A DNA stretch of 64,000 nt from a bacterium. Its GTDB lineage: Bacteria; Patescibacteriota; Patescibacteriia; SBBB01. The notes beneath the pieces are model-generated. The model was not told where the DNA came from, made no database searches, and was given only the letters and a program-made list of their open reading frames with translations. The stretch covers positions 4,098-68,097 of the forward strand of contig SBBB01000022.1 in assembly GCA_005239895.1 (NCBI GenBank). Reading direction: 5' to 3'. The translations under genes and the position numbers were made by a program. Below, piece after piece: positions 1 to 64,000 of the stretch. Within the stretch, counting starts at the first letter, position 1. Each line of letters starts with the position of its first letter.

Positions 1-88
1 GTCTTTAGTATCTAATCTGCCCGGTATCACAATTGCTAGTTTGGATGAATTAGGGTAGCCTTTTTCATATACAGCTATTTCAAAAGTT

Positions 89-976
89 TTAAGTTTTATG
101 ATTGTCATATTTTTGAATTTTAATAAGCGTTGAATTAAATAATAAATTTTTCTCTTTTTTTATTTCATCAATAATCAAACTAACCATTTCTGTGTAGGTA
201 TATTTTGGCAAATCAAGCTCTGTTAGTTCCGATAAATCATCTTTAAAAACTTCAGTTGATTCTTTAGCGTCAGTTGGCATGACCTTAACCCCTAAAGGAG
301 TTAATATATCCTTTGCTGTATCGTATCTCGATTTCATTGCAGAGCATGCAACAACAATGGATTGATTACAAATTTTTCTATTTATACAAACCTGAATTAC
401 ATCGCTTATATGCTTGATGTAAGTCGGTTGAAATAACCATGATGTATCATAAATAGCCAATACGTCTTCATCTAAATTTTTTAACAATCTATTAAAAGGT
501 CTGTCGTTGGTCGTGTTTGGGCTATAACCAAGAATAAGTGATGGACGAATGATAATATATCCATTTTTTACGGTTTTTACAATTTCTTCAGATTGTAGTT
601 TTGTTCTTCCATAAAGATTTTGTGGATTAATTGCAGCCATGCTTGATATATAGATCAGTAGAGCGCCTATTTGATTTGCAACGTCAACAATATATTTAGT
701 TGCAGTTTGATTAAGAAGCATGGCTGCTTCAGGATTAACATCGCACCATTTTGAACTAGCATTATTAGCAACATGAATTATTATTTTGGAACTATAATCA
801 TTAACAACTTTTTTAACATCATCTTCGTTTGTAATATTAAGATGCACTAAATTTTTAGAAAGTTGCTTGTTGCAATAAGTACCAACTACACTAAATTTTG
901 ACTGAAGATCAAAATATATTCTAGCACCTAAGTAACCACTTGCGCCTATGATTAAAATTTTAGTTTTATTTTCCAT
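89..976 (-). CDS. NAD(P)-dependent sugar-nucleotide epimerase/reductase (RmlD-like Rossmann fold)
   Basis: 295 aa ORF; N-terminal GxGxxG-like ILIIGASGYLG Rossmann motif; overall RmlD/epimerase-like. Confidence 0.55.
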   Translation of the reverse strand: MENKTKILIIGASGYLGARIYFDLQSKFSVVGTYCNKQLSKNLVHLNITNEDDVKKVVNDYSSKIIIHVANNASSKWCDVNPEAAMLLNQTATKYIVDVANQIGALLIYISSMAAINPQNLYGRTKLQSEEIVKTVKNGYIIIRPSLILGYSPNTTNDRPFNRLLKNLDEDVLAIYDTSWLFQPTYIKHISDVIQVCINRKICNQSIVVACSAMKSRYDTAKDILTPLGVKVMPTDAKESTEVFKDDLSELTELDLPKYTYTEMVSLIIDEIKKEKNLLFNSTLIKIQKYDNHKT

Positions 977-1067
977 AAACTCAAACTAATGAACTCTTTA
1001 ATTTGATCTTTACCAAACATCATTAATAGCCATGCTGTTTAGCGCTAGCTAAATTAAAATATAAACT

Positions 1068-1664
1068 CTATCTATTTTTATGTGTCCAAATATTTTCCCA
1101 CCACTCAGATACTTTTCCTTCTAAAATTTCTTTACCTAATTTTTTTGCGGACTTGGTCTTAAGATTCATATACTGAATATTTTTTTTGTTCTCGGGGCCC
1201 TTGCCCGCAAGCCAAATTTTAGCCTCAGAATTACCTTGATGGCTATACTCCTTTAATAAAAGAATTTGATCTAAAAGATCCGCGTCTTTAGCAATGACAG
1301 CTTCTCTGCTTTTTCTTACTTCAAACTCTGCGCTTATTTGCAACAAATCTTTAAATGGCAAATCTCCAAGCTGATCATTTAAAATTTCATTTTCAAAAAC
1401 TTTTACATATTTTTTATGCACATAATTATGATCACCACTGCGAATTTCATTGATATCATGCAAAAGCGCCATCATTACAGTTTTATAAGGATCAACCTTT
1501 TCTATTTTGGCTAAAAACCAAGCTATAAGAGCAACTCTATACGAATGAGTTGTGATATTGTCAGATAAATCCTGAGAGAGCAACATTTGTTGATGCATTC
1601 TAGGTATTTTTTTCATGGTACCAAGTTCAAACAAAAAATTTACTATTCTTTGATTGTTATTCAT
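1068..1664 (-). CDS. HD-domain phosphohydrolase (YfbR-like 5'-deoxynucleotidase family)
   Basis: 198 aa; H...HD...D metal-binding pattern (HSYRVA...LLHDINE...GD). Confidence 0.6.
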   Translation of the reverse strand: MNNNQRIVNFLFELGTMKKIPRMHQQMLLSQDLSDNITTHSYRVALIAWFLAKIEKVDPYKTVMMALLHDINEIRSGDHNYVHKKYVKVFENEILNDQLGDLPFKDLLQISAEFEVRKSREAVIAKDADLLDQILLLKEYSHQGNSEAKIWLAGKGPENKKNIQYMNLKTKSAKKLGKEILEGKVSEWWENIWTHKNR

Positions 1665-1762
1665 AAAAAAATATTACACTGCGTGTGACTTATACTAAAT
1701 ATTATAGAAGAGTTGACTTCCTGGGTCAATTTTAATTAGTTAAATCAACTGTATCTACCAAA

Positions 1763-1858
1763 ATAACTAAAAAACACTAAAAAAATACATATTACAAAAG
1801 GCCTTCATTGCTTATGAAAGGCCCAGTCCGTCACTCATCTATATTTACGAATGACGGA
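1763..1858 (-). terminator. Conserved 96-nt 3' element, copy 1 (two tandem hairpins and a U-run on the minus strand), downstream of LuxR gene 1
   Basis: Read on the minus strand: hairpin CCGTCATTC..GAATGACGG, then GGGCCTTTCAT-AAGCA-ATGAAGGCC followed by TTTTGTAATATGTATTTTTTT. Identical to 3713-3809. Confidence 0.6.
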
Positions 1859-1888
1859 CAAAAAAATAAAAACTATTATTACTCGTCG

Positions 1889-2293
1889 TTACTTGAGTAA
1901 CATGGCTAGTACCTCTAACCTAGATGTTGCGTCTGTCTTTCTCCTGATATGACGCATGTGCTCTCTAACGGTTTCGGTTGTCACATTAAGCATCTCGCCA
2001 ATATGCTCATCTTGCAAACCCTTAACAAGATACTTCACTATATCTGCTTCGCGATTAGTAAATACACCCATCTCAGGTTTGATCAAAACCAAATCCCCCA
2101 AAGAGATGTGCAAAGCATCCAGGTATCTTAAAATAATAAGAGCAACTTTGGTTTTTACAGTCTTTGCATCAAACCCTGCACCATCGCTGTTTTTCTTGAC
2201 ACCCATAACATGCTGAGCCAGGTCAAGAAGCTCCATAACATCCGTTGTTAAATCTGAAATTATTAAGTCGGGTTTACTGTTATTTGGTTTCAT
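1889..2293 (-). CDS. LuxR/GerE-family HTH transcriptional regulator (small, C-terminal HTH)
   Basis: 134 aa; C-terminal ...NREADIVKYLVKGLQDEHIGEMLNVTTETVREHMRHIRRKTDATSRLEVLAMLL typical GerE/LuxR HTH. Confidence 0.65.
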   Translation of the reverse strand: MKPNNSKPDLIISDLTTDVMELLDLAQHVMGVKKNSDGAGFDAKTVKTKVALIILRYLDALHISLGDLVLIKPEMGVFTNREADIVKYLVKGLQDEHIGEMLNVTTETVREHMRHIRRKTDATSRLEVLAMLLK

Positions 2294-2400
2294 CTGAACT
2301 GTAACACATTGTATTTACACTCCTTTCTTATCGGCTACGATTGTTATACATTGTATTGCAAGCCTTAATTCTAAGCCCAAAATATAAACTATATCATACA

Positions 2401-2429
2401 AGAGTAGCGTATTAACACTGTTTTGTCAA
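2401..2429 (-). promoter_or_regulatory. Putative sigma70-like promoter of LuxR gene 1 (TTGACA-17-TACTCT on minus strand)
   Basis: Minus-strand TTGACA at 2424-2429 and TACTCT at 2401-2406. The same architecture and flanking motif AGTAGCGTAT..TTTTGTCAA recur upstream of LuxR gene 2. Confidence 0.4.
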
Positions 2430-2496
2430 CAAAACTAATTAATAAAAATTTTTAAAAAGAAAATAAATATATCAATAATTATTTTGAAAAAATACT

Positions 2497-2530
2497 GGCA
2501 CACGCAACTAAACTTTCTTTGCGTGTGCCA
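2497..2530 (-). terminator. GC-rich hairpin GGCACACGC-N15-GCGTGTGCC followed by U-rich tract on minus strand (terminator of ORF 2559-3437)
   Basis: Perfect 9-bp inverted repeat. A paralogous hairpin at 4583-4616 carries the compensatory pair A/T to G/C. Confidence 0.5.
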
Positions 2531-2558
2531 TATCGTTAAAGCATATGAATAATATTTA

Positions 2559-3437
2559 TCACTGCTTGACATGATCTCTTTTTTGCATTTCTGACCATGG
2601 TATTTTTCCTGCATTATTATACTTCTCGCGCATTGACCGCGCATATAAACTAGTTAGCAGGTTATGGACGCGATTACTCCCCTTGCGCCACAGCAAGCTT
2701 AACTTGGTCGCAAGGTTTTGTGTATTGCGAGTGGACTGAATAATATATGGAGACTTATGTGTATTTTTTGGACGAACTGATCCACTGGATATTGATACTA
2801 CTTTTTTAACAGGTTGAGGTGTTACGACTTTAAATCTCTGAACCTCCATAAATGTCAAAACTATTAAACGTGTGCAAAAATTGACATAACCATGCTCCTC
2901 AATGAACCCTAATTTAAACAAAATTGAAAAATGGGAATTAATACTTGAGATTTTATGATCGTCCTTTTCAGATAACCATACCAACATCATAAAAGCATTA
3001 ATATCACTACACTTCAGATCGTCAATTGTTCGCACAGCCTGAATAGTTCTATCCATAACGTCCATCTGAGACTGACTTGTTTGACTTGAAATTTTATAAT
3101 CCTGTTTCTGTGCCTTGATTGGACTATAAAAATCTAATATTATAGCCAAAATAATACGCACGGGAAAATCAACGCGACCACGGTTCTCTTCACTGTTACC
3201 TTGACCTACTCCAGCATCTATTGTGATAAGCCCTAAATCATCTAAAATTAAAAACGCTGAGTGGTCAGACAGAATAAACACATCATTATATGACAGTGTT
3301 TTCAACATCTGAAAAGCCGCAATCATGTTTTGGTCTGTGCTCTTTCTTAGTTTATTGATCGCGTTGAGTTTATCACTAATATAATCCGCTATGCTCTTTG
3401 CACCTTGCTTTTGATCCATGTCTCTCCTTTCAATCAA
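2559..3437 (-). CDS. hypothetical protein (island-specific, higher GC)
   Basis: 292 aa ORF with no recognised motif; codon composition is GC-richer than the core genome. Confidence 0.45.
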   Translation of the reverse strand: MIERRDMDQKQGAKSIADYISDKLNAINKLRKSTDQNMIAAFQMLKTLSYNDVFILSDHSAFLILDDLGLITIDAGVGQGNSEENRGRVDFPVRIILAIILDFYSPIKAQKQDYKISSQTSQSQMDVMDRTIQAVRTIDDLKCSDINAFMMLVWLSEKDDHKISSINSHFSILFKLGFIEEHGYVNFCTRLIVLTFMEVQRFKVVTPQPVKKVVSISSGSVRPKNTHKSPYIIQSTRNTQNLATKLSLLWRKGSNRVHNLLTSLYARSMREKYNNAGKIPWSEMQKRDHVKQ

Positions 3438-3607
3438 AAAGTGTTAGAAAACTAATTGTAAGCGTCGGTGTCGGTAATCACAAAATATCACACAATACAC
3501 AAAAATGTCAATTACCAACACTACCAACGCAAGACTAATTTATATGTAAAATTGCATGAAAACTTAACAAATCTACACATAAATGATATTGATAATGACT
3601 GTGCATA

Positions 3608-3745
3608 ATGGTTTTACACGTAACACGTTTTTACGGTTCATGTACGGATAAACAATTGGTATTGTTTTCTAGAAACTTTATTGGCATTCAGCACTTAGAT
3701 AAACCGCTACAAATAACTAAAAAACACTAAAAAAAATACATATTA
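3608..3745 (+). pseudogene. Truncated paralog of ORF 4771-5196 (39-aa remnant MVLHVTRFYGSCTDKQLVLFSRNFIGIQHLDK...)
   Basis: DNA and peptide homology to the N-terminal region of the 141-aa ORF (FYGSCT..QL..FSR..IGIQH.DK). The reading frame terminates inside the 96-nt repeat element. Confidence 0.4.
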
Positions 3746-3809
3746 CAAAAGGCCTTCATTGCTTATGAAAGGCCCAGTCCGTCACTCATCTATATTTACG
3801 AATGACGGA
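3713..3809 (-). terminator. Conserved 96-nt 3' element, copy 2, downstream of LuxR gene 2
   Basis: Identical to 1763-1858 except for one extra A. Confidence 0.6.
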
Positions 3810-3823
3810 TAAAAATTTATAAT

Positions 3824-4282
3824 TCATAATTTCAACATTCTCGCTATCAGTTGTAACCTTGAGGTTACTCCTGTCTTACCGCGAATATGGCGCATATGAT
3901 CTCTTATGGTTTCAACACTAATCTCCAACGCAGTTCCAATGTTTTTATCCGAGAAACCGTTTAGTAAGTACCACACAACATGTTTCTCGCGAGGAGTAAA
4001 TCGAACATCTTCTAATCTAGCTAAAACTAGATCTCTTAATGAAATGTTGAGTATTTGTATGCACTTTAACAAAGAAACAACCACCTCTTTCTTGTGCTCT
4101 TCGATCTGCTGCTTTAATCTAGGGCTCTGTTGCTGAAGTTTTGCAATCTTTTTTTCAAGCTCAGCAATCTGTTTCTTGACTATTATAATACCTGTAATGC
4201 GTTGCCGACTTCTATGATTTAGTCGACTTCTATGGTTTGCTTTTTTAATCAAGGTTGCTTTTTTAATCAAGGCTAATTTCAT
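3824..4282 (-). CDS. LuxR/GerE-family HTH transcriptional regulator (paralog 2, coiled-coil N-terminus)
   Basis: C-terminal HTH ...PREKHVVWYLLNGFSDKNIGTALEISVETIRDHMRHIRGKTGVTSRLQLIARML. Start chosen at MKLALIKK, which follows GGAGG (ATGAGGAGGAATATCATG). The ORF track extends to 4327. Confidence 0.6.
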   Translation of the reverse strand: MKLALIKKATLIKKANHRSRLNHRSRQRITGIIIVKKQIAELEKKIAKLQQQSPRLKQQIEEHKKEVVVSLLKCIQILNISLRDLVLARLEDVRFTPREKHVVWYLLNGFSDKNIGTALEISVETIRDHMRHIRGKTGVTSRLQLIARMLKL

Positions 4283-4361
4283 GATATTCCTCCTCATTTG
4301 CCATCTTACGGTTGCTGTACCTTGCATTACCTGAATTCTAAAAAATATGAACCTTGCTATA

Positions 4362-4390
4362 AAAGTAGCGTATAAGTCTTATTTTGTCAA
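4362..4390 (-). promoter_or_regulatory. Putative promoter of LuxR gene 2 (TTGACA-17-TACTTT on minus strand)
   Basis: Minus-strand TTGACA at 4385-4390; conserved with the 2401-2429 region. Confidence 0.4.
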
Positions 4391-4426
4391 TAGTGAAAAA
4401 GTTTATAAAGTTAAAATTTTAGATCG

Positions 4427-4466
4427 TGACACCCTATCACGATCGTGACGAAGTGTCACGGCAATA
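4427..4466. promoter_or_regulatory. Nested palindrome CGTGACAC-N-TCACGATCGTGA-N-GTGTCACG (operator-like site)
   Basis: 12-bp perfect palindrome TCACGATCGTGA embedded in an 8-bp inverted repeat. It lies in the divergent region between LuxR gene 2 and the 141-aa ORF. Confidence 0.35.
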
Positions 4467-4582
4467 ATATTTAAATCACATTTACTTAATTAAATTTTTC
4501 AAAAATAAATAAAACGAAGACACTTGGTGCGATCGCATCAAATATCACATAATAATATAAAATAAGACCTAAATAAATACGG

Positions 4583-4616
4583 GCACGCGCTATAAAACTT
4601 TCTTTGCGCGTGCCAT
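4583..4616 (-). terminator. GC-rich hairpin GGCACGCGC-N15-GCGCGTGCC (paralog of 2497-2530)
   Basis: Perfect 9-bp inverted repeat, with a conserved loop (aaactttcttt) and flanks. Confidence 0.45.
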
Positions 4617-4770
4617 CAAATTAGAATGGATAATAAACCTCATTGAAAGAGCAATATTACTACCGAAAAATATAAATTTGACAAATCTGCAGCCAAATGA
4701 TATTTATAATAGCTGTACGCAATGGTTTTATGCGTAACTAATGAAACATCAAACCATATAGGAGGATCAA

Positions 4771-5196
4771 ATGGGACAAACAACCCAAACAAAACTGGTA
4801 ACATATTTTTACGGATCATGCACACTTGAACAATTGGCATCATTTTCTAGAGATGTTATTGGCATTCAGCATTCAGACAAACTGCCAAAAAACAATATAG
4901 TAATGCCGATATCTGTAATGCGCCAAAGATTTCACCGGGTTTATTGCGAGCAGGGCCAAATAATTGAACCGCCCCGTGTAATGGGTTTTCGCAATATATT
5001 GGTTGGAATATACGAACACACAAAAATCTCTAAAGCCAAATGGAAATCAAAAAGAAAAAATATCTTAATAGTACAACGAACTAACGACAACGAATTTATT
5101 CTAAAACTCGAGCAAGTAAATCGTAATAGTAATTACCATTACATACTTACCAAGCTTGACATCAAGCTCACACACCTCGAGCTAGACCATAAATAG
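4771..5196 (+). CDS. hypothetical protein (141 aa), full-length member of the family truncated at 3608-3745
   Basis: Strong SD AGGAGG 5 nt upstream of the ATG. A paralogous fragment with mostly synonymous differences supports it being a real coding gene. Confidence 0.5.
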   Translation: MGQTTQTKLVTYFYGSCTLEQLASFSRDVIGIQHSDKLPKNNIVMPISVMRQRFHRVYCEQGQIIEPPRVMGFRNILVGIYEHTKISKAKWKSKRKNILIVQRTNDNEFILKLEQVNRNSNYHYILTKLDIKLTHLELDHK

Positions 5197-5323
5197 TTAA
5201 ACTGCTACACAAAAAACACGCAAGGAGGGAATGTCCGATTACGTTCCCTTCTTGCACAAACAAATATTTAAATAAGCTATAAAAATTTTAAATATTCGTA
5301 CTTTAATTTTTTAAAAAAACAAG

Positions 5324-5354
5324 GTTCGCTATCCCATCTTACGACAGCGAACCT
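5324..5354 (-). terminator. Rho-independent terminator of the PurM-like gene (GGTTCGCT-N15-AGCGAACC plus TTGTTTTTTT on minus)
   Basis: 8-bp perfect stem followed by a U-run on the minus strand. Confidence 0.6.
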
Positions 5355-5396
5355 AAAATTAAAATTTTAAATTTGATAATTGCCTAACACCAAGCA

Positions 5397-6578
5397 TCAT
5401 CTAACTCTAAGTGTGGAGCCTAAATACTCTAAACCTTTCGGTTTAATGATAACTGATTTGCTATTACTCTGTTCAATATGTCCAGCGCGAAACGCTACGA
5501 GCTTATTTGTAGTAGCGATTCTGATAACATGATCTACATCAGCTTCCGAAACATAGAGCGCAAAACCAGCGCCCATATTCCAGTTACCGTACGCCTCCCT
5601 ATCATCCACTGGACCATACCTCTGCATAACATCAAATATCAATTGTTGTTTTGGTAAACGATCGATAATGTAGGCAAATGGTTGTGTTGCTCGCATAAGC
5701 TTGCGCCATCCATGACCCGTAATATTTACCGCGTAATGAATGTCCACTCCGCTACTAATACAGTCTTCAACCAGCCCAACATAAATATGAGTTGGATCAA
5801 GCAATGTTTCTCCGTACGTTCGCCCGTCATCGAGTTTGGTCAAATAACCATCAGATAAAACACGAGGCGGAAACCAATTAGGTATTAAAAAGAAATTTAC
5901 CACTGCTTTCCAGAACCTGTGCTTTCTTTCACCAATCTCTCGCGCCATTGTGAGTCCATTAGCATGAATACCCGAACTCTCAATCATAACAATCGCATCA
6001 CCATGTTTAATGTTTGCTGGATTGATAACATTCTTCTTGGATTTAACTCTACCTACAGCAGCGCCGGCAAGTATAACTGTTTTTGGCATCACCATATCTT
6101 TCACTGTTTGAGTTTCGCCACAACCCCATGTGCAACGCGCTAAATTACAAGCGTTTTTAGTACCTCGACTGAAGTCTCTATAACGCTTCTCATCTGTAAA
6201 CCAACTTGATTTACCTGCTGCGACAAATATCATAAATACATGCGGAAATACGCCAGACGCAACCAGGTCATTTACAACCATAGCCACATTACACTGCGCG
6301 ATATGGTCGTAATAAGACTTGCCAGTGAGACGATACATAGCATCGGCTACTAGATTCTTTGTGCCCAATCCTTCTATAGTACCTCCCCAATAACAATCAT
6401 CCACTTCCATAAGATAAGCGCTCTCACCGCGACTCCACCTGGCTTCTTTAAAATCTCCATTACTGAAGTGATAGATGTTGTTTGAGGTGTCACAACCATC
6501 TATTTGCGATATTCTCTTGGTTAGATCCATCGCATCATAATTTACTCCAACTCCATCATAAGTCATTTTGCCTGCCAT
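5397..6578 (-). CDS. AIR synthase (PurM)-family protein
   Basis: PurM-like motifs GLGTKNLVA, VAMVVNDLVASG, GETLLDPTHIYV, NITGHG, WNMGAGFALYV; carries an N-terminal extension. Confidence 0.65.
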   Translation of the reverse strand: MAGKMTYDGVGVNYDAMDLTKRISQIDGCDTSNNIYHFSNGDFKEARWSRGESAYLMEVDDCYWGGTIEGLGTKNLVADAMYRLTGKSYYDHIAQCNVAMVVNDLVASGVFPHVFMIFVAAGKSSWFTDEKRYRDFSRGTKNACNLARCTWGCGETQTVKDMVMPKTVILAGAAVGRVKSKKNVINPANIKHGDAIVMIESSGIHANGLTMAREIGERKHRFWKAVVNFFLIPNWFPPRVLSDGYLTKLDDGRTYGETLLDPTHIYVGLVEDCISSGVDIHYAVNITGHGWRKLMRATQPFAYIIDRLPKQQLIFDVMQRYGPVDDREAYGNWNMGAGFALYVSEADVDHVIRIATTNKLVAFRAGHIEQSNSKSVIIKPKGLEYLGSTLRVR

Positions 6579-6702
6579 TGATTTTCCTCCTTTGATCTAA
6601 ATTTAAAACACTATCATCCGCGCCAACAAGTATTCTTAATTAAGGAATAGCATATTACAGATCTATGTCAACGATGAGAATAATATACAAACAACTACAT
6701 AA

Positions 6703-7158
6703 TTATTCTATTATATCTGCTATAATTCCATCCCACACTTTTTCTAATTCTTTAGATTTAATTTCAATACCGATTTCTGCTTTTCCGCTTCCAATATTTA
6801 CCACTTCAGTTTTAAAAATACTTTTATCAATAATTTTCTTTATATTTTTTTCAATACCAAAAGGCGTAACTCCGCCAATTGTATAACCAGTTATTTCTTC
6901 AACTTCATTTGGTTTTGCCATTCGTAATTCTTTTTGATTTACAATCTCTTTCAATTTATTTATATTAACCCGTTTGTCTCCTGGTAAAACAATGATAACT
7001 GGTTCAGTTTCACCTATAAAAACAAGTGTTTTTAAAACTTGCTTAAGTTCACACCCATAAATCCTTTCTACGTCTTGAGCTGTTTTTGGAACTTCGTCTA
7101 GTTCTATTATTTTAAATTCTATATTTTTACTTTTAAGATAATCTGTGCTTTTATTCAT
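6703..7158 (-). CDS. YbaK/ProX-type aminoacyl-tRNA deacylase domain protein
   Basis: 151 aa; overall similarity to YbaK/ProX editing domains (..ITGYTIGGVTPFG..). Confidence 0.6.
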   Translation of the reverse strand: MNKSTDYLKSKNIEFKIIELDEVPKTAQDVERIYGCELKQVLKTLVFIGETEPVIIVLPGDKRVNINKLKEIVNQKELRMAKPNEVEEITGYTIGGVTPFGIEKNIKKIIDKSIFKTEVVNIGSGKAEIGIEIKSKELEKVWDGIIADIIE

Positions 7159-7260
7159 AAAATGATTTTAATTAAATCTTAATAATTATTAACTTAGGTG
7201 CCTTGCTCCTAAGTTGTTGCTACGTAAATGTGCTTGCACTACGAAGCCTTGGCGAAGTAG

Positions 7261-7331
7261 TGGACCTGAGGGGAATCGGACCCCTGCCATCCGGATGCAA
7301 ACCGGATACACTACCACTATGCTACAGGCCC
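7261..7331 (-). tRNA. tRNA-Ala (anticodon UGC)
   Basis: Minus-strand cloverleaf: acceptor GGGCCTG/CAGGTCC with a G3:U70 pair, anticodon arm TCCGG-TTTGCAT-CCGGA, discriminator A. The T-loop is atypical (TCCGATT). Confidence 0.55.
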
Positions 7332-7479
7332 TAAATATAAAATTAAAAATTCTAAAACCTAAAATCTAAACAAAGCAAAAACTCAAATGTTTCAAACTAA
7401 AATAGTTTAAAGTTTTGTATTTTAAATATTTAAGTTTGTTTGGGATTTAGGATTTATCTATAATTTTTAATTCTAATCT

Positions 7480-7734
7480 TTATAAAATGCCACCAAATAA
7501 GGGTTTAATTATAGACAATACAATTTCACCCAAAAAACCAGTGAGATATAAAAAGGCTATAACCATTATTAATATACCCAAAAGTTTATAAAATAATCTA
7601 GTGCCACCTTGTAATCCTAGATACTTTTCAGCAAAATCTACGCGACCAAAATTTTCTAATAGCCACTCTGATTTTGATACTATTAAAAAACCTAAAACAA
7701 TCCCCAAGGGACCAAAAATCAAACGTAATATCAT
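7480..7734 (-). CDS. small membrane protein (84 aa)
   Basis: Two to three hydrophobic helices; no other evidence. Confidence 0.35.
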   Translation of the reverse strand: MILRLIFGPLGIVLGFLIVSKSEWLLENFGRVDFAEKYLGLQGGTRLFYKLLGILIMVIAFLYLTGFLGEIVLSIIKPLFGGIL

Positions 7735-7821
7735 ATAATTAATAAATTATTTTAAACTAATTGATAATTTAATAATTTTATTATATCTATTAGTTCTAAA
7801 GAACACAATACTTTTTTTAAG

Positions 7822-8640
7822 CTACCATGCTTCCAGCAATTTAGATTGCCAAATATATATCACTTTACCTAAACCAAATAAATTATAATTTAAAACCGTG
7901 GAACTGCCATAAACTATATAAACTCCACCCAAAAAAATTAAAATTAATCCTGAAAATAATCTTATATTTTTGAAAACGCGAATATTATAATTCGGAAAAA
8001 AGAAAAGCAGTATTAAAAATGGAGTGAATACTCCCAAAACATATAATAGAATCAAAAGCGCTGAATAAATATAATTATCAGAATTAGAAGCCATAAATAA
8101 AATACTAAACAAAACCGGCCCCACGCAAGGATTAAAACCTGCCGCAAAAAATAACCCAAACCATACATTCAGGGTTGGATGATTTTTTAAAAAATTAGAC
8201 CAAGTAACCGGCAATTTAAATCGATCTAATAATAAAATAATTCCCAGCAACAATATCGCGACCCCCGAAAACAATACAATGTAGCTTTTATTAATAATTA
8301 GTAATTGACCAAAAAAAGTAACACTAAAACCTAGTAGTAAAAAAATTATAAAAAATCCTCCAGCGAAAAATAATATATTTTTTAAACGTTCCTTTTTGCT
8401 TTGGGTTTTTAAAGATATTCCTGTCACTGCCAAACCAATGGGAAGCATGCAAGGACTAAAAAACGACAACAAACCGCCCAAAAATGCCACCAACAAAGAA
8501 ATATTGCGTATATTGGCAACACTGTTCTTTACAGCTGAATCTAAAAGCTCTTCACTTACAGGCGGTACAAAATAATAAACACCTATAAATAGTATTACAA
8601 CTAACAAAAAACTTATAATGTTAATAACTCTGGTCAACAT
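7822..8640 (-). CDS. ccdA: CcdA/DsbD-family thiol-disulfide transmembrane electron transporter
   Basis: Polytopic protein; conserved cysteines in TM helices (FSPCMLP, FNPCVGP). Confidence 0.65.
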   Translation of the reverse strand: MLTRVINIISFLLVVILFIGVYYFVPPVSEELLDSAVKNSVANIRNISLLVAFLGGLLSFFSPCMLPIGLAVTGISLKTQSKKERLKNILFFAGGFFIIFLLLGFSVTFFGQLLIINKSYIVLFSGVAILLLGIILLLDRFKLPVTWSNFLKNHPTLNVWFGLFFAAGFNPCVGPVLFSILFMASNSDNYIYSALLILLYVLGVFTPFLILLFFFPNYNIRVFKNIRLFSGLILIFLGGVYIVYGSSTVLNYNLFGLGKVIYIWQSKLLEAW

Positions 8641-8713
8641 AGAAATCTAAAAACAAATATAGTATACTTTGATTATATTAAAAACAATTTAAAATACCAA
8701 ATTATAAATATTA

Positions 8714-9511
8714 ATGAATTCACTTATGCATCTACTAATGAATCGTGTTATTTTAACTGGTTTATTATTATTAAACATATTATTAGTTTTCTTCTCTCCG
8801 CAGGCGGGATTAGAAACCTTATATCAATTTATAATCGTATTGGGAGCAATTTTAATTTGTGAAACTACAATTCATTTTTTAAAAGGCTATCATTTAATAT
8901 TATATAGTAGTAGTAATGGATTTATTTCAGCTATGATAATCAGCTTACTATTGCCACCACGCCAAGTACCTGTACTAGCCTTGATATTAATTGGAGTAAT
9001 CACAAGTTTATCATCCGAATTTATACGTCATCAAAACCGACCGATTTTTAATCCTACAGCCTTGGCTTTAATTATAACTTCTTTTATATATTCATCTTTA
9101 GCCTATATTTGGTCCCCTAACGCTTTTCTTGCCCCAACTGTTTTATTATCTATAATTGTAATCACACTTAGTAATAGGTGGCATTTAGTCGCTGGATTCT
9201 GCGCGCCTCTACTTATTGCAGGACTAGTAAATATATTTCAATCTAATAATTATAGTACTTTTAATTTGTTAGTTGGGGCTATATTTTTTATGGGCATTAT
9301 GTTAATTGAACCTAGGTCATCACCCTTAAATACGCACGGACAAGTTTTTTTTGGTATTATAATCGGACTATCCTATTTATTTTTAAATTCCGAACAATTA
9401 AAAAATCCACTACTACTAGCTTTATTAATAGGTAATATTGCTGTTCCCCTTCTTAATAACCTATTTATTCAACATAATCATCAAAATCCAGTCCCCGACT
9501 TAGTAAAATAA
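8714..9511 (+). CDS. polytopic membrane protein (265 aa), function unknown
   Basis: Hydrophobic throughout. Confidence 0.45.
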   Translation: MNSLMHLLMNRVILTGLLLLNILLVFFSPQAGLETLYQFIIVLGAILICETTIHFLKGYHLILYSSSNGFISAMIISLLLPPRQVPVLALILIGVITSLSSEFIRHQNRPIFNPTALALIITSFIYSSLAYIWSPNAFLAPTVLLSIIVITLSNRWHLVAGFCAPLLIAGLVNIFQSNNYSTFNLLVGAIFFMGIMLIEPRSSPLNTHGQVFFGIIIGLSYLFLNSEQLKNPLLLALLIGNIAVPLLNNLFIQHNHQNPVPDLVK

Positions 9512-9516
9512 ATAAA

Positions 9517-9552
9517 TGTAAGAAACTGGCGCGATCGCGATGGTTTCTTACA
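9517..9552 (+). terminator. Hairpin TGTAAGAAAC-N16-GTTTCTTACA immediately after the stop of 8714-9511
   Basis: 10-bp perfect stem; the loop contains CGCGATCGCG; followed by TTTG. Confidence 0.4.
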
Positions 9553-9579
9553 TTTGTACTATACAATACAGCAATAATT

Positions 9580-9617
9580 AATGTTTAGGAGTTGAACTCC
9601 TAAACATTGGTTTTTTA
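9580..9617 (+). terminator. Rho-independent terminator AATGTTTAGGAGTT-GAACTCCTAAACATT plus GGTTTTTT (member of a palindrome family)
   Basis: 14-bp perfect stem plus a T-run. A near-identical hairpin lies at 51464-51491. Confidence 0.65.
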
Positions 9618-9685
9618 AAAATAAATCCATATATTTCAACATTTATGAAGTATTATGACTTGAATTTAGTATAAAATACCAGTAC

Positions 9686-9817
9686 TTGACCCTGTTAGAA
9701 ATCGCGATCGCTACAAAATATACGCAAAGACCTGTATACTCAACAAAGGAGTCGTTATAAAGAAAATTTAACTCTGTTTAATACCTAGATCGCGACCTGT
9801 TTCTAACGGGGTTGACC
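9686..9817. mobile_element. MITE-like repeat, copy E1 (TTGACC-CTGTTAGAAATCGCGATCGC ... GATCGCGACCTGTTTCTAACGGGG-TTGACC)
   Basis: ~25-bp imperfect terminal inverted repeats with direct TTGAC at both ends; related copies at 20535, 35483, 51517 and 57059. Confidence 0.55.
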
Positions 9818-9841
9818 ATACATATATTTTCATGATAAAAT
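9812..9841 (+). promoter_or_regulatory. Outward promoter formed by the E1 right end: TTGACC-18-TGaTAAAAT
   Basis: The -35 hexamer lies inside the repeat terminus, with an extended -10 downstream; it would drive the MBL hydrolase gene at 9957. Confidence 0.4.
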
Positions 9842-9956
9842 ACATGATGTTAATTTAACATTTTAATCAACAATTTAGGCCATTCTGGATTGCAAATTTT
9901 AGACAAAATCTAGGATTTATAATCTACAATGTTTCACTAATCTAATTATACACATT

Positions 9957-10625
9957 ATGCATATAACCTGGTTTGGACAAGCGTGTTTTAAAATTCAAAC
10001 CACTATTAAAGACCAAGAAGTAACTATAATTACAGACCCCTACTCTAAAGAGCTGGGTTTAAAATTGCCCAGAATCTTATCAGCCGATATTGTAACTGTC
10101 AGTCACCAGCATTATGATCACAATAATGTAGATTTAATAGGAAAAAGTAAACAAGAACCGTTTATTATAAATCATGTCGGAGAATATGAAGTAAAATCTG
10201 TTTATATACAAGGTATATCTACTTATCATGATAAATCTAAAGGAGCAGAAAGAGGAATGAATACAGTTTATAAAATGTATTTGGAGCATAATATAGTACT
10301 AGCGCATTTGGGTGATATTGGTCATGTATTAACGACCGAACAATTAGACGAACTGAATGGTGTTCATATTCTCTTAATACCCGTGGGTGGAGTATATACT
10401 ATAGATAGCGCTGATGCTCAAAAAATAATTTCTGAAATTGAACCTAAAATAGTTATACCCATGCACTACGATCTACCCGGCTTAAAAGTTGACTTGGATC
10501 CCGTAGAAAAATTTTTACACGCCCTAGGAATTAAAGAGCACGAACCCCAAACTAAACTAAAGATTAGTAAGAAAGATTTAGAGAAAGAAGGAACCCAGAC
10601 GATAGTTCTAACCCCGAGTTCTTAA
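9957..10625 (+). CDS. MBL-fold metal-dependent hydrolase (UPF0173 family)
   Basis: HQHYDH metal-binding motif and an MBL-fold pattern. Confidence 0.65.
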   Translation: MHITWFGQACFKIQTTIKDQEVTIITDPYSKELGLKLPRILSADIVTVSHQHYDHNNVDLIGKSKQEPFIINHVGEYEVKSVYIQGISTYHDKSKGAERGMNTVYKMYLEHNIVLAHLGDIGHVLTTEQLDELNGVHILLIPVGGVYTIDSADAQKIISEIEPKIVIPMHYDLPGLKVDLDPVEKFLHALGIKEHEPQTKLKISKKDLEKEGTQTIVLTPSS

Positions 10626-10630
10626 AATTT

Positions 10631-11014
10631 ATGTCCGGTTTTTCAAAAATATTTCGACGCGAAATAGGAAATCTAAAATGGGACTTAAAACGCCTAAGAA
10701 AATATCCTGAAAAAACCAAACGTAAAATAGTAGCTTACGGAGTTGGAATAATTAGTTTACTGTTATTAACAATCTTGATGACCTTATCTAAATATGCAAT
10801 AACCACCACAACACCAGATAAAAACACGAATCCGAGCCCTGAAATGGAGAATCTTCAAACCAAGTTGTTGGACTTACAACAAACCATAGAAAAACATTTT
10901 GACAGTTTAAAAGAAGTCCGAAATCGTTACAAAACTTTAACGCCTGAACAAATAAAAATTATTGAGTCTAAGCTTAAATCAACAACAACTATTGAATATG
11001 ACCGAACAAAATAA
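10631..11014 (+). CDS. hypothetical membrane-anchored coiled-coil protein (127 aa)
   Basis: One TM helix followed by a coiled-coil-like C-terminus. Confidence 0.35.
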
Positions 11015-13466
11015 AAATATATTTGATATAGGAAAAGTAGAAAATAAAAATATCGTTACGGAAATGCAGGAATCCTACTTAGATTACGCCATGTCAGTTA
11101 TCGTTGCCAGGGCTTTACCTGACGTACGCGATGGACTAAAACCCGTTCATCGACGCATACTCTACGCTATGTGGCAATTAGGTTTAAAATCCAATAGCAA
11201 ATATCGCAAATCAGCCATGGTGGTTGGTGAAGTTTTAGGTAAATATCATCCCCATGGAGATGTCGCAGTCTACGATTCCATGGTGCGTATGGCTCAAGAT
11301 TTTTCACTGCGCTACACTTTAATTAATGGACAAGGCAACTTTGGTTCGGTGGATGGAGATAATGCAGCTGCTATGCGTTACACGGAAAGCAAACTGCAAG
11401 CTTTAGCCGAAGAGTTATTATTTGATTTAGATAAAGAAACCGTACGTTTTGTAGATAACTACGACTCCAGCACCACGGAACCATCCGTATTACCAGCTAA
11501 AATACCCAATCTTTTAATAAATGGCGGCATGGGAATCGCGGTTGGTATGGCAACCAATATTCCCCCTCATAATTTAGGAGAAACCATTGATGCAACTCTA
11601 TGCTTAATTGATAATCCGGAAGCAACCATCGAAGATCTAATGTGTTTTATTAAAGGTCCTGATTTACCAACGGGTGGTATTATTTTTGATAAAGCTGAAA
11701 TTCAAAACACTTATACTACGGGACATGGAAGTATTATCACGCGCGGTGTGGCGGAAATCGTGGAAGAAAAAAATGGTCATCAAATAATTATTTCCGAGTT
11801 TCCTTATCAAGTAAATAAATCTGAAGTTATTATAAATATAGCCAACTTGGTTAGAGATAAACAAATTGAGGGTATCAAGGATATCCGAGACGAATCCAAC
11901 AAAGACGGAATACGAGTAGTCATAGAACTCAAAAGAGATTCTTTTCCCAATAAAATTTTAAATCAATTATACAAATTCACAGCTCTTCAAAACACTATTC
12001 ATGTAAACTTACTGGCCCTAGTAGATGGCATCCAGCCTAAAGTTTTAAGCTTAAAAAGTATTCTGGAAGAATATATTAAACACCGCCAAACAGTTGTGAG
12101 AGCTAGAACGCAATTTGAGTTAAAAGAAGCTCAAGCCAGGGTGCATATTTTACTAGGTCTTAAAATCGCTCTGGATAATATAGATGCAATTATTAAACTC
12201 ATTAAATCTTCCGCGGATCGCAATGACGCTCGTGAAAATTTAATGAAAAAGTACAAACTAAGTGAAATTCAATCCAATGCGATTTTAGACATGCGTTTTG
12301 GACAATTAGCCAAACTACAAAGATTTGAAATTGAAAATGAACTAAAAGAAAAACAATTGTTAATCAAGCATCTACAAGAAATACTATCTTCCCCTAAAAA
12401 ATTAATGGGAATTATTAAAGCCGAACTAAATCATATTAAAGAAAAGTACGCAGATGAGCGTCGCACTAAAATTGTGCCCACTAAACTTACAGATTTTAAT
12501 CAAGAAGATATTATCCCTGATGAACCCACGGTAGTTGTCATCACTAAAGATGGTTATATAAAGCGACTATCACCAGACATATTCAAGGCGCAAACTAGGG
12601 GTGGCAAAGGTGTTATTGGCATAGAAACTAAGGCTGAAGATGTGGTGGATCAATTCTTGTCAGCCACTACTCATAATGACTTACTCTGTTTCACAACCCG
12701 CGGACGGGTGTTTAAAATTAAAGTTTACGAAGTATCCCTAACCTCACGCACAGCCAAGGGTCAAGCCTTGGTGAACTTCTTAAACTTACAAGAAAATGAA
12801 AAGGTTAGCGTAACTTTACCCTTAACCAAAACTCATAAGAGTGATGCTCAATATTTAGTCATGATCACCAAACGAGGTGTGATTAAAAAAGTAGCTATTA
12901 AATTTTTTGAAAATGTTCGCAAGTCTGGACTAACAGCTATAAAATTAAAACCTGATGATTGTTTAGAGTGGGTTAAACCATCTAGCGGCAAAGACCAAAT
13001 TATGCTCGTTACTACTTTAGGTAAAAGTATAAGATTTAAAGAAAGCAATGTGCGTGAAATGGGACGTGTAGCTGGTGGTGTGCGCGGCATTAGATTAGCT
13101 CCTAAAGATGAAATTGTAAGCATGGATATTGTGAGTGATGCCGTAAAACAAAAAAAGGAACTGCTAGTAATTACAACCCTGGGTTTTGGAAAAAGAACGG
13201 ATCTAAATCAATATCGCATTCAAGCCCGGGGTGGCTCAGGTATAAAAACCGCAAAAATTACACCGAAAATAGGTAAAATCATAAAAGCTTTTGTGGTTGA
13301 CTCGGAATTAAGTGAGTCTTTGGATTTAATTATTATTTCTCAAAATGGACAGGTTATTCGCTTACACTACAAAGAAGTAAATAAATTAGGACGAACCACC
13401 CAGGGAGTCAGAGTAATGAGATTCAAACAAAATGATGATTTAGTTGCTTCTATAGCGCTAGTTTAG
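10998..13466 (+). CDS. gyrA: DNA gyrase subunit A
   Basis: [29 protein letters not shown] and the rest of the GyrA N-terminal domain, plus a beta-pinwheel C-terminal domain. Start taken at MTEQNK; the ORF track begins at 10962. Confidence 0.85.
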
Positions 13467-13529
13467 ATTATAGATTAGAATTAATTTGTACTATAAATAA
13501 CAACCAATAAATTAAAATAATTTTTAATT

Positions 13530-13640
13530 ATGGAAAAAACTGAACAAGGTAAAAAATTTCAACCAGGTGAAGCATTTATTTACGGTGCGATTATTGGACT
13601 AATCATTGGGGTATTTTTTGGCATGGGTCTTATTCATTAA
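13530..13640 (+). CDS. possible small hydrophobic peptide (36 aa)
   Basis: ATG...TAA ORF encoding one TM helix (GAIIGLIIGVFFGMGLIH). A degenerate second copy follows at ~13672-13731. No clear SD. Confidence 0.2.
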   Translation: MEKTEQGKKFQPGEAFIYGAIIGLIIGVFFGMGLIH

Positions 13641-13840
13641 ATTATTTTATAAAAAAACTCTAGAAAATTTGGCTAGTGGTTTCGTTGGTGGTTTAGTTTT
13701 TGGTTTAATTGTTGGATTTTTAGGGTAGTTTGGTTTTGTTGTAATTGTTTTATATTTTGCATAATTGTTTGTTTTTTAATTCCATTTCTTGTAATAAATC
13801 CTGTTTTATACTTAACCCCATAATCTGGACAGTTTTGGCA

Positions 13841-13893
13841 CTACTTAGTAACACTACTTAGTAACACTACTTAGTAACACTACTTAGTGGCAA
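13841..13893. repeat. 13-mer tandem repeat (CACTACTTAGTAA) x ~4
   Basis: Direct tandem copies visible in the sequence. Confidence 0.8.
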
Positions 13894-13922
13894 GGCGACC
13901 AAGTTTAACAAACTATCCCCTG

Positions 13923-13952
13923 TTGACTTTTATAGCAATAAAATGGTATAAT
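13923..13952 (+). promoter_or_regulatory. Putative promoter TTGACT-18-TATAAT upstream of rplU
   Basis: Near-consensus hexamers ~30 nt upstream of rplU. Confidence 0.45.
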
Positions 13953-13980
13953 TAGTCTATTATTTTTATAACTTATTTAT

Positions 13981-14298
13981 ATGCACATTGCAATCATCAA
14001 AACCGGAGGGAAACAATATATTGTAAAAGAAAAAGATTTGCTTAAAATTGAAAAAATTGATGGTTTGGTTGGCGATCAAACAAAGTTTGATCAAGTATTA
14101 TTTACCGGAGACACTGATGGTAATCAAGCAAACATCGGCTATCCATATCTTCCTAAGTCATCTGTCACAGGCACAATCACCGAGCAAAAAAAAGATAAAA
14201 AAGTATCCATCATTAAATTTAAATCCAAAGTTAGATACAAAAGAAAAACTGGTCACAGACAACCTGTAACCGTAGTTCAAATCACAAACTTAAAATAA
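13981..14298 (+). CDS. rplU: 50S ribosomal protein L21
   Basis: MHIAIIKTGGKQYIVKEKDLLKIEK... typical bL21. Confidence 0.85.
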   Translation: MHIAIIKTGGKQYIVKEKDLLKIEKIDGLVGDQTKFDQVLFTGDTDGNQANIGYPYLPKSSVTGTITEQKKDKKVSIIKFKSKVRYKRKTGHRQPVTVVQITNLK

Positions 14299-14307
14299 AC
14301 AGGAAAT

Positions 14308-14778
14308 ATGCCTGTTCCTAAAAAAATATTAACCTTCTTAGACAAAAATCTAGTTAAATATACTATTTTAGATCATAAACTAGTATATACAGCTTTTGAT
14401 TTATCACAAACTTTAAAAGTTTCACCCCAACAAATCTCTAAAACTATTGTTATAAAAACTGATAAAGAATATATTTTAGCTGTTTTATCAGCCGCGCATT
14501 ATATAAACCTAGCCAAACTTACAAAAATACTAAAAATTAAACGGCTAGCGATTGTAAATGAAAAAACAGTAAGTAAAATCTTTAAAATTAAACCCGGAAC
14601 TATAACACCCTTTGGGAAACTATACAAAATCAAAGTATATTTAGACAAAACCCTATTAAAATCAAAAAATATAATTACTCAATCCGGAAGCCTAAAAAAT
14701 TCTATAAATTTTAAACCAAAAGACTTTCTAAAAATAACCAATGGAGAAATGTGCGATTTTTCATCCAAAAAACGCTAG
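14308..14778 (+). CDS. YbaK/ProX-like deacylase domain protein (second paralog)
   Basis: 156 aa; similarity to YbaK-type editing domains (..PGTITPFG..). Confidence 0.5.
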   Translation: MPVPKKILTFLDKNLVKYTILDHKLVYTAFDLSQTLKVSPQQISKTIVIKTDKEYILAVLSAAHYINLAKLTKILKIKRLAIVNEKTVSKIFKIKPGTITPFGKLYKIKVYLDKTLLKSKNIITQSGSLKNSINFKPKDFLKITNGEMCDFSSKKR

Positions 14779-14836
14779 TATTCAAACAATTTAAAACATT
14801 TGGCATTGAGACCTGAATAATAATTAGGAAATAAAT

Positions 14837-15583
14837 ATGAAAAATCTCTCAACTTTAAACGTAAACACATTGAGTAATACAACCTTTCAAACTAGCCTAC
14901 CAAGTTTCACAGGCCCACTGGATTTACTTTTAAATTTAATTTCTAGTGAAAAACTAGATATTAATACAGTTTCTTTAGCCAAAATCACTGACCAATACTT
15001 AAATTATATCTCTACAACCAATATTTCCCCTGATGAAACTAGTGATTTTCTATTAATCGCTAGCAAACTAATCTTAATTAAAGCTAAAACTTTATTGCCA
15101 ACAATGAATAACGACCTCAACCAAGAAGATGAAATAAATCTAGAACAACAACTTAAAATCTACAAGGAATATTTGAAGGCTATGGATTATATAAAAACCT
15201 TAATATCTAAACAACAAATCGGCTTTGCTAAAGAAAAAATGTATATTCCACTTGAAAATAAAGTTTATCCTGATCCCAATATTTCAAAATCACAATTAAA
15301 AACTATAATGGAAAATATTATAAGTAAAAGAGCTCTAACTATTATTAAACCTCAAGTGCTTGAAAATACTTATATTAGTTTAAGAGAAAGAATAAAACAA
15401 CTTAATGACATAGTGTGCAAAGAAATAAAAGTGTGTTTTTCAGCGCTTACTGTTAGTACGGCCTCTAAAATAGAAATTATTATAAATTTTTTAGCAATTT
15501 TAGAGTTATTTAAACGCAATGTAATAATTATAAATCAAAAAAATACTTTTGATGAAATTGAAATTGAGCACATGCCGAAATAA
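14837..15583 (+). CDS. scpA: segregation and condensation protein A
   Basis: FTGPLDLLLNLISSEKLDINTVSLAKITDQYLNYI matches the ScpA N-terminal signature. Confidence 0.75.
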   Translation: MKNLSTLNVNTLSNTTFQTSLPSFTGPLDLLLNLISSEKLDINTVSLAKITDQYLNYISTTNISPDETSDFLLIASKLILIKAKTLLPTMNNDLNQEDEINLEQQLKIYKEYLKAMDYIKTLISKQQIGFAKEKMYIPLENKVYPDPNISKSQLKTIMENIISKRALTIIKPQVLENTYISLRERIKQLNDIVCKEIKVCFSALTVSTASKIEIIINFLAILELFKRNVIIINQKNTFDEIEIEHMPK

Positions 15584-15621
15584 AAACTCGTACGCATAAT
15601 ATAAAGACAAATTTAAAACTC

Positions 15622-15650
15622 CGACTTGCATCGGAGTTTTAAATTATAGA
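15622..15650. terminator. Bidirectional hairpin AAAACTCCGA-cttgca-TCGGAGTTTT after scpA
   Basis: 10-bp perfect stem with A/T runs on both sides. Confidence 0.6.
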
Positions 15651-15675
15651 CTGAAATTCTATTTCAAGTATTGTT

Positions 15676-15732
15676 TTATCTTTTCTTTTTTGCTGTTTTT
15701 TTTGCTGTTTTTTTTGCTTTTTTGGCTGCCAT
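15676..15732 (-). CDS. candidate 18-aa Lys/Ala-rich peptide (MAAKKAKKTAKKTAKKKR) with strong SD
   Basis: AAGGGGGTGA lies 7 nt upstream of the ATG on the minus strand; in-frame TAA stop. Confidence 0.25.
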   Translation of the reverse strand: MAAKKAKKTAKKTAKKKR

Positions 15733-15905
15733 ATTTATTCACCCCCTTCTCTCGTCGTCCATCATAATAATGGATTCAGAAAATATCAATTAATGATATA
15801 CAAAAATTATTAAAAAATTTCTCTCAACTGTTTCCTAAAAATATTATAACACATAATTGCATTAAAAACTATAATTTAAAAAAAGTTATCCACAATTAAA
15901 ACGTG

Positions 15906-16418
15906 TCAAGATCTGGGAACAGATAAATTAATTTTGTTTTTTGAAAAAATTTTTATTCCTGACGCTCCGCACACTGCTAAGGCTAGAGCATCCGCGGCGT
16001 CGTCTGGCTTGGGAGTCTCTTTAAGTTTCAAAATCATCTTGATCATTTTCTGAATTTGATTTTTACTCGCCAAACCATACCCTGTAATGGATTGTTTGAC
16101 CTGCAATGGAGTAAGTTCTTTTAATAAAATATTATTTTGCTCAATCACAAGTAAAATTACACCAATGGCATGACTAACAATGATAGCGGTTTTCATATTT
16201 TTGAAGAAAAAAATTTTTTCTACGCAAATTAAATCCGGAGAAAATTTAGAAATCAATTCTTGCAGATCAGTATGTATTATTTTTAAACGTTTAGATAGCG
16301 CGAGTTTAGAGTCGGTTTTAATACAACCGTAAGTAATCATTTTTAGCTTAGATTGATCTTGGGATATAACACCATAACCAATTGTTTGGATTCCAGGATC
16401 AATGCCTAATATAATCAT
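15906..16418 (-). CDS. ruvC: Holliday junction resolvase RuvC
   Basis: MIILGIDPGIQTIGYGVI... with the RuvC catalytic Asp. Confidence 0.85.
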   Translation of the reverse strand: MIILGIDPGIQTIGYGVISQDQSKLKMITYGCIKTDSKLALSKRLKIIHTDLQELISKFSPDLICVEKIFFFKNMKTAIIVSHAIGVILLVIEQNNILLKELTPLQVKQSITGYGLASKNQIQKMIKMILKLKETPKPDDAADALALAVCGASGIKIFSKNKINLSVPRS

Positions 16419-17140
16419 AAATCTGTATTGGTATAATATTCTTGAACATCATCTAAAGCATCCAAAGCATTAAAAAATTTAGTAATAGATATTTTAGCAT
16501 CTTCTTTGTCACTGTAAATCACTGTTTCTTTGGGTGTATAAATTATAGACGATTCTTTTATAGTTAAACCTAATTTTACAAGTTTGTTTTGAACCTCAGC
16601 TAAATTATCTGGCAAAACTTGGATGGAAATTTCTTCTCCATCTACATTAAAGTCCTCTGCTCCAGCTTCAAGCAATTGATACTCAAAATCTTCTGATATT
16701 TTATCTGCTGCAATCGAGGCTTTAATTAAACCAACTTTCGTAAAATTCCAGGATACACTGTTGGGACCACCTAAACTGCCGCCATTTTTAGTAAAAACAT
16801 TTTTTATCTCACCAAAAACTCTATTGGGATTATCTACTAAAGCTTCAACCAACACTAAAATACCAAAAGGACCAAATCCTTCGTACATCACTTCTTCATA
16901 ATGCACGCCCTCTGCTCCACCCGAGCCCTTTAGAATTGCTTTTTCAATATTATCTTTAGGCATACTGTAAGATCGCGCCTTGTCTATGGCAAATCGTAAT
17001 TTAAAATTAGTGTCAGGATTAGGGTTGTTATTAACAGCCATAGTAATCTGCCGACTTAACTTAGTAAACAAATTACCACGCTTATTATCAGTAACCGACT
17101 TCTGTCTTTTGGTTGTTGCCCATTTAGAATGACCAGACAT
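16415..17140 (-). CDS. yebC: YebC/PmpR-family transcriptional regulator
   Basis: MSGHSKWATTKRQK... signature N-terminus. Confidence 0.9.
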   Translation of the reverse strand: MSGHSKWATTKRQKSVTDNKRGNLFTKLSRQITMAVNNNPNPDTNFKLRFAIDKARSYSMPKDNIEKAILKGSGGAEGVHYEEVMYEGFGPFGILVLVEALVDNPNRVFGEIKNVFTKNGGSLGGPNSVSWNFTKVGLIKASIAADKISEDFEYQLLEAGAEDFNVDGEEISIQVLPDNLAEVQNKLVKLGLTIKESSIIYTPKETVIYSDKEDAKISITKFFNALDALDDVQEYYTNTDL

Positions 17141-17149
17141 ACATAAGTT

Positions 17150-17215
17150 AGAAAGTTAGAAAGTTAAGAAGCTAAGAAGCTAATAAGCTAATAAGCTAAT
17201 AAGCTATTCAGCTAA
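17150..17215. repeat. Degenerate octamer array (AGTTAGAA/AGCTAAGA/AGCTAATA) x ~9 in the yebC-murD divergent region
   Basis: Direct tandem 8-mers visible in the sequence. Confidence 0.8.
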
Positions 17216-17266
17216 TTTTAGTATATTTTTGGCATCAAAATCAAGACTTGTTTTATATATCACGGT

Positions 17267-18721
17267 TTGATAAGCTTTAAACAAAATATGATCAAAAAAC
17301 AAGACCAAAAATCTAAAATCGCTATACTAGGATTTGGGGGCGAAGGACAAGCTATTTTTAAATTTTTAAGCGCCAATAAAAACAATTTCATTACAATTTG
17401 TGATAAAAAAAGTAAATCTAATCTCATTAAGGATATTCCCGATTTGCAAATGTTAAAAAATCTAAAAAACAGTACAAAAGATAATCCAAGATGGCAGTGC
17501 GGAAAAAACTGGCTTAAAAACTTAAAATCTTTTGATGTAATTTATCGCAGTCCAGGCGTGCCCTACACGACCAAAGAAATTACATTAGCCCAAAAATCAA
17601 AAATAATAGTATCCAGTAGCACAAAACTATTTATGGAGCAATGTCATCAAACTATAATTGGAATAACTGGCACTAAAGGTAAGAGCACCACTGCTTCTAT
17701 TTTATACAACATTCTTAAACAAAATAAACTTTCAGTTAAAATAGGTGGAAACATGGGTGTGCCATTAATTTCTATCCTCCCTGATAAAAACCCTCAAAAA
17801 AATATAATAGTTGCAGAATTGTCCAGTTATCAACTCCAGGATTTAACAACATCCCCCCATATAGCCATAGTTTTAAATATAGAATCGGAGCACCTAAATG
17901 TTCATAAAAATATAAATGAATATTTTCAGGCAAAGGCCAATATCTTGCGTTACCAAACCAAACAAGACTACGCTATTTTAAATGCCGATCATGTGCTTGT
18001 AAAATCCATGTCTAATATAACGCCTGCTAAAATATATTATTTTAGCTCTACCACTCCAGTTGAAAACGGATGTTTTATTAAAAATCAAGAAATTATATGG
18101 AGAAAAAACAATAAAGAACGTAAAATTTTAAATTTAAATCAAATTTCTCTAAGAGGTAAACATAATTTAGAAAACATTTTAGCCGCAATCACAGCTAGTA
18201 TGATTTTGCGTCCAACCATCAAACTAGAGCAAGCTCTAAAAAAATTCAAGGGACTTCCCCATCGCTTAGAATTCATAAAACAAATCAAGGGTGTTAAATA
18301 TTATAATGATTCCGCTGCTACCACACCTATCGCAACTATAGCCGCTATTCAAGAACTTAAACCAAATGTCTTAATTTTGGGTGGATCGTTTAAAAACGCA
18401 AATTATAGAGCAGTGTGCGAAACTATATTAAAAAACCAAACACGCGAAATTATTTTAATAGGAGAAACCGCTCAGATTATTAAACAAATCTTGCAAAAAA
18501 TAGTTAATACACATAAAACCAAATATAAACTGCCGTTAATTCATGCTAAATCCAAAAATATGGCAAACATAATAGCAACTATTAATACTATTAGTCAACC
18601 AAACGATATCGTACTTTTATCACCAGCTTCAGCTAGTTTTGGAATGTTTGTAAATTACGTAGATCGAGGAAACCAGTTCAAAAAAGGAATTTTAGAAGAA
18701 AAACAAAAAGTTAAAAGCTAA
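17267..18721 (+). CDS. murD: UDP-N-acetylmuramoylalanine--D-glutamate ligase
   Basis: Mur ligase P-loop ITGTKGKSTT; N-terminal GFGGEG Rossmann-like motif; C-terminal LGGSFKNANY. Confidence 0.7.
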   Translation: MISFKQNMIKKQDQKSKIAILGFGGEGQAIFKFLSANKNNFITICDKKSKSNLIKDIPDLQMLKNLKNSTKDNPRWQCGKNWLKNLKSFDVIYRSPGVPYTTKEITLAQKSKIIVSSSTKLFMEQCHQTIIGITGTKGKSTTASILYNILKQNKLSVKIGGNMGVPLISILPDKNPQKNIIVAELSSYQLQDLTTSPHIAIVLNIESEHLNVHKNINEYFQAKANILRYQTKQDYAILNADHVLVKSMSNITPAKIYYFSSTTPVENGCFIKNQEIIWRKNNKERKILNLNQISLRGKHNLENILAAITASMILRPTIKLEQALKKFKGLPHRLEFIKQIKGVKYYNDSAATTPIATIAAIQELKPNVLILGGSFKNANYRAVCETILKNQTREIILIGETAQIIKQILQKIVNTHKTKYKLPLIHAKSKNMANIIATINTISQPNDIVLLSPASASFGMFVNYVDRGNQFKKGILEEKQKVKS

Positions 18722-18749
18722 AAGCTAACTCCTAATTCCTATTTCTATT

Positions 18750-19460
18750 ATGTTTAAAAAATATTTTTGGTTAAAATTAATAATAATTGCGATTGTTCTT
18801 ATTGTTATAGCAACTATTTTTACATCTCCTAAAAACAATGTACCTAAAAATGATAAAATAAACTTTACAGCCAACTCGTCAAATAAACAATCCTCAACTA
18901 TTACTAATGATTATTCCTTGGCTTTAAATGATTATAGTCCTCATATTGGAGAAAATAATGCTGATATAATTATAATTGAATTCGCTGATTTTCAATGTTC
19001 GGCATCTAAAGAAGCTTTTCCGATTATTCGGGAACTAATCAGTGAATATGGCAACAAAATAAAATATATTTATAGACACTTTCCCTTAGCTGATCGAGCT
19101 GATGTTTCTGGTAAAATAGCTGAAGCATCTATGTGCGCCAATGATCAAGGTAAATTTTTTAATTTTCATGATAAGGCTTTTCAAAATCAAGATAATTTTT
19201 CTGGGCTTTCCGATATATATTTATACGCTAAACAAATTGGAATCAATACCGAACAGTTTACCAAGTGCTTGGGTAGTGGCAAATATATAAATTTAATTAA
19301 AAAAGATACTAGCGATGGTGCGAAATTAGGCATCAGGGGAACACCTACCTGGTTTTTATTTACGAAAGACCATAAATGGTATAAAATAGAAGGAGCAATT
19401 CCTAAAAATTTATTTAAACAAGCCATAGATGATTTACTAAAAAATTCTCAAATAAAATAA
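18750..19460 (+). CDS. DsbA-family thioredoxin-like thiol:disulfide oxidoreductase (N-terminal TM anchor)
   Basis: FADFQCSAS active-site region and CANDQGKFFNFHD, typical of the DsbA/BdbD family. Confidence 0.65.
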   Translation: MFKKYFWLKLIIIAIVLIVIATIFTSPKNNVPKNDKINFTANSSNKQSSTITNDYSLALNDYSPHIGENNADIIIIEFADFQCSASKEAFPIIRELISEYGNKIKYIYRHFPLADRADVSGKIAEASMCANDQGKFFNFHDKAFQNQDNFSGLSDIYLYAKQIGINTEQFTKCLGSGKYINLIKKDTSDGAKLGIRGTPTWFLFTKDHKWYKIEGAIPKNLFKQAIDDLLKNSQIK

Positions 19461-19464
19461 TTTT

Positions 19465-20301
19465 ATGCCAAATTTAAAATTCAAATCCAAATACACTATA
19501 ATCCTATTTATTGTATTAATTTTATTTACACCAAACGTAAGTCTACTACACGCAGATACTAATACACTAAATTTTCAGTCTCCACTGGACGGACAAAAAA
19601 CAATATCATTATGTGAAGGAGACAAATGTTCAGGTATTGGAATTTACATAATAATGTTATACAAATATGGACTATCTATTGTCGGCGCATTAGTTGTAAT
19701 CGTGATGATGATTGCTGGAGTTATATATTTAACAGCAGGTGGCAACATCACTCAAGTTACAACTGCCAAAACATTTATAAAAAACGCTCTTACGGGTTTA
19801 GTCTTATTATTAACTTCATATTTATTGTTTATAACTATAAATCCAGAGTTGGTTCAATTTAAGCCACTTAGTATTAAACAGGTTAAAAATGTACCGGAGG
19901 TAAAAGAAGCAGAATATAGTTGTTCTCAACATAATAACAATATCACGAACTGCAAAAGCGCTCAAAGCAAGGGCTGTGTCTACGAAGGATATACTTGTAG
20001 AAAAAGGTGTGCAGACAGAAATATTAGTAACTGTAAAACAGATAACAAGTGTACATATATAGACGGGAATTGCAAGGATATAACAACAGCAGTAACAGAA
20101 CATCAGCAGAAGAGTGGGCTTACCGCTGATTGCGATAAATATAATAGTGGTATTAACGACGAAACAGGGTGCAAGGCTGACAGAAATTGCGATTACGCAA
20201 AGAATACCGGATGCGCTTGCTGCATGTACACTCCAGATTTTATAGCTGGGTTGTCTGCTGGTAGTTCCTGTAAAACTACTAATAAACAATTCTGCTATTA
20301 A
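19465..20301 (+). CDS. secreted/membrane Cys-rich protein (278 aa, ~20 Cys in the C-terminal half)
   Basis: Signal/TM segments followed by a Cys-rich domain (CKSAQSKGCVYEGYTCRKRCADRNISNCKTDNKC...). Confidence 0.5.
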   Translation: MPNLKFKSKYTIILFIVLILFTPNVSLLHADTNTLNFQSPLDGQKTISLCEGDKCSGIGIYIIMLYKYGLSIVGALVVIVMMIAGVIYLTAGGNITQVTTAKTFIKNALTGLVLLLTSYLLFITINPELVQFKPLSIKQVKNVPEVKEAEYSCSQHNNNITNCKSAQSKGCVYEGYTCRKRCADRNISNCKTDNKCTYIDGNCKDITTAVTEHQQKSGLTADCDKYNSGINDETGCKADRNCDYAKNTGCACCMYTPDFIAGLSAGSSCKTTNKQFCY

Positions 20302-20375
20302 TAATATCCTTAAATCAGTGGTGCTATAAATAACTACTTGAAATCTCGGCAGCTTGCTGACCCTACAACAAACTA

Positions 20376-20406
20376 ACAATTAACAACGCTACAATATTAA
20401 TAATTT
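20376..20406 (-). pseudogene. Duplicated fragment of the hppA 3' end (encodes ..QIINIVALLI, compare hppA C-terminus [14 protein letters not shown])
   Basis: AACGCTACAATATTAATAA occurs at both 20385 and 20768. Confidence 0.4.
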
Positions 20407-20534
20407 GTAATCTGAATTCCCATTGCTTTTCTTGTCATTTCCGCGACTTGCCCTTCAAAGCCTTGGCGTAGGAGGGTGGGGGAATCCAGGAGCGTGCACG
20501 CTTGCAATTACTGCTCCAACCAATGTTAATATTA

Positions 20535-20643
20535 AACCCCGTTAGAGATTATAAAAACCAGTGTTGTCTATTTTAGATATAATTATTATTACTAGCTTGT
20601 TTAATTATAAGTATCAAGTACATATCTCCAACAGGGATTGACA
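20535..20643. mobile_element. Degenerate MITE-like repeat, copy E5 (homologous to 57059-57172)
   Basis: AACCCCGTTAGAGATTAT ... AGTATCAAGTACATATCTCCAACAGGGATTGACA aligns with copy E4. Confidence 0.45.
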
Positions 20644-20662
20644 TTCGTCTAATAATCGCCTA

Positions 20663-20700
20663 ATAATTGCCTATCATGTTTGGTGATCGGATCACCAAAC
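20663..20700 (+). terminator. Hairpin ATGTTTGGTGATC-GGATCACCAAACAT plus TGGTTTTTT
   Basis: 13-bp perfect stem plus a T-run; a related palindrome lies at 58007-58036. Confidence 0.55.
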
Positions 20701-20742
20701 ATTGGTTTTTTAAAACTCTTGTATAAAACTATTTTAACAACC

Positions 20743-22737
20743 TTACAACAACGACACAACCAATAACGCTACAATATTAATAACTTTCAACATGGGATTA
20801 ATAGCTGGGCCAGCAGTATCTTTGTAAGGATCACCAACTGTATCACCAGTTACAGCTGCAGCATGAGCTTGAGAACCTTTACCGCCGTAATTACCTTTTT
20901 CAATATATTTTTTAGCATTATCCCACGCAGCACCTCCGGTAGTCATAGATATCGCTACAAATAATCCTGTAACCAAACTTCCAATGAGCACTCCCATCAA
21001 AGCTGTTCTTCCTAAAATAAACCCAACTAAAACAGTTACTAATACCGGTAAAATAGCCGGTAAAACCATTTCCTTAAGAGCAGCCTTAGTAACAACATCA
21101 ACACATTTACCGTAATCTGGTTTAGTCTTATACTCCATAATTCCAGGCAACTCTTTAAACTGTCTTCTAACTTCTATTACAACGCTCTGTGCTGTTTTAC
21201 CAACTGCTCGCATAGCCAATGATCCAAAAGCATAAGGCAATAATCCACCCAATAACAGACCAATCAATATTTCAGGTTCAGAAAAATTAATCACTACACT
21301 TTTCTGCAATAAATTCTGAACTTCTTGATTGTACAATGAAAATAAAGTCAAACTAGCTAAAGCCGCAGAGCCAATGGCATAACCCTTGGTTACAGCCTTA
21401 GTTGTATTTCCTACTGCATCCAAAGCATCGGTTGTTTTACGAATATCCTTAGGCATATCTGACATTTCAGCTATACCGCCCGCATTATCTGTAATAGGAC
21501 CATAAGCGTCAATTGCCACAATCATTCCCGCAATAGATAACATGCCTAGGCTTGCCAAAGCTACGCCATAAATACCAACAAAGCTATAACTAACCCAAAT
21601 ACCAGCTAAAATAATAACTGTCGGTAAAATACAAGATTCTAAAGACAAAGCTAATCCTTCAATAATATTAGTACCGTGTCCAGTCGACGAAGCTTTAGCT
21701 AAGTTTTGAACTGGTTTAAAACTACAAGAAGTATAGTAATCAGTTACTAACATTAACAATGAAGATACAAACAAACCTGTTAACAATGCTCCCCAAATTT
21801 TCAAAGGAGAATAAATAGCATTATTAACAAAAAATTTATCAGCAATAAAATAGAACAATACAGCAGCAATAGCAACGCTTGCCCACAAACCCTTATACAA
21901 AGCTGACATGATTTTTTCTCCTTTTAGTTTAATAAACATAACACCAATCAATGAGGCCAAAACACCAGCCCCAGCTATACTCAAAATATATCCTTGATCG
22001 TATCCAGGAAATTGCATTTTAGATAACAAAATAGCAGCCGTGATTGTTACGACATAAGTTTCAAATAAATCAGCTGCCATACCAGCACAGTCCCCTACAT
22101 TATCTCCAACATTATCAGCAATAGTTGCTGGATTGCGTGGATCATCTTCAGGAATGCCAGCTTCTACTTTTCCAACCAAATCAGCTCCAACATCAGCAGC
22201 TTTAGTATAAATACCTCCACCTAATCTAGCAAAAACTGAAATTAAACTTGACCCAAAACTTAATCCTAGCAAAGCATGCACCAATGAATCATTCCCTGCA
22301 AAAGTATAAACTACTAATATACTTAATAACCCTAAACCAACAACCAAAAAACCAGTCACAGCCCCACCCTTAATTGATAAATCAAACGCTCGTTTTAAAC
22401 CATGCTCAGCTGCCTGAGCTACGCGCACATTAGATCGTACCGAAGCAAACATACTTAAAAATCCAACCAAGCCAGACATAAATGCTCCAAATAAAAATCC
22501 CCAAGCCGCAACATCTCCTAAAAATTTCCAAATTGCAATAAGTAAAACCAAAGCAACTATCGCAATAGTTTTATATTGTCTAATTAAAAAAGCTTTAGAG
22601 CCAGCTTGAATAGCAGCTGCTATTTCTTTCATTTTGTGGTTTCCATCTGGTTGCTGCATAATTATATATATTAAATAAAAACTATAACCAACAGACATAA
22701 TACTTATTAACCATGAAAAATATAAAAAATTAAGCAT
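20743..22737 (-). CDS. hppA: membrane-bound proton/sodium-translocating pyrophosphatase
   Basis: Multiple H+-PPase signatures ([51 protein letters not shown]). The true start is probably internal, near [11 protein letters not shown]. Confidence 0.9.
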
Positions 22738-22965
22738 AAAAAATATATTACAAATTAAATGAATTAAATTTTACATTTAGACCTCCAAACAGTATCATAA
22801 AGGGCTAATAATAACAAGACTTTGTAAAGTTCACCCGCCTAAACTTATAATTGCTAGTCACCATACTTATATTGTTTAAATATCTCATCAGACGATAACC
22901 ATACCACAACGGAATAAGTTTTGGCGGGTGAATAAAGTCAATCCAGTTAAAAGTTTATAAAGTAA

Positions 22966-24264
22966 TTATTTTTTAACAGATTCATTCATACAATACGAAC
23001 ACCCTGTAGATGCCACTAAAATCCAAAATAAAATTGCTAAATCATTTTTAAAATACGGAACGTCAACTAAACCGTGGACTAGTAAAGTTAGCATGGCAGC
23101 CATAATAGCTATTACTATTGATCTATGGGAGCTCGACTGAACTATCAAACGCCGACCTAAATAAAAAAAGTAACCTATCAATAATATAAAAATCAACAAT
23201 CCGAACAAACCAATCTCACTCCAAAAATTTAAAATAATATTATGAGGATATAAGTAAACCTCAACGCCTTGAATTTTATGGTACGATCTAAATATATCTG
23301 GATATCCAGCTAAACCAGCTCCAAATATAAAATTATGTTTTAACATTTGAGATGTTTCACCCCACTGACCAAGTCTTACGCTTAAACCTGGATCATGGCA
23401 GACCTTAGAAGTAAAACAATTTAATTTGTCATTTGTATATTTGTTTAGGATAGGTACAAATAAAACCCCAAATAATATAACTGCTAAAATACTATAAAAT
23501 AATTTAGGTTTAATTTTATTATACATTATCCATAGTGTACCCATTATAACCCCTAACCACGCTCCTTCGGTTTTAGAATAAATAATTGCTAACAAAGAAC
23601 ATCCGATCACACTAATATAAAAAAACAATTGCGGGCGCTCAAATATTTCGCATTTTTTAGATTGTAAATAATTCCACAATAAACCAATATACAAAACAAT
23701 TATGGGAGCTAGAAACAAACCAACTGCATTGGGATAACCATAAAAACTAGTTGATCTGCGAATTTCAGAAGCAAACCACGCGTCTGGAATAAAAACACCC
23801 GTAAATTTTTGATAAATTGCCAGGCCTGCAACTATTAAAGCGCTTAACCCTAAAGATTTAAAAATTATATTCAGAGATGCTTCATCTTTAACAATGTTTA
23901 TTAAAACTAGTATCAATAATATGGGTTCTAAAAAATAAGCTTTCCAAATTCCTAAAGCTGAAACAAGGTTTGGTGTATAAAATAAACTTAAAGTCGCGCT
24001 AAATAAAAACAAATAGGCTATAATGTATAGCCATTTTAGTTTTGAATTCCAAAAAATATCTAATAAATGATTACGATTTTTATAACCTACAACCAAAAAC
24101 AAACACCAAAGCATTCCTTCTAATAAAGTAAAAGGAACGAACCCCAGCTTGAAACGGATTAAATAAGTTGGCAGTAAAATAATAATAAGGCCCAACCCCT
24201 GAATAAGATTTTTATGAAGCAACCAAGCAAATAGTGATAAATAAATACAAATTAAAACAAGCAC
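22966..24264 (-). CDS. O-antigen ligase (Wzy_C)-like polytopic membrane protein
   Basis: About 12 TM helices; periplasmic loop with PHNIILNFWSEIGLFG (Wzy_C H-N..E-G motif). Confidence 0.5.
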   Translation of the reverse strand: MLVLICIYLSLFAWLLHKNLIQGLGLIIILLPTYLIRFKLGFVPFTLLEGMLWCLFLVVGYKNRNHLLDIFWNSKLKWLYIIAYLFLFSATLSLFYTPNLVSALGIWKAYFLEPILLILVLINIVKDEASLNIIFKSLGLSALIVAGLAIYQKFTGVFIPDAWFASEIRRSTSFYGYPNAVGLFLAPIIVLYIGLLWNYLQSKKCEIFERPQLFFYISVIGCSLLAIIYSKTEGAWLGVIMGTLWIMYNKIKPKLFYSILAVILFGVLFVPILNKYTNDKLNCFTSKVCHDPGLSVRLGQWGETSQMLKHNFIFGAGLAGYPDIFRSYHKIQGVEVYLYPHNIILNFWSEIGLFGLLIFILLIGYFFYLGRRLIVQSSSHRSIVIAIMAAMLTLLVHGLVDVPYFKNDLAILFWILVASTGCSYCMNESVKK

Positions 24265-24345
24265 ATTGTAAGATTAAAAAATATCTGATCTCCCTTGCTC
24301 TAACTAACCCGGAGGACTAAAAAGCTAAAAAGCTAAGAAGCCATA

Positions 24346-25548
24346 TTACTCTTCTTGATCTGGAACTACAGTTTCAACTTGATTATTTGTTTCAAGTTGA
24401 TCGTTTGTTGTTTGTGCATTGGTGTTTTTAGTTTTAATATCAATATTATAACCTGTAAGTTTAACAGCCAATCTAACGTTTTGACCAGCTTTGCCAATAG
24501 CTAAAGAAACCTGACTGTCGTCAACCTCCACTATAGCTCTTTTTTCAATCTTATTAACCGTAACACTTAAAACTTTGGCAGGCAGTAAAGAATTGGAAAT
24601 ATATTCTTCCACATTATCACTGTAAGCAATAATATCAATTTTTTCTCCACCCACTTCAGAGATAATGGTGTTTATCCTAGCTCCATCCTGACCAATGCAT
24701 GCTCCGACAGGATCAATTTTGGAACTCTTGGTAAAAACAGCAATTTTAGAGCGACTACCAGGCTCGCGACTAATGGATTTTATTTCCACTAAACCATTTT
24801 TAATTTCTATTACTTCATTCGCGCAAATTTGTTTTAATAATTCCGGATGAGTTCGGGACACCACTACATTTGAACCCTTAGTGTTATTACCAACTGAAAC
24901 CACAAAAAATTTCATTCGGCTTCCGGTTTTGTATTGTTCACGCACAACTTGCTCGCTCTGCGGTAAAATAGCTATAGTTTTATCAATCTCAACTAAAATA
25001 TTACGTTGATCATAACGCTGAACCTGACCCACCACAACCTTACCTTCTAATTTGCTTAAAGTATTAAAAACAACTTCGCGCTCTGTCTCGCGCAATTTTT
25101 GTAAAATCACTTGTTTAGCAGTTTGAATCGCAACCCTTCCATATTCTTGAGGAATCGTTAGCGGTAATTTGATTTCTTCACCAACCTGAATATTTGGTTC
25201 AATCTTTTGCGCTTCGGATAAAGTAATATTAAATCTAGGATTAAATCTCTCGATTATATCACTTTCTCCATCTGTGTCAGACGGAACATTAGCATTCTCT
25301 TTAACCGAAGAAATAGTGTTTTGTATAAAATCCTCAAAAAGACTGTCTTCCACCACAGTCTTAAGATCAAAAACTTGATTTTGACCAGTCTCAATATCAA
25401 AATGCGCTTTAATATTTTGATTCCTCTGTCCATAGTCTTTATTGTACGCGGCTGCTAACGCTAATTCAATGGCTTCAATGACAGCTGTCGTAGGAATACC
25501 CTTATCATCGCAAATTTGTTTAATCATGAACGAAATTGTTTGTTGCAT
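24346..25548 (-). CDS. nusA: transcription termination/antitermination factor NusA
   Basis: N-terminal domain, S1 and two KH domains (GACIGQDGARINTI..., AIGKAGQNVRLA). Confidence 0.85.
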   Translation of the reverse strand: MQQTISFMIKQICDDKGIPTTAVIEAIELALAAAYNKDYGQRNQNIKAHFDIETGQNQVFDLKTVVEDSLFEDFIQNTISSVKENANVPSDTDGESDIIERFNPRFNITLSEAQKIEPNIQVGEEIKLPLTIPQEYGRVAIQTAKQVILQKLRETEREVVFNTLSKLEGKVVVGQVQRYDQRNILVEIDKTIAILPQSEQVVREQYKTGSRMKFFVVSVGNNTKGSNVVVSRTHPELLKQICANEVIEIKNGLVEIKSISREPGSRSKIAVFTKSSKIDPVGACIGQDGARINTIISEVGGEKIDIIAYSDNVEEYISNSLLPAKVLSVTVNKIEKRAIVEVDDSQVSLAIGKAGQNVRLAVKLTGYNIDIKTKNTNAQTTNDQLETNNQVETVVPDQEE

Positions 25549-25578
25549 AATAATTTTTTAACTTTTAACTTTTTACTT

Positions 25579-26892
25579 TTATCTAGATTTAAAATAACTC
25601 AAGGGATTAGTTCGCTTACCATTCCTAATAATTTCATAATGTACATGCGGACCAGTAGATCTTCCTGTTGAACCTACTAAACCAATAACCTGATTTCTTT
25701 GAACTATATCTCCGTTTTTGACCAATAATTTACTACTATGAGCATAACGAGTCAAAATATTATTAGGATGTTGAATTAATACTTGATACCCATATCCGCG
25801 TATCCAACCAGCTTTAATTACTTTACCAGGAGCAGACGCAAATATAGGATCGCCCATTCTTCCGTGTAAATCTATACCATTATGTCTCCAAGTAAAATAT
25901 TGATTAATTTTCTTACTAAGCACAGGCCATACCATGTCATAAGCCAATTTTCCGCCAATGTTACCAGCCCAAGATTTATTAGCATAACGTAAAGCTACAT
26001 ACACCTTGCGTTCATTTGCTAATTGAACCCCGGGAATAATTAAAACCTGACCACTTTTAATATCCTTTTCATTAATCAAGCGATTAAAGGCTATAATTTT
26101 TTGATTATCAGTTTGAAACTTGGTAGAAATTCTGGCAAGTGTATCTCCTTCTTTAATTTTATACGATATTCCCGTAATAGGCAAAATTCTCAACTTATCA
26201 CCTGGTTTTAAGTAAGCTCCGGAATATAAACCATTCTCAGTTAAAATCGTATCCACACTAATTTCAAATTGATTGGCAATACTAGATAAAGAATCTCCAA
26301 CTTTTACAATATACTCAGTGATATTGTTAGTGTAATTACGAATGTTTTGACTAGCAATCAAATTGGGCTTTATTAAAACATTGTCATTTAAATTAAACAA
26401 CAAACCTTCCACACCAACGCCTGCATCTAAATCAGAAATATTCGTTACATGACTACGAATACTTAAAAGATTATTTGCATTGCTAACGTCATCTAACACC
26501 ATGCTATTTTGATCACGAATAACAGCATCTTCTGGGTCCATAAAATCCACTAATAAATTAGTGTTTCCTAAACTATATGTCACTGAATTACGCGTAAAAA
26601 AATTATAGCCAATCAAAAATATTGCCAAAAATGTAAATACCAAAACACCAAAATATTGCGTTAAAAAATTTATCACCACCTGACTGCGAAACTGCTTATC
26701 ATCTTCTAATAAAAGTTTTTTTAGCTTAAGCTTACCACGATAAAGAATATAAGTAACAAAAACAACCATTGTTTTTACCCTTTTTACTATAAACAACAAG
26801 ACTTGTTGTAACCCAAACAACAGTTTATGAACTATTGATAATACAAGCTTCAAAAAACCTATAAACAGCTTTAAATACGGCAATTTAGACAT
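25579..26892 (-). CDS. M23-family metallopeptidase with two LysM domains
   Basis: LysM (YIVKVGDSLSSIANQF; YKIKEGDTLARISTKF) and M23 (HNGIDL...GSTGRSTGPHVHYEI). Confidence 0.8.
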   Translation of the reverse strand: MSKLPYLKLFIGFLKLVLSIVHKLLFGLQQVLLFIVKRVKTMVVFVTYILYRGKLKLKKLLLEDDKQFRSQVVINFLTQYFGVLVFTFLAIFLIGYNFFTRNSVTYSLGNTNLLVDFMDPEDAVIRDQNSMVLDDVSNANNLLSIRSHVTNISDLDAGVGVEGLLFNLNDNVLIKPNLIASQNIRNYTNNITEYIVKVGDSLSSIANQFEISVDTILTENGLYSGAYLKPGDKLRILPITGISYKIKEGDTLARISTKFQTDNQKIIAFNRLINEKDIKSGQVLIIPGVQLANERKVYVALRYANKSWAGNIGGKLAYDMVWPVLSKKINQYFTWRHNGIDLHGRMGDPIFASAPGKVIKAGWIRGYGYQVLIQHPNNILTRYAHSSKLLVKNGDIVQRNQVIGLVGSTGRSTGPHVHYEIIRNGKRTNPLSYFKSR

Positions 26893-27099
26893 ATAATACT
26901 AAAATATCCAGGTCGCCCTGGATATATGTATTGTATAACATGGTCTAGTAAATGTCAAGTAGTTGTATCCGTCCATCTCATTCTGGTGGCCTGCAAAGTT
27001 CAGGATATGAATGAGTTTGAGTAATATAATTTTTTGAAAAAATCATATTTTAGAATTCTAAAAAACGTAACATTAGCGATTATTATATAAAATTAATAT

Positions 27100-27130
27100 G
27101 CGAAAGGGGTTTTAGAGCGCCCCTTTCGCA
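27100..27130 (-). terminator. Hairpin GCGAAAGGGG-N9-CCCCTTTCGC downstream of ORF 27205-27741
   Basis: 10-bp perfect GC-rich stem. Confidence 0.4.
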
Positions 27131-27204
27131 AAAATAAATATCATTATGAAGCGTTTTTAGATTTCAACAAAAAGCTCAGCAATAAACTGCCGAGTGACCA
27201 GACT

Positions 27205-27741
27205 TTAATTACGCGACTTTACTGGTTTGTCATTCAAGGCCACTATGTGTATAGCCTTGGGCACCTTACCTACATACCCAGAGCGATACTGGATAAGCAT
27301 CAGACCAGACGAAATATGCATATAGCTGAGTATGCCTGATGGTTGTGACAATCCCACAAGCTTACCACTAAAATTCACAATAAAAAAATCCGCAGGCATA
27401 AAATCTCTAAATAGACCAATACCTGCTTGTGGTTTCAATAAACCCTGAAGATATTTTTTATTGTCTACTCTATCGTCATAGAGCAACACACTTCCGCCGC
27501 TCATTCTTGTCAACTCGGCCTTATGGGGCAACCAGTTTTGTACTGATATTCCAAGCACCTTGTCGGCCTGTAAAAATAAATCCTTACTACTCAAGGCATC
27601 ATCAACAAACCGCGAACAATGCCCAGGTAAAAACTTATCAGACCCCAGATACCCTGTAATAATATTCGGTGCCAATGCCAATACTGTTGTCATTTTTGTA
27701 CCTCCTTTGTTAAGTGCTAGAACCGGAATCACCATGATCAT
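27205..27741 (-). CDS. hypothetical protein (178 aa) in a higher-GC patch
   Basis: ORF with atypical (GC-richer) composition; no recognised motif. Confidence 0.4.
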   Translation of the reverse strand: MIMVIPVLALNKGGTKMTTVLALAPNIITGYLGSDKFLPGHCSRFVDDALSSKDLFLQADKVLGISVQNWLPHKAELTRMSGGSVLLYDDRVDNKKYLQGLLKPQAGIGLFRDFMPADFFIVNFSGKLVGLSQPSGILSYMHISSGLMLIQYRSGYVGKVPKAIHIVALNDKPVKSRN

Positions 27742-27845
27742 TACGTAACTGCCCTAGACAGTTCCAACCGACCCACTGAAAACATTATTAGTTTCAGCTT
27801 ACAATCTAAAATATAATTCTAAACTCTAAGCTAAAACCAAAAATC

Positions 27846-27876
27846 CGCCTAAATTCACAGGGTGAATTTAGGTGGA
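27846..27876 (-). terminator. ileS terminator: CCACCTAAATTCA-cccug-UGAAUUUAGGCGG plus AUUUUUGGUUUU (minus strand)
   Basis: 13-bp stem with a U-run, ~50 nt after the ileS stop. Confidence 0.6.
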
Positions 27877-27926
27877 TAAATTCTCAATTCATCGTTAATG
27901 GTTCTATTTTGGTTGGAATGACAAGG

Positions 27927-30900
27927 TTAAGAACGTTTAATTAATTTAATTTTTAAAACCGCATTGTTTACTAAGATTTCATCACCGAAATCCATTTCTT
28001 TACACGGCATTATTTTACTACAAAGAGTAGCATCTTTCAATTGTTTTGTATAGTCATTAATTACTTTTAACAAATCTTCGTCTTCCGTAAAAAAACTCAT
28101 AACAACTTTATCGTTTATAGTAAGAGATTTATTTTTGCGATAACTATTGATTTGACGAATTAATTCACGCAACAAACCCTCTTGTTTTAATTCAGGTGTT
28201 AAAGTTAAATCTATGGCCACAGTAAGTTTTTTATATTTTTTTGAAATCCAATTGCGTTGTGTCTTAGATTTATCAGCTCCCAGCAACGCAGTTTTGATAT
28301 TCAACTCGTCTTGAATTAACCCTAATAGTTCTTTGTTTAAACTGGATGATAATTTCAGCCCTTGAATTTTTAAACATGACAACGGCTGTCTGATTTTAAT
28401 TCCTGACTCTGAACGCAAGCTGTGCGCTATTTCTACAACTTCTAAAACACTATCCATATTACGATGCAAAGTATTATTAATAAACTTTGCATTATAAACT
28501 GGCCAATTTTCTAAATGCACAGATTCCAGAGTTGGATTTAAAGATTGATACAAAACCTCGGCTTTAAAAGGCATAAATGGAGCAATAACAACTGCTACTT
28601 GCGATAATATAAAGCCTAAAAATTCTGGATTTTGCTTAATTCTATCACGACTCCTTCTTAAATACCATGTAGATAATGAATTAATAAAATCGCCAATTAA
28701 ACGAGTCGCACCAACAATGTCGTGCTTATTTAAAGAGAGTGTCATTTGTTTAATGAGAGCATGCAATTTGCTTAAAATCCATTTATCTAAAATATGTTTT
28801 GGTTTTATAATCTTAACTTTTTTAGATTTAGCTGATTTTTTTACATTATACATTTCATAAAAACTATACACATTCTGCAAGGTAATTAAAATATTTCTTT
28901 GGCTATCAGATATATTTTTCTCGCTTAAATTAAAATCTTCACCAAATTGCACTGCCGTAAGTAAAAAGTAGCGCAAACTATCAACACCGTATTTCTGAAA
29001 CAAAACATCAATATCCGTATAATTTTTTAATTTTTTACTTAATTTTTTACCATCCTCAGCCAAAATCAAACCTGTAACCGATACGTTTTTATAAGCGGGT
29101 TTAAGTTTCCCAAGTTTAGCTCCGTGGGATAGTTTAACTTTAGGAATAGTTAAAGCTGAGGCTAAAACATGTAAAGTATAAAACCAGCCTCGGGTTTGAT
29201 CCAGGGCCTCAACAATAAAATCCGCTGGGAAAATTTTTTCAACCTTTTCTTTATTTTCAAAAGGATAATGCCAAGAAGCATAAGGCATAGAACCAGATTC
29301 AAACCAACAATCCAAAACATCCTCAACTCTACGCATCTCTCCGCCGCAAGAACACTTTAAAACTATATTGTCTATATAGGGCCTATGAAGATCGCGAATA
29401 TTATTATGAAATATATGCTTAGATCCCCAGGGTACTTTTAAACTTACGGCTTGATGTTCGGATTTCATATTAAAATATTTATAAATAGTGCGTATAACCG
29501 CGCCATGAGTCACGATTACAATAGTTTTGTTTTTATAATCCTGATTTAATTTTTCAAATAATTTTGTAACCCTATTTTCAACGTCTTGATAAGATTCGCC
29601 ATTTTCTGGTTTTACTAAATAAGGTTGATCAGAATTATTTCTTAAATCCGTTAACTTGGAATAAAGCTTACCAGTGAAAACCCCGGGATTAATATCGTTC
29701 AAATTAGGATCTATGACTAAAGGAATATTGTGATGGCTATTAATCAGTTTGGCTGTTTCTTGAGTACGTAAAAATTCAGACGCCATTATTAAATCAATGG
29801 TTTGATCTCTTAGTTCCCGGCTAATTTTTTTAGCTTCGGCCACTCCCTTAGCTGTTAAATGAATGGATTTACGAATGTTACAAAAGGTAGGTTCATTTAA
29901 AACCTTATTTACATTATGCTCAGCTTCCGTATGTCTAATAACTATAAATTTATTACCGCTAGGCGTGGCTAAAGCCAGCTCTTCAATACTTCCCATAATT
30001 TTTTTAGTATGACATTTAACGCAAGACCAAGCTGGAATTGGAACTCCCCAAAATCTAGTTCTAGAAATTGCCCAATCCCGAGCTGTATCTAACCATTTGC
30101 CGAACCTTCCATTTTTAATATGTTGAGGACTCCAGTTTATTTTTTTATTATTAGCTAACAGCGCCGCTTTAATTTTTACAACATTCACATACCAAGAGGT
30201 TAAGGGATAATAAATTAAATAATGGTCGCAACGCCAGCAAAATGGATAGGAATGATTAATCACCTCTTCTTTCCATAATAATTTTCTTTGATCTAAATCT
30301 TGAGTAATGGCTATATTAGCGTTTTTAACAAGTTCACCTTCGCCTGGCAAATTTAAACCTTTCATTAATCTACCCGCAGCATCCACAGTTATAAACACTG
30401 GAAGTTTATTTTGTTTGCTCAACGTCATATCATCTTCTCCGAAAGCTGGCGCGATATGCACCACACCCGAACCGTCCGCACTAGACACAAAATCTCCGTG
30501 ATACACTTGATGGATTATATTTTTAAAATTTTTAATGTCTTGGGCTTTAATTAAAGATGAAACATTATAAAAAGCATCATAAGATACACCAATCAATTCA
30601 ACCCCCTTCATTATTTTAATAATCTTATAATCACCTTCGACAAAAACACTCAAACGATCCTTAGTTATAATTAAATATTCGTCTTGTATTTTTATAAGAG
30701 CGTAAAACAAGTTTTTATTAATGGCTAAAGCGACATTACCAGGCAGGGTCCAGGGCGTAGTCGTCCAAACCAAAAAATAACTATTGTTTGGTAAATTATT
30801 ATCTAGTGGTTTTTGAATTTTAAATTTAACATAGATAGATTTGTCATCAACATCGCGATACCCTAAATTTACTTCAAAATTAGATAAACCCGTCTCGCAG

Positions 30901-31454
30901 CGAGGACAATAAGGACACACTCTATAATCTTGATAAATTAATTGATTAGTATGCAACATTTTAAAAACCCACCAAACAGATTCCATGTAAGAATTATCCA
31001 GGGTTGCGTATTGTTGGTGATAATCTGTCCAACGCCCAATTCTGGAAAACGTACCTTTCCAAACATCTAAATATTTAAATACAATATCTTTACAAGCCTG
31101 ATTAAACTTAGCAATGCTAGCTGTTTTATCGCCAGCTAAAGATTCAATAGAAGATTTATTTTTAATACCTAGTTCTTTTTCAACTAAATTTTCAATAGGC
31201 AAACCATGGCAATCCCAGCCTATCCTGCGCTCTACTTTATAACCCTTCATAGTCCAATAACGAGTCACAACATCTTTAATAATACTAATAAACACATGAC
31301 CTACGTGAGGTGGACCAGAAGCAAATGGAGGACCATCGTAAAAATTATAAAGTGGACATTTATCATTTTTGATTAAAGTCTTCTCAAAAATTTTATGTTC
31401 ATCCCAAAATTTTAATACATCCTCTTCTTTAGAAGAAGAATTTATTTGTAGCAT
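27927..31454 (-). CDS. ileS: isoleucyl-tRNA synthetase with an inserted histidine-phosphatase (PGM-like) domain
   Basis: HIGH (PHVGHV), WDCHGLP, KMSKS-like KLSKK and the anticodon-binding region are present. A ~190-aa insert (FIVIRHTEAEHN...VTHGAVIR) lies between the two Zn-knuckle Cys pairs. Confidence 0.85.
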   Translation of the reverse strand: MLQINSSSKEEDVLKFWDEHKIFEKTLIKNDKCPLYNFYDGPPFASGPPHVGHVFISIIKDVVTRYWTMKGYKVERRIGWDCHGLPIENLVEKELGIKNKSSIESLAGDKTASIAKFNQACKDIVFKYLDVWKGTFSRIGRWTDYHQQYATLDNSYMESVWWVFKMLHTNQLIYQDYRVCPYCPRCETGLSNFEVNLGYRDVDDKSIYVKFKIQKPLDNNLPNNSYFLVWTTTPWTLPGNVALAINKNLFYALIKIQDEYLIITKDRLSVFVEGDYKIIKIMKGVELIGVSYDAFYNVSSLIKAQDIKNFKNIIHQVYHGDFVSSADGSGVVHIAPAFGEDDMTLSKQNKLPVFITVDAAGRLMKGLNLPGEGELVKNANIAITQDLDQRKLLWKEEVINHSYPFCWRCDHYLIYYPLTSWYVNVVKIKAALLANNKKINWSPQHIKNGRFGKWLDTARDWAISRTRFWGVPIPAWSCVKCHTKKIMGSIEELALATPSGNKFIVIRHTEAEHNVNKVLNEPTFCNIRKSIHLTAKGVAEAKKISRELRDQTIDLIMASEFLRTQETAKLINSHHNIPLVIDPNLNDINPGVFTGKLYSKLTDLRNNSDQPYLVKPENGESYQDVENRVTKLFEKLNQDYKNKTIVIVTHGAVIRTIYKYFNMKSEHQAVSLKVPWGSKHIFHNNIRDLHRPYIDNIVLKCSCGGEMRRVEDVLDCWFESGSMPYASWHYPFENKEKVEKIFPADFIVEALDQTRGWFYTLHVLASALTIPKVKLSHGAKLGKLKPAYKNVSVTGLILAEDGKKLSKKLKNYTDIDVLFQKYGVDSLRYFLLTAVQFGEDFNLSEKNISDSQRNILITLQNVYSFYEMYNVKKSAKSKKVKIIKPKHILDKWILSKLHALIKQMTLSLNKHDIVGATRLIGDFINSLSTWYLRRSRDRIKQNPEFLGFILSQVAVVIAPFMPFKAEVLYQSLNPTLESVHLENWPVYNAKFINNTLHRNMDSVLEVVEIAHSLRSESGIKIRQPLSCLKIQGLKLSSSLNKELLGLIQDELNIKTALLGADKSKTQRNWISKKYKKLTVAIDLTLTPELKQEGLLRELIRQINSYRKNKSLTINDKVVMSFFTEDEDLLKVINDYTKQLKDATLCSKIMPCKEMDFGDEILVNNAVLKIKLIKRS

Positions 31455-31470
31455 AAAAAATCACTTTAGT

Positions 31471-32457
31471 TTAGAGAACCTGAGTAATTGGATTCTTGCC
31501 ATCCAGCACGGCTATAATATTGTCTACAGCCAGTTGGGCCATACCAGCGCGAGTTTCAATGGTGGCTGAGGCTATATGAGGAGTAATAACTAAATTTTTT
31601 AATTTTGACATTCCGGGGCTTAAACGGGGTTCAAATTCAAAAACATCTAAAGCTGCGCCAGCGATACGCTTAGATTGCAAGGCTTTAACCAATTCTACTT
31701 CATTAATAATTGGTCCTCTAGAAGTATTAATAATATAAGCTGTTTTTTTAATTAATTTTAACTGTTTTTTATCTATTAAATGACGGGTAGTTGGTAGTAA
31801 AGGAACATGAATAGATATAAAATCAGAATTTTTTAATAAATCACTTAAACTAACTGCGGAACAACCCAAGCTTTGATCTAATTCCGCGTGAATCTTACCA
31901 TTATCAAAATATACAACTTTCATCTGATAACCCCGAGAAGCAATCTTAGCCACTATGGAACCAATTCTTCCCATGCCAATAATACCAATGGTTTTGTCTT
32001 TTAACTCCGATCCTAAAAACAAATCTGGTCTCCAGCCTTTAAATTTATTTTTCCGTAAAAATTCATCCGACTCTGGAATTCTTCGAGCCAAACTCATTAT
32101 TAAAGCAAATGTGTGCTCAGCCACGGCTTGAGTGAGAACATTAGGAGTGTTGGTAACAATAATATTTCTTTCTTTGGCTTCTTGAATATCAATATTATCA
32201 TACCCCACGGCATAATTAGCAATAACCTTTAATTGTTTGCCAGCGCTATCCATAATTTCTTTAGATATTTTATCAGTTAATAAACATAGAATAGCATCTT
32301 TACCCACTACAGCTTTTTTTAACTCATTAGGTTGTAAAGTATTGGCAGACTTATTAATTGTAACCGCGTATTTTGACCTTAATTGTTTAACAGCTTCTCC
32401 GGGTAATTGTTTGGTAACTAAAATTTTAAATTTAGACATAATTAATAATTTACCCAC
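31471..32457 (-). CDS. D-isomer-specific 2-hydroxyacid dehydrogenase (glycerate/D-lactate dehydrogenase family)
   Basis: NAD-binding GIIGMGRIGSIVA; catalytic R..E..H arrangement. Confidence 0.8.
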   Translation of the reverse strand: MGKLLIMSKFKILVTKQLPGEAVKQLRSKYAVTINKSANTLQPNELKKAVVGKDAILCLLTDKISKEIMDSAGKQLKVIANYAVGYDNIDIQEAKERNIIVTNTPNVLTQAVAEHTFALIMSLARRIPESDEFLRKNKFKGWRPDLFLGSELKDKTIGIIGMGRIGSIVAKIASRGYQMKVVYFDNGKIHAELDQSLGCSAVSLSDLLKNSDFISIHVPLLPTTRHLIDKKQLKLIKKTAYIINTSRGPIINEVELVKALQSKRIAGAALDVFEFEPRLSPGMSKLKNLVITPHIASATIETRAGMAQLAVDNIIAVLDGKNPITQVL

Positions 32458-32593
32458 CTAAATTTATACTTTCTAGCCACTGTATTTACAGATTATTAAA
32501 TAAAAAGGGGATAATCAACTTGGTGAAAAACGATAAATTTGGAAGGATTAATAACAGTATATATACAAAAAAATGGAAAGTCAAAACTTTCCA

Positions 32594-32992
<399 letters not shown>

Positions 32993-33196
32993 CTCAAAAA
33001 CATTAAAAATTAGTGTAATACATAATACCACAAAACTATAAACAAATAAAATAATTTGTCAATAGCCCGCTAAACCTTCCTTAAAATCGTGAAACGAAAA
33101 ACATTTCAATGGATTAAAATGTTTATTATAAATTTCAACAAATAAGTTTAGGCGGATAAATTTTCTAACTTGACCTCTAAATATTAATTTTTCAAA

Positions 33197-35179
33197 CTAT
33201 TTTTCTGTCCCTACTGGCAAACGTTCTACAAAATTACCACGCCCATCTTGCTTAAAATAATATGAAGCAGCTTGTCTTAAATCAAATGGAAATTCTCGTA
33301 AATCTAAACTTGCCACATCTCCAACTTTTAATTTTTTATCTTTTGAGCCTAGTATTCCTGTTTCAGATAATTTAACAATCTTCCATTTATTACCCATTCT
33401 CTCCAAGAGAACCATTACAGGCTTAGCGCCAACTCTATTAAAAATAGTCTTTCCACCTCTAGCTTCATGTTCATATATACCCACTGACACTGCAAAGGCG
33501 TGAGGCTCTTGCAAGGCTTGAGGTTGTTTTTTATAATCTTCTATATGAACACGCTCCAAAAAAGCATCATAAAATTCTTTAAAAATTCTAGCGAGTTTGT
33601 CGGGTTCCTCGCCTGTAGATGCTTGACCTTTAATATATTGACTACGAACCAAAGTAGCAAAAAACTCTTTCTGCTTTATAATTCCCAATATTTCACGTAA
33701 TAATTCCATGGTTTTAGTGTCGCTAGCTTTTAATTTTTGACGAATTAATTCTATGTTCTTGGAACTTATTCTACTATTAATATTCTTTTCGTTCCTTTTT
33801 TCTACAGGTTTTAATAATTCAAATAAAGATAATAAAGTATTTATATCTGTATTATACTGACTCGATTCTTTTTGTCCTTCTCTCCAGACATCTGGGTTTA
33901 AAGTTGCTAATTTAAACTCATTCGGAGGAAAAAACGGAGAAAACTTATGTGGACTAAAAATCCTATCCGCTCCAGACGCATACACAATATGACTTCTTAA
34001 TCTTTTTCTTACACCTCCAAGATAATCTATAGTTTTACCATGTTCATCTCTTTTATTGCTCATAACAGCTAATTCAAGTAATTTGTCTTTAGTGAGCTTT
34101 AAATCTGAACAAATCCTTAAAATAGTATTAAATTTTTCATCATGAACAGCAGACACAGATTCAGAATGCTCTTTAAACCTAGCTACAATATCTTCTTCTT
34201 TCTTTTCTTTTCTAGTAGCTTCTTCGGCTAGTATAGTATCAATCCAAATAGAAAATTCCGGATCTTCTTTCCGCATAGCATCCATCCTTTCCTGTAATGG
34301 TTTAATAGCTTCAACATAAGCTGTTTCAATCCCAGCTTTAACATTTGTAATTTCCGCTTGCTTAGGTGTGTATAATGCTTCTATTTTTGGAAATATTTCC
34401 AAATTTTTCTTTTTTAACCCTTGCTTTATACGTTCATAACGCGAATTATAAGCGTGTTTATCATTTGGTGACCGTGATTGATTGTTATTTAAATCCCCTA
34501 GTAACTTAAATGCTGTTTTAAATGAGTCGCCTGTTGTGGCAGGAATAATATTTAAACTTACCAAAAGGTCATAGTCAACATTGTTTAATAGTTCTTTTTT
34601 AGATATTGCAATATCATGGGCTTGTTGCCAGACTTTTTCGTCTTGATTGGATTGTTCTAGAGCGCTATTTTTATTTTGCGCGGCTTTATCTAAATCTAAT
34701 TTTAGAATCTTGAACTCACGCTCCTTTTTTCTAAATCTTTCTAATTTTTTTTGTTCGGCTAATTGAGATGCTTTTAATTCATCTTGTTCTTGTAGAGTAG
34801 TGGCAATAAGATCTTCAAATGACATTTCTTCCTCTGCAGGCTTATCTGATGACGACTGCTCAGTCTCAACTCCATCCGTGTCTGTTGTATCTGTTAATGG
34901 TGCTGGTGTTTCTTCTGGAGTTGTTTCTGTTTGGTCATCTTCTGCTGCTGGTGTTGGCACTACATCTGCATTAGGAACATCGTCGCCCTCCACTGACAAA
35001 TCAGCTGGCGCTGTTTTTGTATCAGCGTCATCTGTTGGAGCTGGTTTTGAAGTTGATTTTTTTGGAGGCGTTTTTCTTGAAGCTTTTTTTGCCGGTGTTT
35101 TTGATTGTTCCAAATCAGGATTGTTGCCTTCTGGTATAGGTCCACCTTTTGCACCTTTTGGTAATTCTTTGTCAGGCAT
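33197..35179 (-). CDS. large hypothetical protein (660 aa) with an acidic, Pro/Thr/Glu-rich disordered N-terminus
   Basis: Long ORF with a low-complexity N-terminal 130 aa and no recognised catalytic motif. Confidence 0.5.
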   Translation of the reverse strand: MPDKELPKGAKGGPIPEGNNPDLEQSKTPAKKASRKTPPKKSTSKPAPTDDADTKTAPADLSVEGDDVPNADVVPTPAAEDDQTETTPEETPAPLTDTTDTDGVETEQSSSDKPAEEEMSFEDLIATTLQEQDELKASQLAEQKKLERFRKKEREFKILKLDLDKAAQNKNSALEQSNQDEKVWQQAHDIAISKKELLNNVDYDLLVSLNIIPATTGDSFKTAFKLLGDLNNNQSRSPNDKHAYNSRYERIKQGLKKKNLEIFPKIEALYTPKQAEITNVKAGIETAYVEAIKPLQERMDAMRKEDPEFSIWIDTILAEEATRKEKKEEDIVARFKEHSESVSAVHDEKFNTILRICSDLKLTKDKLLELAVMSNKRDEHGKTIDYLGGVRKRLRSHIVYASGADRIFSPHKFSPFFPPNEFKLATLNPDVWREGQKESSQYNTDINTLLSLFELLKPVEKRNEKNINSRISSKNIELIRQKLKASDTKTMELLREILGIIKQKEFFATLVRSQYIKGQASTGEEPDKLARIFKEFYDAFLERVHIEDYKKQPQALQEPHAFAVSVGIYEHEARGGKTIFNRVGAKPVMVLLERMGNKWKIVKLSETGILGSKDKKLKVGDVASLDLREFPFDLRQAASYYFKQDGRGNFVERLPVGTEK

Positions 35180-35321
35180 ATATAAAAAAATTTATTAAAA
35201 ACTTAACTTTATAATTTTTAACTTTTATAATCTATATTATACCATAATATTATGGCATGATCAAACATGTGCATAAGTCAAGCAGATTTAAGATTTTCAG
35301 TTTATGGTTTATGGCTTATGG

Positions 35322-35470
35322 ATTACGAGTTACGAGTTACGAGTTACGGATTACGAGTTACGATTTATGATTTTTGATTTAAAAACTTTACATTTGACAA
35401 TTGACATTTAACAACTGACAAAAATAAATTATTCTTGATTCTTGCCTAATGCCTAATGCCTAATGCCTAA
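35322..35470. repeat. Heptamer arrays: (GTTACGA)n, TTGACA-like x3, (CTAATGC)n
   Basis: Direct tandem 7-mers. Confidence 0.8.
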
Positions 35471-35482
35471 ATCTACGGCTGG

Positions 35483-35611
35483 GTTGACCCCGTTAGAAGC
35501 CGCGATCGCCACAAAAAAATATATTATATATTAAAAATAAACATAGTAATTTAATAAATACTTAACTCAACTTAATATTCAAATCGCGATCTGCTTCTAA
35601 CGGGGTTGACA
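35483..35611. mobile_element. MITE-like repeat, copy E2 (GTTGACCCCGTTAGAAGCCGCGATCGCC ... AAATCGCGATCTGCTTCTAACGGGGTTGACA)
   Basis: ~25-bp terminal inverted repeats with an AT-rich interior; same family as 9686-9817. Confidence 0.6.
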
Positions 35612-35634
35612 AATCCCTCAAACTAGTGTATAAT
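35606..35634 (+). promoter_or_regulatory. Perfect consensus promoter TTGACA-17-TATAAT created by the E2 terminus
   Basis: TTGACA at 35606-35611 (inside the repeat end) and TATAAT at 35629-35634. Confidence 0.55.
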
Positions 35635-35795
35635 GTATTCCAATAAATAATTGCATCCTGGTTCAAAATTGCTTTTATTAATAGATAGTGTATGGAATAA
35701 AGGTTTTTTTGAGAAAGGATGCAATCTAGGAGGACTGCCCTTTTTCAACCACTGTTGTATAACAGTGGAAAAATTAACTCAGGAGGAAAAGCCAA

Positions 35796-36025
35796 TGACT
35801 AAAATGACCAGCATCTCATTTTTCAACATGTCAAGCAGAGCGTATCACATGACGTTTAACAGGTGGCTCAGAGAGCAACATGCCCATGGTCAGGGCATGC
35901 CAACAACTAACACGCAAACACAGCAATTATCAACCCCAGTGAAAGAAACCAGGCAGTTCATTCTTTTCAAAAAAGATGGCACGGTTGTTTCACACGTCGC
36001 GCCAACCGTAAGCGCAACCGCTTAA
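35796..36025 (+). CDS. small hypothetical protein (76 aa) in a GC-rich patch
   Basis: AGGAGG lies 8 nt upstream of ATGACTAAAATG. Composition is GC-richer than the genome. The ORF track gives a longer 35651 start. Confidence 0.35.
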
Positions 36026-36039
36026 CCACCCCGCATCAA

Positions 36040-36112
36040 CAAAAAAGCTGCGCCTTACCGCCTAAGGCGCACGCAGACAAAATCAAAGGGTCAAAGCTAA
36101 CTACTTTGACCC
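36040..36112 (-). terminator. Two hairpins (GCGCCTTA-N5-TAAGGCGC and AAGGGTCAAAG-N8-CTTTGACCCTT) terminating ORF 36123-38648
   Basis: Perfect stems; the first is followed by a U-run on the minus strand. Confidence 0.5.
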
Positions 36113-36122
36113 TTCCTGCCCT

Positions 36123-38648
36123 TCACACTTTTTTATGCTGGTTATAAACCACAAAACCAGAAATAAATATCAAGGCTATTAAAGTTACATAAAAATATAT
36201 TTTATACTGATTATCATCATGACTATTATCGTTTGAAATGTTTAATTTAATTTCTTTTTCAATAGGATTATACTGAAGCTCATTTTTAATTTCTGAAGTA
36301 TTTCCAGTTTTAACACTCTGAATTTTTAGATCATTTAAATTTCGTGGCAATATTCGTGTTAAATTTTTATTTCTATCAATATATCCAGCTACAAAAATTG
36401 AATCGCCTTTTAAAATTTTGGGCATTTCTTTAAAATTATTTTTTTGAAAATATACTCTAACTTCTGAATCGTCATCTTCAACATACACGCCCCTACCATT
36501 AACGCGATTTACAAGACCCTTAATACTGACTAATTGTTTTTTGGGTTCTTTTTCAATATCCGAAATACTCACAGGCTTAGGTTCGGATGTTTTTGATTCT
36601 TCTAAAATATTTAATTTTTTCAAATCTTGCTGGCCATCGAAATTATTTAAAACAATATTTACAGGAGGGACTAAATTTTTATCAACTTCTTTATTAATCT
36701 CAGAATCAATAATAGAAACCAATAAAGTTTCAGTATCTGAACCACCATTTGTGTCTTTCATTAATAATTTCACATTATAATTACCACCTTTAAGATATTT
36801 GTGTTTTTCTACACTATTATTACTAATAGTTCCATCACCAAAATCTAAAAAATATTCTAAATCATCCCCATCAGGATCGTAAGAACCAGAACCATCAAAT
36901 AAAACACTGTGCGAATCTTTTAAATCTATATGTTTAGTCAAAATTGCTTTAGGCGATTGGTTTGCAAAAATTAAAACATTGTCTTGATTGGGAGTAATTC
37001 CCAAAGTCCACGATCTGGTGTTACTATTTATGCGACTATAAGATTGATTGGTTGACGCAACTTGAGAATACGCTAAAACATCTACTAAAACACGACCATT
37101 GGTATTTATTTCATTGGCGTACAGCTTTACTGTATCGCTTTTGTTATTTAATTGTAATTTGGTGATTTTAGAATAAACAACCAAAAATCCTTGAGACTTA
37201 ATAATAGTATCCTTAAAATCTAAATTATTAATTTTATATTCTCCCGTAGTGTTGGCAAGTATCCAACCATTTAAATTTATTTCATTAGAGCCTAAATTTT
37301 TTAACTCCACAAACTCTTGTTCACTATCTGAACCAAGAGGATTGGGCAAAACTTCGTTAATTACAACCTGATAATCAGTTGCACGAACTGAACGCGATTC
37401 ATTAATATTATTATCAACCAAAATAATATTTCCAGCATTAGGTGTTTTTGCGAAAGTCAATTTAAAATCTCTACGATTATGATTGGAATTTAATCCATCT
37501 TTTATTCTAGCCATAGATAAATCTTTGGGTTGCGCGTCCGCATTATCATTTATATTTCCATCGTCAAAATCACCATAAGCAACTTTATCTATAATGACTC
37601 CGTTTTTATTTTTTAAAACTATTGAATCTCCATCATTGTTTAAATAACCAGATTTAATATATATGGTTAAAAATTTATTATGACCACCGGGTTCTAAAAA
37701 GTCATATAATTGAATTTTTTCACCTGAACCGTCTTCTAAATATGACCCATTCAAACCAATTCTCTTGTCTGTAGTATTGTAAAGTTCTATCCACTCGTCC
37801 TGAGCATTGCTAGTATTGGCCATAAATTCATTAATAACAACATCTCCAACCAGGGGTTCAGCTGAAACAAGTTTGGCATTATTCTCATTAATCGAATCAG
37901 ATGGTTTGACAGTAGTTGAAGTCTCGTTTTTTGCAAGCGTTGAAGATTCTGAGGTTGTACTCGGTTTATTAAAACTTAAACCACCATCCAAGTCACTAGT
38001 ATTTTGCGGATTAGGTTTGTTTTGTATAAAAAAATCCAGGGAATTATTATCTGTGTCTTGAATATTATTACTAAAATATCTTTCTAAACTTTGGTGTTTT
38101 TCGGGATTGACAGCAGCTACTAGTTCTTTATCTTGCGCTGTACCAAAACCAATTTTATCAACTAAGGTTTTGCCATCATCGCTGTACAATAAAATAGTAT
38201 TATCTTCAGCCACAGATGCAGTTGAAACTGAATAAAAAATATCTGGACTTTTACCAGATTTATAATTTTTATGAGCAATCAATAAATAACCCCTGGATTT
38301 AATAACCAAAGCAGCTGGAAAACTAGTAACTAAATTAGATTGTGAACCCGTTGCTGTCTTTTTAGACAGTCTCCACTGATTTAAACTAATATCCGTTCCA
38401 GTTGGATTATACAATTCTATAAATTCGTCTAAAGTGGTTTCACCATTAATTTTAATTTCAGATATTACAACCTGGCTAGGATTAGCTATAGCAACTCTAT
38501 AAAACGAAAGACCCAAAACAATTAAAAATAAACCCTTTAAACCAATTGCCAAACCAATCGAACGAACATACAATTGCATACGCAGCTTTCCAGCTTTAAA
38601 AAAATTTTTAAAACCTTCTAGGTCACGATTGTTGCTTTTTAATAACAT
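36123..38648 (-). CDS. cell-surface protein with three lamin-tail (LTD) domains, a PKD domain and a C-terminal TM anchor
   Basis: LTD motifs VVISEIKINGE..EFIELYNPT, VVINEFMAN..EWIELYNTT and VVINEVLPNP..EFVELKNLG; PKD FDGSGSYDPDGDDLEYFLDFGDG. Confidence 0.65.
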   Translation of the reverse strand: MLLKSNNRDLEGFKNFFKAGKLRMQLYVRSIGLAIGLKGLFLIVLGLSFYRVAIANPSQVVISEIKINGETTLDEFIELYNPTGTDISLNQWRLSKKTATGSQSNLVTSFPAALVIKSRGYLLIAHKNYKSGKSPDIFYSVSTASVAEDNTILLYSDDGKTLVDKIGFGTAQDKELVAAVNPEKHQSLERYFSNNIQDTDNNSLDFFIQNKPNPQNTSDLDGGLSFNKPSTTSESSTLAKNETSTTVKPSDSINENNAKLVSAEPLVGDVVINEFMANTSNAQDEWIELYNTTDKRIGLNGSYLEDGSGEKIQLYDFLEPGGHNKFLTIYIKSGYLNNDGDSIVLKNKNGVIIDKVAYGDFDDGNINDNADAQPKDLSMARIKDGLNSNHNRRDFKLTFAKTPNAGNIILVDNNINESRSVRATDYQVVINEVLPNPLGSDSEQEFVELKNLGSNEINLNGWILANTTGEYKINNLDFKDTIIKSQGFLVVYSKITKLQLNNKSDTVKLYANEINTNGRVLVDVLAYSQVASTNQSYSRINSNTRSWTLGITPNQDNVLIFANQSPKAILTKHIDLKDSHSVLFDGSGSYDPDGDDLEYFLDFGDGTISNNSVEKHKYLKGGNYNVKLLMKDTNGGSDTETLLVSIIDSEINKEVDKNLVPPVNIVLNNFDGQQDLKKLNILEESKTSEPKPVSISDIEKEPKKQLVSIKGLVNRVNGRGVYVEDDDSEVRVYFQKNNFKEMPKILKGDSIFVAGYIDRNKNLTRILPRNLNDLKIQSVKTGNTSEIKNELQYNPIEKEIKLNISNDNSHDDNQYKIYFYVTLIALIFISGFVVYNQHKKV

Positions 38649-38673
38649 TTGATATAATTCCTTATATTAATTT

Positions 38674-39930
38674 ATGTTTGATATTCAAAAAATACGCGCT
38701 AATTTCCCGATTTTAAACCGATCAGTTAATAATAAACAACTGATCTATTTTGATAATGCAGCCACGTCTCAACTCCCTCGCGTGGTTATAGATACTATTT
38801 CTAATTATTATACCACTTATAATTCTAATATTCATCGAGGAATTCACACTCTTAGCTCAGAATCTACAATTCAATACGAATTAGCGCGTCAAAAAGTGGC
38901 TAATTTTATTCATGCTAAATCAGCGGATGAAATAATTTTTACCCGCAATGCTACCGAAGGAATTAATTTGATTGCTCAATCTTGGCTCGCGCCCAATATA
39001 AAACCAAAAGATGAAATTATATTAACTATAATGGAGCACCATAGTAATATTGTGCCCTGGGTATTATTAAATAAAAAATACAACAAATCTTCAGGGGTTT
39101 ATTTGGGAGATAAAATTAAAATTAATTTTCTTCCCCTTACTACAGACCGCGCTTTAGATATTAACAAACTTGATAAATTATTAACTAAACACCCCAAATT
39201 AGTAAGCCTTACGCATTTATCTAATGTTTTAGGAACCATAAATCCCATTCAAGAAATTATAAAAAAATGTCACGAAGCTAGCGCTCTGGTTTGTGTGGAT
39301 GCCAGCCAAAGCATTGCGCATTTACCTATAAATGTACAAGATCTTGATTGTGATTTTTTAGTATTATCTGGACATAAAATGTTTGGCCCCTCGGGTATCG
39401 GAGCTATTTATGTTAAAAAACGTATTTTAGAAAAAATGATACCGTTTTTAGGAGGTGGAGAAATGGTTAAAGATGTTTCTTTAGATTATATTATGTTTAA
39501 TGAACTGCCTTATAGATTTGAAGCTGGAACTCCAAATATTGCTGGCGCGATTGGATTAGGGGCGGCTATTGATTTTTTAAATAGTTTAGATCGTACAGAA
39601 ATCATAAAATACGAAAACAAATTAAATAAATATTTACTAAAAAAATCTAGTGCTATAGATGCAGTTCATATTTATAGCCCTTTAAATCCTAATCTAAATG
39701 CTCCGATAATGGCTTTTAACGTCGGAGATATACATTCTCACGATTTAGCTAGTATTTTAGACAAAGAAGGTATAGCTATCCGTTCTGGACATCATTGCGC
39801 CAAACCCTTAATAACAACTTTTAAAACTAGTTCTGTGGCTCGCGCTAGTTTAACATTTTATAATACCTTCGATGAAATTGATAAATTTATTCTGGCTATT
39901 CAAAAAGCTAAACGCTTATTTCGAATCTAG
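38674..39930 (+). CDS. sufS: cysteine desulfurase SufS
   Basis: PLP-dependent class V fold; SGHKMFGPSGIGAIY and RSGHHCAKPL. Confidence 0.8.
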   Translation: MFDIQKIRANFPILNRSVNNKQLIYFDNAATSQLPRVVIDTISNYYTTYNSNIHRGIHTLSSESTIQYELARQKVANFIHAKSADEIIFTRNATEGINLIAQSWLAPNIKPKDEIILTIMEHHSNIVPWVLLNKKYNKSSGVYLGDKIKINFLPLTTDRALDINKLDKLLTKHPKLVSLTHLSNVLGTINPIQEIIKKCHEASALVCVDASQSIAHLPINVQDLDCDFLVLSGHKMFGPSGIGAIYVKKRILEKMIPFLGGGEMVKDVSLDYIMFNELPYRFEAGTPNIAGAIGLGAAIDFLNSLDRTEIIKYENKLNKYLLKKSSAIDAVHIYSPLNPNLNAPIMAFNVGDIHSHDLASILDKEGIAIRSGHHCAKPLITTFKTSSVARASLTFYNTFDEIDKFILAIQKAKRLFRI

Positions 39931-39948
39931 TAGTTTATAAATGAAAAT

Positions 39949-40302
39949 ATGAATATTTATCGAGAAATAATTTTAGATTTATATCGGAACCCTTTAAATT
40001 TTGGAAGCATTGCTAACGCGGATGTAGTTTTATCCGAAACTAACCAATTATGCGGCGATACTTTAAATTTATTTTTTAAATTCAAAAATAATAAAATTGA
40101 TTTAATTAAATTTAACGGTGAAGGTTGCGCTATTTCTATAGCCAGCGCGTCTATTCTCACTGAAATGCTAAAAAACAAATTTAAAAATGAATTATCTACT
40201 ATTACGAGCCAAAATATTTTAGATGAACTTGGTATTAATCCAGGACCAACTCGTTTTAGGTGCGCAACTTTAGGACTAGAAGCTCTTAAAAAAATTATTT
40301 AA
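39949..40302 (+). CDS. sufU: SUF Fe-S cluster scaffold SufU/IscU-like
   Basis: NPLNFG...CGD...GEGCAIS conserved Cys/Asp ligands. Confidence 0.75.
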   Translation: MNIYREIILDLYRNPLNFGSIANADVVLSETNQLCGDTLNLFFKFKNNKIDLIKFNGEGCAISIASASILTEMLKNKFKNELSTITSQNILDELGINPGPTRFRCATLGLEALKKII

Positions 40303-40306
40303 TAAA

Positions 40307-41194
40307 ATGCTCATCACTTTGAAGCCCTATCAAGTTAAATTATTCGTCTTGAGTGTCTTGCTATTACTCGTAGGGTTTATATGGCAGTTTACAAGCTCAT
40401 CAAATACTAAAAATTTAAAAGTGATTTTCTTGAATGTTGAACAAGGTGATGCCACCCTTATCCAAACTCCTAAAGAAAAAACTATTTTAATAGATGGCGG
40501 GCCAAATGCTGCGATCTTAGAAAAACTTGGGCAATATTTACCGTTTCATCAAAAGAAAATTGATTTAATAATCTTAACTCACCCCCATTCTGATCATGTA
40601 ACTGGCTTAATATCTGTGTTACAAAACTACCAAATAAATTTAATTTTAATGAATGGGGTTAATCATACCACGCCTGAATATATCACTTTCTTAAAATTAA
40701 TTAAAAATAAAAAAATCCCGGTTAATATTGTAGAAAACGCATCTTTTATTGATCTAGAAGACAATATTAGAATGGAAATTCTATATCCTGATCGTAATTT
40801 GGCTAATTTAGACGTAAAAGACTTGAACGATGGCTCTATAGTAACCTACTTAATTGCAAAAAATATTAAATTTTTATTTATGGGCGATGCTGGCTTTGGC
40901 GTGGAAAACAGACTGATGGCATCAAACCTACTTTTACAAACCAATGTATTAAAAATTGGGCACCACGGATCTAGAGAATCTTCGTCCTCTGAATTTTTAA
41001 ATTATGTTCGTCCTGAATTCGCCATTATTTCATCGGGAGCTAACAATCTATTCGGGCATCCCAGTAAAGAACTGTTAAAACGCTTAAACAATCAAAATAT
41101 AAAAACCTATCGTACTGACAAACATGGAGATATTATATTCACTACCAATGGTATAAATTTACAACTTCAACTTGGAAGTCCGACTTCCAAGTAA
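40307..41194 (+). CDS. ComEC/Rec2-related MBL-fold hydrolase (TM anchor plus beta-lactamase domain)
   Basis: HPHSDH...GDAG...GHHGS metal-binding pattern of the ComEC C-terminal domain. Confidence 0.6.
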   Translation: MLITLKPYQVKLFVLSVLLLLVGFIWQFTSSSNTKNLKVIFLNVEQGDATLIQTPKEKTILIDGGPNAAILEKLGQYLPFHQKKIDLIILTHPHSDHVTGLISVLQNYQINLILMNGVNHTTPEYITFLKLIKNKKIPVNIVENASFIDLEDNIRMEILYPDRNLANLDVKDLNDGSIVTYLIAKNIKFLFMGDAGFGVENRLMASNLLLQTNVLKIGHHGSRESSSSEFLNYVRPEFAIISSGANNLFGHPSKELLKRLNNQNIKTYRTDKHGDIIFTTNGINLQLQLGSPTSK

Positions 41195-41197
41195 CTT
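41168..41197. repeat. 30-nt palindromic repeat CAACTTGGAAGTCCGACTTCCAAGTAACTT (copy 1, overlaps the ComEC-like stop)
   Basis: Identical copy at 43869-43898; degenerate copy at 48798-48820. Confidence 0.7.
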
Positions 41198-41299
41198 ACA
41201 AGTAATATTGTGTGGCTTGCAAATAAAAGCAAAAAAGATATACTATAAATTATAGTTAAAAGTAGAAAGCTAAAAGCTAGCTTTATAAGCTTAAATCAT

Positions 41300-41632
41300 A
41301 TGTCTAAATATATTGAACAATTCAATGCGTCAATTGAAAAAATATTAGGTAATCTAATTAATAAATATATAGAATTACCCAATGGATGCTTAGCAAGTAT
41401 TACCGACGTGCAAGTGATCTATCCAAACAATCTTGTGAAAATAGGTTTATCTATATTCCCCAAAGAATACGAACAAACAATCTATCAAATCTTCACTAGC
41501 AAAGCGATGTTTTTAAGAAAAAAACTCAGCCAACAAATTACTCAAAAAAAATGCCCGGAAATAAAATTCTATCTAGATAAAACTGAAGAAAATATGGAAA
41601 AATTAATGTCTACTTTTGATAGGCTTACTTAA
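41300..41632 (+). CDS. rbfA: ribosome-binding factor A
   Basis: Size (110 aa) and an rbfA-like central region; placed between ribosomal/translation genes. Confidence 0.5.
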   Translation: MSKYIEQFNASIEKILGNLINKYIELPNGCLASITDVQVIYPNNLVKIGLSIFPKEYEQTIYQIFTSKAMFLRKKLSQQITQKKCPEIKFYLDKTEENMEKLMSTFDRLT

Positions 41633-42022
41633 AAAAGAAAATATGATTAAAGAATTTTTCAAAATTAAAATATCGGCCAAATTAAATACTAAACTACTTA
41701 AACCCACAGATATTTTAAAAACATCTATAACTCCACCATAATACGCGCGATCAAATAAATTACTGAGGCTAGCTAATATCAATAAGGTTCCAAAAATTGC
41801 GACTTTCGTATTTTTTTTTAATAAAAACCACGCCACACCCGCCAACAATCCCACTATTATTAAAAAATTTAAAATAAAAAATGTGGTAGATGATAAACCA
41901 AAGGCATTATCGGCATTGAGTTCTAAAACAAAAAAACTACTAAAACCAAAATTAAAACCTAGAAATTTAATTAAACGATCTAGAATTAATATCCCTAAAT
42001 CCAAACTAATGACCTTCCACAT
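41603..42022 (-). CDS. lspA: lipoprotein signal peptidase II
   Basis: NADNAFG, SNLFDRAYYGGVIDVF and VFNLAD motifs in four TM helices. Confidence 0.7.
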   Translation of the reverse strand: MWKVISLDLGILILDRLIKFLGFNFGFSSFFVLELNADNAFGLSSTTFFILNFLIIVGLLAGVAWFLLKKNTKVAIFGTLLILASLSNLFDRAYYGGVIDVFKISVGLSSLVFNLADILILKNSLIIFSFLSKPIKSRH

Positions 42023-42032
42023 TTTTAAAAAT

Positions 42033-42401
42033 TTAAAGCATTTTTAACTTGGTTTTGCAATCAATGCAAGAGCTGGAAACTGGTCGAGCTAAAAGTCTGT
42101 TAATATCAATTGGTTTATGGCAATATTTACAAACCCCATAAGACCCTGTTTCAATACTTTTCAAGGCATTGCAAACATCGTCATAAGATGATTTTAACAC
42201 TTGTTCTACAGACAGATTAATATCATAAGTTTCTATTTCCGTAACAGATTCGTTTTCAACGTTGCCCAAATCTGGGTACGCAACATTATAAGTATTAGCG
42301 CCCTGAGGGTCTTTTACTGTAATTCTATCTAATTCTGCTTGAATACTATCCCTTTTAGACACTAATTTTTGTTGAATGATAGCTAAAGTCTGTTTATCCA
42401 T
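42033..42401 (-). CDS. DksA/TraR-family C4 zinc-finger protein
   Basis: C-terminal CKYC..N...CIDC zinc finger with a coiled-coil N-terminus. Start taken at MDKQTL; the upstream Arg-rich extension is encoded by GC-rich, atypical codons. Confidence 0.65.
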   Translation of the reverse strand: MDKQTLAIIQQKLVSKRDSIQAELDRITVKDPQGANTYNVAYPDLGNVENESVTEIETYDINLSVEQVLKSSYDDVCNALKSIETGSYGVCKYCHKPIDINRLLARPVSSSCIDCKTKLKML

Positions 42402-43297
42402 ATAATTATAAATTCTACTTGTCCTCCGGCTTGTCCACCAAAGCCTTGCCTGCCCGTCTAAGTCTTGACGAAGTTGGGGCGTCGGTGGAAGCTCCGCTCG
42501 CCGTTGCGCTCGCCGTCGCATAGCTATGGCGTAGCACGGTAGCCGCTATGGCGAAGCACGGTTAGGAGCGAAGGAGGAAATCGTAAATTAATAATACTCT
42601 ATTATTCAAATTTAAGCAAGTCAAGCAACTCCTTAAATAATCAATAGGCCTTGGTTAAGCGCTGAGTCAATAAATCTATTGTTTCTTACTTTTTAAAAAA
42701 CTCCATAATTTTATATCGAAGCGTTAATCCATTTTTTGAATATTATAAAAGGCATACCGCCTAGTTCTTTTATAAAATAATAATAGCATTTATATGCTGT
42801 GAACAGGCTTATATGCCTTTGTATGTGCTCTTACAATTTCTAGCATGGGTTTTGCAATATGTGCAAAGCACATACTAAAATAAGAGACTTTTGTAATCCT
42901 CTCCATCCCGATTTTTTGACAGAGAAGAAATAACCATTTTTTATTCGCTTTAATTAACAAATAACAACCATAAGCAATATTAAAGCAAATAGTGTCTCAT
43001 CGGTAAGACACCGACCATAAGTCAAAAACAGTAAGATATAATAATAAATATCCTCCTTAAATAAGAATATTTGTTGTTTTTCTAATTAAAGAAAAATAAC
43101 ATACTTATATTATACACTAAAATAATAATATTGTCAATAGGTTTATCTAGTGGTTGTCCACAAGTTATACACAGTTTGCTTATTTTACACATAAATTTAA
43201 GTGTTGTATACTTTAAACGAAATTTATTACATTAAACAATTATTACAATAATAGTGAATTAAATGTTTAATTTACTTAAGAAAGGGGGTAAACAACA

Positions 43298-43510
43298 ATG
43301 TACGAATTAAATGAAGAGTGTCCATGTGGATCAGGACAAAAATATGGAGCATGCTGTGGAACTGAAGAATACTGCAATTGTGGTTCAGGTGAAACAGCTG
43401 GTAAATGTTGCTTTGGCACTAGTGAAGATGAAGACACTTTTAATAAAAACTCGGACGATTCCGATGATTATAATAATAGTAATTATAATGATTCAGATGA
43501 AAATTATTAA
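43298..43510 (+). CDS. small SEC-C-motif metal-binding protein with an acidic D/N/E-rich tail (70 aa)
   Basis: CPCGSGQKYGACCG is a SEC-C motif; a second degenerate copy CNCGSGETAGKCC follows. Strong SD AAAGGGGGT. Confidence 0.55.
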   Translation: MYELNEECPCGSGQKYGACCGTEEYCNCGSGETAGKCCFGTSEDEDTFNKNSDDSDDYNNSNYNDSDENY

Positions 43511-43568
43511 AAAACCATTATTTATCAATAATTTTTGATTATTATTTAAACTTAATAATTCCTATAAT

Positions 43569-43859
43569 ATGCCTAATTTAGCCTCGGCTATAAAAGAAGT
43601 TCGCAAAATCAAAACTAAAACAGCTAGAAATAAGGCTTTAAAAACCAAAGCTAAAAACTTAGCTAAACAAACCTTAAAATATGTTCAATCTACACTGAGT
43701 GAGCAGAAAGAATTGGCTAAAACTACCCTCAAATCAGCTATTCAAAGCATAGATAAAGCTGCGAAACACGGTATTTTAAAGAAAAATACTGCTAATCGCA
43801 AAAAATCAGCCCTAATGCACAAGTTTAACAAATTTATCTCTGGTAAAACAGGGAAATAG
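43569..43859 (+). CDS. rpsT: 30S ribosomal protein S20
   Basis: MPNLASAIKEVRKIKTKTARNKALKTKAKN... typical bS20. Confidence 0.85.
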   Translation: MPNLASAIKEVRKIKTKTARNKALKTKAKNLAKQTLKYVQSTLSEQKELAKTTLKSAIQSIDKAAKHGILKKNTANRKKSALMHKFNKFISGKTGK

Positions 43860-43868
43860 ACGATTTGT

Positions 43869-43898
43869 CAACTTGGAAGTCCGACTTCCAAGTAACTT
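43869..43898. repeat. 30-nt palindromic repeat copy 2 (between the convergent rpsT and holA)
   Basis: Identical to 41168-41197; 10-bp stem ACTTGGAAGT/ACTTCCAAGT. Confidence 0.7.
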
Positions 43899-43903
43899 CC
43901 ACG

Positions 43904-44902
43904 CTAAATAATCTCTAATTTAGCTATAAACAAAGATAACCAAGATCTAAAATCAACACTTCCTTTTTTATAATCTCGATCTAATTGCAATAACTGATTA
44001 TGAATAGATTCTAGCTGCGCTTTAGTAAAATTATGGCTAAATTTTAAAGCTTTTAGCATTATAAACCTAGGACGATCTATTTTTTGATAAACAATGCTTT
44101 CATCGGCTTTTATTTCTAGTAAAAGTTTAATTTGTTTACTAAATTCTGATAAAAATAAAGCATAACTGGATTTGACCTGCTGCTCTTCAACCAATTTAAG
44201 CGCCAAAACATGGTCTTTTCCTAAAATAGCATCAATTAGTTGCCAAATATTATGCTCTACAGCCTCAATATTAATTAAATTTTGGGCTTCGTCTTTGTCA
44301 AAACTGGGATTATTGTGATGATAAGCAATCAATTGATCAATTATAGTGCTTATTTTCCATAAATTATGTGAACCGCAAGCCAATAATATATCTATAAAAT
44401 GATCTCCTAAAAACTTAGCCACCCCACTATCCGAACGAACTTTAAGTTCATTCTTAATCCACTGTTTCAATTCTGGCTTTTTAAAAAATGTAAATTCTTG
44501 AGTATAATCGCTTTTTTGAAGCAATAATTCAGAAATAGAATTAGTTTTAGCCTTTACTGCTGAGGTTCTTTTTTTAGAATTTTTACCATTTTCAGATTCA
44601 TAAAAAATAAGCAAGGGTTCTTCAGGTGTATTAGTCGCGCGATTTAAATAATGTGTAATTTCATTTTCTAATTCAGGTTTCAGTTTTTGATTTAATAATC
44701 CTGAAATCACAACCATTCGCCTTCTAGTCATAAATGGAGCGGATAAAACGCTCTGCCTAAAAATATCTAGAGTTATTTCACCTCCCTCGAGAATCGCTAA
44801 ATTAAAACCCGTGCTATCTACTTCTCGTAAAAATTTTTCCTTTAATTCATTTAATTTTTGTTTGGAACGAAAGTTGTCTTCACCCCAAAGATAAAAAATC
44901 AT
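43904..44902 (-). CDS. holA: DNA polymerase III delta subunit
   Basis: Size, an AAA+-like clamp-loader delta fold pattern, and conserved placement. Confidence 0.6.
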   Translation of the reverse strand: MIFYLWGEDNFRSKQKLNELKEKFLREVDSTGFNLAILEGGEITLDIFRQSVLSAPFMTRRRMVVISGLLNQKLKPELENEITHYLNRATNTPEEPLLIFYESENGKNSKKRTSAVKAKTNSISELLLQKSDYTQEFTFFKKPELKQWIKNELKVRSDSGVAKFLGDHFIDILLACGSHNLWKISTIIDQLIAYHHNNPSFDKDEAQNLINIEAVEHNIWQLIDAILGKDHVLALKLVEEQQVKSSYALFLSEFSKQIKLLLEIKADESIVYQKIDRPRFIMLKALKFSHNFTKAQLESIHNQLLQLDRDYKKGSVDFRSWLSLFIAKLEII

Positions 44903-44915
44903 AAATTAAAAAATT

Positions 44916-47060
44916 TTACTTTTTAATTTCTGAAGGTTTGGCTTGTTTGTAAGATAAATTAATTCTACCTAAATCATCAATATTAATAACCTTAACTAAA
45001 ACAGTGTCACCAATATTTAAAACATCGGTAACTTTAGCTACTCTTTTTGTATCTAATTCTGAAATATGAATTAATCCTTCTTGCTTAGGACCAATCTCAG
45101 CAAAAGCGCCAAAATCAACAATGCGCGTAATTTTTGCCATTAATAGTTCACCAACTTCAGTAACGTGCGTTAAACTTTTTACCCACTGCACAGCTTTTTC
45201 AACCATTTCTTTATTGTTAGAGCAAATAACAACTGTGCCATCGTTTTCAATATCAATCTTAACTCCAGTTTTATCAATAATTTCATTGATCATTTTTCCA
45301 CCCGGACCAATTACATTACGAATAGTATCTGTATGAATTTGCAAAGTAACAATTAACGGAGCGTAAATTGATAATTCCTTGCGGGGTTCAGGGATTATAT
45401 TGTACATACGCTCTAAAATTGTTAAACGAGCCTGTTTAGACTGTTGTAAGGTTTGACTAATAATTTCATCGGTTAATCCTGTGGTTTTAGTATCCATTTG
45501 AATGGAGGTAATACCATCTCTAGTTCCAATAATTTTAAAATCCATGCCGCCGGTTCCATCTTCTAAATCCTGCAAATCTGTAATTATTTTATATTCTCCG
45601 TTGGGGCCCGAAGCTAATCCCATAGCAATACCAGCTACATGTTTTTTAATGGGCACGCCCGCGTCCATCAAAGCCATAGAAGCGCAACACGCCGAACCCA
45701 TAGAAGAAGATCCATTGGAACTCATTACTTCGGACACTACCCTAATAGTGTAAGGAAAAACCTTTTGGTCTGGTAACACAGCCGATAATCCTTTTTCAGC
45801 TAATTCACCATGTCCAATTTCTCTGCGACCTGGTCCACGCAAAGGCTTAGCTTCTCCAACTGAATAGGGTGGAAAATTATAGTGATGCATAAAGCGTTTT
45901 TTGCCCTGCTCTTCTATACCATCCAAAGTCTGCTCTTCTTGAGGCGAACCCAAGGTAACCACGGAAAGAATTTCAGTGTCACCACGACTAAACACAGCTG
46001 AACCGTGCGTGCGCGGTAAAATGCTCACATCCATACTTAAAGGGCGAATATCAGTCAATCCCCTATTATCTACACGCTTGGAATTGGCAAGAATATTATT
46101 ACTAACTTCGTTTTCTACGATAGAGTCAAAAATTCCCGACCCATATTTTTTCAAAGCGTCCTTACAGGATTGATCTTCATCCTGCAAAACCTGTTCAAAT
46201 AATTCACTTTTTAAATTACTTAAAATCTCTTGTCTAGCTACTTTATTTTTATGGGGAGTATTAAATAATTGCTCTTGCAGTTTAGGCTTCACCCAATCAT
46301 AAATTTTACTTTTTATTTTTTCTTTTTCGGTTAATATGTCGGCGCTAATAGCATAATTTTTTTTAGGATACCCAATTTCTTTAGTAATAGTATTAATTAA
46401 AACCATGATTTCGGATAGATATTGTTTACCGGCTTGTAGGGCTTCCATAACAGTTTGTTCGTCAACTTCTTTAGCGCAGGCTTCTAAAGCCACCACTTTA
46501 TCGGGTGTACCAGCGATAGTTATATCCAAAACGGATTTTTCTCTTTCGGTATAAACTGGATTAAAAACAAAACTTTCATCAATCTTGGCAACGCGCACTG
46601 CTCCAATTGGTCCGGTCCAGGGTATTTCGGATAGAGATAAAACCGTAAAAGCTCCAATTAAAGATGGAATATCAGGGTCATTTTCACCATCTACAGATAA
46701 AATTGTTAAAATAACCTGAATTTCAGGCGAAACCTTATTAACAAATAAAGGGCGAATAGCCCTATCAACTAAACGCGCTGATAAAATAGCTTCATCTGAT
46801 GCGCGCCCTTCGCGCTTAATAAACCTAGATCCTTTAATTTTACCAGCCGCGTACAAACGTTCCTCATACTCTACTAATAAAGGTAAAAAGTTTATATTTT
46901 CTCGTATTTCTTTACTCATCACTAAAGTTGCCAAAACTACAGTATCTCCGTATTGAACTGTAGCAGACACATCCGCTTGTCGGGCAAACTGTCCAATTTC
47001 AATTGTTAATGGTTTGTTAGCAAAATTAAGGCTATATTTTTTAGAATTACTAGATTGCAT
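44916..47060 (-). CDS. pnp: polyribonucleotide nucleotidyltransferase (PNPase)
   Basis: Two RNase PH domains, KH (GPGGKMINEI) and S1 domains. Confidence 0.9.
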   Translation of the reverse strand: MQSSNSKKYSLNFANKPLTIEIGQFARQADVSATVQYGDTVVLATLVMSKEIRENINFLPLLVEYEERLYAAGKIKGSRFIKREGRASDEAILSARLVDRAIRPLFVNKVSPEIQVILTILSVDGENDPDIPSLIGAFTVLSLSEIPWTGPIGAVRVAKIDESFVFNPVYTEREKSVLDITIAGTPDKVVALEACAKEVDEQTVMEALQAGKQYLSEIMVLINTITKEIGYPKKNYAISADILTEKEKIKSKIYDWVKPKLQEQLFNTPHKNKVARQEILSNLKSELFEQVLQDEDQSCKDALKKYGSGIFDSIVENEVSNNILANSKRVDNRGLTDIRPLSMDVSILPRTHGSAVFSRGDTEILSVVTLGSPQEEQTLDGIEEQGKKRFMHHYNFPPYSVGEAKPLRGPGRREIGHGELAEKGLSAVLPDQKVFPYTIRVVSEVMSSNGSSSMGSACCASMALMDAGVPIKKHVAGIAMGLASGPNGEYKIITDLQDLEDGTGGMDFKIIGTRDGITSIQMDTKTTGLTDEIISQTLQQSKQARLTILERMYNIIPEPRKELSIYAPLIVTLQIHTDTIRNVIGPGGKMINEIIDKTGVKIDIENDGTVVICSNNKEMVEKAVQWVKSLTHVTEVGELLMAKITRIVDFGAFAEIGPKQEGLIHISELDTKRVAKVTDVLNIGDTVLVKVINIDDLGRINLSYKQAKPSEIKK

Positions 47061-47083
47061 AAACTATGGAATAATTGTTCGAA

Positions 47084-47584
47084 TTACTTGCGAATTAAAA
47101 ACAGTTTCTTATTTTTGCTTAAGTCTGTAAAATCATCGCAATAAAGTTTTAAATTAGCGGAGGTTGTTTCTCCAAAAGCAATAATTTCCGTAAGGTGACC
47201 ATGATATTTCAAATACTCAATTAAGGGAATGTAATCTCCATCGCCGGTTACTAATACGACTACATCCAGATTAGATGTTAAAGTAATAACATCAATACAA
47301 ATTCCAACATCCCAGTCGGCCTTTTTAACTCCACCTGGAAAAATTTGCAAATCTTTCATTTTAACTTCAAAACCCTGGTTACTTAAGGCCTCAAAAAATG
47401 TCTCCTCTTCTTTATTATTAGACTTAATAACATAAGCAATAGCCCTAACTAATCTGCGACCAGCCACGGCAACTTTTAAAATTTCTCCAAAATTTACCCG
47501 ACTACCATATAAATTTTTTGCGGAATGATACATGTTGGCAACGTCAATAAACACACCAACTCTTTGCTCTTTGTGTTTTATCAT
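47084..47584 (-). CDS. NYN-domain (LabA/PIN-like) protein
   Basis: RVGVFIDVANMY...VVLVTGDGDY, typical of the NYN/LabA fold; overlaps the rpsO stop (ATGA). Confidence 0.55.
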   Translation of the reverse strand: MIKHKEQRVGVFIDVANMYHSAKNLYGSRVNFGEILKVAVAGRRLVRAIAYVIKSNNKEEETFFEALSNQGFEVKMKDLQIFPGGVKKADWDVGICIDVITLTSNLDVVVLVTGDGDYIPLIEYLKYHGHLTEIIAFGETTSANLKLYCDDFTDLSKNKKLFLIRK

Positions 47585-47928
47585 ACAATTTTAACGCTTT
47601 CTTCATCTAGATTTTTCAAAATATTTTTAGTTTTTACGGAATGTTCTTTAACGGGGTGATTAGCAATTTTAAGTTTTAGTTTTTTGCTAATATCTAAAAA
47701 ACTAGTATTGTTTGTGCGTTCTAAATATTTTAAAAACCTTCTTCTTTCCCCAACTTTTTTCAATAGACCGTAACGAGAAGAAAAATCTTTTTTATGATCC
47801 TTAAGATGTTTAATTAATTCTTGAATCTCAAATGTTAAAATGGCTATTTGAACTTCCATAGAACCTGTGTCGTGCGCATGTATTCCAAACTTTTTTAAAA
47901 TCTTCTCTTTTGTTTTTTTATCTAACAT
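47581..47928 (-). CDS. rpsO: 30S ribosomal protein S15 (with C-terminal extension)
   Basis: HAHDTGSMEVQIAILTFEIQELIKHLKDHKKDFSSRYGLLKKVGERRRFLKYL, typical of uS15. Confidence 0.8.
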   Translation of the reverse strand: MLDKKTKEKILKKFGIHAHDTGSMEVQIAILTFEIQELIKHLKDHKKDFSSRYGLLKKVGERRRFLKYLERTNNTSFLDISKKLKLKIANHPVKEHSVKTKNILKNLDEESVKIV

Positions 47929-48678
47929 ATTTTATTATCTTAATACTAAAAATTACTCTATAATTCAGCACTTTCTAAGTGTATCATATATTTCAATTAA
48001 AAGCAAGCCCCTGTTTGATACAACAAAATTCAAGTTTTTAACGCACTACTTTATTAATGATTTTATAGTTTGTGGCATAAAAATTTTACGATCTAATTCA
48101 CCCGCCAAAACTTACGGCACTTTATCGAATTATATTACTACGCATTGTAGCAACTAATAAATATAATGATTAGAAATTATAAGTTTAGGTGGGTAAACCG
48201 CAATAAAAAACTAAAACAGGGTAATATTATATTTATTACTGTTTACTTTAATTCGTTTAACCTAATTTTTAATAATTACAGAAACTTAACTTGAAATATG
48301 TTTTTTAATTGCCCTTTGGGTTAATACTATCCATCTATGAAATATAATTCTGATGGAATTTATTATTATAGTAAAACCACTTGTGGGTAAAAAATAAAAC
48401 ACAAAAGCCAGTGATTCTTTGGTTATAACAACGAGGCTTAACAAACCTTGGCATTCAATAATAAAAAATAAATATACTCCCTGTTTCAGTATTAAAGATG
48501 CACCTGTTCGCTATCAAGTTGCGAATATTTAAACAAAGCTAGCATACCCTCAACATTGCTAACGAACACGTAAATCATACCTCGATAAAAGCACAATGTC
48601 AAACAACTTTGCAAGACCACGTAGCGCTTGTAATTCTATTAATAACAAAGCTATAATAGGACTTAGGAATTAGCTTGT

Positions 48679-48845
48679 AGCTTGTAGCTGGTAGGGCGTA
48701 ATTGACAGTGTTTAATACCTAGTATTTATAGTTTAGGATTTAGGATTTAAGAATTCCTCCTTGAATTTTGAATTTTGAAAAAATTTATTCAACTAGGACT
48801 TGGAAGTTGAACCTCCAAGTCGTAAAAAGCTACCAGCTACAAGCT
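48679..48845. mobile_element. MITE-like element with perfect 16-bp terminal inverted repeats (AGCTTGTAGCTGGTAG ... CTACCAGCTACAAGCT), immediately upstream of murE
   Basis: Perfect inverted repeats 48679-48694 and 48830-48845. The interior contains a degenerate copy of the 30-nt palindrome (48798-48820). Confidence 0.5.
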
Positions 48846-48852
48846 AAAAGCT

Positions 48853-50091
48853 ATGTATTATATGTCTATTAAAAAACAAATTCGCAAATTTATCCCCGAG
48901 TGCGTTATTAATAATCTTTGGCATTTACCCAAAGCGGTTTTAATTGCTATACTTTTTAGCTTCCCCGGTCGTAAATTAACAGTTATTGGCGTTTGCGGTA
49001 CAAAAGGTAAAACTAGCACAGCTTATTTAATAACAAAAATCCTAAATTACGCTAAATATAAAACAGCCTTATTTTCAACTGCGGCTATATATTTGGATAA
49101 TAAAGAAACACCCAATCATTTAAAACTTACAACCGCGTCCGCATTGTTTTTACATAAATTTATTACTAAGGCTATTAAAACGAATACCAAATATTTAGTA
49201 CTAGAAGTGTCGTCGCACGCTTTAAAACAATATCGCACGTGGGGAATTCCAATCTCTTATGTAGTTCTAACTAATCTTATGTCCGATCACTTAGAATATC
49301 ATCACACCACAGCTGACTATCAAGACACCCATTTAGTTTTATTAAATAATGTCAATTTAAAACAGGCAATTTTAAATGGAGATGATCCAAATCTAGATCG
49401 GTATACAAAACTAAATTTTCCTAAAACTATATATCATAAAAATGATTCCTTGGATCAAAAATTACGAACGATTAATTTACCGCTTTTGGGTGAATTCAAT
49501 TTTTATAATGCTTTAGCTGCCAGCCACTTGGCTCTAAAATTAAATATTAATTTTGAAACCATTACAAAAGCCCTAGAAAACATCAATAATATTCCCGGGC
49601 GCTTAGAATTTGTTCAAAATCAACCTTTTAAAGTAATAGTTGATTATGCTCACTCAGTTGAATCTCTAAAAACTGTGCTACCAGTTGTGAAAAAAGTAGC
49701 CGAACGTAAAATTATTGTTGTTTTTGGAGCTTGCGGAGATCGCGATCCAAATCAACGACCTAAAATGGGAGAAGTTTTATCTGCATACGCAGATATTATT
49801 ATTATTACTAATGATGATCCTTTTACGGAAAACCCTGAAAATATAGCAAATATGGTTTTAAAAGGTATTAGCACTTCTAATAAATCTAACTTAGTGCAAG
49901 TTTTTAAAATTTTAGATCGTCAAGTCGCTATTGAAAAAGCCCTGTCTCTAGCTGAACCAAATGATATAGTTTTAATTTTGGGTAAAGGAGCTGAACAATG
50001 GCAGGTTTTTAAAGATAAAAAAATACCTTGGGATGACCGACAAATAACCAGGCAATTATTGCAAAAACTGAAAGTTGAAAGTAGTCAGTAA
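48853..50091 (+). CDS. murE: Mur ligase, MurE-like (UDP-N-acetylmuramoyl-tripeptide synthetase), short N-terminus
   Basis: GVCGTKGKTSTAYLI P-loop, LEVSSHAL..DHLEYH and DYAHSVESL (MurE-type motifs). Confidence 0.65.
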   Translation: MYYMSIKKQIRKFIPECVINNLWHLPKAVLIAILFSFPGRKLTVIGVCGTKGKTSTAYLITKILNYAKYKTALFSTAAIYLDNKETPNHLKLTTASALFLHKFITKAIKTNTKYLVLEVSSHALKQYRTWGIPISYVVLTNLMSDHLEYHHTTADYQDTHLVLLNNVNLKQAILNGDDPNLDRYTKLNFPKTIYHKNDSLDQKLRTINLPLLGEFNFYNALAASHLALKLNINFETITKALENINNIPGRLEFVQNQPFKVIVDYAHSVESLKTVLPVVKKVAERKIIVVFGACGDRDPNQRPKMGEVLSAYADIIIITNDDPFTENPENIANMVLKGISTSNKSNLVQVFKILDRQVAIEKALSLAEPNDIVLILGKGAEQWQVFKDKKIPWDDRQITRQLLQKLKVESSQ

Positions 50092-50137
50092 TTAATAATC
50101 AGTAACAAGTAATCAACTACAAGCTACAAGCTAATTC

Positions 50138-50947
50138 CTAACTCCTATACCTTTGATGCTCCGGACAAAAATAAGTTGAACGTTGACTAACCTTGATGCG
50201 CTGAATAATAGCTCCATCTTTAAAACATTTTTCACCAGTCCTCTGATACACTTTCCGTATACTATAATAGTCTCCACGTGTTCCATCTGGCAATCTATAA
50301 TCTTTGAAGCTTGTTCCGCGTTTTTTAATTGCTAATCGCAATACTGATTTTATAGCTCGGTGTAAATCCTGAATTTTATCCGAACTCAAATCACTACTTA
50401 AAGTTAAAGGATGGATATTAGCTGCCCACAAAATTTCATCCACGTAAATATTGCCTATTCCACTTATTAAACCTTGATCTAAAAGCAATATTTTAATAAT
50501 CTTGCGGCGCTGACCAATAATATTCTCAAAATCTGAATAAGAAACTGTCAAAGCGTCTGCACCTAATTCACCATCTTTTGATTGATTCGATTTTAAACGT
50601 ATTTTAGAAAATTTTCGAACATCGTGTAACCACAAATCACAGCCATCTTTAAAAAAAATTTTAAACCTAATATAAGATGAATCATTGGATTTAGGACTTA
50701 GTAATAATTTACCGCTCATTCCTAAATGAATCAAAATTGTATGCTTAGATAAAAATAAAACCACGTTCTTGCCCCAACGATCTACATTTTGCACACAACC
50801 ACCTTTAGCAATTAAGGCAATTTTTTTAAAATTTCTATGATCACTAAAAATACGATCTGTATTCGTCCAAATTCTATCAATAGTTTTGGAAACAATTCTG
50901 GATTTTAAAAACCTAACAATAGTTTCAATTTCTGGCAATTCAGGCAT
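50138..50947 (-). CDS. fpg: formamidopyrimidine-DNA glycosylase
   Basis: N-terminal MPELPEIE catalytic Pro/Glu, H2TH domain and C-terminal Cys4 zinc finger. Start at MPELPE; the ORF track begins at 50956. Confidence 0.85.
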   Translation of the reverse strand: MPELPEIETIVRFLKSRIVSKTIDRIWTNTDRIFSDHRNFKKIALIAKGGCVQNVDRWGKNVVLFLSKHTILIHLGMSGKLLLSPKSNDSSYIRFKIFFKDGCDLWLHDVRKFSKIRLKSNQSKDGELGADALTVSYSDFENIIGQRRKIIKILLLDQGLISGIGNIYVDEILWAANIHPLTLSSDLSSDKIQDLHRAIKSVLRLAIKKRGTSFKDYRLPDGTRGDYYSIRKVYQRTGEKCFKDGAIIQRIKVSQRSTYFCPEHQRYRS

Positions 50948-50973
50948 AAAAAACACGAGCTTTTTAGCTTTTT

Positions 50974-51306
50974 TTACGAAGATAATCGGCAGCGACGACC
51001 AGAACTCACTTCGGTTTTTACGCTATTCGGCGTAAATGGCACATTGTACAAACTGGATTTAGGTAAAGTACCATTGTTTCTTTCTTTTAGTTCCCTAGAT
51101 TTTCTAGTGGCTTCTAAATCATCTAAAATCATAAATTTACCCTGGTTTTCTCCAATCTCCGAACCAGCGCTTAGCCCAAACAACACACCAATTACAATAC
51201 CAAAGGTTATACCAATCGTAATAATGGACATACTATAAAACACCCGATTAAAATTTAAACATGGTTTTAACACTTCTAAATGTTTCTTAATATGATGAAT
51301 AGCCAT
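50974..51306 (-). CDS. small membrane protein (110 aa), hypothetical
   Basis: One TM helix; no motif. Confidence 0.35.
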   Translation of the reverse strand: MAIHHIKKHLEVLKPCLNFNRVFYSMSIITIGITFGIVIGVLFGLSAGSEIGENQGKFMILDDLEATRKSRELKERNNGTLPKSSLYNVPFTPNSVKTEVSSGRRCRLSS

Positions 51307-51463
51307 ATATTTTGGTAAATTAAATATATTAATAGTATATATTATACACTAATCTGGTAATGAAGACAATATTAATTGTCAATAAATCAGTATTTAGTTA
51401 TCACCAGGTTATATTACTTGATAGTTACTTAGTAGTTTCGCTACTAAATTGTTTCAAAAAAAC

Positions 51464-51491
51464 TAATGTTTAGGAGTTCAACTCCTAAACA
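51464..51491 (+). terminator. Hairpin TGTTTAGGAGTT-CAACTCCTAAACA (paralog of the 9580 terminator)
   Basis: 12-bp stem followed by GCCTTTTTA. Confidence 0.5.
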
Positions 51492-51516
51492 GCCTTTTTA
51501 ATCAAATGTAGTATTC

Positions 51517-51546
51517 AAATCTGGATTTACTTCTAACGGGGTTGAC
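51517..51546. mobile_element. Solo MITE terminus, copy E3 (TTCTAACGGGGTTGACAA)
   Basis: Matches the right ends of E1 and E2; as at 9580-9817 it lies downstream of the palindromic hairpin. Confidence 0.45.
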
Positions 51547-51615
51547 AATAACTACTATTTTATATACTATTTTTATACTATTTATATAGTATTTAAATAA
51601 CTAAAAACCTTTTCT

Positions 51616-52692
51616 ATGAAAGCTGTTATAACTGCGGGAGGCCGATCAACTCGCCTTAGACCCATTACAAATAATTTAAACAAACATTTAATTCCTATTG
51701 CTAATCAACCCATGATTTACTACGCCATAGAGAAAATAATACAGGCGGGCATAACAGATATTGGTATTATAGTTAACCCGGACCACAAAGATTTGTTTAA
51801 TATTTTAGGTTCAGGCTCTCGATGGAGTGCTAATTTTACTTATATAGTTCAGTCTGCTCCCCTGGGATTAGCTCATGCTTTAAAAATAACTAAACAATTT
51901 ACAAACAATGAACCTTTTATATTTTATTTAGGAGATAATTTAACCTCCATTGATTTAAAACCTCTAATCACTAAATTTCAAACCAACAAACTGAACAGCT
52001 TATTGGCTTTAACTAAGATTAAAGATCCTACGCGTTTTGGAGTTCCTGAAATTCATAATGATCGTATTATAAAAGTTGAAGAAAAACCACGAACTCCTAA
52101 AAGCGAATACGCTGTAACCGGAATTTATCTTTATGATAAAAATGTCTACGAAGCTTGCGATAACATTAAGCCATCTAGTCGCAATGAATTTGAAATTAGC
52201 GATATTCACACCTATTTAGCCGAACATGGCTATCAAGTTGGCTTTGAAATTATACAAGATTGGTGGAAAGATACAGGCACGTCCCATGATTTATTAGAGG
52301 GTAATCAATTCATCTTAGATAAATTTTTAGAAAATCATACTGACACGCAAATGTTAAATCTAAGTCCTAATACTATTATTCAGGGACGCGTAAAAATCTT
52401 AAGTGGCGCGCGCATGGACGGTAATGTTATTATTCGTGGACCAGTTGTGATTGGATATAACTGCAATATTTCTAATAGTTATATTGGTCCCTATACTTCC
52501 ATAGGTAATTCCAGCACCATAAATAATGCTGAAATTGAAAACTCTATTCTTTTTGATCAAGTATCTATAGGTGGTCCTATAAAAATTGTAAATAGTATTA
52601 TAGGCTACAATGCTCAAATTCTATCGTCCCAACACAACCTGCCATCGGGACATAAATTTATTATTGGAGAAAACAGTATTGTAGATTTTTAA
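51616..52692 (+). CDS. glucose-1-phosphate thymidylyltransferase-like sugar nucleotidyltransferase (long form with C-terminal left-handed beta-helix)
   Basis: MKAVITAGGRSTRLRPIT..NKHL N-terminus; hexapeptide repeats at the C-terminus. Confidence 0.75.
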   Translation: MKAVITAGGRSTRLRPITNNLNKHLIPIANQPMIYYAIEKIIQAGITDIGIIVNPDHKDLFNILGSGSRWSANFTYIVQSAPLGLAHALKITKQFTNNEPFIFYLGDNLTSIDLKPLITKFQTNKLNSLLALTKIKDPTRFGVPEIHNDRIIKVEEKPRTPKSEYAVTGIYLYDKNVYEACDNIKPSSRNEFEISDIHTYLAEHGYQVGFEIIQDWWKDTGTSHDLLEGNQFILDKFLENHTDTQMLNLSPNTIIQGRVKILSGARMDGNVIIRGPVVIGYNCNISNSYIGPYTSIGNSSTINNAEIENSILFDQVSIGGPIKIVNSIIGYNAQILSSQHNLPSGHKFIIGENSIVDF

Positions 52693-52702
52693 ATTCCGTA
52701 TT

Positions 52703-54589
52703 TTAAACTTGAATTAATACGGGCAATACCATGGGTCGGCGTTCAGTCTGAGTAAATAACCATTTACTAATATCCAAACGAATTTGATTTTTCATATCGT
52801 TTTCAAAGGTGGGTGAAGAAAGATTACAATCTTTGAACATCCTCTTAACGCGCATACGTGTTTTTTCAATAAGCTCTTTATTTTCTTTCAAAAAAATAAA
52901 TCCGCGAGATATAATATCGGGATTACCCAATAATTTCCCTGTACGAGTATCAAGTGTAACTATAATTACGAACATGCCATCTTCGGATAGCACGATCCTA
53001 TCTCTTAAAACTATACTACTAACATCTCCAACTCCAATTCCATCTACCATCACATAATCCGTTGGAACCTTAAGATGACTCATAGTCATATTTTGATTAG
53101 TATCAACCGCTACAATTTGACCATTATCAGGGATAAAAATATTCTCAGGTTTAACACCGGCTGTACTGGCTAATTCAGCGTGGGCTTGCAATAAAAAACG
53201 ATTGCCGTGAATGGGTATAAAATATTTAGGCTGCACTAATCTTAACATTAATTTAAGATCTTCTTGTTTAGCATGACCACCCGCGTGAACATCCATATTA
53301 GCGTAATGAATAATATGAGCTCCGTCTCTACAAAAACGATCTTTAATGGATTGAATAGAACGTTCATTTCCAGCAATTACGGAAGAAGAAAAAATAACTG
53401 TATCGCCTTTTTTAATGAATAAAAATCTATGTTCACCCATAGCCATTCGCATAAAAACAGCATATTTTTCGCCTTGAGCGCCAGTGCACACTACAATCAA
53501 TCGATTGTCTGGTAAATGCTTAAATTCTTCTTCTTCTATTAAAGTTCCGGGTTTAAATTTTAAATAGCCTAATTGATGACAAATCTCAACGGTTTTAATT
53601 AAACTTCTACCTTCTAATAAAATCTTACGATTATATTTTTCAGCAATATGTATAACTTGTTGAATACGGCTTAATAAAGATGAAAAAGTTGCCACAATTA
53701 CCCTGCCTTCGGCTTTGGAAATAATAGAATCCAATTCTTCTCCTACTCTTAATTCCGAGATTTGATTACCTGGTTTATCAGCCGAGGTGCTATCTGACAT
53801 TAATAATAAAACCTCACTACCTCCCCATAAGGCTATTTGTCTCAAATCAGCGGGGGTATCATTAACAGGAGTAAAATCAAACTTAAAATCTCCAGTGTGC
53901 AATATAGTTCCGCAAGGTGTGGTTAAAGCCACACCAAAACTGTCCGAGATATTATGATTAACATGAAAAGTTTGAAATATAAATGATCTGCCCAACGGTA
54001 ACCTAGCATCATTTTTATCTACTAATATAATATTCAATTTATCATTGCTGTTTAATGCAAATTCTTCATGTCTTTTTTGAATCAACGCCGCACTTAAAGG
54101 CGCAGTATAAATCGGAGGATTTCCTAATTTACCGATCAAATGTGGAATAGCTCCCATGTGATCATTGTGTCCATGAGTGATAATCACTCCTCTAATATTT
54201 TTTTCTTTTCCCTGTAAATATTTAATATTGGGAATAATATAATTAATACCAGGCGTGTTTTCTTCGGGAAATTGAAAACCCATATCAATTATAACAATGT
54301 CATCTTCATATTCTATAACCATCATATTTCTTCCAACTTCTTCTAAACCACCCAAGGGTATAATTTTTAATTTGTCATTAAATTCCGGTGGTAAAATAAT
54401 ATTTTGAAAACCGTTTTCTAAATTGGACGCTCCTTGCGAAATGTTCACGTTTCTTGGTCTACGCCCCCTAGAAGGTATATAACGGCTACTCTTTTTGTTC
54501 GACTCTGGTCTATAACCATCCGTTCTCTGCGCTGAATAATTTTCAACGTTTTTGTTACTTGATTTGTAACTTGTAATAAGATTACCCAT
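52703..54589 (-). CDS. rnj: ribonuclease J (MBL / beta-CASP), with an Arg/Ser-rich N-terminal extension
   Basis: VIITHGHNDHMG, beta-CASP motifs and the C-terminal domain. Start set at MGNLIT because the track ORF (to 54778) overlaps tRNA-Leu. Confidence 0.75.
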   Translation of the reverse strand: MGNLITSYKSSNKNVENYSAQRTDGYRPESNKKSSRYIPSRGRRPRNVNISQGASNLENGFQNIILPPEFNDKLKIIPLGGLEEVGRNMMVIEYEDDIVIIDMGFQFPEENTPGINYIIPNIKYLQGKEKNIRGVIITHGHNDHMGAIPHLIGKLGNPPIYTAPLSAALIQKRHEEFALNSNDKLNIILVDKNDARLPLGRSFIFQTFHVNHNISDSFGVALTTPCGTILHTGDFKFDFTPVNDTPADLRQIALWGGSEVLLLMSDSTSADKPGNQISELRVGEELDSIISKAEGRVIVATFSSLLSRIQQVIHIAEKYNRKILLEGRSLIKTVEICHQLGYLKFKPGTLIEEEEFKHLPDNRLIVVCTGAQGEKYAVFMRMAMGEHRFLFIKKGDTVIFSSSVIAGNERSIQSIKDRFCRDGAHIIHYANMDVHAGGHAKQEDLKLMLRLVQPKYFIPIHGNRFLLQAHAELASTAGVKPENIFIPDNGQIVAVDTNQNMTMSHLKVPTDYVMVDGIGVGDVSSIVLRDRIVLSEDGMFVIIVTLDTRTGKLLGNPDIISRGFIFLKENKELIEKTRMRVKRMFKDCNLSSPTFENDMKNQIRLDISKWLFTQTERRPMVLPVLIQV

Positions 54590-54748
54590 ATAAAAATAAA
54601 TTAACATCCTATCGAATGACAGGAAAAAATAAATTAAATGTAAATTAAAAAAAATTATATTTGTAGGGTTTTGGTTTTGTGAACTACGTATAGGATTCAT
54701 GGTGGCAAGTGTAAGACTACACTTGCCAACCAGATACAGTCCTGTATC

Positions 54749-54835
54749 TGGTGCCCTTGAGAGGACTCGAACCTCCACGAGATTGCTCTCATAGGCACCT
54801 GAAGCCTACGTGTCTGCCAATTTCACCACAAGGGC
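54749..54835 (-). tRNA. tRNA-Leu (anticodon CAG), long variable arm
   Basis: Minus strand: acceptor GCCCTTG/CAAGGGC, anticodon arm TAGGC-TTCAGGT-GCCTA, T-arm GGAGGTTCGAGTCCTCT, discriminator A, CCA encoded. Confidence 0.75.
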
Positions 54836-54844
54836 CTTTAATAA

Positions 54845-56614
54845 TTACTTTAACACACGCTTAACTTTAATATACCAATTTTCTATTTCTTCCAAACGTC
54901 CAGCTAAATTAACGACATTCTTTGTTTGTATATTCTGAACCTGCGAATTCACAATATATTGGCTGAAAGAATTATATAAAAAAACAGCTGGATATTCTTT
55001 GAACAACAATTCTTGAAACGCTAAATATTTCTTTCTTTGAATTTCAAAGTTATGTTCTCCACGAGCTTCTTCTAATAATTTATCAGCTTCGGGATTATTA
55101 AATAATGCTAAATTTAAACCTGGACTCTTGCGCTCTAAGGAATGCCAATAAGGGTAGGGATCAGGATCAGCCCCCAGTTGCTCAGCATACAATAAAGCAT
55201 CGTATTTGCGTGGCTCAATAACCTTATAATATATATCCTCAGTTGAATAAATATCTAATTTCACCTTTACTCCCAATTTTTCCCAATCTTCTTTTACAAA
55301 CATGGCAGCTTTAACATTTTCAGGATGATCAATCGTGACCAGAGTTAATTGCAGGGACTCAACAGCATTGTTAGAATTTTTTTTCTTAAAATAACCATCT
55401 TCTTTATACCATTTATTACTTACTAATATTTCCTCTGCTTTTTGAAAATTATACAAGTCTTTACCGTCTGTATTGGTTTGCACAAGCGTGCTATCTATTT
55501 TCTCTGGTATTACGATAGGGCCTCTAGATACAACCCCGTGATTATTTAAAACCATTTTAATAATTTTATTTCTATCCACGCTTAAAGACAAACTTTGACG
55601 TACCGCCAAATTATTCAAAAGCTGATTATTTAATCCATTGAAAAAAATGGCAGTATATTTGGGTATAACTAAATCATAAGTATTAAATTTTTTAAGATTC
55701 ACGTTAATAGCCTCATGTGGAGCTAGGGTTAAACTATCAATAACTCTACTACGCAAATTACCAACAGCTTCTTCGTGATTATCATAAAAAGAAAAAATAA
55801 TATTTTCTAACCAAGGAGCCTTATCAAAATATTTATCATTCTTCATAAGCGTGTAAGACTTAATCATTCCGGCTTTATCTTTATCCATAGATTTAAACTG
55901 AAATGGTCCCAAACCAACAGGTTTTAAATTAAACTCTGACAAGGGATTGATAGCAGTAGAAACATCTTTTAATAAATGTTTGGGAAGAATACCAATAGTT
56001 AAATTTTCTAAAAATGGTGTAAAAGATCTAGCAATTGTTAATTCTACTGTAAAATCATCTATGGTCTTCACTTGAACATCTTTCCAGGTATTATATAACA
56101 TGGGATTTAACTTTCTTAAATCTGGGTGTTGCATACTTTGGATAGTAAACAAAACATCTTCTGAACTAAACGATTTGCCATCTGGCCACACAACATCTTT
56201 TTTTAAAGATATTCTATAAACCTTACCATCTCCACTAATACTATGTTTATCAACCAAATCCGGCACAACTTTTAAATCTGAATTATACTTATATAAACCA
56301 CTGAAAATTAAAGCTACTAAATCTTGATCAACTGGATTCGAATGAGAAAACAAGGGATTAATATATTGAGGAGAACCAATTACGCCTTCTTTTAAAGTGC
56401 CACCTTCTGTGCCAGCCAACACTGTACGACTGTTATTGTCCTGCCACCTATGAACCATGATAAATACCAACGAAAAAAACATAACCACACCCAAAAAGCC
56501 AATTATTCTTTTTTCTTTCTGGGATAATACATCTAACAAAAATTTAGATTGTTTCAGGGTGGGAACTTTGGGGGTACGCAAAGAACGAATCAATTTTTGA
56601 TCTAAATGGTTCAT
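54845..56614 (-). CDS. ABC-transporter substrate-binding protein, family 5 (peptide/nickel, OppA/DppA-like), N-terminal TM anchor
   Basis: SBP_bac_5-like pattern across the length. Start taken at MNHLDQK; the ORF track extends to 56716. Confidence 0.6.
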   Translation of the reverse strand: MNHLDQKLIRSLRTPKVPTLKQSKFLLDVLSQKEKRIIGFLGVVMFFSLVFIMVHRWQDNNSRTVLAGTEGGTLKEGVIGSPQYINPLFSHSNPVDQDLVALIFSGLYKYNSDLKVVPDLVDKHSISGDGKVYRISLKKDVVWPDGKSFSSEDVLFTIQSMQHPDLRKLNPMLYNTWKDVQVKTIDDFTVELTIARSFTPFLENLTIGILPKHLLKDVSTAINPLSEFNLKPVGLGPFQFKSMDKDKAGMIKSYTLMKNDKYFDKAPWLENIIFSFYDNHEEAVGNLRSRVIDSLTLAPHEAINVNLKKFNTYDLVIPKYTAIFFNGLNNQLLNNLAVRQSLSLSVDRNKIIKMVLNNHGVVSRGPIVIPEKIDSTLVQTNTDGKDLYNFQKAEEILVSNKWYKEDGYFKKKNSNNAVESLQLTLVTIDHPENVKAAMFVKEDWEKLGVKVKLDIYSTEDIYYKVIEPRKYDALLYAEQLGADPDPYPYWHSLERKSPGLNLALFNNPEADKLLEEARGEHNFEIQRKKYLAFQELLFKEYPAVFLYNSFSQYIVNSQVQNIQTKNVVNLAGRLEEIENWYIKVKRVLK

Positions 56615-56799
56615 TTTATTATTTTGATATTTATATTTAATTTGATGATAATTCGTTAGGTCCTGGACCTTGTGAACTACATGTTTGAATAACTCAAACA
56701 ATTTGGAGAATAACACAAAAAATATTTATAAATGAAAATTTTGTAAATCGAATTATATTCCTAAAAAAGCGCGATGCATGCTTTGAAAAACTGCAAATG

Positions 56800-57018
56800 T
56801 TATTTTATTAGCACTAGAGACAAAGATAATCCTAAAAATATAATAGAAAATATAATGGTTAAAAAATGTAAAATTTTTTCAACTCCTCTTTTAGCACTAT
56901 AAAAATTAAATGACGAGCCAAAAGCGCTCCCTAAGCCACTTCCGCGGTTTTGTAACAAAACCATTGTAATTAATAGTATAGAAACAATAATTAAAGTATA
57001 CTGTATATATATTTTCAT
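56800..57018 (-). CDS. secG: preprotein translocase subunit SecG
   Basis: 72 aa; LLQNRGSGLGSAFGSS motif between two TM helices. Confidence 0.7.
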   Translation of the reverse strand: MKIYIQYTLIIVSILLITMVLLQNRGSGLGSAFGSSFNFYSAKRGVEKILHFLTIIFSIIFLGLSLSLVLIK

Positions 57019-57036
57019 AGAAAAACAACAATATAT

Positions 57037-57065
57037 ATCATACCATATATACTAAAATCTGTCAA
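57037..57065 (-). promoter_or_regulatory. Outward promoter TTGACA-17-TATGAT (minus strand) formed by the E4 terminus, upstream of secG
   Basis: The -35 TTGACA is the terminal hexamer of the repeat; spacing is 17. Confidence 0.5.
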
Positions 57066-57172
57066 CCCCGTTAGAGGTTATTGAGAGGTATTTTGCTTAT
57101 TTTAAATTGAATTATGACTATTTCCTTGTTTATTTATTAGTATCAAGTATGAACCTCTAAACGGGGTCAACC
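57059..57172. mobile_element. MITE-like repeat, copy E4 (TGTCAACCCCGTTAGAGG ... CCTCTAAACGGGGTCAACCCCG), inverted orientation
   Basis: ~18-bp terminal inverted repeats; the interior is homologous to 20535-20643. Confidence 0.55.
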
Positions 57173-57305
57173 CCGCTGTAGATTTGCAAGAGTCTAATCA
57201 TAATGCACAACTATAATGACAGGCGGTGCTTTAAATTCTTGAATTTAGATGATACTAATAATTTCACTGAATATACGTTTTCCAGGCTAGAAAACACTCA
57301 ACCTA

Positions 57306-57605
57306 TTAACGATAGGTTTCTTCTCTTCTTAAACCGCAATACTTAAGAATAAGAATTACTTTTTTCTCATCAATATCATAGCGAAAACGAAACCTGCCCA
57401 TACGTAAACGCCATTGCCCTTCATCCGATAGATCCACTTCCTTTAATTTCTTAATTGAATATTGACGAGTTATATTGTATGAATCTTGAGCAAGAATTTC
57501 CATCGCTTGAGAGTAGTAATCAACAAAAATCGCAGATTGTTTTTGGAGCTTGCGGGCAAGGCGATCAAAATAAGAAGTGGTAAAAACAGAAAAATCGGAT
57601 ATCAT
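57306..57605 (-). CDS. type II toxin, RelE/ParE family
   Basis: 99 aa; C-terminal WRLRMGRFRFRYDIDEKKVILILKYCGLRRE matches the RelE/ParE core. Confidence 0.65.
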   Translation of the reverse strand: MISDFSVFTTSYFDRLARKLQKQSAIFVDYYSQAMEILAQDSYNITRQYSIKKLKEVDLSDEGQWRLRMGRFRFRYDIDEKKVILILKYCGLRREETYR

Positions 57606-57629
57606 ATTTTAAGGTGTAGCATTACTTTT

Positions 57630-57905
57630 TTACTTTTTTACTTTTTTAAGTTCGGACCGTAACGCCTGAGCTGGACGAATTTTACCAGCCAAATATTCTT
57701 TAGTGCTTTGTTTAATATATTTGCTAACTTCTGGATTTTGTAACTCCAAATAATCTTCAAGCTCGTCAATATCTATCAGGCCAGCTATAGGAATACCGTC
57801 TTTTTCTAAAATAAAACACTCCTTCCCAAGATGAACCCTTTTAACCAACGCCCCTAAATTAATTCTAGCCTTAGTAATGGGAATGGATTGAATTTGATAA
57901 CTCAT
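57630..57905 (-). CDS. type II antitoxin, Phd/YefM family
   Basis: 91 aa; Phd/YefM-like N-terminus (..PITKARINLGALVKRV...ILEKDGIPIAGLIDIDELE); lies upstream of and is co-oriented with the toxin. Confidence 0.65.
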   Translation of the reverse strand: MSYQIQSIPITKARINLGALVKRVHLGKECFILEKDGIPIAGLIDIDELEDYLELQNPEVSKYIKQSTKEYLAGKIRPAQALRSELKKVKK

Positions 57906-58006
57906 ATTTTTAATTGATTAACATTAAGTAATATTAATTAATCTTAACCTAATAAATAAAATCTGTCAATGTTTCCTGTCATTCATATACAAATTATTAA
58001 CCTAAT

Positions 58007-58036
58007 CAATGCTTGGTGATCGGAGTACAAAACATT
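58007..58036. repeat. Palindrome AATGCTTGGTGATCGGAGTACAAAACATT (relative of 20663-20690)
   Basis: Shares ATGyTTGGTGATCGGA...AAACAT with the 20663 hairpin. Confidence 0.5.
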
Positions 58037-58168
58037 GAAAATATTTTAACAAAACGTGATGCGTTACGACTTGAATTCAGCATGACATGCACATCCTTGA
58101 CATTTAGTATAAATTTGATTATGGTAATAAAGTCATATAGTCATTAAACAATTTTATAGGAGAACAAG

Positions 58169-58378
58169 ATGGAGTTAAAGAATGTTATTAAAAAGCTAAA
58201 AAGTAGCAAACTCGACGTTCGAAGACGTGCTATTGGAAGTATTATTCTGCTAGGAAAAGAAGAAATGACACTATTAATGCCTATATTGCTAGCTACAGCG
58301 GGAAATAACAGAAGAATTAATATTATCACAATCATGCATATCTGTATTAGCGTAGGCATCATTAGATTCCACAATTAA
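58169..58378 (+). CDS. small protein (69 aa) with a HEAT-like repeat
   Basis: AGGAG SD 7 nt upstream of the ATG. A TTGACA-17-TATGGT promoter lies at ~58095-58123, and a hairpin GTAAAGCC..GGCTTTAC follows the stop. Confidence 0.35.
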   Translation: MELKNVIKKLKSSKLDVRRRAIGSIILLGKEEMTLLMPILLATAGNNRRINIITIMHICISVGIIRFHN

Positions 58379-58502
58379 GTGTCAAATGCGTGTGCACAGT
58401 TCAGCTTTAGCAATCTTGTCCGCACAGTAAAGCCCCGAAAGGTCATACGACATCTCGAGGCTTTACTTATAAGTGACTTAGCCACTCATGATACTAATCT
58501 TT

Positions 58503-58691
58503 TTATTGTGTTGGTTCAGTAGAAGTGGCAGTAGAAGTGGCAGTAGAAGTGGCAGTAGAAGTGGCAGTAGAATCAACCCCTACAGGTGCAGTCATTGAGT
58601 CTTTAGCACCCTTATTCATCATAGAATAACCTGCAAATATAATTACAACAACTACGATTACTCCTATAACCCATTTTGCGGTTTGGCTCAT
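58503..58691 (-). CDS. small membrane protein (62 aa) with a (TATS)n tail encoded by a 12-bp tandem repeat
   Basis: TM helix; GTAGAAGTGGCA x4.5 at 58512-58568. Confidence 0.35.
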   Translation of the reverse strand: MSQTAKWVIGVIVVVVIIFAGYSMMNKGAKDSMTAPVGVDSTATSTATSTATSTATSTEPTQ

Positions 58692-58798
58692 ATATTATAT
58701 TTATTAAAAATAAAATTAAAAATGTCATTCGACTTAAGTTGACACTTATGTGAAGTATACCACTCCTGACTTTGCCAGTCTAGATCGCTGAGCATATT

Positions 58799-60445
58799 TT
58801 ATGTTTGTTCAGCATTCTCCAACTTTTTATATAAAGGATGCAAATCTCCAACTTTCATAGTTTGAAATTTTGGATATTCCCATTTTAGTTGCGAACTATC
58901 TATATTTAAAAAACCTAAAATACGATCCGAAGTAACTGGCAAAAACGGACGAACTAAAATAGCCAAGCAAATAATAACGTGACTAGCCACAGATAAATCA
59001 GCACTGGCTTGAGATGGATCGGTTTTAACCGTAAACCACGGAGCAGCTTTGTCAATATAACGATTGCCAGCCGCAGCTAAATCCAAAATTAAACGCAAAC
59101 CATCGCGATAATGGCTACTTTTTATAGCTTCGCCAATTTTAATAAAACTCGCTTCAGCTAATTTTAAAAATTCCAACTGAGAAAAACTTAAGGACTGAGA
59201 AATTTCTACCCCATTTACAAAATTATTTTTTACTAAAGCTAAAACCCGATTAACATAGTTTCCAAATATGCCAATTAACTCGGTATTAGTTTTGTCATAA
59301 TAATTATCCCAAGAAAAATCAGCGTCTGATGTTTCCGGGCCATTAATAACTAAATAATATCGCAAAGTTTCCGCTTCGTAATCTTTCAAAAAATCATTCA
59401 CCAAAATCATGGTGTTGCGACTCTTGGAAAATTTTAGACTATTAATCGTTAAAAACTCCGAAGAAATAATATGATCGGGTAAGTGCATTTTCTCAACCCC
59501 CAAAAGCATAGCGGGCCAAATAATAGTATGAAACAAAATATTATCCTTGGCATGAACATAATAATGTTGTACAGATTCATCAGCTACCCAAAACTTTTGC
59601 CATAAATCAGGTTGACCTTGATTGAGTGACCACTCTTTACTAGCAGACAAGTAACCACATACAGCTTCAAACCAAACATAAATACGCTTATTTTCATAGC
59701 CTGGCAAAGGAATAGGTACTCCAAATTCTGTGTCGCGCGTAATGGCGCGATCACAAAGACCATTTTCTAACAAACCAATTGTAAAATTTTTAGCATTGAT
59801 TCTCCAATCTTTGCTTTTATTTTTTACCAAATCTTTTAATTGATCCTGAAATGACGATAATCTTAAATAAAAATGTTTTGACAAACGCCAATTAGATTGA
59901 TGGGAACAGATCTTGCAAGATGGGTTTATTAATTGTTTGGCATCTAATATATGACCACATTCATCGCACTGATCTCCTCTAGCTTTCGCAAAATGACATA
60001 AGGGACACTCACCCTCAACATAACGATCGGGTAAAAAACGTTTACACGAAGTGCAATAAGCAGACTCTTCGCTTTTAATATAAATTAAATCTTTTTTATA
60101 AAGTTCTAGAAAAATATCGCTCACAACTCGCGAATGATTATCAGTAGTGGTTGTAGTATAAATATCGTATGAAAAATAAAGCCTGTCAATTAAGGTTTTT
60201 TTAAATTCAATATGATATTTATTGGCAATTTCTATAGGACTAATGCCTTGTTTTTCAGCCTCAATCGTAATCGGTGTGCCATGACAATCACTACCGGATA
60301 CAAATAGCACCTCCTGACCATTTAAACGAAAAAAACGAGCCGTAATATCCGAACCAATCAATCCCGCCACATGACCTAAATGTAAATAACCATTAGCATA
60401 CGGCCAAGCAGCTGCCACAAAAATTCTAGGCAACATATAAATCAA
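58799..60445 (-). CDS. metG: methionyl-tRNA synthetase
   Basis: AWPYANGYLHLGHV (HIGH), Zn knuckle CPLC..CDEC, KFSKS. Confidence 0.9.
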   Translation of the reverse strand: MIYMLPRIFVAAAWPYANGYLHLGHVAGLIGSDITARFFRLNGQEVLFVSGSDCHGTPITIEAEKQGISPIEIANKYHIEFKKTLIDRLYFSYDIYTTTTTDNHSRVVSDIFLELYKKDLIYIKSEESAYCTSCKRFLPDRYVEGECPLCHFAKARGDQCDECGHILDAKQLINPSCKICSHQSNWRLSKHFYLRLSSFQDQLKDLVKNKSKDWRINAKNFTIGLLENGLCDRAITRDTEFGVPIPLPGYENKRIYVWFEAVCGYLSASKEWSLNQGQPDLWQKFWVADESVQHYYVHAKDNILFHTIIWPAMLLGVEKMHLPDHIISSEFLTINSLKFSKSRNTMILVNDFLKDYEAETLRYYLVINGPETSDADFSWDNYYDKTNTELIGIFGNYVNRVLALVKNNFVNGVEISQSLSFSQLEFLKLAEASFIKIGEAIKSSHYRDGLRLILDLAAAGNRYIDKAAPWFTVKTDPSQASADLSVASHVIICLAILVRPFLPVTSDRILGFLNIDSSQLKWEYPKFQTMKVGDLHPLYKKLENAEQT

Positions 60446-60996
60446 ATACGAGTTATTTCTTTTTCTTTATCTAAACCCATATTGTCTAAAGTGGTTGTAT
60501 ATTTATTAATGTAATCATCCAGGTGTTTTTGAATGGCATATTTTTCGTCTTCAGTAATTTCTTTACTTTTAACCGCAGCTAAAATAGAATCTTTAATGGT
60601 ATTTCTAATTTGACGTAAGGCAATTTTAGAATTTTCAACTTTTTGATGCACGGTTTTAACTAATTCCTTGCGAGTTTCTTCAGTTAACAAAGGTACAATT
60701 ACGCGTATATTTTTTCCATCATTAACAACCGATAAACCCAGATTAGCCGCCTGTAAAGATTTCTCAATATCTTTTAAAATACTTTTATCCCACACATCAA
60801 TTAGTAGAGTGCGCGGATCTTGCAAATTTACGCTCGCTACTTCTTTAAGAGACAATTTAGAATCATAAACATTTACCACTAAGTTGTCTATTAAACCAAT
60901 ACTAGCTCTGCCTGTTCGTATAGACCGTAGTTTATCTTGTAAATCATCGACTAAATGATTAATTTTAGAATCGTGCTGAGTAATTAATACATGCAT
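60442..60996 (-). CDS. frr: ribosome recycling factor
   Basis: LRSIRTGRAS...VVNVYD... typical RRF. Confidence 0.9.
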   Translation of the reverse strand: MHVLITQHDSKINHLVDDLQDKLRSIRTGRASIGLIDNLVVNVYDSKLSLKEVASVNLQDPRTLLIDVWDKSILKDIEKSLQAANLGLSVVNDGKNIRVIVPLLTEETRKELVKTVHQKVENSKIALRQIRNTIKDSILAAVKSKEITEDEKYAIQKHLDDYINKYTTTLDNMGLDKEKEITRI

Positions 60997-61032
60997 AGAT
61001 ATTATGAATAATTTAAATATATTATAATCTCT

Positions 61033-62103
61033 TTATTGTTCTTCTAAAAATCTTTGTACAGCCATGTATACTGTTTTGGGTTGATCAAAATTAACCCGAA
61101 GTGTTACTTTGGCGCGAGACGCAAGCAGTTTCTGAGCAAACCAATTCTCTCCACCATCCACAGATCTATTAAAGGTCGTGGCAGTTGTATAATATAATTC
61201 TTCAGGATTGTTCGGATTAACAGCAAAACTTAACAAATAATCGTTTGTTGTTTTAGATGTTAAAGTTTTTATTTCCGACCAAGTTGTGCCACCATCTTCT
61301 GAAACTACAATTCCACTTTTTAATAAAGCATAAATTTGATTAGCAGTGTTAGGGTGCAAAAACATATCTACAACCACAGGCGATTTAGATATACTACTCA
61401 CATAGGGATTAAGATCAATCCAATTAACTCCCCGGTCTATGGTTTTATAAATACCGTGACCACTTACCATAACATACATCACATTGGGATCAGCGCTTGA
61501 AATCAAAATTTTGAAAATCGCGCCGTTAAATTGTTTGAAACTAGACCAACTTGCTCCACTGTCTGAGCTTATTAAAATTTCTCCCCGCCTTAGCCCCATA
61601 TAAACAACAGTTGATTTCTTGGGGTCAACAGCCGTAAATAAAATTTCTTCTCCCAATTTAGAATCAAAATAAATTTGCTCCCAGCTTCGAGAACAATCTG
61701 TAGATTTAAATAATCTATTTAAAGATCCAACATAAATCACGCATTTCGCCAAAGGATCAACCGCTACAGAATTAATTGTGCCAGTTTTTAATTTTTCAAC
61801 ATAATTCCAACTTTGTCCCGAATCATAAGAATAATACAAGCCTTTATGGGCCGTACCTAAATACAAGGCCGAAGAATCTTGCGGATCTAAAACCATAACA
61901 TTTATATTTACACTGGATAATGATTTCTTTTCGGCTGCCACACTGGAAACTAAGGCTTTTTGTTGCCAGGTTTTACCACTATCGCTAGATAAATAAAAAC
62001 CACCCTTGCGTTGTCCGGCTGTGTTTGATTTTAACGTAATCGAACATCCCGATAAAATAAAGGTTGTAATAAATAATAAACTGAATAATTTTAAAATTTT
62101 CAT
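61033..62103 (-). CDS. secreted lipoprotein with BNR/Asp-box repeats (Ycf48/sialidase-like beta-propeller)
   Basis: Lipobox LSGCS; eight S-x-D-x-G-x-(T/S)-W repeats (SSDSGKTW, SYDSGQSW, STDCSRSW, ...). Confidence 0.7.
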   Translation of the reverse strand: MKILKLFSLLFITTFILSGCSITLKSNTAGQRKGGFYLSSDSGKTWQQKALVSSVAAEKKSLSSVNINVMVLDPQDSSALYLGTAHKGLYYSYDSGQSWNYVEKLKTGTINSVAVDPLAKCVIYVGSLNRLFKSTDCSRSWEQIYFDSKLGEEILFTAVDPKKSTVVYMGLRRGEILISSDSGASWSSFKQFNGAIFKILISSADPNVMYVMVSGHGIYKTIDRGVNWIDLNPYVSSISKSPVVVDMFLHPNTANQIYALLKSGIVVSEDGGTTWSEIKTLTSKTTNDYLLSFAVNPNNPEELYYTTATTFNRSVDGGENWFAQKLLASRAKVTLRVNFDQPKTVYMAVQRFLEEQ

Positions 62104-62137
62104 ACCCTCTTAATTAAAAATTTTCATACCCTCTTAA

Positions 62138-63154
62138 TTAAAAACTAATTAAAATATTTTCTACAACCAAAGATGGCAATACATTTGAGTACAAGTCGCG
62201 TTTGGCTTGTTCAATTTTACGTATCAAAATACCGACTTTAAACATTGGAAAAACCTTAGCAACCCGTTCAAGTTGCTCTAGCATAAATCTATGACTAACA
62301 GCTTGATGATTATGGTTTTGTAATAATATTACATCTCTTAAAATTAATAGTAAAGTATCTAAAAATAGTTGAGTATTACTCAGGGCTTCATTAAAACCCA
62401 GACCTTTAAAACCTAACAATGAATCGCTTATTTGAAAACGATCGCTAAGCGAGGCTGTCAAGATACCAAGCATTTTAAATGAATTGTCTTTATACTGATC
62501 AAATTTTGAAGGATCACCTATATAGGGCATTATTTTAGATGGTGAACCCAGGGATAAACTAGCTATATTCAGAGCATCATCAGGTGAAAAATTGTTCTTA
62601 ATTAAAAATCCATAAATTTTATCAATCGATACAGGATAAAAATTAATAACTTGAGCTCTAGAAATAACAGTCGAAGGTAAAAAGCGCAATTTAGATGTTA
62701 ATAAAATAATAATTATGTAAGGATATGGCTCCTCCAAGGTTTTAAGAAAAGCATTCGAAGCTTCTAGACTTAAACTGTCCGCGTCATCTATAATTGCTAC
62801 CTTATATTGACCCAAAACAGGCTTAGTTACTAAACTTAAACTTAATTCACGAATTTCATTGATAGAAATATTTTTCTTATCCTCAGCTTTAGTAAGAATC
62901 ATAGTATCTAAGTTCACCCCCACCATAATTGATTCGCACAATTGACAATCATTGGCCGATCTTTGCACTGGAGGATAAACAAATATATTTTGATTTTTAC
63001 AAATTAACTTCGTAGCAAAATATTTAGCAATGGTCATTTTCCCTAAGCCCCTCTGTCCATTAAAAATGTAAGTGTGGGACAATCTATCGGTTTTTAAAGA
63101 AGTATCTAAAAAGTTAAGAATTGTATCGTGTCCTATAATATGGGATTGTAACAT
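62138..63154 (-). CDS. holB: DNA polymerase III delta' subunit
   Basis: AAA+ Walker A GQRGLGKMTIAKYFA, DDAD (Walker B-like), SRAQV sensor. Confidence 0.65.
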   Translation of the reverse strand: MLQSHIIGHDTILNFLDTSLKTDRLSHTYIFNGQRGLGKMTIAKYFATKLICKNQNIFVYPPVQRSANDCQLCESIMVGVNLDTMILTKAEDKKNISINEIRELSLSLVTKPVLGQYKVAIIDDADSLSLEASNAFLKTLEEPYPYIIIILLTSKLRFLPSTVISRAQVINFYPVSIDKIYGFLIKNNFSPDDALNIASLSLGSPSKIMPYIGDPSKFDQYKDNSFKMLGILTASLSDRFQISDSLLGFKGLGFNEALSNTQLFLDTLLLILRDVILLQNHNHQAVSHRFMLEQLERVAKVFPMFKVGILIRKIEQAKRDLYSNVLPSLVVENILISF

Positions 63155-63178
63155 ATTTTTATGGACTTAACGATCTAA

Positions 63179-63943
63179 CTAGGACTGCGTAATTATCTTT
63201 TTAATTAAACGTTTAGTGTGTTGAAAATCTAATACGGGTATAGTATCTATACCGGTTTTAAACACTGCAAAATCATTTCCACCCTCCCTTAAATCATCTC
63301 CAATATACACCATTTCTTTTACAGGAACAGACAAAAATTTTTCAAGTTGCTTTAGACCATAAGCTTTGTCAATGCCTTTTTTATTTATATCTATAGATGT
63401 TGTACCTCCAAACCGCACTTCAAAATCTGATAGATATTTTTCTAAAGCTGGTTTTAAAATGGGGCGAATATCAAAATTTTTTCTCCATTCCAATTTTAGA
63501 TTTAGGGGGGCTTTCTGACCTAAAAGAGAAAATGTAACTTGGCTTTCACGATCTTCCATTACTTTTCCATAGGTTTTACTAGGGGCAATATAATTTATAT
63601 CTTGACAAGCTTTTTTAAAGGCCTCTGAAATTCTTTTTTTTTCTTGCGTTGTTAAATCATTTTTATAAACCAACTGCCATTTATCTTTATTATATTTATA
63701 CATGGTACTACCACAAACTGGAAGAATGAACATTTGGTTTAAATATTTTTTAGGACATTTAAAACAATCCAGTAATTGTTTTTTAAATTGCTGATAAGAA
63801 CCACCGCCCATAACAGCTATAGTCTTTTTTTGTAACAACTCGCAAAGTAATGCACTCATTTCTTGATCTAGATTGGTTTTGCTAGCAGTTAGGGTGCTAT
63901 CCAAATCAAACACTATAACTTTTTTAGAAGCAAAACCATTCAT
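63179..63943 (-). CDS. HAD-IIB hydrolase, eukaryotic-type phosphomannomutase-like
   Basis: FDLDSTLT (DxDxT), IAVMGGGSYQQF and YIGDDLREGGND align with PMM motifs. Confidence 0.55.
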   Translation of the reverse strand: MNGFASKKVIVFDLDSTLTASKTNLDQEMSALLCELLQKKTIAVMGGGSYQQFKKQLLDCFKCPKKYLNQMFILPVCGSTMYKYNKDKWQLVYKNDLTTQEKKRISEAFKKACQDINYIAPSKTYGKVMEDRESQVTFSLLGQKAPLNLKLEWRKNFDIRPILKPALEKYLSDFEVRFGGTTSIDINKKGIDKAYGLKQLEKFLSVPVKEMVYIGDDLREGGNDFAVFKTGIDTIPVLDFQHTKRLIKKIITQS

Positions 63944-64000
63944 CTTACTATTAATCTGATTTATTGTATAATTATTTAATAACCAAGAGCTGGATTGAAT

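What the first reader, a model, noticed from the sequence alone, without database searches (positions are those of the whole stretch)
29387..29966. Isoleucyl-tRNA synthetase with an inserted histidine-phosphatase (PGM-like) domain
A ~190-aa block with the branch-1 histidine phosphatase signatures (FIVIRHTEAEHN, i.e. the RHxE catalytic His motif, and VTHGAVIR, the second His) is inserted between the two Cys pairs of the IleS zinc-binding region: ..SCVKCHTKK.. [insert] ..LKCSCGGEMRRV... Canonical IleS has only ~30-40 aa there. This makes the 1175-aa protein an unusual synthetase-phosphatase fusion. Possible roles include dephosphorylating an aminoacyl-adenylate analogue or antibiotic, moonlighting, or nucleotide signalling.
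Basis: partly seen in the sequence, partly recalled or inferred. Interest (0 to 1): 0.7.

Follow-up and report, generated by a model that had tools for sequence, protein, structure and literature searches.

The report
Isoleucyl-tRNA synthetase carrying a phosphatase domain
An essential protein-synthesis enzyme (isoleucyl-tRNA synthetase) of a tiny uncultured bacterium has a complete, apparently active phosphatase enzyme spliced into one of its surface loops; this undescribed arrangement is common across that whole bacterial group, and its purpose is still unknown.

Summary
ORF 27927-31454 (-) encodes a complete 1175-aa type-2 IleRS. It passes the NCBIfam ileS cut-off and has HVGH, KLSKK, an editing domain, an anticodon domain and DUF5915. 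A whole branch-1 histidine phosphatase domain (Pfam His_Phos_1, E=8.5e-33, residues 504-673) replaces a 5-15-residue loop at the tip of the zinc-binding CP3 hairpin.

It is not an artefact. 98 of the 120 closest IleRS clusters (Patescibacteria/CPR) carry the insert at the same point. The catalytic set R-H-R-(E/D)-H is intact in 151 of 154 IleRS-embedded copies. AlphaFold models are confident, and the closest folds are small-molecule phosphatases (iPSP1, CobC, PhoE).

New findings:
- In some lineages the same phosphatase type is a separate gene wedged between argS and ileS, in the same syntenic slot. In others it is absent.
- It also occurs at a second IleRS site and in 2-4 tandem copies.
- It also occurs fused to TsaC, the adenylate-forming enzyme of t6A37 synthesis.

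So it is a dedicated partner of IleRS. Its substrate is unknown. I favour a nucleotide-type small phosphate linked to adenylate chemistry (~0.4) over removal of a phosphate from a tRNA end (~0.2). Ten literature searches found no description of it.

The parts
27927..31454 (-). ileS: complete type-2 isoleucyl-tRNA synthetase, 1175 aa, carrying the insert
   Evidence: ORF. NCBIfam TIGR00392 ileS scores 816.5 bits against a cut-off of 621.4. Pfam finds tRNA-synt_1, Anticodon_1 and DUF5915. Best PDB relatives are IleRS2 8c8u and T. thermophilus 1ile. AF2 full-length model: mean pLDDT 84.2, pTM 0.73.
31296..31307 (-). HIGH signature (HVGH, residues 50-53)
   Evidence: H50 and G52 are invariant and H53 is nearly invariant (>=90%) in 32 insert-bearing homologues.
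30243..30866 (-). CP1 editing domain (about residues 197-404), including WTTTPWTLPGN
   Evidence: Aligns to isolated IleRS editing-domain structures 1wk8/1wny/1ue0. T231-T233, W235 and T236 are invariant.
30045..30083 (-). CP2-CP3 linker ARDWAISRTRFWG (residues 458-470), eight residues upstream of the first Cys of the zinc hairpin
   Evidence: D460, W461, R465, R467, W469 and G470 are invariant. The homologous yeast segment 453-ARDWNVSRNRYWG-465 lines the reveromycin pocket, which lies in the tRNA-binding site (PMC7955072).
30012..30023 (-). First Cys pair of the CP3 zinc hairpin (C478, C481)
   Evidence: C478 is present in 93/98 and C481 in 89/98 insert-bearing homologues. CP3 of T. thermophilus IleRS is the zinc-binding subdomain (PMC7191050).
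29421..29975 (-). Inserted segment relative to IleRS2 8c8u (residues 494-678), i.e. the histidine phosphatase domain plus short linkers
   Evidence: Alignment gap. Insert-less relatives have only 5-15 residues between GSxxEL and LHRPxID.
29436..29945 (-). His_Phos_1 (branch-1 histidine phosphatase) domain, residues 504-673
   Evidence: Pfam E=8.5e-33. AF2 model pLDDT 88.9. Foldseek best hits are iPSP1 4ij6/4ij5 (TM 0.77-0.81 on the target), CobC 6e4b and PhoE 1h2e. phmmer gives PhoE 2e-12, iPSP1 3e-12 and CobC 5e-12.
29925..29936 (-). RHxE catalytic motif (R507, nucleophile H508, T509, E510)
   Evidence: R507 and H508 are present in 98/98. Position 509 is G in 85/98 and T here.
29766..29768 (-). 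Second phosphate-pocket arginine, R563 (in SEFLRTQETA)
   Evidence: R563 97/98, S559 98/98, T567 95/98.
29694..29696 (-). Putative general acid D587, which aligns with the Glu of PhoE's LREIHLGDWEG
   Evidence: The position is acidic in 98/98 (E 78, D 20).
29505..29507 (-). Second catalytic histidine H650 (VTHGAVIR)
   Evidence: 98/98.
29346..29354 (-). Second Cys pair of the CP3 zinc hairpin (C701, C703)
   Evidence: Each is present in 93/98.
29031..29045 (-). KMSKS signature (KLSKK, residues 804-808)
   Evidence: K804, S806 and K807 are invariant.
28377..28787 (-). Anticodon-binding domain (Anticodon_1, residues 890-1026)
   Evidence: Pfam E=3.8e-26.
27939..28256 (-). C-terminal DUF5915 domain typical of type-2/archaeal-eukaryotic-like IleRS (residues 1067-1172)
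   Evidence: Pfam E=1.3e-18.

Best explanation
SHOWN. The gene encodes a complete type-2 isoleucyl-tRNA synthetase. A complete PhoE/CobC/iPSP-like branch-1 histidine phosphatase domain of about 185 residues is grafted onto the tip of its zinc-binding CP3 hairpin. That site lies a few residues after the CP2-CP3 linker that lines the pocket for the tRNA 3' end. Both enzymes keep all their signature and catalytic residues. The arrangement is a lineage-wide, selectively maintained trait of Patescibacteria. The same phosphatase subfamily also occurs in four other forms: (i) as a separate 189-202-aa cistron squeezed between argS and ileS in the same syntenic slot; (ii) at a second IleRS site just before the anticodon-binding domain; (iii) in 2-4 tandem copies; and (iv) as the C-terminal domain of TsaC, the threonylcarbamoyl-AMP synthase of t6A37 synthesis.

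INFERRED. The protein is bifunctional. It charges tRNA(Ile) normally and also carries an active phosphohydrolase working through a phospho-His508 intermediate: R507 and R563 bind the phosphate and D587 protonates the leaving group. The phosphatase is a dedicated accessory of IleRS, not a random passenger.

PREFERRED MECHANISM (about 0.4). It hydrolyses a small, nucleotide-type phosphate compound that is produced at, or competes for, the adenylate-forming active site shared in kind by IleRS and TsaC (both make X-AMP + PPi). Candidates are AMP, PPi, or a phosphorylated adenosine or adenylate-mimicking inhibitor. This would be local product clearance or 'sanitation' of the adenylation site. The substrate itself is not shown.
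For: Architecture: with IleRS cut-offs met.

Not an artefact and widespread: 98 of 120 closest IleRS clusters carry the insert at the same point. Ten of 80 sampled GTDB species loci have it, including Yanofskybacteria, Paceibacteria, Spechtbacterales, Minisyncoccia, Peregrinibacteria and Peribacteria.

Catalysis retained: R507, H508, S559, G591, E620, R628 and H650 are each 98/98, R563 is 97/98, and position 587 is acidic in 98/98. The pentad is intact in 151 of 154 IleRS-embedded copies, including tandem and second-site copies. The insert averages 41% pairwise identity against 58% for the IleRS body, so it evolves faster but under constraint.

Functional coupling: free-standing proteins P0184, P0169 and P0237 and the L018 ORF score 198-225 bits against the insert HMM, while generic relatives score about 140. 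Their nearest relatives are IleRS inserts (40-49% identity). All four tested lie 1-10 nt upstream of an insert-less ileS; argS lies immediately upstream (ending 1-3 nt before, or overlapping, the phosphatase gene) in three of them and about 3.8 kb upstream in the fourth (L089). Fused, split and absent states occupy the same argS-ileS-recO slot.

TsaC link: four clusters have TsaC + His_Phos, and their phosphatase domain is 42-51% identical to IleRS inserts. TsaC catalyses an adenylation that releases PPi (PMC10484737).

Nucleotide flavour: one IleRS subgroup additionally carries a MutT-like NUDIX insert, and one carries a P-loop kinase-like insert. Generic free-standing relatives sit among NUDIX, HD, dNK, thymidylate kinase and adenosine deaminase genes. 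NCBIfam lists MutT1 (Nudix + His_Phos) and RNase H/acid phosphatase as known fusions of this fold.

Position: the CP2-CP3 linker lines the pocket for the tRNA 3' end (PMC7955072).
Against: The insert reaches no NCBIfam equivalog cut-off (CobC 105.6 against 162.9, PspA 77 against 350, dPGM 73 against 225), so specificity cannot be transferred from any characterised family.

A freely diffusing small substrate gains little from tethering. The variable insertion site, variable copy number and split form also argue against precise substrate channelling.

If AMP or PPi clearance were the point, the module should turn up on other aaRSs. Among the 150 best library hits, every large carrier is IleRS; the only other fusion partners seen are TsaC and one MtaB-like enzyme. 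That IleRS specificity is unexplained.

Some close lineages lack the module at the locus altogether, so it is dispensable there.

Confidence: 0.42

Rival explanations
1. tRNA-directed phosphatase. IleRS (and TsaC, and the MtaB-like enzyme) serve as tRNA-binding scaffolds that recruit the phosphatase to remove a blocking terminal phosphate from tRNA. The phosphate could be a 2'- or 3'-phosphate on the CCA end or on a cleaved anticodon loop. This 'end-healing' would let damaged tRNA be recharged.
For: Every fusion partner found is a tRNA-pathway enzyme: IleRS, TsaC (t6A37) and an MtaB-like ms2t6A-type methylthiotransferase. The variable insertion site, variable copy number and split form fit recruitment to a macromolecular substrate better than they fit channelling. 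One IleRS also carries a P-loop kinase-like insert, and its weak hits include the polynucleotide kinase Pnkp1, so it would pair a kinase with a phosphatase. In CPR TsaC the same C-terminal slot can hold a 2H cyclic-phosphodiesterase/LigT-like domain, an MGMT-like domain or a fused TruB. CP3 starts at the linker that forms the tRNA A76 pocket.
Against: To my knowledge (from memory) no branch-1 histidine phosphatase is known to act on RNA ends. The fold is closest to capped small-molecule enzymes. The kinase-like insert matches small-molecule kinases (APS, shikimate) as weakly as it matches Pnkp1, and the NUDIX insert is MutT-like rather than RppH-like. The model does not explain why only IleRS among the aaRSs carries the module. 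TsaC itself does not need tRNA for its reaction (PMC10484737).
Confidence: 0.22
2. Hitch-hiking housekeeping enzyme. The phosphatase does an unrelated cellular job, such as nucleotide-salvage phosphatase, phosphoserine phosphatase or phosphoglycerate mutase-like activity. It is linked to ileS only for co-expression, in genomes prone to gene fusion.
For: The closest characterised relatives are metabolic enzymes (iPSP1, CobC, PhoE, dPGM_arch). Generic relatives sit in nucleotide-salvage neighbourhoods. Some lineages lack the module at the ileS locus. CPR TsaC and IleRS accrete many unrelated domains, including GNAT, rhodanese, NUDIX and MGMT-like.
Against: The IleRS-associated subfamily is distinct from the generic one (about 200-225 against about 140 bits). 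It stays with ileS in three different physical arrangements and at two insertion sites. Its only other host is another adenylate-forming tRNA-pathway enzyme. Insertion into the catalytic domain of an essential enzyme, maintained across class-level diversity, is hard to explain by co-expression alone.
Confidence: 0.15
3. Protein phosphatase. The domain dephosphorylates IleRS itself or another translation factor, for example to reverse an inactivating phosphorylation by a HipA-like toxin kinase.
For: Some branch-1 members are protein phosphatases (SixA, PGAM5, Sts-1; from memory). There is a weak SixA match (30-39 bits). Toxin kinases are known to target aaRSs (GltX, TrpS; from memory). A cis-tethered or operonic antidote would fit the fused and split forms.
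Against: The SixA cut-off is not met (30 against 74.5) and the domain has the cap typical of small-molecule enzymes. No kinase is conserved in the neighbourhood. No PADLOC match was found. No IleRS-targeting kinase is known.
Confidence: 0.08
4. Catalytically silent structural insertion: an extra surface or tRNA-binding module that only looks like a phosphatase.
For: CP3 is topologically variable among IleRSs and tolerant of change (PMC7191050). The insert evolves faster than the IleRS body.
Against: All five catalytic residues plus S559, G591, E620 and R628 are invariant or nearly so across about 150 copies that share only about 40% identity. That pattern is the signature of retained catalysis.
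Confidence: 0.03
5. Artefact: a frameshift, chimeric assembly, mis-called gene or intein-like mobile element.
For: None found. Some related database entries (P0136, P0224) are truncated or odd and might themselves be chimeric.
Against: The ORF is uninterrupted. The identical protein is on record from NCBI and Logan sources. 98 independent homologues have the same junctions. Pfam finds no intein or homing-endonuclease domain. Composition matches the rest of the gene. The AF2 model of the whole protein is confident.
Confidence: 0.01

Closest known systems
Type-2 ('eukaryote-like') bacterial IleRS with zinc-binding CP3: Priestia megaterium IleRS2 (PDB 8c8u) and Thermus thermophilus IleRS (PDB 1ile)
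   Same: The domain order is the same: Rossmann fold with HIGH and KMSKS, CP core, CP1 editing domain, CP2, zinc-binding CP3, anticodon domain and C-terminal DUF5915-type domains. E-values are 5e-200 and 3e-197. The NCBIfam ileS cut-off is passed.
   Different: Those enzymes have about 40 residues between the two CP3 Cys pairs. Here a 185-residue phosphatase domain sits at the hairpin tip.
PhoE (Geobacillus stearothermophilus broad-specificity phosphatase, 1ebb/1h2e), CobC alpha-ribazole phosphatase (6nru, 6e4b), and Hydrogenobacter thermophilus phosphoserine phosphatase iPSP1 (4ij5/4ij6)
   Same: The branch-1 histidine phosphatase fold and size (about 175-210 aa) are shared, along with the RHG...R...E...H catalytic residues and a short cap. 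Target-normalised TM-scores are 0.72-0.81.
   Different: Those are free-standing metabolic enzymes. Sequence identity is only 20-25%. The insert fails every NCBIfam equivalog cut-off, so their substrates cannot be assumed.
Known fusions of a branch-1 histidine phosphatase to nucleotide or nucleic-acid enzymes: mycobacterial MutT1 (Nudix + His_Phos; NF052459) and bifunctional RNase H/acid phosphatase (PRK07238, Rv2228c/RnhC type)
   Same: A CobC/PhoE-like phosphatase domain is covalently joined to an enzyme that handles nucleotides or RNA. One IleRS subgroup (P0061/P0064) even combines a MutT-like NUDIX domain with His_Phos in one chain.
   Different: Those are end-to-end fusions with different partners. 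Here the domain is inserted inside the catalytic domain of an aaRS. Matches to those NCBIfam models are far below cut-off.
Other aaRSs with accreted catalytic domains, e.g. NCBIfam NF040702 'ileS_w_GNAT' (IleRS with an N-acetyltransferase domain)
   Same: An IleRS has acquired an extra small-molecule-modifying enzyme domain.
   Different: The domain (GNAT) and the subfamily differ. The window protein scores 264 bits against a cut-off of 1999.
Sua5 (TsaC/YrdC domain + C-terminal SUA5 domain)
   Same: In four CPR clusters the IleRS-type phosphatase occupies the position C-terminal to the YrdC domain. This is the position where Sua5 carries its extra domain.
   Different: The SUA5 domain is unrelated to histidine phosphatases. 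This comparison concerns relatives of the insert, not the window gene.

Membership tests
Isoleucyl-tRNA synthetase (class Ia, type 2) | Whole-protein score above the curated ileS equivalog cut-off | tested here: met
   TIGR00392 scores 816.5 bits against a cut-off of 621.4. valS, leuS and metG models all fall below their cut-offs.
Isoleucyl-tRNA synthetase (class Ia, type 2) | HIGH and KMSKS class-I signature motifs | tested here: met
   HVGH is at 50-53 and KLSKK at 804-808. Both are conserved in 32 homologues.
Isoleucyl-tRNA synthetase (class Ia, type 2) | CP1 editing domain with the Thr-rich peptide | tested here: met
   WTTTPWTLPGN is present. Residues 197-404 align to isolated IleRS editing-domain structures.
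Isoleucyl-tRNA synthetase (class Ia, type 2) | Type-2 C-terminal architecture (Anticodon_1 + DUF5915, no C-terminal zinc-binding domain of type 1) | tested here: met
   Pfam finds Anticodon_1 at 890-1026 and DUF5915 at 1067-1172. The best PDB hits are IleRS2 and T. thermophilus, with S. aureus type 1 far weaker.
Isoleucyl-tRNA synthetase (class Ia, type 2) | Aminoacylation of tRNA(Ile) | not testable with these tools
   This needs enzymology.
Histidine phosphatase superfamily, branch 1 (Pfam PF00300) | Score above the Pfam gathering threshold over most of the model | tested here: met
   114.1 bits against 21.7, covering model positions 2-170 of 194.
Histidine phosphatase superfamily, branch 1 (Pfam PF00300) | Catalytic core: RHG-motif Arg and nucleophilic His, second Arg, general acid, second His | tested here: met
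   R507, H508, R563, D587 and H650 are present. They are invariant (with E or D at 587) in 98/98 homologous inserts and in 151 of 154 IleRS-embedded copies.
Histidine phosphatase superfamily, branch 1 (Pfam PF00300) | Alpha/beta fold of the dPGM/PhoE type | tested here: met
   The AF2 model has pLDDT 88.9. Foldseek probability is 1.00 to iPSP1, CobC, PhoE and dPGMs, with E down to 1.5e-14.
Histidine phosphatase superfamily, branch 1 (Pfam PF00300) | Phosphohydrolase or mutase activity via a phospho-histidine | not testable with these tools
   This needs enzymology with an H508A control.
CobC alpha-ribazole phosphatase (TIGR03162) | Score above the equivalog cut-off | tested here: not met
   105.6 bits against a cut-off of 162.9.
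Phosphoserine phosphatase PspA/iPSP1 (NF045917, PRK13463) | Score above the equivalog cut-off | tested here: not met
   77.1 against 350, and 64.5 against 277. It is the best structural match, but at only 25% identity.
dPGM (2,3-BPG-dependent phosphoglycerate mutase; NF038349, TIGR01258) | Score above the cut-off | tested here: not met
   72.6 against 225, and 45.2 against 81.7.
SixA phosphohistidine (protein) phosphatase (TIGR00249) | Score above the cut-off | tested here: not met
   30 against 74.5.
Intein or other self-splicing/mobile protein insertion | Hint/intein splicing domain or homing endonuclease at the insertion | tested here: not met
   No such Pfam family appears in the protein. 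The whole insert is accounted for by His_Phos_1.
Known anti-phage defence proteins (PADLOC-DB) | Match to any defence-system model | tested here: not met
   There is only a 14.9-bit chance-level hit for the insert, and none for P0184.

The most novel reading that the evidence does not exclude
The IleRS-associated histidine phosphatase is an RNA-end phosphatase. IleRS (or TsaC) recruits it to tRNA, where it strips a blocking 2'- or 3'-terminal phosphate. It would be the first RNA-directed member of the histidine phosphatase superfamily. Together with the kinase-like, NUDIX, 2H-phosphoesterase and MGMT-like domains found on sister IleRS and TsaC proteins, it would form part of a distributed tRNA repair and quality-control toolkit, bolted onto core translation enzymes in the reduced genomes of Patescibacteria.
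Probability: 0.2. Interest if true: 0.85.

Novelty: new variant of a known kind. Interest (0 to 1): 0.65.

Why it matters
Catalytic domains added to aminoacyl-tRNA synthetases usually mark a second function, such as editing, signalling or resistance. Here an intact phosphatase has been kept inside the catalytic domain of an essential synthetase across a huge, uncultured bacterial radiation. It is kept next to the gene when not fused, and it has been moved onto a second adenylate-forming tRNA-pathway enzyme. That pattern points to an unrecognised step in how these minimal cells manage tRNA charging. The step could be product or nucleotide sanitation, inhibitor resistance, or tRNA repair.

The question is directly testable with one recombinant protein and an H508A control. 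The finding also identifies the CP3 hairpin tip as a naturally permissive site for inserting whole domains into a class-I synthetase, which is useful for engineering.

Tried and rejected
1. A word-index homologue search with the insert alone found nothing. This was an index limitation, because the exhaustive search and the full-length search both worked.
3. Operon link to the upstream 2-hydroxyacid dehydrogenase (a possible serine-pathway or PSP idea): the window's neighbours are not found next to ileS in any other locus, so this was rejected.
4. Defence-system idea: no PADLOC match.
5. Assignment to CobC, PSP, dPGM or SixA: all curated cut-offs failed.
6. Kinase-like co-insert of P0168 as a polynucleotide kinase: the only hits are weak and mixed (APS kinase, shikimate kinase, Pnkp1, PezT), so this is inconclusive.
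8. Ten literature searches found no paper describing IleRS or TsaC with a histidine phosphatase domain.
9. The G+C-rich stretch downstream of ileS was checked for a structured RNA. Only chance-level Rfam hits appeared.
10. The geometry of the phosphatase site relative to the synthetic site could not be measured, because model coordinates are not exposed.


Full report
**Observation**

The window holds one long ORF on the minus strand, 27927..31454, 1175 aa.

Pfam gives a split tRNA-synt_1 match (E=3e-120). Between its two halves lies His_Phos_1 at residues 504-673 (E=8.5e-33), followed by Anticodon_1 and DUF5915. NCBIfam's curated ileS equivalog cut-off is passed (816.5 against 621.4 bits), while valS, leuS and metG models fail theirs.

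Against solved IleRS structures the best matches are P. megaterium IleRS2 (8c8u, 5e-200) and T. thermophilus IleRS (1ile). Query 5-493 aligns to 8c8u residues 9-474 and query 679-1065 to 476-856. About 185 residues are therefore inserted at a single point and nothing of IleRS is missing.

The point of insertion lies between the two Cys pairs C478/C481 and C701/C703. These belong to the CP3 subdomain, which is the zinc-binding subdomain in T. thermophilus IleRS (PMC7191050). Insert-less close relatives have only 5-15 residues between the conserved GSxxEL helix and LHRPxID, and 30-39 residues between the Cys pairs.

**Not an artefact; how common it is**

The identical protein is on record from two sources, NCBI and a Logan read-run assembly, and the Logan contig was read directly as L001. 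Of the 120 best IleRS clusters in a 5.8-billion-protein collection, 98 carry 213-238 residues at the same place and 22 carry 30-39.

Named sources are Parcubacteria/Paceibacteria lineages: Jorgensen-, Portnoy-, Colwell-, Wolfe-, Nealson- and Pacebacteria. In a truncated sample of 80 GTDB species representatives, ten IleRS genes carry the domain. They include Yanofskybacteria, Minisyncoccia, Paceibacteria, Spechtbacterales, Peregrinibacteria and a Peribacteria gene with two tandem copies.

G+C content of the insert equals that of the gene. Pfam finds no intein or endonuclease. The window's organism (32.7% G+C) is therefore a member of the Patescibacteria (CPR). Within that group the insert is the majority state among the closest relatives.

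**Is the phosphatase intact?**

Across the 98 aligned inserts, which share on average only 41% pairwise identity (the IleRS body shares 58%), the counts are as follows:

| Position | Conservation |
|---|---|
| R507 | 98/98 |
| H508 | 98/98 |
| S559 | 98/98 |
| R563 | 97/98 |
| Position 587 | acidic in 98/98 (E 78, D 20; D in the window) |
| G591 | 98/98 |
| E620 | 98/98 |
| R628 | 98/98 |
| H650 | 98/98 |

When tandem, second-site and fragmentary copies are included, 151 of 154 IleRS-embedded domains keep the R-H-R-(E/D)-H set.

An AlphaFold2 model of the CP3 hairpin plus insert is confident (pLDDT 88.9). Its best Foldseek matches are Hydrogenobacter phosphoserine phosphatase iPSP1, E. coli/Shigella CobC and PhoE, followed by dPGMs, all with probability 1.0. 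phmmer against PDB agrees.

The full-length model is also confident (pLDDT 84.2, pTM 0.73). The insert region scores about 90 and its linkers 60-77.

The insert does not reach the cut-off of any curated functional subfamily: CobC 105.6 against 162.9, PspA 77 against 350, archaeal dPGM 73 against 225, SixA 30 against 74.5. It is a genuine branch-1 histidine phosphatase, very probably active, of unassigned specificity. IleRS signature elements are likewise conserved in 32 insert-bearing homologues, namely HIGH, KMSKS, the TTTPWT editing peptide and the DWxISRxRxWG linker.

**Evidence that the phosphatase and IleRS belong together**

An exhaustive HMMER search of 1.84 billion cluster representatives with the insert found 981 proteins at E<=1e-10. 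Among the best 150, every large carrier is an IleRS or an IleRS fragment.

The small free-standing hits fall into two classes when scored with an HMM built from the 98 inserts:
- Generic proteins of about 180 aa scoring about 140 bits.
- A set scoring 198-225 bits, as high as true inserts.

The nearest relatives of the second set are IleRS inserts at 40-49% identity. All four members whose genes could be inspected lie on the same strand 1-10 nt upstream of an insert-less ileS of 931-962 aa. In three of them argS lies immediately upstream, ending 1-3 nt before or slightly overlapping the phosphatase gene; in the fourth (L089) argS is about 3.8 kb upstream. These four are the L018 ORF from a Staskawiczbacteria genome, P0184, P0169 and P0237.

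The Parcubacterial block smpB...argS-ileS-recO is conserved. In that one slot the phosphatase is found in three states:
- inside ileS (L004, L006, L008-L012);
- as a separate cistron between argS and ileS (L018, L084-L088, and without adjacent argS in L089);
- absent (L092, L063; also absent at L090 and L093, where the context has been rearranged).

After masking the insert, insert-less and insert-bearing IleRSs interleave at 65-72% identity. Gains, losses or fissions have therefore happened repeatedly.

There is a second recurrent insertion site just before the anticodon-binding domain, around window residues 870-886. P0121 carries a copy there, as do the second copies of P0126, P0139, P0219 and P0141. 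One truncated protein, P0224, has four tandem copies. All of these are catalytically intact.

**The same module on another enzyme**

P0264 is a TsaC carrying this phosphatase at its C terminus, and it passes the TIGR00057 cut-off (146.8 against 123.2). Three further clusters at 52-65% identity share the architecture. Their phosphatase domains score 197-218 bits on the insert HMM and are 42-51% identical to IleRS inserts.

TsaC makes threonylcarbamoyl-AMP + PPi, the first step of t6A37 synthesis on ANN-decoding tRNAs (PMC10484737). From memory (Nureki et al. 1994), t6A37 is a recognition element for E. coli IleRS.

A generic-type copy is fused to a MiaB/RimO-family methylthiotransferase, P0202, found on six contigs. 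Its best specific matches are the MtaB (ms2t6A37) models, although all fall below cut-off.

Sister IleRSs carry further accreted domains:
- a MutT-like NUDIX insert in the CP1 region in both P0061 and P0064, with a C-terminal rhodanese domain in P0061 only;
- a P-loop kinase-like domain right after CP3 (P0168), with only weak, mixed hits to APS and shikimate kinases, Pnkp1 and PezT;
- GNAT and an IS200-like segment in the possibly chimeric P0136.

CPR TsaC proteins carry, in the same C-terminal slot, MGMT-like, 2H-phosphoesterase, NUDIX, GNAT or AAG domains. Some have an N-terminal TruB.

**Mechanism**

The shown facts are these:
- The protein is a bifunctional polypeptide with two intact active sites.
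- The phosphatase is a selectively maintained, IleRS-dedicated module that works whether fused at either of two sites, multiplied, or encoded separately.
- The same module also serves TsaC.

What it hydrolyses is inferred. I favour a small, nucleotide-type phosphate compound linked to adenylate chemistry (about 0.4). Candidates are AMP, PPi, or a phosphorylated adenosine or adenylate-mimicking inhibitor. The reasons are:
- The fold and closest relatives are capped small-molecule phosphatases, and CobC's substrate is a nucleotide analogue.
- IleRS and TsaC share exactly one chemistry: X + ATP -> X-AMP + PPi.
- Co-inserted domains look nucleotide-directed (MutT-like NUDIX, small-kinase-like P-loop).
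- Generic relatives sit in nucleotide-salvage neighbourhoods.
- NCBIfam knows Nudix + His_Phos (MutT1) as a nucleotide-sanitising pair.
- CP3 begins at the linker that lines the pocket for the tRNA 3' end and reveromycin, next to the synthetic site (PMC7955072).

Against this reading, tethering gives little advantage for a diffusible substrate, and the restriction to IleRS among the aaRSs is unexplained.

The main rival (about 0.2) is a tRNA-end phosphatase that uses IleRS, TsaC or MtaB as tRNA-binding scaffolds. It explains the partner list, the positional freedom, the kinase pairing and the 2H domain in the TsaC slot. It has no precedent in this superfamily that I know of.

Lesser rivals are a hitch-hiking metabolic enzyme (about 0.15), a protein phosphatase (about 0.08), a silent structural insert (about 0.03) and an artefact (about 0.01).

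**Comparison with what is known; novelty**

The IleRS part is an ordinary member of type-2 IleRS. The insert is an ordinary member of Pfam His_Phos_1 but belongs to no characterised subfamily.

Fusions of this fold to nucleotide or nucleic-acid enzymes exist, namely MutT1 and RNase H/acid phosphatase. IleRS with an added GNAT domain is known to NCBIfam (NF040702). A histidine phosphatase inserted in CP3 of an aaRS, its operonic split form and its TsaC fusion were not found in ten full-text literature searches. The sequences are in public databases, annotated only as 'isoleucine--tRNA ligase' or 'class I tRNA ligase family protein'.

I rate it a new variant of a known kind (an aaRS with an accreted catalytic domain), with interest 0.65. 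A specialist would be surprised by it, it is phylogenetically broad and clearly under selection, and it is testable with one recombinant protein. Its function remains open.

Noticed in passing
L018:5390-8846; L084:4341-9471; L087:4303-9367; L089:5576-6707: This is the 'split' form of the fusion. A 189-202-aa histidine phosphatase of the IleRS-insert subfamily is encoded as its own cistron, 1-10 nt upstream of an insert-less ileS; argS lies immediately upstream in L018, L084 and L087 but not in L089.
   Followed up: yes
L095:977-2140 (P0264); also P0269, P0270, P0271: TsaC (threonylcarbamoyl-AMP synthase) is fused C-terminally to the same phosphatase subfamily that is found in IleRS.
   Followed up: partly
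Proteins P0272-P0384: Patescibacterial TsaC is a hub of domain fusions. Most carry an MGMT-like DNA_binding_1 domain (PF01035). Others carry 2H cyclic-phosphodiesterase/LigT-like, NUDIX, GNAT or AAG-glycosylase domains, or an N-terminal TruB.
   Followed up: no
L096:5887-7662 (P0202): A histidine phosphatase is fused N-terminally to a MiaB/RimO-family radical-SAM methylthiotransferase whose best matches are MtaB (ms2t6A37). It is seen on six contigs. The neighbours include NUDIX, deoxynucleoside kinase and thymidylate kinase genes.
   Followed up: partly
P0168 residues 737-869; P0061/P0064 residues 225-334; P0061 residues 1317-1406: Sister IleRSs carry further inserted domains besides the phosphatase: a P-loop kinase-like domain right after CP3, a MutT-like NUDIX domain in the CP1 region, and a C-terminal rhodanese domain.
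   Followed up: partly
P0121 residues 733-899; P0126, P0139, P0219, P0141 second copies; P0224 (four copies); L015:5866-10281 (two copies): There is a second recurrent insertion site for the phosphatase just before the anticodon-binding domain. Some IleRSs have two to four tandem copies, all with intact catalytic residues.
   Followed up: partly
P0136 residues 340-461 and 935-1063: One IleRS-like database protein contains an IS200-type Y1 transposase-like segment in CP1 and ends in a GNAT domain instead of the rest of IleRS. It may be a chimeric call or a decayed gene.
   Followed up: no
window 27050-27800 (ORF 27205..27741, minus strand, 178 aa): The stretch immediately downstream of ileS has 40-42% G+C against 33% for the window. 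Its 178-aa ORF has no precomputed Pfam annotation on the Logan contig, no PADLOC match, and no homologue in any related locus. Rfam gives only chance-level hits.
   Followed up: partly
window 29450-29899: GC skew within the insert is slightly positive (+0.02 to +0.07), while the rest of the gene is negative (-0.05 to -0.35). G+C content itself is unchanged.
   Followed up: no
L005:6001-9747: The Peregrinibacteria IleRS with the insert is interrupted by a stop under table 11 near its 5' part, since the ORF starts at 6529 but the match starts at 6001. Possible causes are an alternative genetic code, a frameshift or a sequencing error.
   Followed up: no
window 31471-32457: A D-2-hydroxyacid dehydrogenase gene ends 17 nt upstream of ileS. 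This adjacency is not conserved in any related locus, so the window's ileS has left the usual argS-ileS-recO block.
   Followed up: yes
window 7260-7331 and 54749-54835: Only two tRNA genes are present in 64 kb: tRNA-Ala(TGC) and tRNA-Leu(CAG), both on the minus strand. No other Rfam family reaches its gathering score.
   Followed up: no

Follow-up and report, generated by a model that had tools for sequence, protein, structure and literature searches.

Does a GC-rich patch that lies behind a perfect consensus promoter carry a recently acquired small gene, and is that promoter built from the end of a repeat? The locus occupies a 943-nt intergenic region (35180-36122) of the window, by which we mean the whole 64,000-nt stretch of DNA that was analyzed, and is flanked by two minus-strand genes (Table 1). 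We read it, with a probability of roughly 45% and hence tentatively, as an orphan gene that was acquired recently or is very young, placed under a repeat-borne promoter and encoding a small, basic, soluble protein. The firing of the promoter, the translation of the open reading frame (ORF), and its lateral acquisition are all things that we infer from the nucleotide sequence. An earlier note on this DNA had offered much the same interpretation; its repeat-borne promoter and foreign patch withstood the analysis, but the role it gave to the downstream hairpins and the specificity of the tandem arrays did not, and its strongly expressed small gene is still a candidate.

The window is AT-rich (32.7% GC) and, judged from its encoded proteins, derives from Patescibacteria (candidate phyla radiation). 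The lamin-tail (LTD)/PKD protein encoded convergently with the ORF has hundreds of homologs, and those named by source come from Patescibacteria, Magasanikbacteria, Nomurabacteria, or Uhrbacteria, while the closest match to the IleRS among 185,579 species-representative genomes reached only ~45% identity. The divergent 660-aa gene is an ORFan, with no match in Pfam, NCBIfam, or PADLOC and with itself as its sole homolog. In a second assembly (run SRR6943130), two Logan contigs (L010 and L001) reproduced positions 35150-36122 base for base and broke only within the TTACGAG array; because this independent assembly is identical, the junctions of the locus are real and not an assembly artefact. 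Vector or E. coli contamination was rejected, since blastn against plasmids and E. coli genomes returned nothing and the junctions recurred in the independent assembly.

Table 1. Features of the locus and of related sites, in coordinates of the window
Feature	Position	Strand	Details
MITE-like inverted-repeat element, copy A	35470-35611	+	nhmmer E = 2e-40; ~140 nt
Element copy	9676-9817	+	nhmmer
Element copy	57184-57061	-	nhmmer
Element copy, right-hand fragment	51438-51547	+	nhmmer; left part missing
Element copy, degenerate	20636-20535	-	nhmmer
Predicted sigma-70-type promoter	35606-35634	+	TTGACA 35606-35611, 17 nt, TATAAT 35629-35634; 12/12
Second perfect promoter (predicted)	43137-43109	-	12/12
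Promoter-like site of the 660-aa gene	35236-35264	-	TTGATC, 17 nt, TATAAT; 10/12, TG before the -10
Element target: metallo-beta-lactamase-fold (MBL) protein gene	start 9957
Element target: nucleotidyl transferase gene	start 51616
Element target: SecG gene	57018-56800		72 aa
Period-7 tandem array block	35300-35470		TRF
AT-rich leader hairpin, 76 nt	35650-35725	+	30-nt arms, 77% complementary
First AGGAGG	35728-35733	+	no start codon after it
Small perfect hairpin	35749-35768	+	between the two AGGAGG motifs
AGGAGG, putative Shine-Dalgarno sequence	35781-35786	+	8 nt before ATG; predicted unpaired
76-codon orphan ORF (candidate gene)	35795-36025	+	ATG 35795, TAA 36023-36025
Intrinsic terminator of the LTD gene, second of a tandem pair	36049-36071	-	9-bp GC-rich stem, TTTTTT
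Intrinsic terminator of the LTD gene, first of the pair	36085-36115	-	13-bp stem, then GATTTTGT
660-aa ORFan gene	33197-35179	-	divergent from the 76-codon ORF
841-aa LTD/PKD gene	36123-38648	-	convergent with the 76-codon ORF; stop at 36123

A predicted promoter at the end of a dispersed inverted repeat

The inverted-repeat element upstream of the ORF (copy A) has two 14-nt arms, ACCCCGTTAGAAGC (35487-35500) and GCTTCTAACGGGGT (35593-35606), which are 100% complementary and enclose an AT-rich center; GCGATCGC adjoins the left arm, and the right end bears an outward-facing TTGACA. As RNA or single-stranded DNA, copy A forms a single long hairpin (z = -7.0). An nhmmer scan of the 64-kb window with a profile made from three copies detected five copies in all. 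The arms were recognizable in two further copies (B and C). The alignment, and with it the homology, extends through the interiors, so these sequences are members of a dispersed repeat family and not a group of operator sites. With a size of ~125-145 nt, a 34-codon TTG frame as the sole overlapping ORF, terminal inverted repeats, and multiple dispersed homologous copies, the element displays the small, non-coding architecture of a MITE. Copies A, B, and C all have TTGA next to each arm. Because this tetranucleotide is the same in every copy and the DNA to its left is conserved (~15 further bases at the left end of the element), it may be a part of the element rather than a target-site duplication, of which there was no clear instance. 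No cognate transposase was seen in the 64-kb window. The 15-mer TCTAACGGGGTTGAC had 18 matches in IMG/VR, all within coding DNA and without extension of the similarity, which indicates that they arose by chance.

The last six bases of copy A constitute the -35 hexamer TTGACA, whereas the -10 hexamer TATAAT lies in the flanking DNA. The proposal that a repeat terminus contributes the TTGACA was therefore borne out, the terminus being the right end of the inverted-repeat element, and so was the description of a textbook sigma-70 promoter with a 17-nt spacer, as the site matches the consensus at 12 of 12 positions. The companion claim that most promoters in this genome are weak matches survived in part: only two perfect sites occur in the window, but near-consensus sites are enriched fourfold, with six sites carrying at most one mismatch observed in a whole-window scan versus 1.47 expected. 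Further evidence came from the copies of the element. In all four copies with an intact right end, the invariant TCTAACGGGGTTGAC is followed, 17-18 nt downstream, by a TAnnAT hexamer (TATAAT, TAAAAT, TATGAT, and TACTAT), with no sequence conservation in the spacer between them among these four copies. TAnnAT occurs at this distance with a background frequency of 0.0275 per site in the intergenic DNA of the window, so that four of four by chance has a probability of 5.7e-7. This fixed geometry makes the promoter reading stronger than a reader of the sequence alone could know.

The other three intact copies face genes on the same strand whose starts lie 18-140 nt further downstream, namely those encoding the MBL-fold protein, the nucleotidyl transferase, and SecG. 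That all three point at housekeeping genes suggests that the element acts as a promoter module. By the criterion of sequence, the end of the element acts like a transferable -35 box set in promoters that look functional. The -10 boxes may have been selected after insertion, may have pre-existed at the insertion sites, or may represent a diverged part of the element, alternatives between which five copies cannot discriminate; since every intact copy has a well-spaced -10, selection or a preference for certain sites seems likelier than a series of accidents. At the locus itself, a MITE-type element of ~140 nt would supply an outward TTGACA located 17 nt from a flanking TATAAT, generating a hybrid promoter. 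Transcription would start near 35641, as estimated from the position of the -10 box, and proceed rightward, away from the 660-aa gene. The transcript would open with the 76-nt hairpin, continue through the unpaired AGGAGG situated 8 nt before the ATG, and then enter the ORF.

If the element does create a promoter at every site of insertion, finding one is in itself no proof that the DNA downstream of it is useful. The GC-rich patch could, in that case, be an inert, functionless leftover of foreign DNA, and the promoter simply what the element makes anywhere. We consider this account unlikely, although it is favored by the tolerance of this genome for intergenic DNA rich in repeats, 13.8 kb of the 64-kb window, and by the nearest relative, in which 5S and 23S rRNA genes occupy the place downstream of the LTD gene. 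The remaining evidence on it comes from the composition of the patch and from the properties of the ORF.

A foreign-looking patch and its candidate gene

The composition of the DNA shifts abruptly at ~35726, and the ORF lies within a foreign-looking stretch of ~315 nt. The GC content of the ORF is 0.46, in agreement with the value of ~45% given previously for the patch, and 150-nt windows peak at 0.53, compared with 0.33 for the whole window. The GC content at third codon positions (GC3) is 0.52 in the ORF versus 0.25 +/- 0.04 in host genes. Synonymous codon use differs as well, with a score of -0.18 versus 0.21 +/- 0.07, a separation of ~6 SD. By these values the patch is DNA of foreign or very recent origin whose composition has yet to converge on that of the host, and the recent acquisition suggested by the first reading fits the foreign GC3 and codon use. 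The unameliorated GC3 also implies that the DNA is young, so its absence of decay is uninformative either way.

Comparison with the nearest, and sole recognizable, LTD ortholog (46% identity, on contig L029), the relative with the downstream 5S and 23S rRNA genes, revealed no counterpart of the patch: Smith-Waterman scores between the two regions equaled those of shuffled controls, and blastn returned nothing. A relic of an rRNA operon was rejected on the same comparison, which showed no similarity to the patch. Since the locus of the ortholog differs, the patch is not an old syntenic feature, although the distance to this relative is too great for the acquisition to be dated. Blastn of the patch against phage, plasmid, and E. 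coli DNA yielded no match, no donor was found in the searches, and no mobile-element genes lie beside the ORF. Nor was the patch duplicated from a GC-rich patch or repeat elsewhere in the window, where blastn-short gave only 11-13-mers. The flanking 8-9-mers (CTGCCCTT and TGCCCTTCA) were not enriched, and a target duplication was rejected. An integron cassette with an attC site was rejected because the 5' arm reads GTTAGAA and the 3' arm TTCTAAC, the opposite of the required polarity (RYYYAAC in the 5' arm and GTTRRRY in the 3' arm), and no integron integrase was present among the neighboring genes scanned.

The 76-codon ORF was confirmed with exactly the residues quoted for it, its ATG lying at 35795, one base before the position (35796) that the earlier note implied. 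It has a start codon, a ribosome-binding site, and an uninterrupted frame, and its product would be basic (pI 10.5) with no transmembrane segment. The strong AGGAGG in front of it was likewise verified and proved exceptional in this host: Shine-Dalgarno sequences are almost absent from the ~40 host genes examined, with the GC-richer AIR-synthase-like gene at 5397-6578 as the clear exception. These signals bear directly on whether the patch is a functionless leftover. That the longest frame should have an AGGAGG at an ideal spacing before its first ATG is a coincidence of ~1e-3, as estimated from base frequencies, in a host whose genes hardly use AGGAGG-like sequences. Additionally, purine periodicity sits in the frame of the ORF, where the purine fractions at the three codon positions (R1/R2/R3) are 0.64/0.42/0.53, close to the 0.63/0.47/0.47 of host genes, whereas the leader has no such periodicity. 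Each of these observations argues against an inert relic.

Several other properties of the ORF speak for a relic. Its length is not significant on its own, as dinucleotide shuffling of the patch yields a 76-codon ATG ORF in ~6% of cases (p ~0.06), and an open frame has p ~0.15 for the composition of the patch. The GC content of its codon positions rises in the order GC1 < GC2 < GC3, an order that is atypical of real genes. Single-sequence AlphaFold models were poor, with a pLDDT of 53.5 for the 76-aa product. Host-like coding statistics, apart from the fitting purine periodicity, were not found, and neither was a gene-finder prediction: five start variants of the ORF were missing from a collection of 15 billion proteins (NCBI and Logan), in which the 72-aa SecG of the same genome was called by both sources, and the annotation of the Logan contig contained no gene within the patch.

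Homology searches were equally unproductive, leaving the ORF an orphan in every one of them, which again is compatible with an inert relic. No homolog turned up among 5.8 billion protein clusters queried through a word index, and an exhaustive HMMER search of 1.84 billion representatives returned only three matches, all of them translated tandem repeats. In JGI metagenomes and IMG/VR, searched at the level of peptide patterns, tblastn confirmed no relative. The ORF product had no match in Pfam, PHROGs, PADLOC, or PDB, and the best match in NCBIfam scored 15 bits against a cut-off of 246 bits. Neither homologs nor conservation of the frame were thus found in other genomes. The homology and structure predictions that had been proposed as a check accordingly furnished no relative and only poor AlphaFold models. 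The claim of a real, strongly expressed 76-aa protein was not sustained, given the lack of a homolog and of a gene-caller prediction, a pLDDT of ~50, and a length that is not significant.

The suggestion that the product might be a toxin or phage-related found no backing either. A type I toxin was rejected because there is no hydrophobic segment (the maximum Kyte-Doolittle value of a 19-residue window is 0.68), and a phage or defense gene because no PHROG match was better than E = 0.17 and PADLOC was empty. From size and charge alone, we would guess at a small nucleic-acid-binding or regulatory protein. A bolder version of the favored reading, in which the element would be a mobile promoter module that provides several genes with -35 boxes and here captured a very young gene, either acquired or arisen de novo, for a small basic protein of a new family, appears doubtful to us.

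Leader, downstream hairpins, and the possibility of a non-coding transcript

The predicted leader is structured: positions 35641-35800 fold with z = -3.6 relative to shuffles, and the AT-rich 76-nt hairpin in it has no second copy elsewhere in the window. A leader attenuator was considered and is unsupported, as the inner stem followed by seven U yields -5.2 kcal/mol, no better than shuffles.

The two GC-rich hairpins reported downstream of the ORF are both present but are not its terminators. Their T-runs lie on the minus strand (36048-36041 and 36084-36075), from which it follows that the hairpins terminate the convergent 841-aa LTD gene. The pair resembles the tandem or bidirectional terminators found between convergent genes in having two GC-rich stem-loops with U-tracts after the LTD stop, and A-tracts on the opposite side, as in bidirectional terminators. 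Unlike in bidirectional terminators, however, the plus strand has no proper U-tract after either hairpin. A canonical plus-strand terminator is thus absent, which makes termination of the predicted ORF transcript uncertain. The LTD hairpins would probably also limit the convergent ORF transcript, serving as a bidirectional barrier.

The same lack of a canonical plus-strand terminator makes read-through into the LTD gene plausible, and with it the idea that the promoter serves a non-coding transcript, either a small RNA or a convergent antisense RNA that modulates the 3' end of the LTD gene. The leader hairpin does fold better than shuffles, as does the entire span 35640-36125 (z = -5.1), and the second perfect promoter of the window also precedes ~700 nt without a convincing ORF (z = -9.5). 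Stable RNAs in AT-rich genomes are typically GC-rich, and the patch has a high GC content within an AT-rich genome. Nevertheless, we judge a non-coding product to be quite unlikely. The core of the patch (35726-36048) is not unusually structured on either strand (plus strand, z = -1.1; minus strand, z = -1.8, versus shuffles), which speaks against RNA structure as the source of its high GC content, and the structural signal is confined to the leader hairpin and the terminators. No Rfam family was recovered, the searches at the gathering score and at E values up to 10 giving only chance-level miRNA and sRNA matches, and ARAGORN detected no tmRNA; on these negative Rfam and ARAGORN results, known stable RNAs (RNase P, tmRNA, 6S, SRP, and riboswitches) were rejected. 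Furthermore, the ordered arrangement of AGGAGG, ATG, and ORF would have to be a coincidence if the transcript were non-coding.

A longer protein is very improbable by comparison. It would be translated from a 124-codon frame that opens with TTG at 35651, ~10 nt past the predicted transcription start. The frame stays open over the 48 codons that precede the ATG (shuffle p = 0.0185), host genes typically start after AT-rich DNA without a Shine-Dalgarno sequence, and the GC1 > GC2 > GC3 order of the extension resembles that of host genes. Against this, the 124-aa form has no family match, a pLDDT of 49.7, and no gene-finder call, the composition breaks at ~35726, and the extension shows no purine periodicity and consists largely of the 76-nt hairpin, which led us to rank this form low. 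In the 124-codon reading, the two AGGAGG motifs become Gly-Gly and Glu-Glu codons.

Relation to known systems and window-wide repeats

To our knowledge, the small genomes of Patescibacteria are still poorly understood, and their promoters, mobile repeats, and gene gain have received little study. Elsewhere, Correia elements, MITEAba12, QMITE1, and BrickBuilt MITEs carry sigma-70-like promoters at their ends that can drive neighboring genes (PMC10969869). The element described here shares with Correia elements of Neisseria and with other MITEs a length of ~100-160 bp, a non-coding sequence with terminal inverted repeats, the formation of a long hairpin when transcribed, and dispersed intergenic copies that are often positioned just upstream of genes. 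It differs from them in belonging to another phylum, Patescibacteria, and the likeness is one of architecture, with the sequence known from the window only. It also differs in that the conserved element contributes the -35 alone, the -10 being in the non-conserved flank, and in that its promoter activity is predicted. The lack of a clear target-site duplication, the extra conserved bases at the left end, and the lack of a visible transposase set it further apart from these elements.

In the hybrid promoters created by insertion sequences such as IS257, IS256, and IS1006/ISAba3, the -35 is located in the terminal inverted repeat and the -10 in the target DNA (PMC9330008). The geometry of the present locus is exactly this one. 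The differences are that the element measures ~140 nt and lacks a transposase gene, that its targets are housekeeping genes and an orphan ORF rather than resistance genes, and that all of its intact copies have a correctly spaced -10. The ORF, for its part, resembles laterally acquired small ORFan genes in being short, free of homologs, and atypical in composition, in having its own ribosome-binding site, and in occupying a variable intergenic spot; unlike these, it has no traceable donor, no further strain found to set beside it, and no adjoining mobile-element genes, and it stands as a candidate gene.

If the favored reading, an orphan gene under a repeat-borne promoter, is true, a MITE-type repeat would distribute -35 boxes to housekeeping genes in Patescibacteria, and foreign DNA would be able to plug straight into a repeat-borne promoter. 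On the bolder version, with a captured gene for a new protein family, the locus would offer a snapshot of an ultra-small symbiotic genome in the course of domesticating foreign DNA. Neisseria, Acinetobacter, and staphylococci already provide well-known examples of the mechanisms that the favored reading would extend, and the conceptual gain is therefore modest; the orphan ORF itself matters only if its product is demonstrated.

The heptamer arrays reported in front of the ORF are present, but they are not specific to the locus, being common in the intergenic DNA of the window. The block comprises GTTTATG (x3.7), TTACGAG (x6.4-8.4), TTGACA-like 7/14-mers (x3-4.6), and TGCCTAA (x4), and other period-7 arrays occur, for example, at 32586, 48671-48853, and 50117. 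A relative carries (TTGACAT)n within a 23S rRNA insertion. Palindromic terminator-like repeats in the window likewise form families.

Two further promoters and the DNA downstream of them

A second perfect promoter was found in the window, and it shares TAGTGTATAAT with the promoter under study (35606-35634). The approximately 700 nt downstream of it contained no convincing ORF, and folding of this stretch gave z = -9.5. The stretch ends in a 63%-GC patch, which directly precedes a gene of the DksA/TraR zinc-finger type (42401-42033, minus strand). No match was obtained when the 42400-43137 region was compared with Rfam, and the region, read on the minus strand, is a candidate for a large structured leader or a new RNA.

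A near-consensus promoter lies approximately 640 nt upstream of a minus-strand gene (47928-47581), which, judging from its sequence, we take to encode ribosomal protein S15. The intervening DNA contained no ORFs, and the interval 47929-48602 yielded no Rfam matches at E values up to 1.

Features of the window, with positions and strands
Feature	Position	Strand	Remarks
Second perfect promoter	43137-43109	minus	TTGACAATATTATTATTTTAGTGTATAAT, 12/12 match
GC patch	42410-42580	minus-strand region	63% GC; end of the ~700-nt stretch after the second perfect promoter
Near-consensus promoter	48602-48574	minus	11/12
Palindrome family ATGTTTAGGAGTTSAACTCCTAAAC	9581-9607, 51466-51492
Palindrome family ACTTGGAAGTCCGACTTCCAAGT	41170-41192, 43871-43893, 48798-48820
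Degenerate inverted-repeat element copy	20535-20636	minus	between convergent genes
Tandem-array examples	84, 4862, 7352, 18706, 25556, 32586, 41257, 48671-48853, 50117
AIR-synthase-related gene	5397-6578	minus	clear Shine-Dalgarno exception; AAAGGAGGAAAATCA ahead of ATG
Isoleucyl-tRNA synthetase	27927-31454	minus	1175 aa
70-aa ORF	43298-43510	plus	N-terminus MYELNEECPCGSGQKYGACCG

Palindromes, element copies, and tandem arrays

Gene ends carry near-identical palindromes of two families. Those of the ATGTTTAGGAGTTSAACTCCTAAAC family precede two copies of the MITE-like inverted-repeat element at a distance of 35-75 nt, resulting in the order terminator, element, promoter. Another palindrome, GCGATCGC, occurs four times in the window (4529, 9531, 9704, and 35502) versus 0.09 expected, adjoining the left arms of element copies in two of these occurrences. 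The degenerate element copy adjoins a GC-rich patch of approximately 100 nt (region 20430-20646), in which AGGAGG (20470) and an 11-nt tandem repeat (20645-20673) are present.

Across the window, intergenic DNA frequently contains short tandem arrays whose period is 7 nt, or in other cases 8 or 12 nt, and some reach directly to a start codon (e.g., 48827-48853). One 7-nt-period array coincides with a break point of the Logan contigs, a second, independent assembly of run SRR6943130, which would fit an array length that varies in the population. On the contig of the nearest relative (L029), tandem (TTGACAT)n heptamers, together with a palindrome, are located at 5637-5700, within the span of the 23S rRNA model match, in what looks like an insertion in the 23S rRNA gene.

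Genes of note

Nearly all genes in the window lack a Shine-Dalgarno sequence. The AIR-synthase-related gene has the highest GC content among the tabulated window genes (0.42) and may therefore be another acquired gene. The isoleucyl-tRNA synthetase carries a histidine-phosphatase domain (His_Phos_1) at residues 504-673, as an insertion in the region matched by its catalytic tRNA-synt_1 domain, and this fusion is unusual. The 70-aa ORF, preceded by AAGGGGG, begins with a sequence presumably similar to the SEC-C zinc-binding motif and ends in an acidic, Asn/Asp-rich tail.
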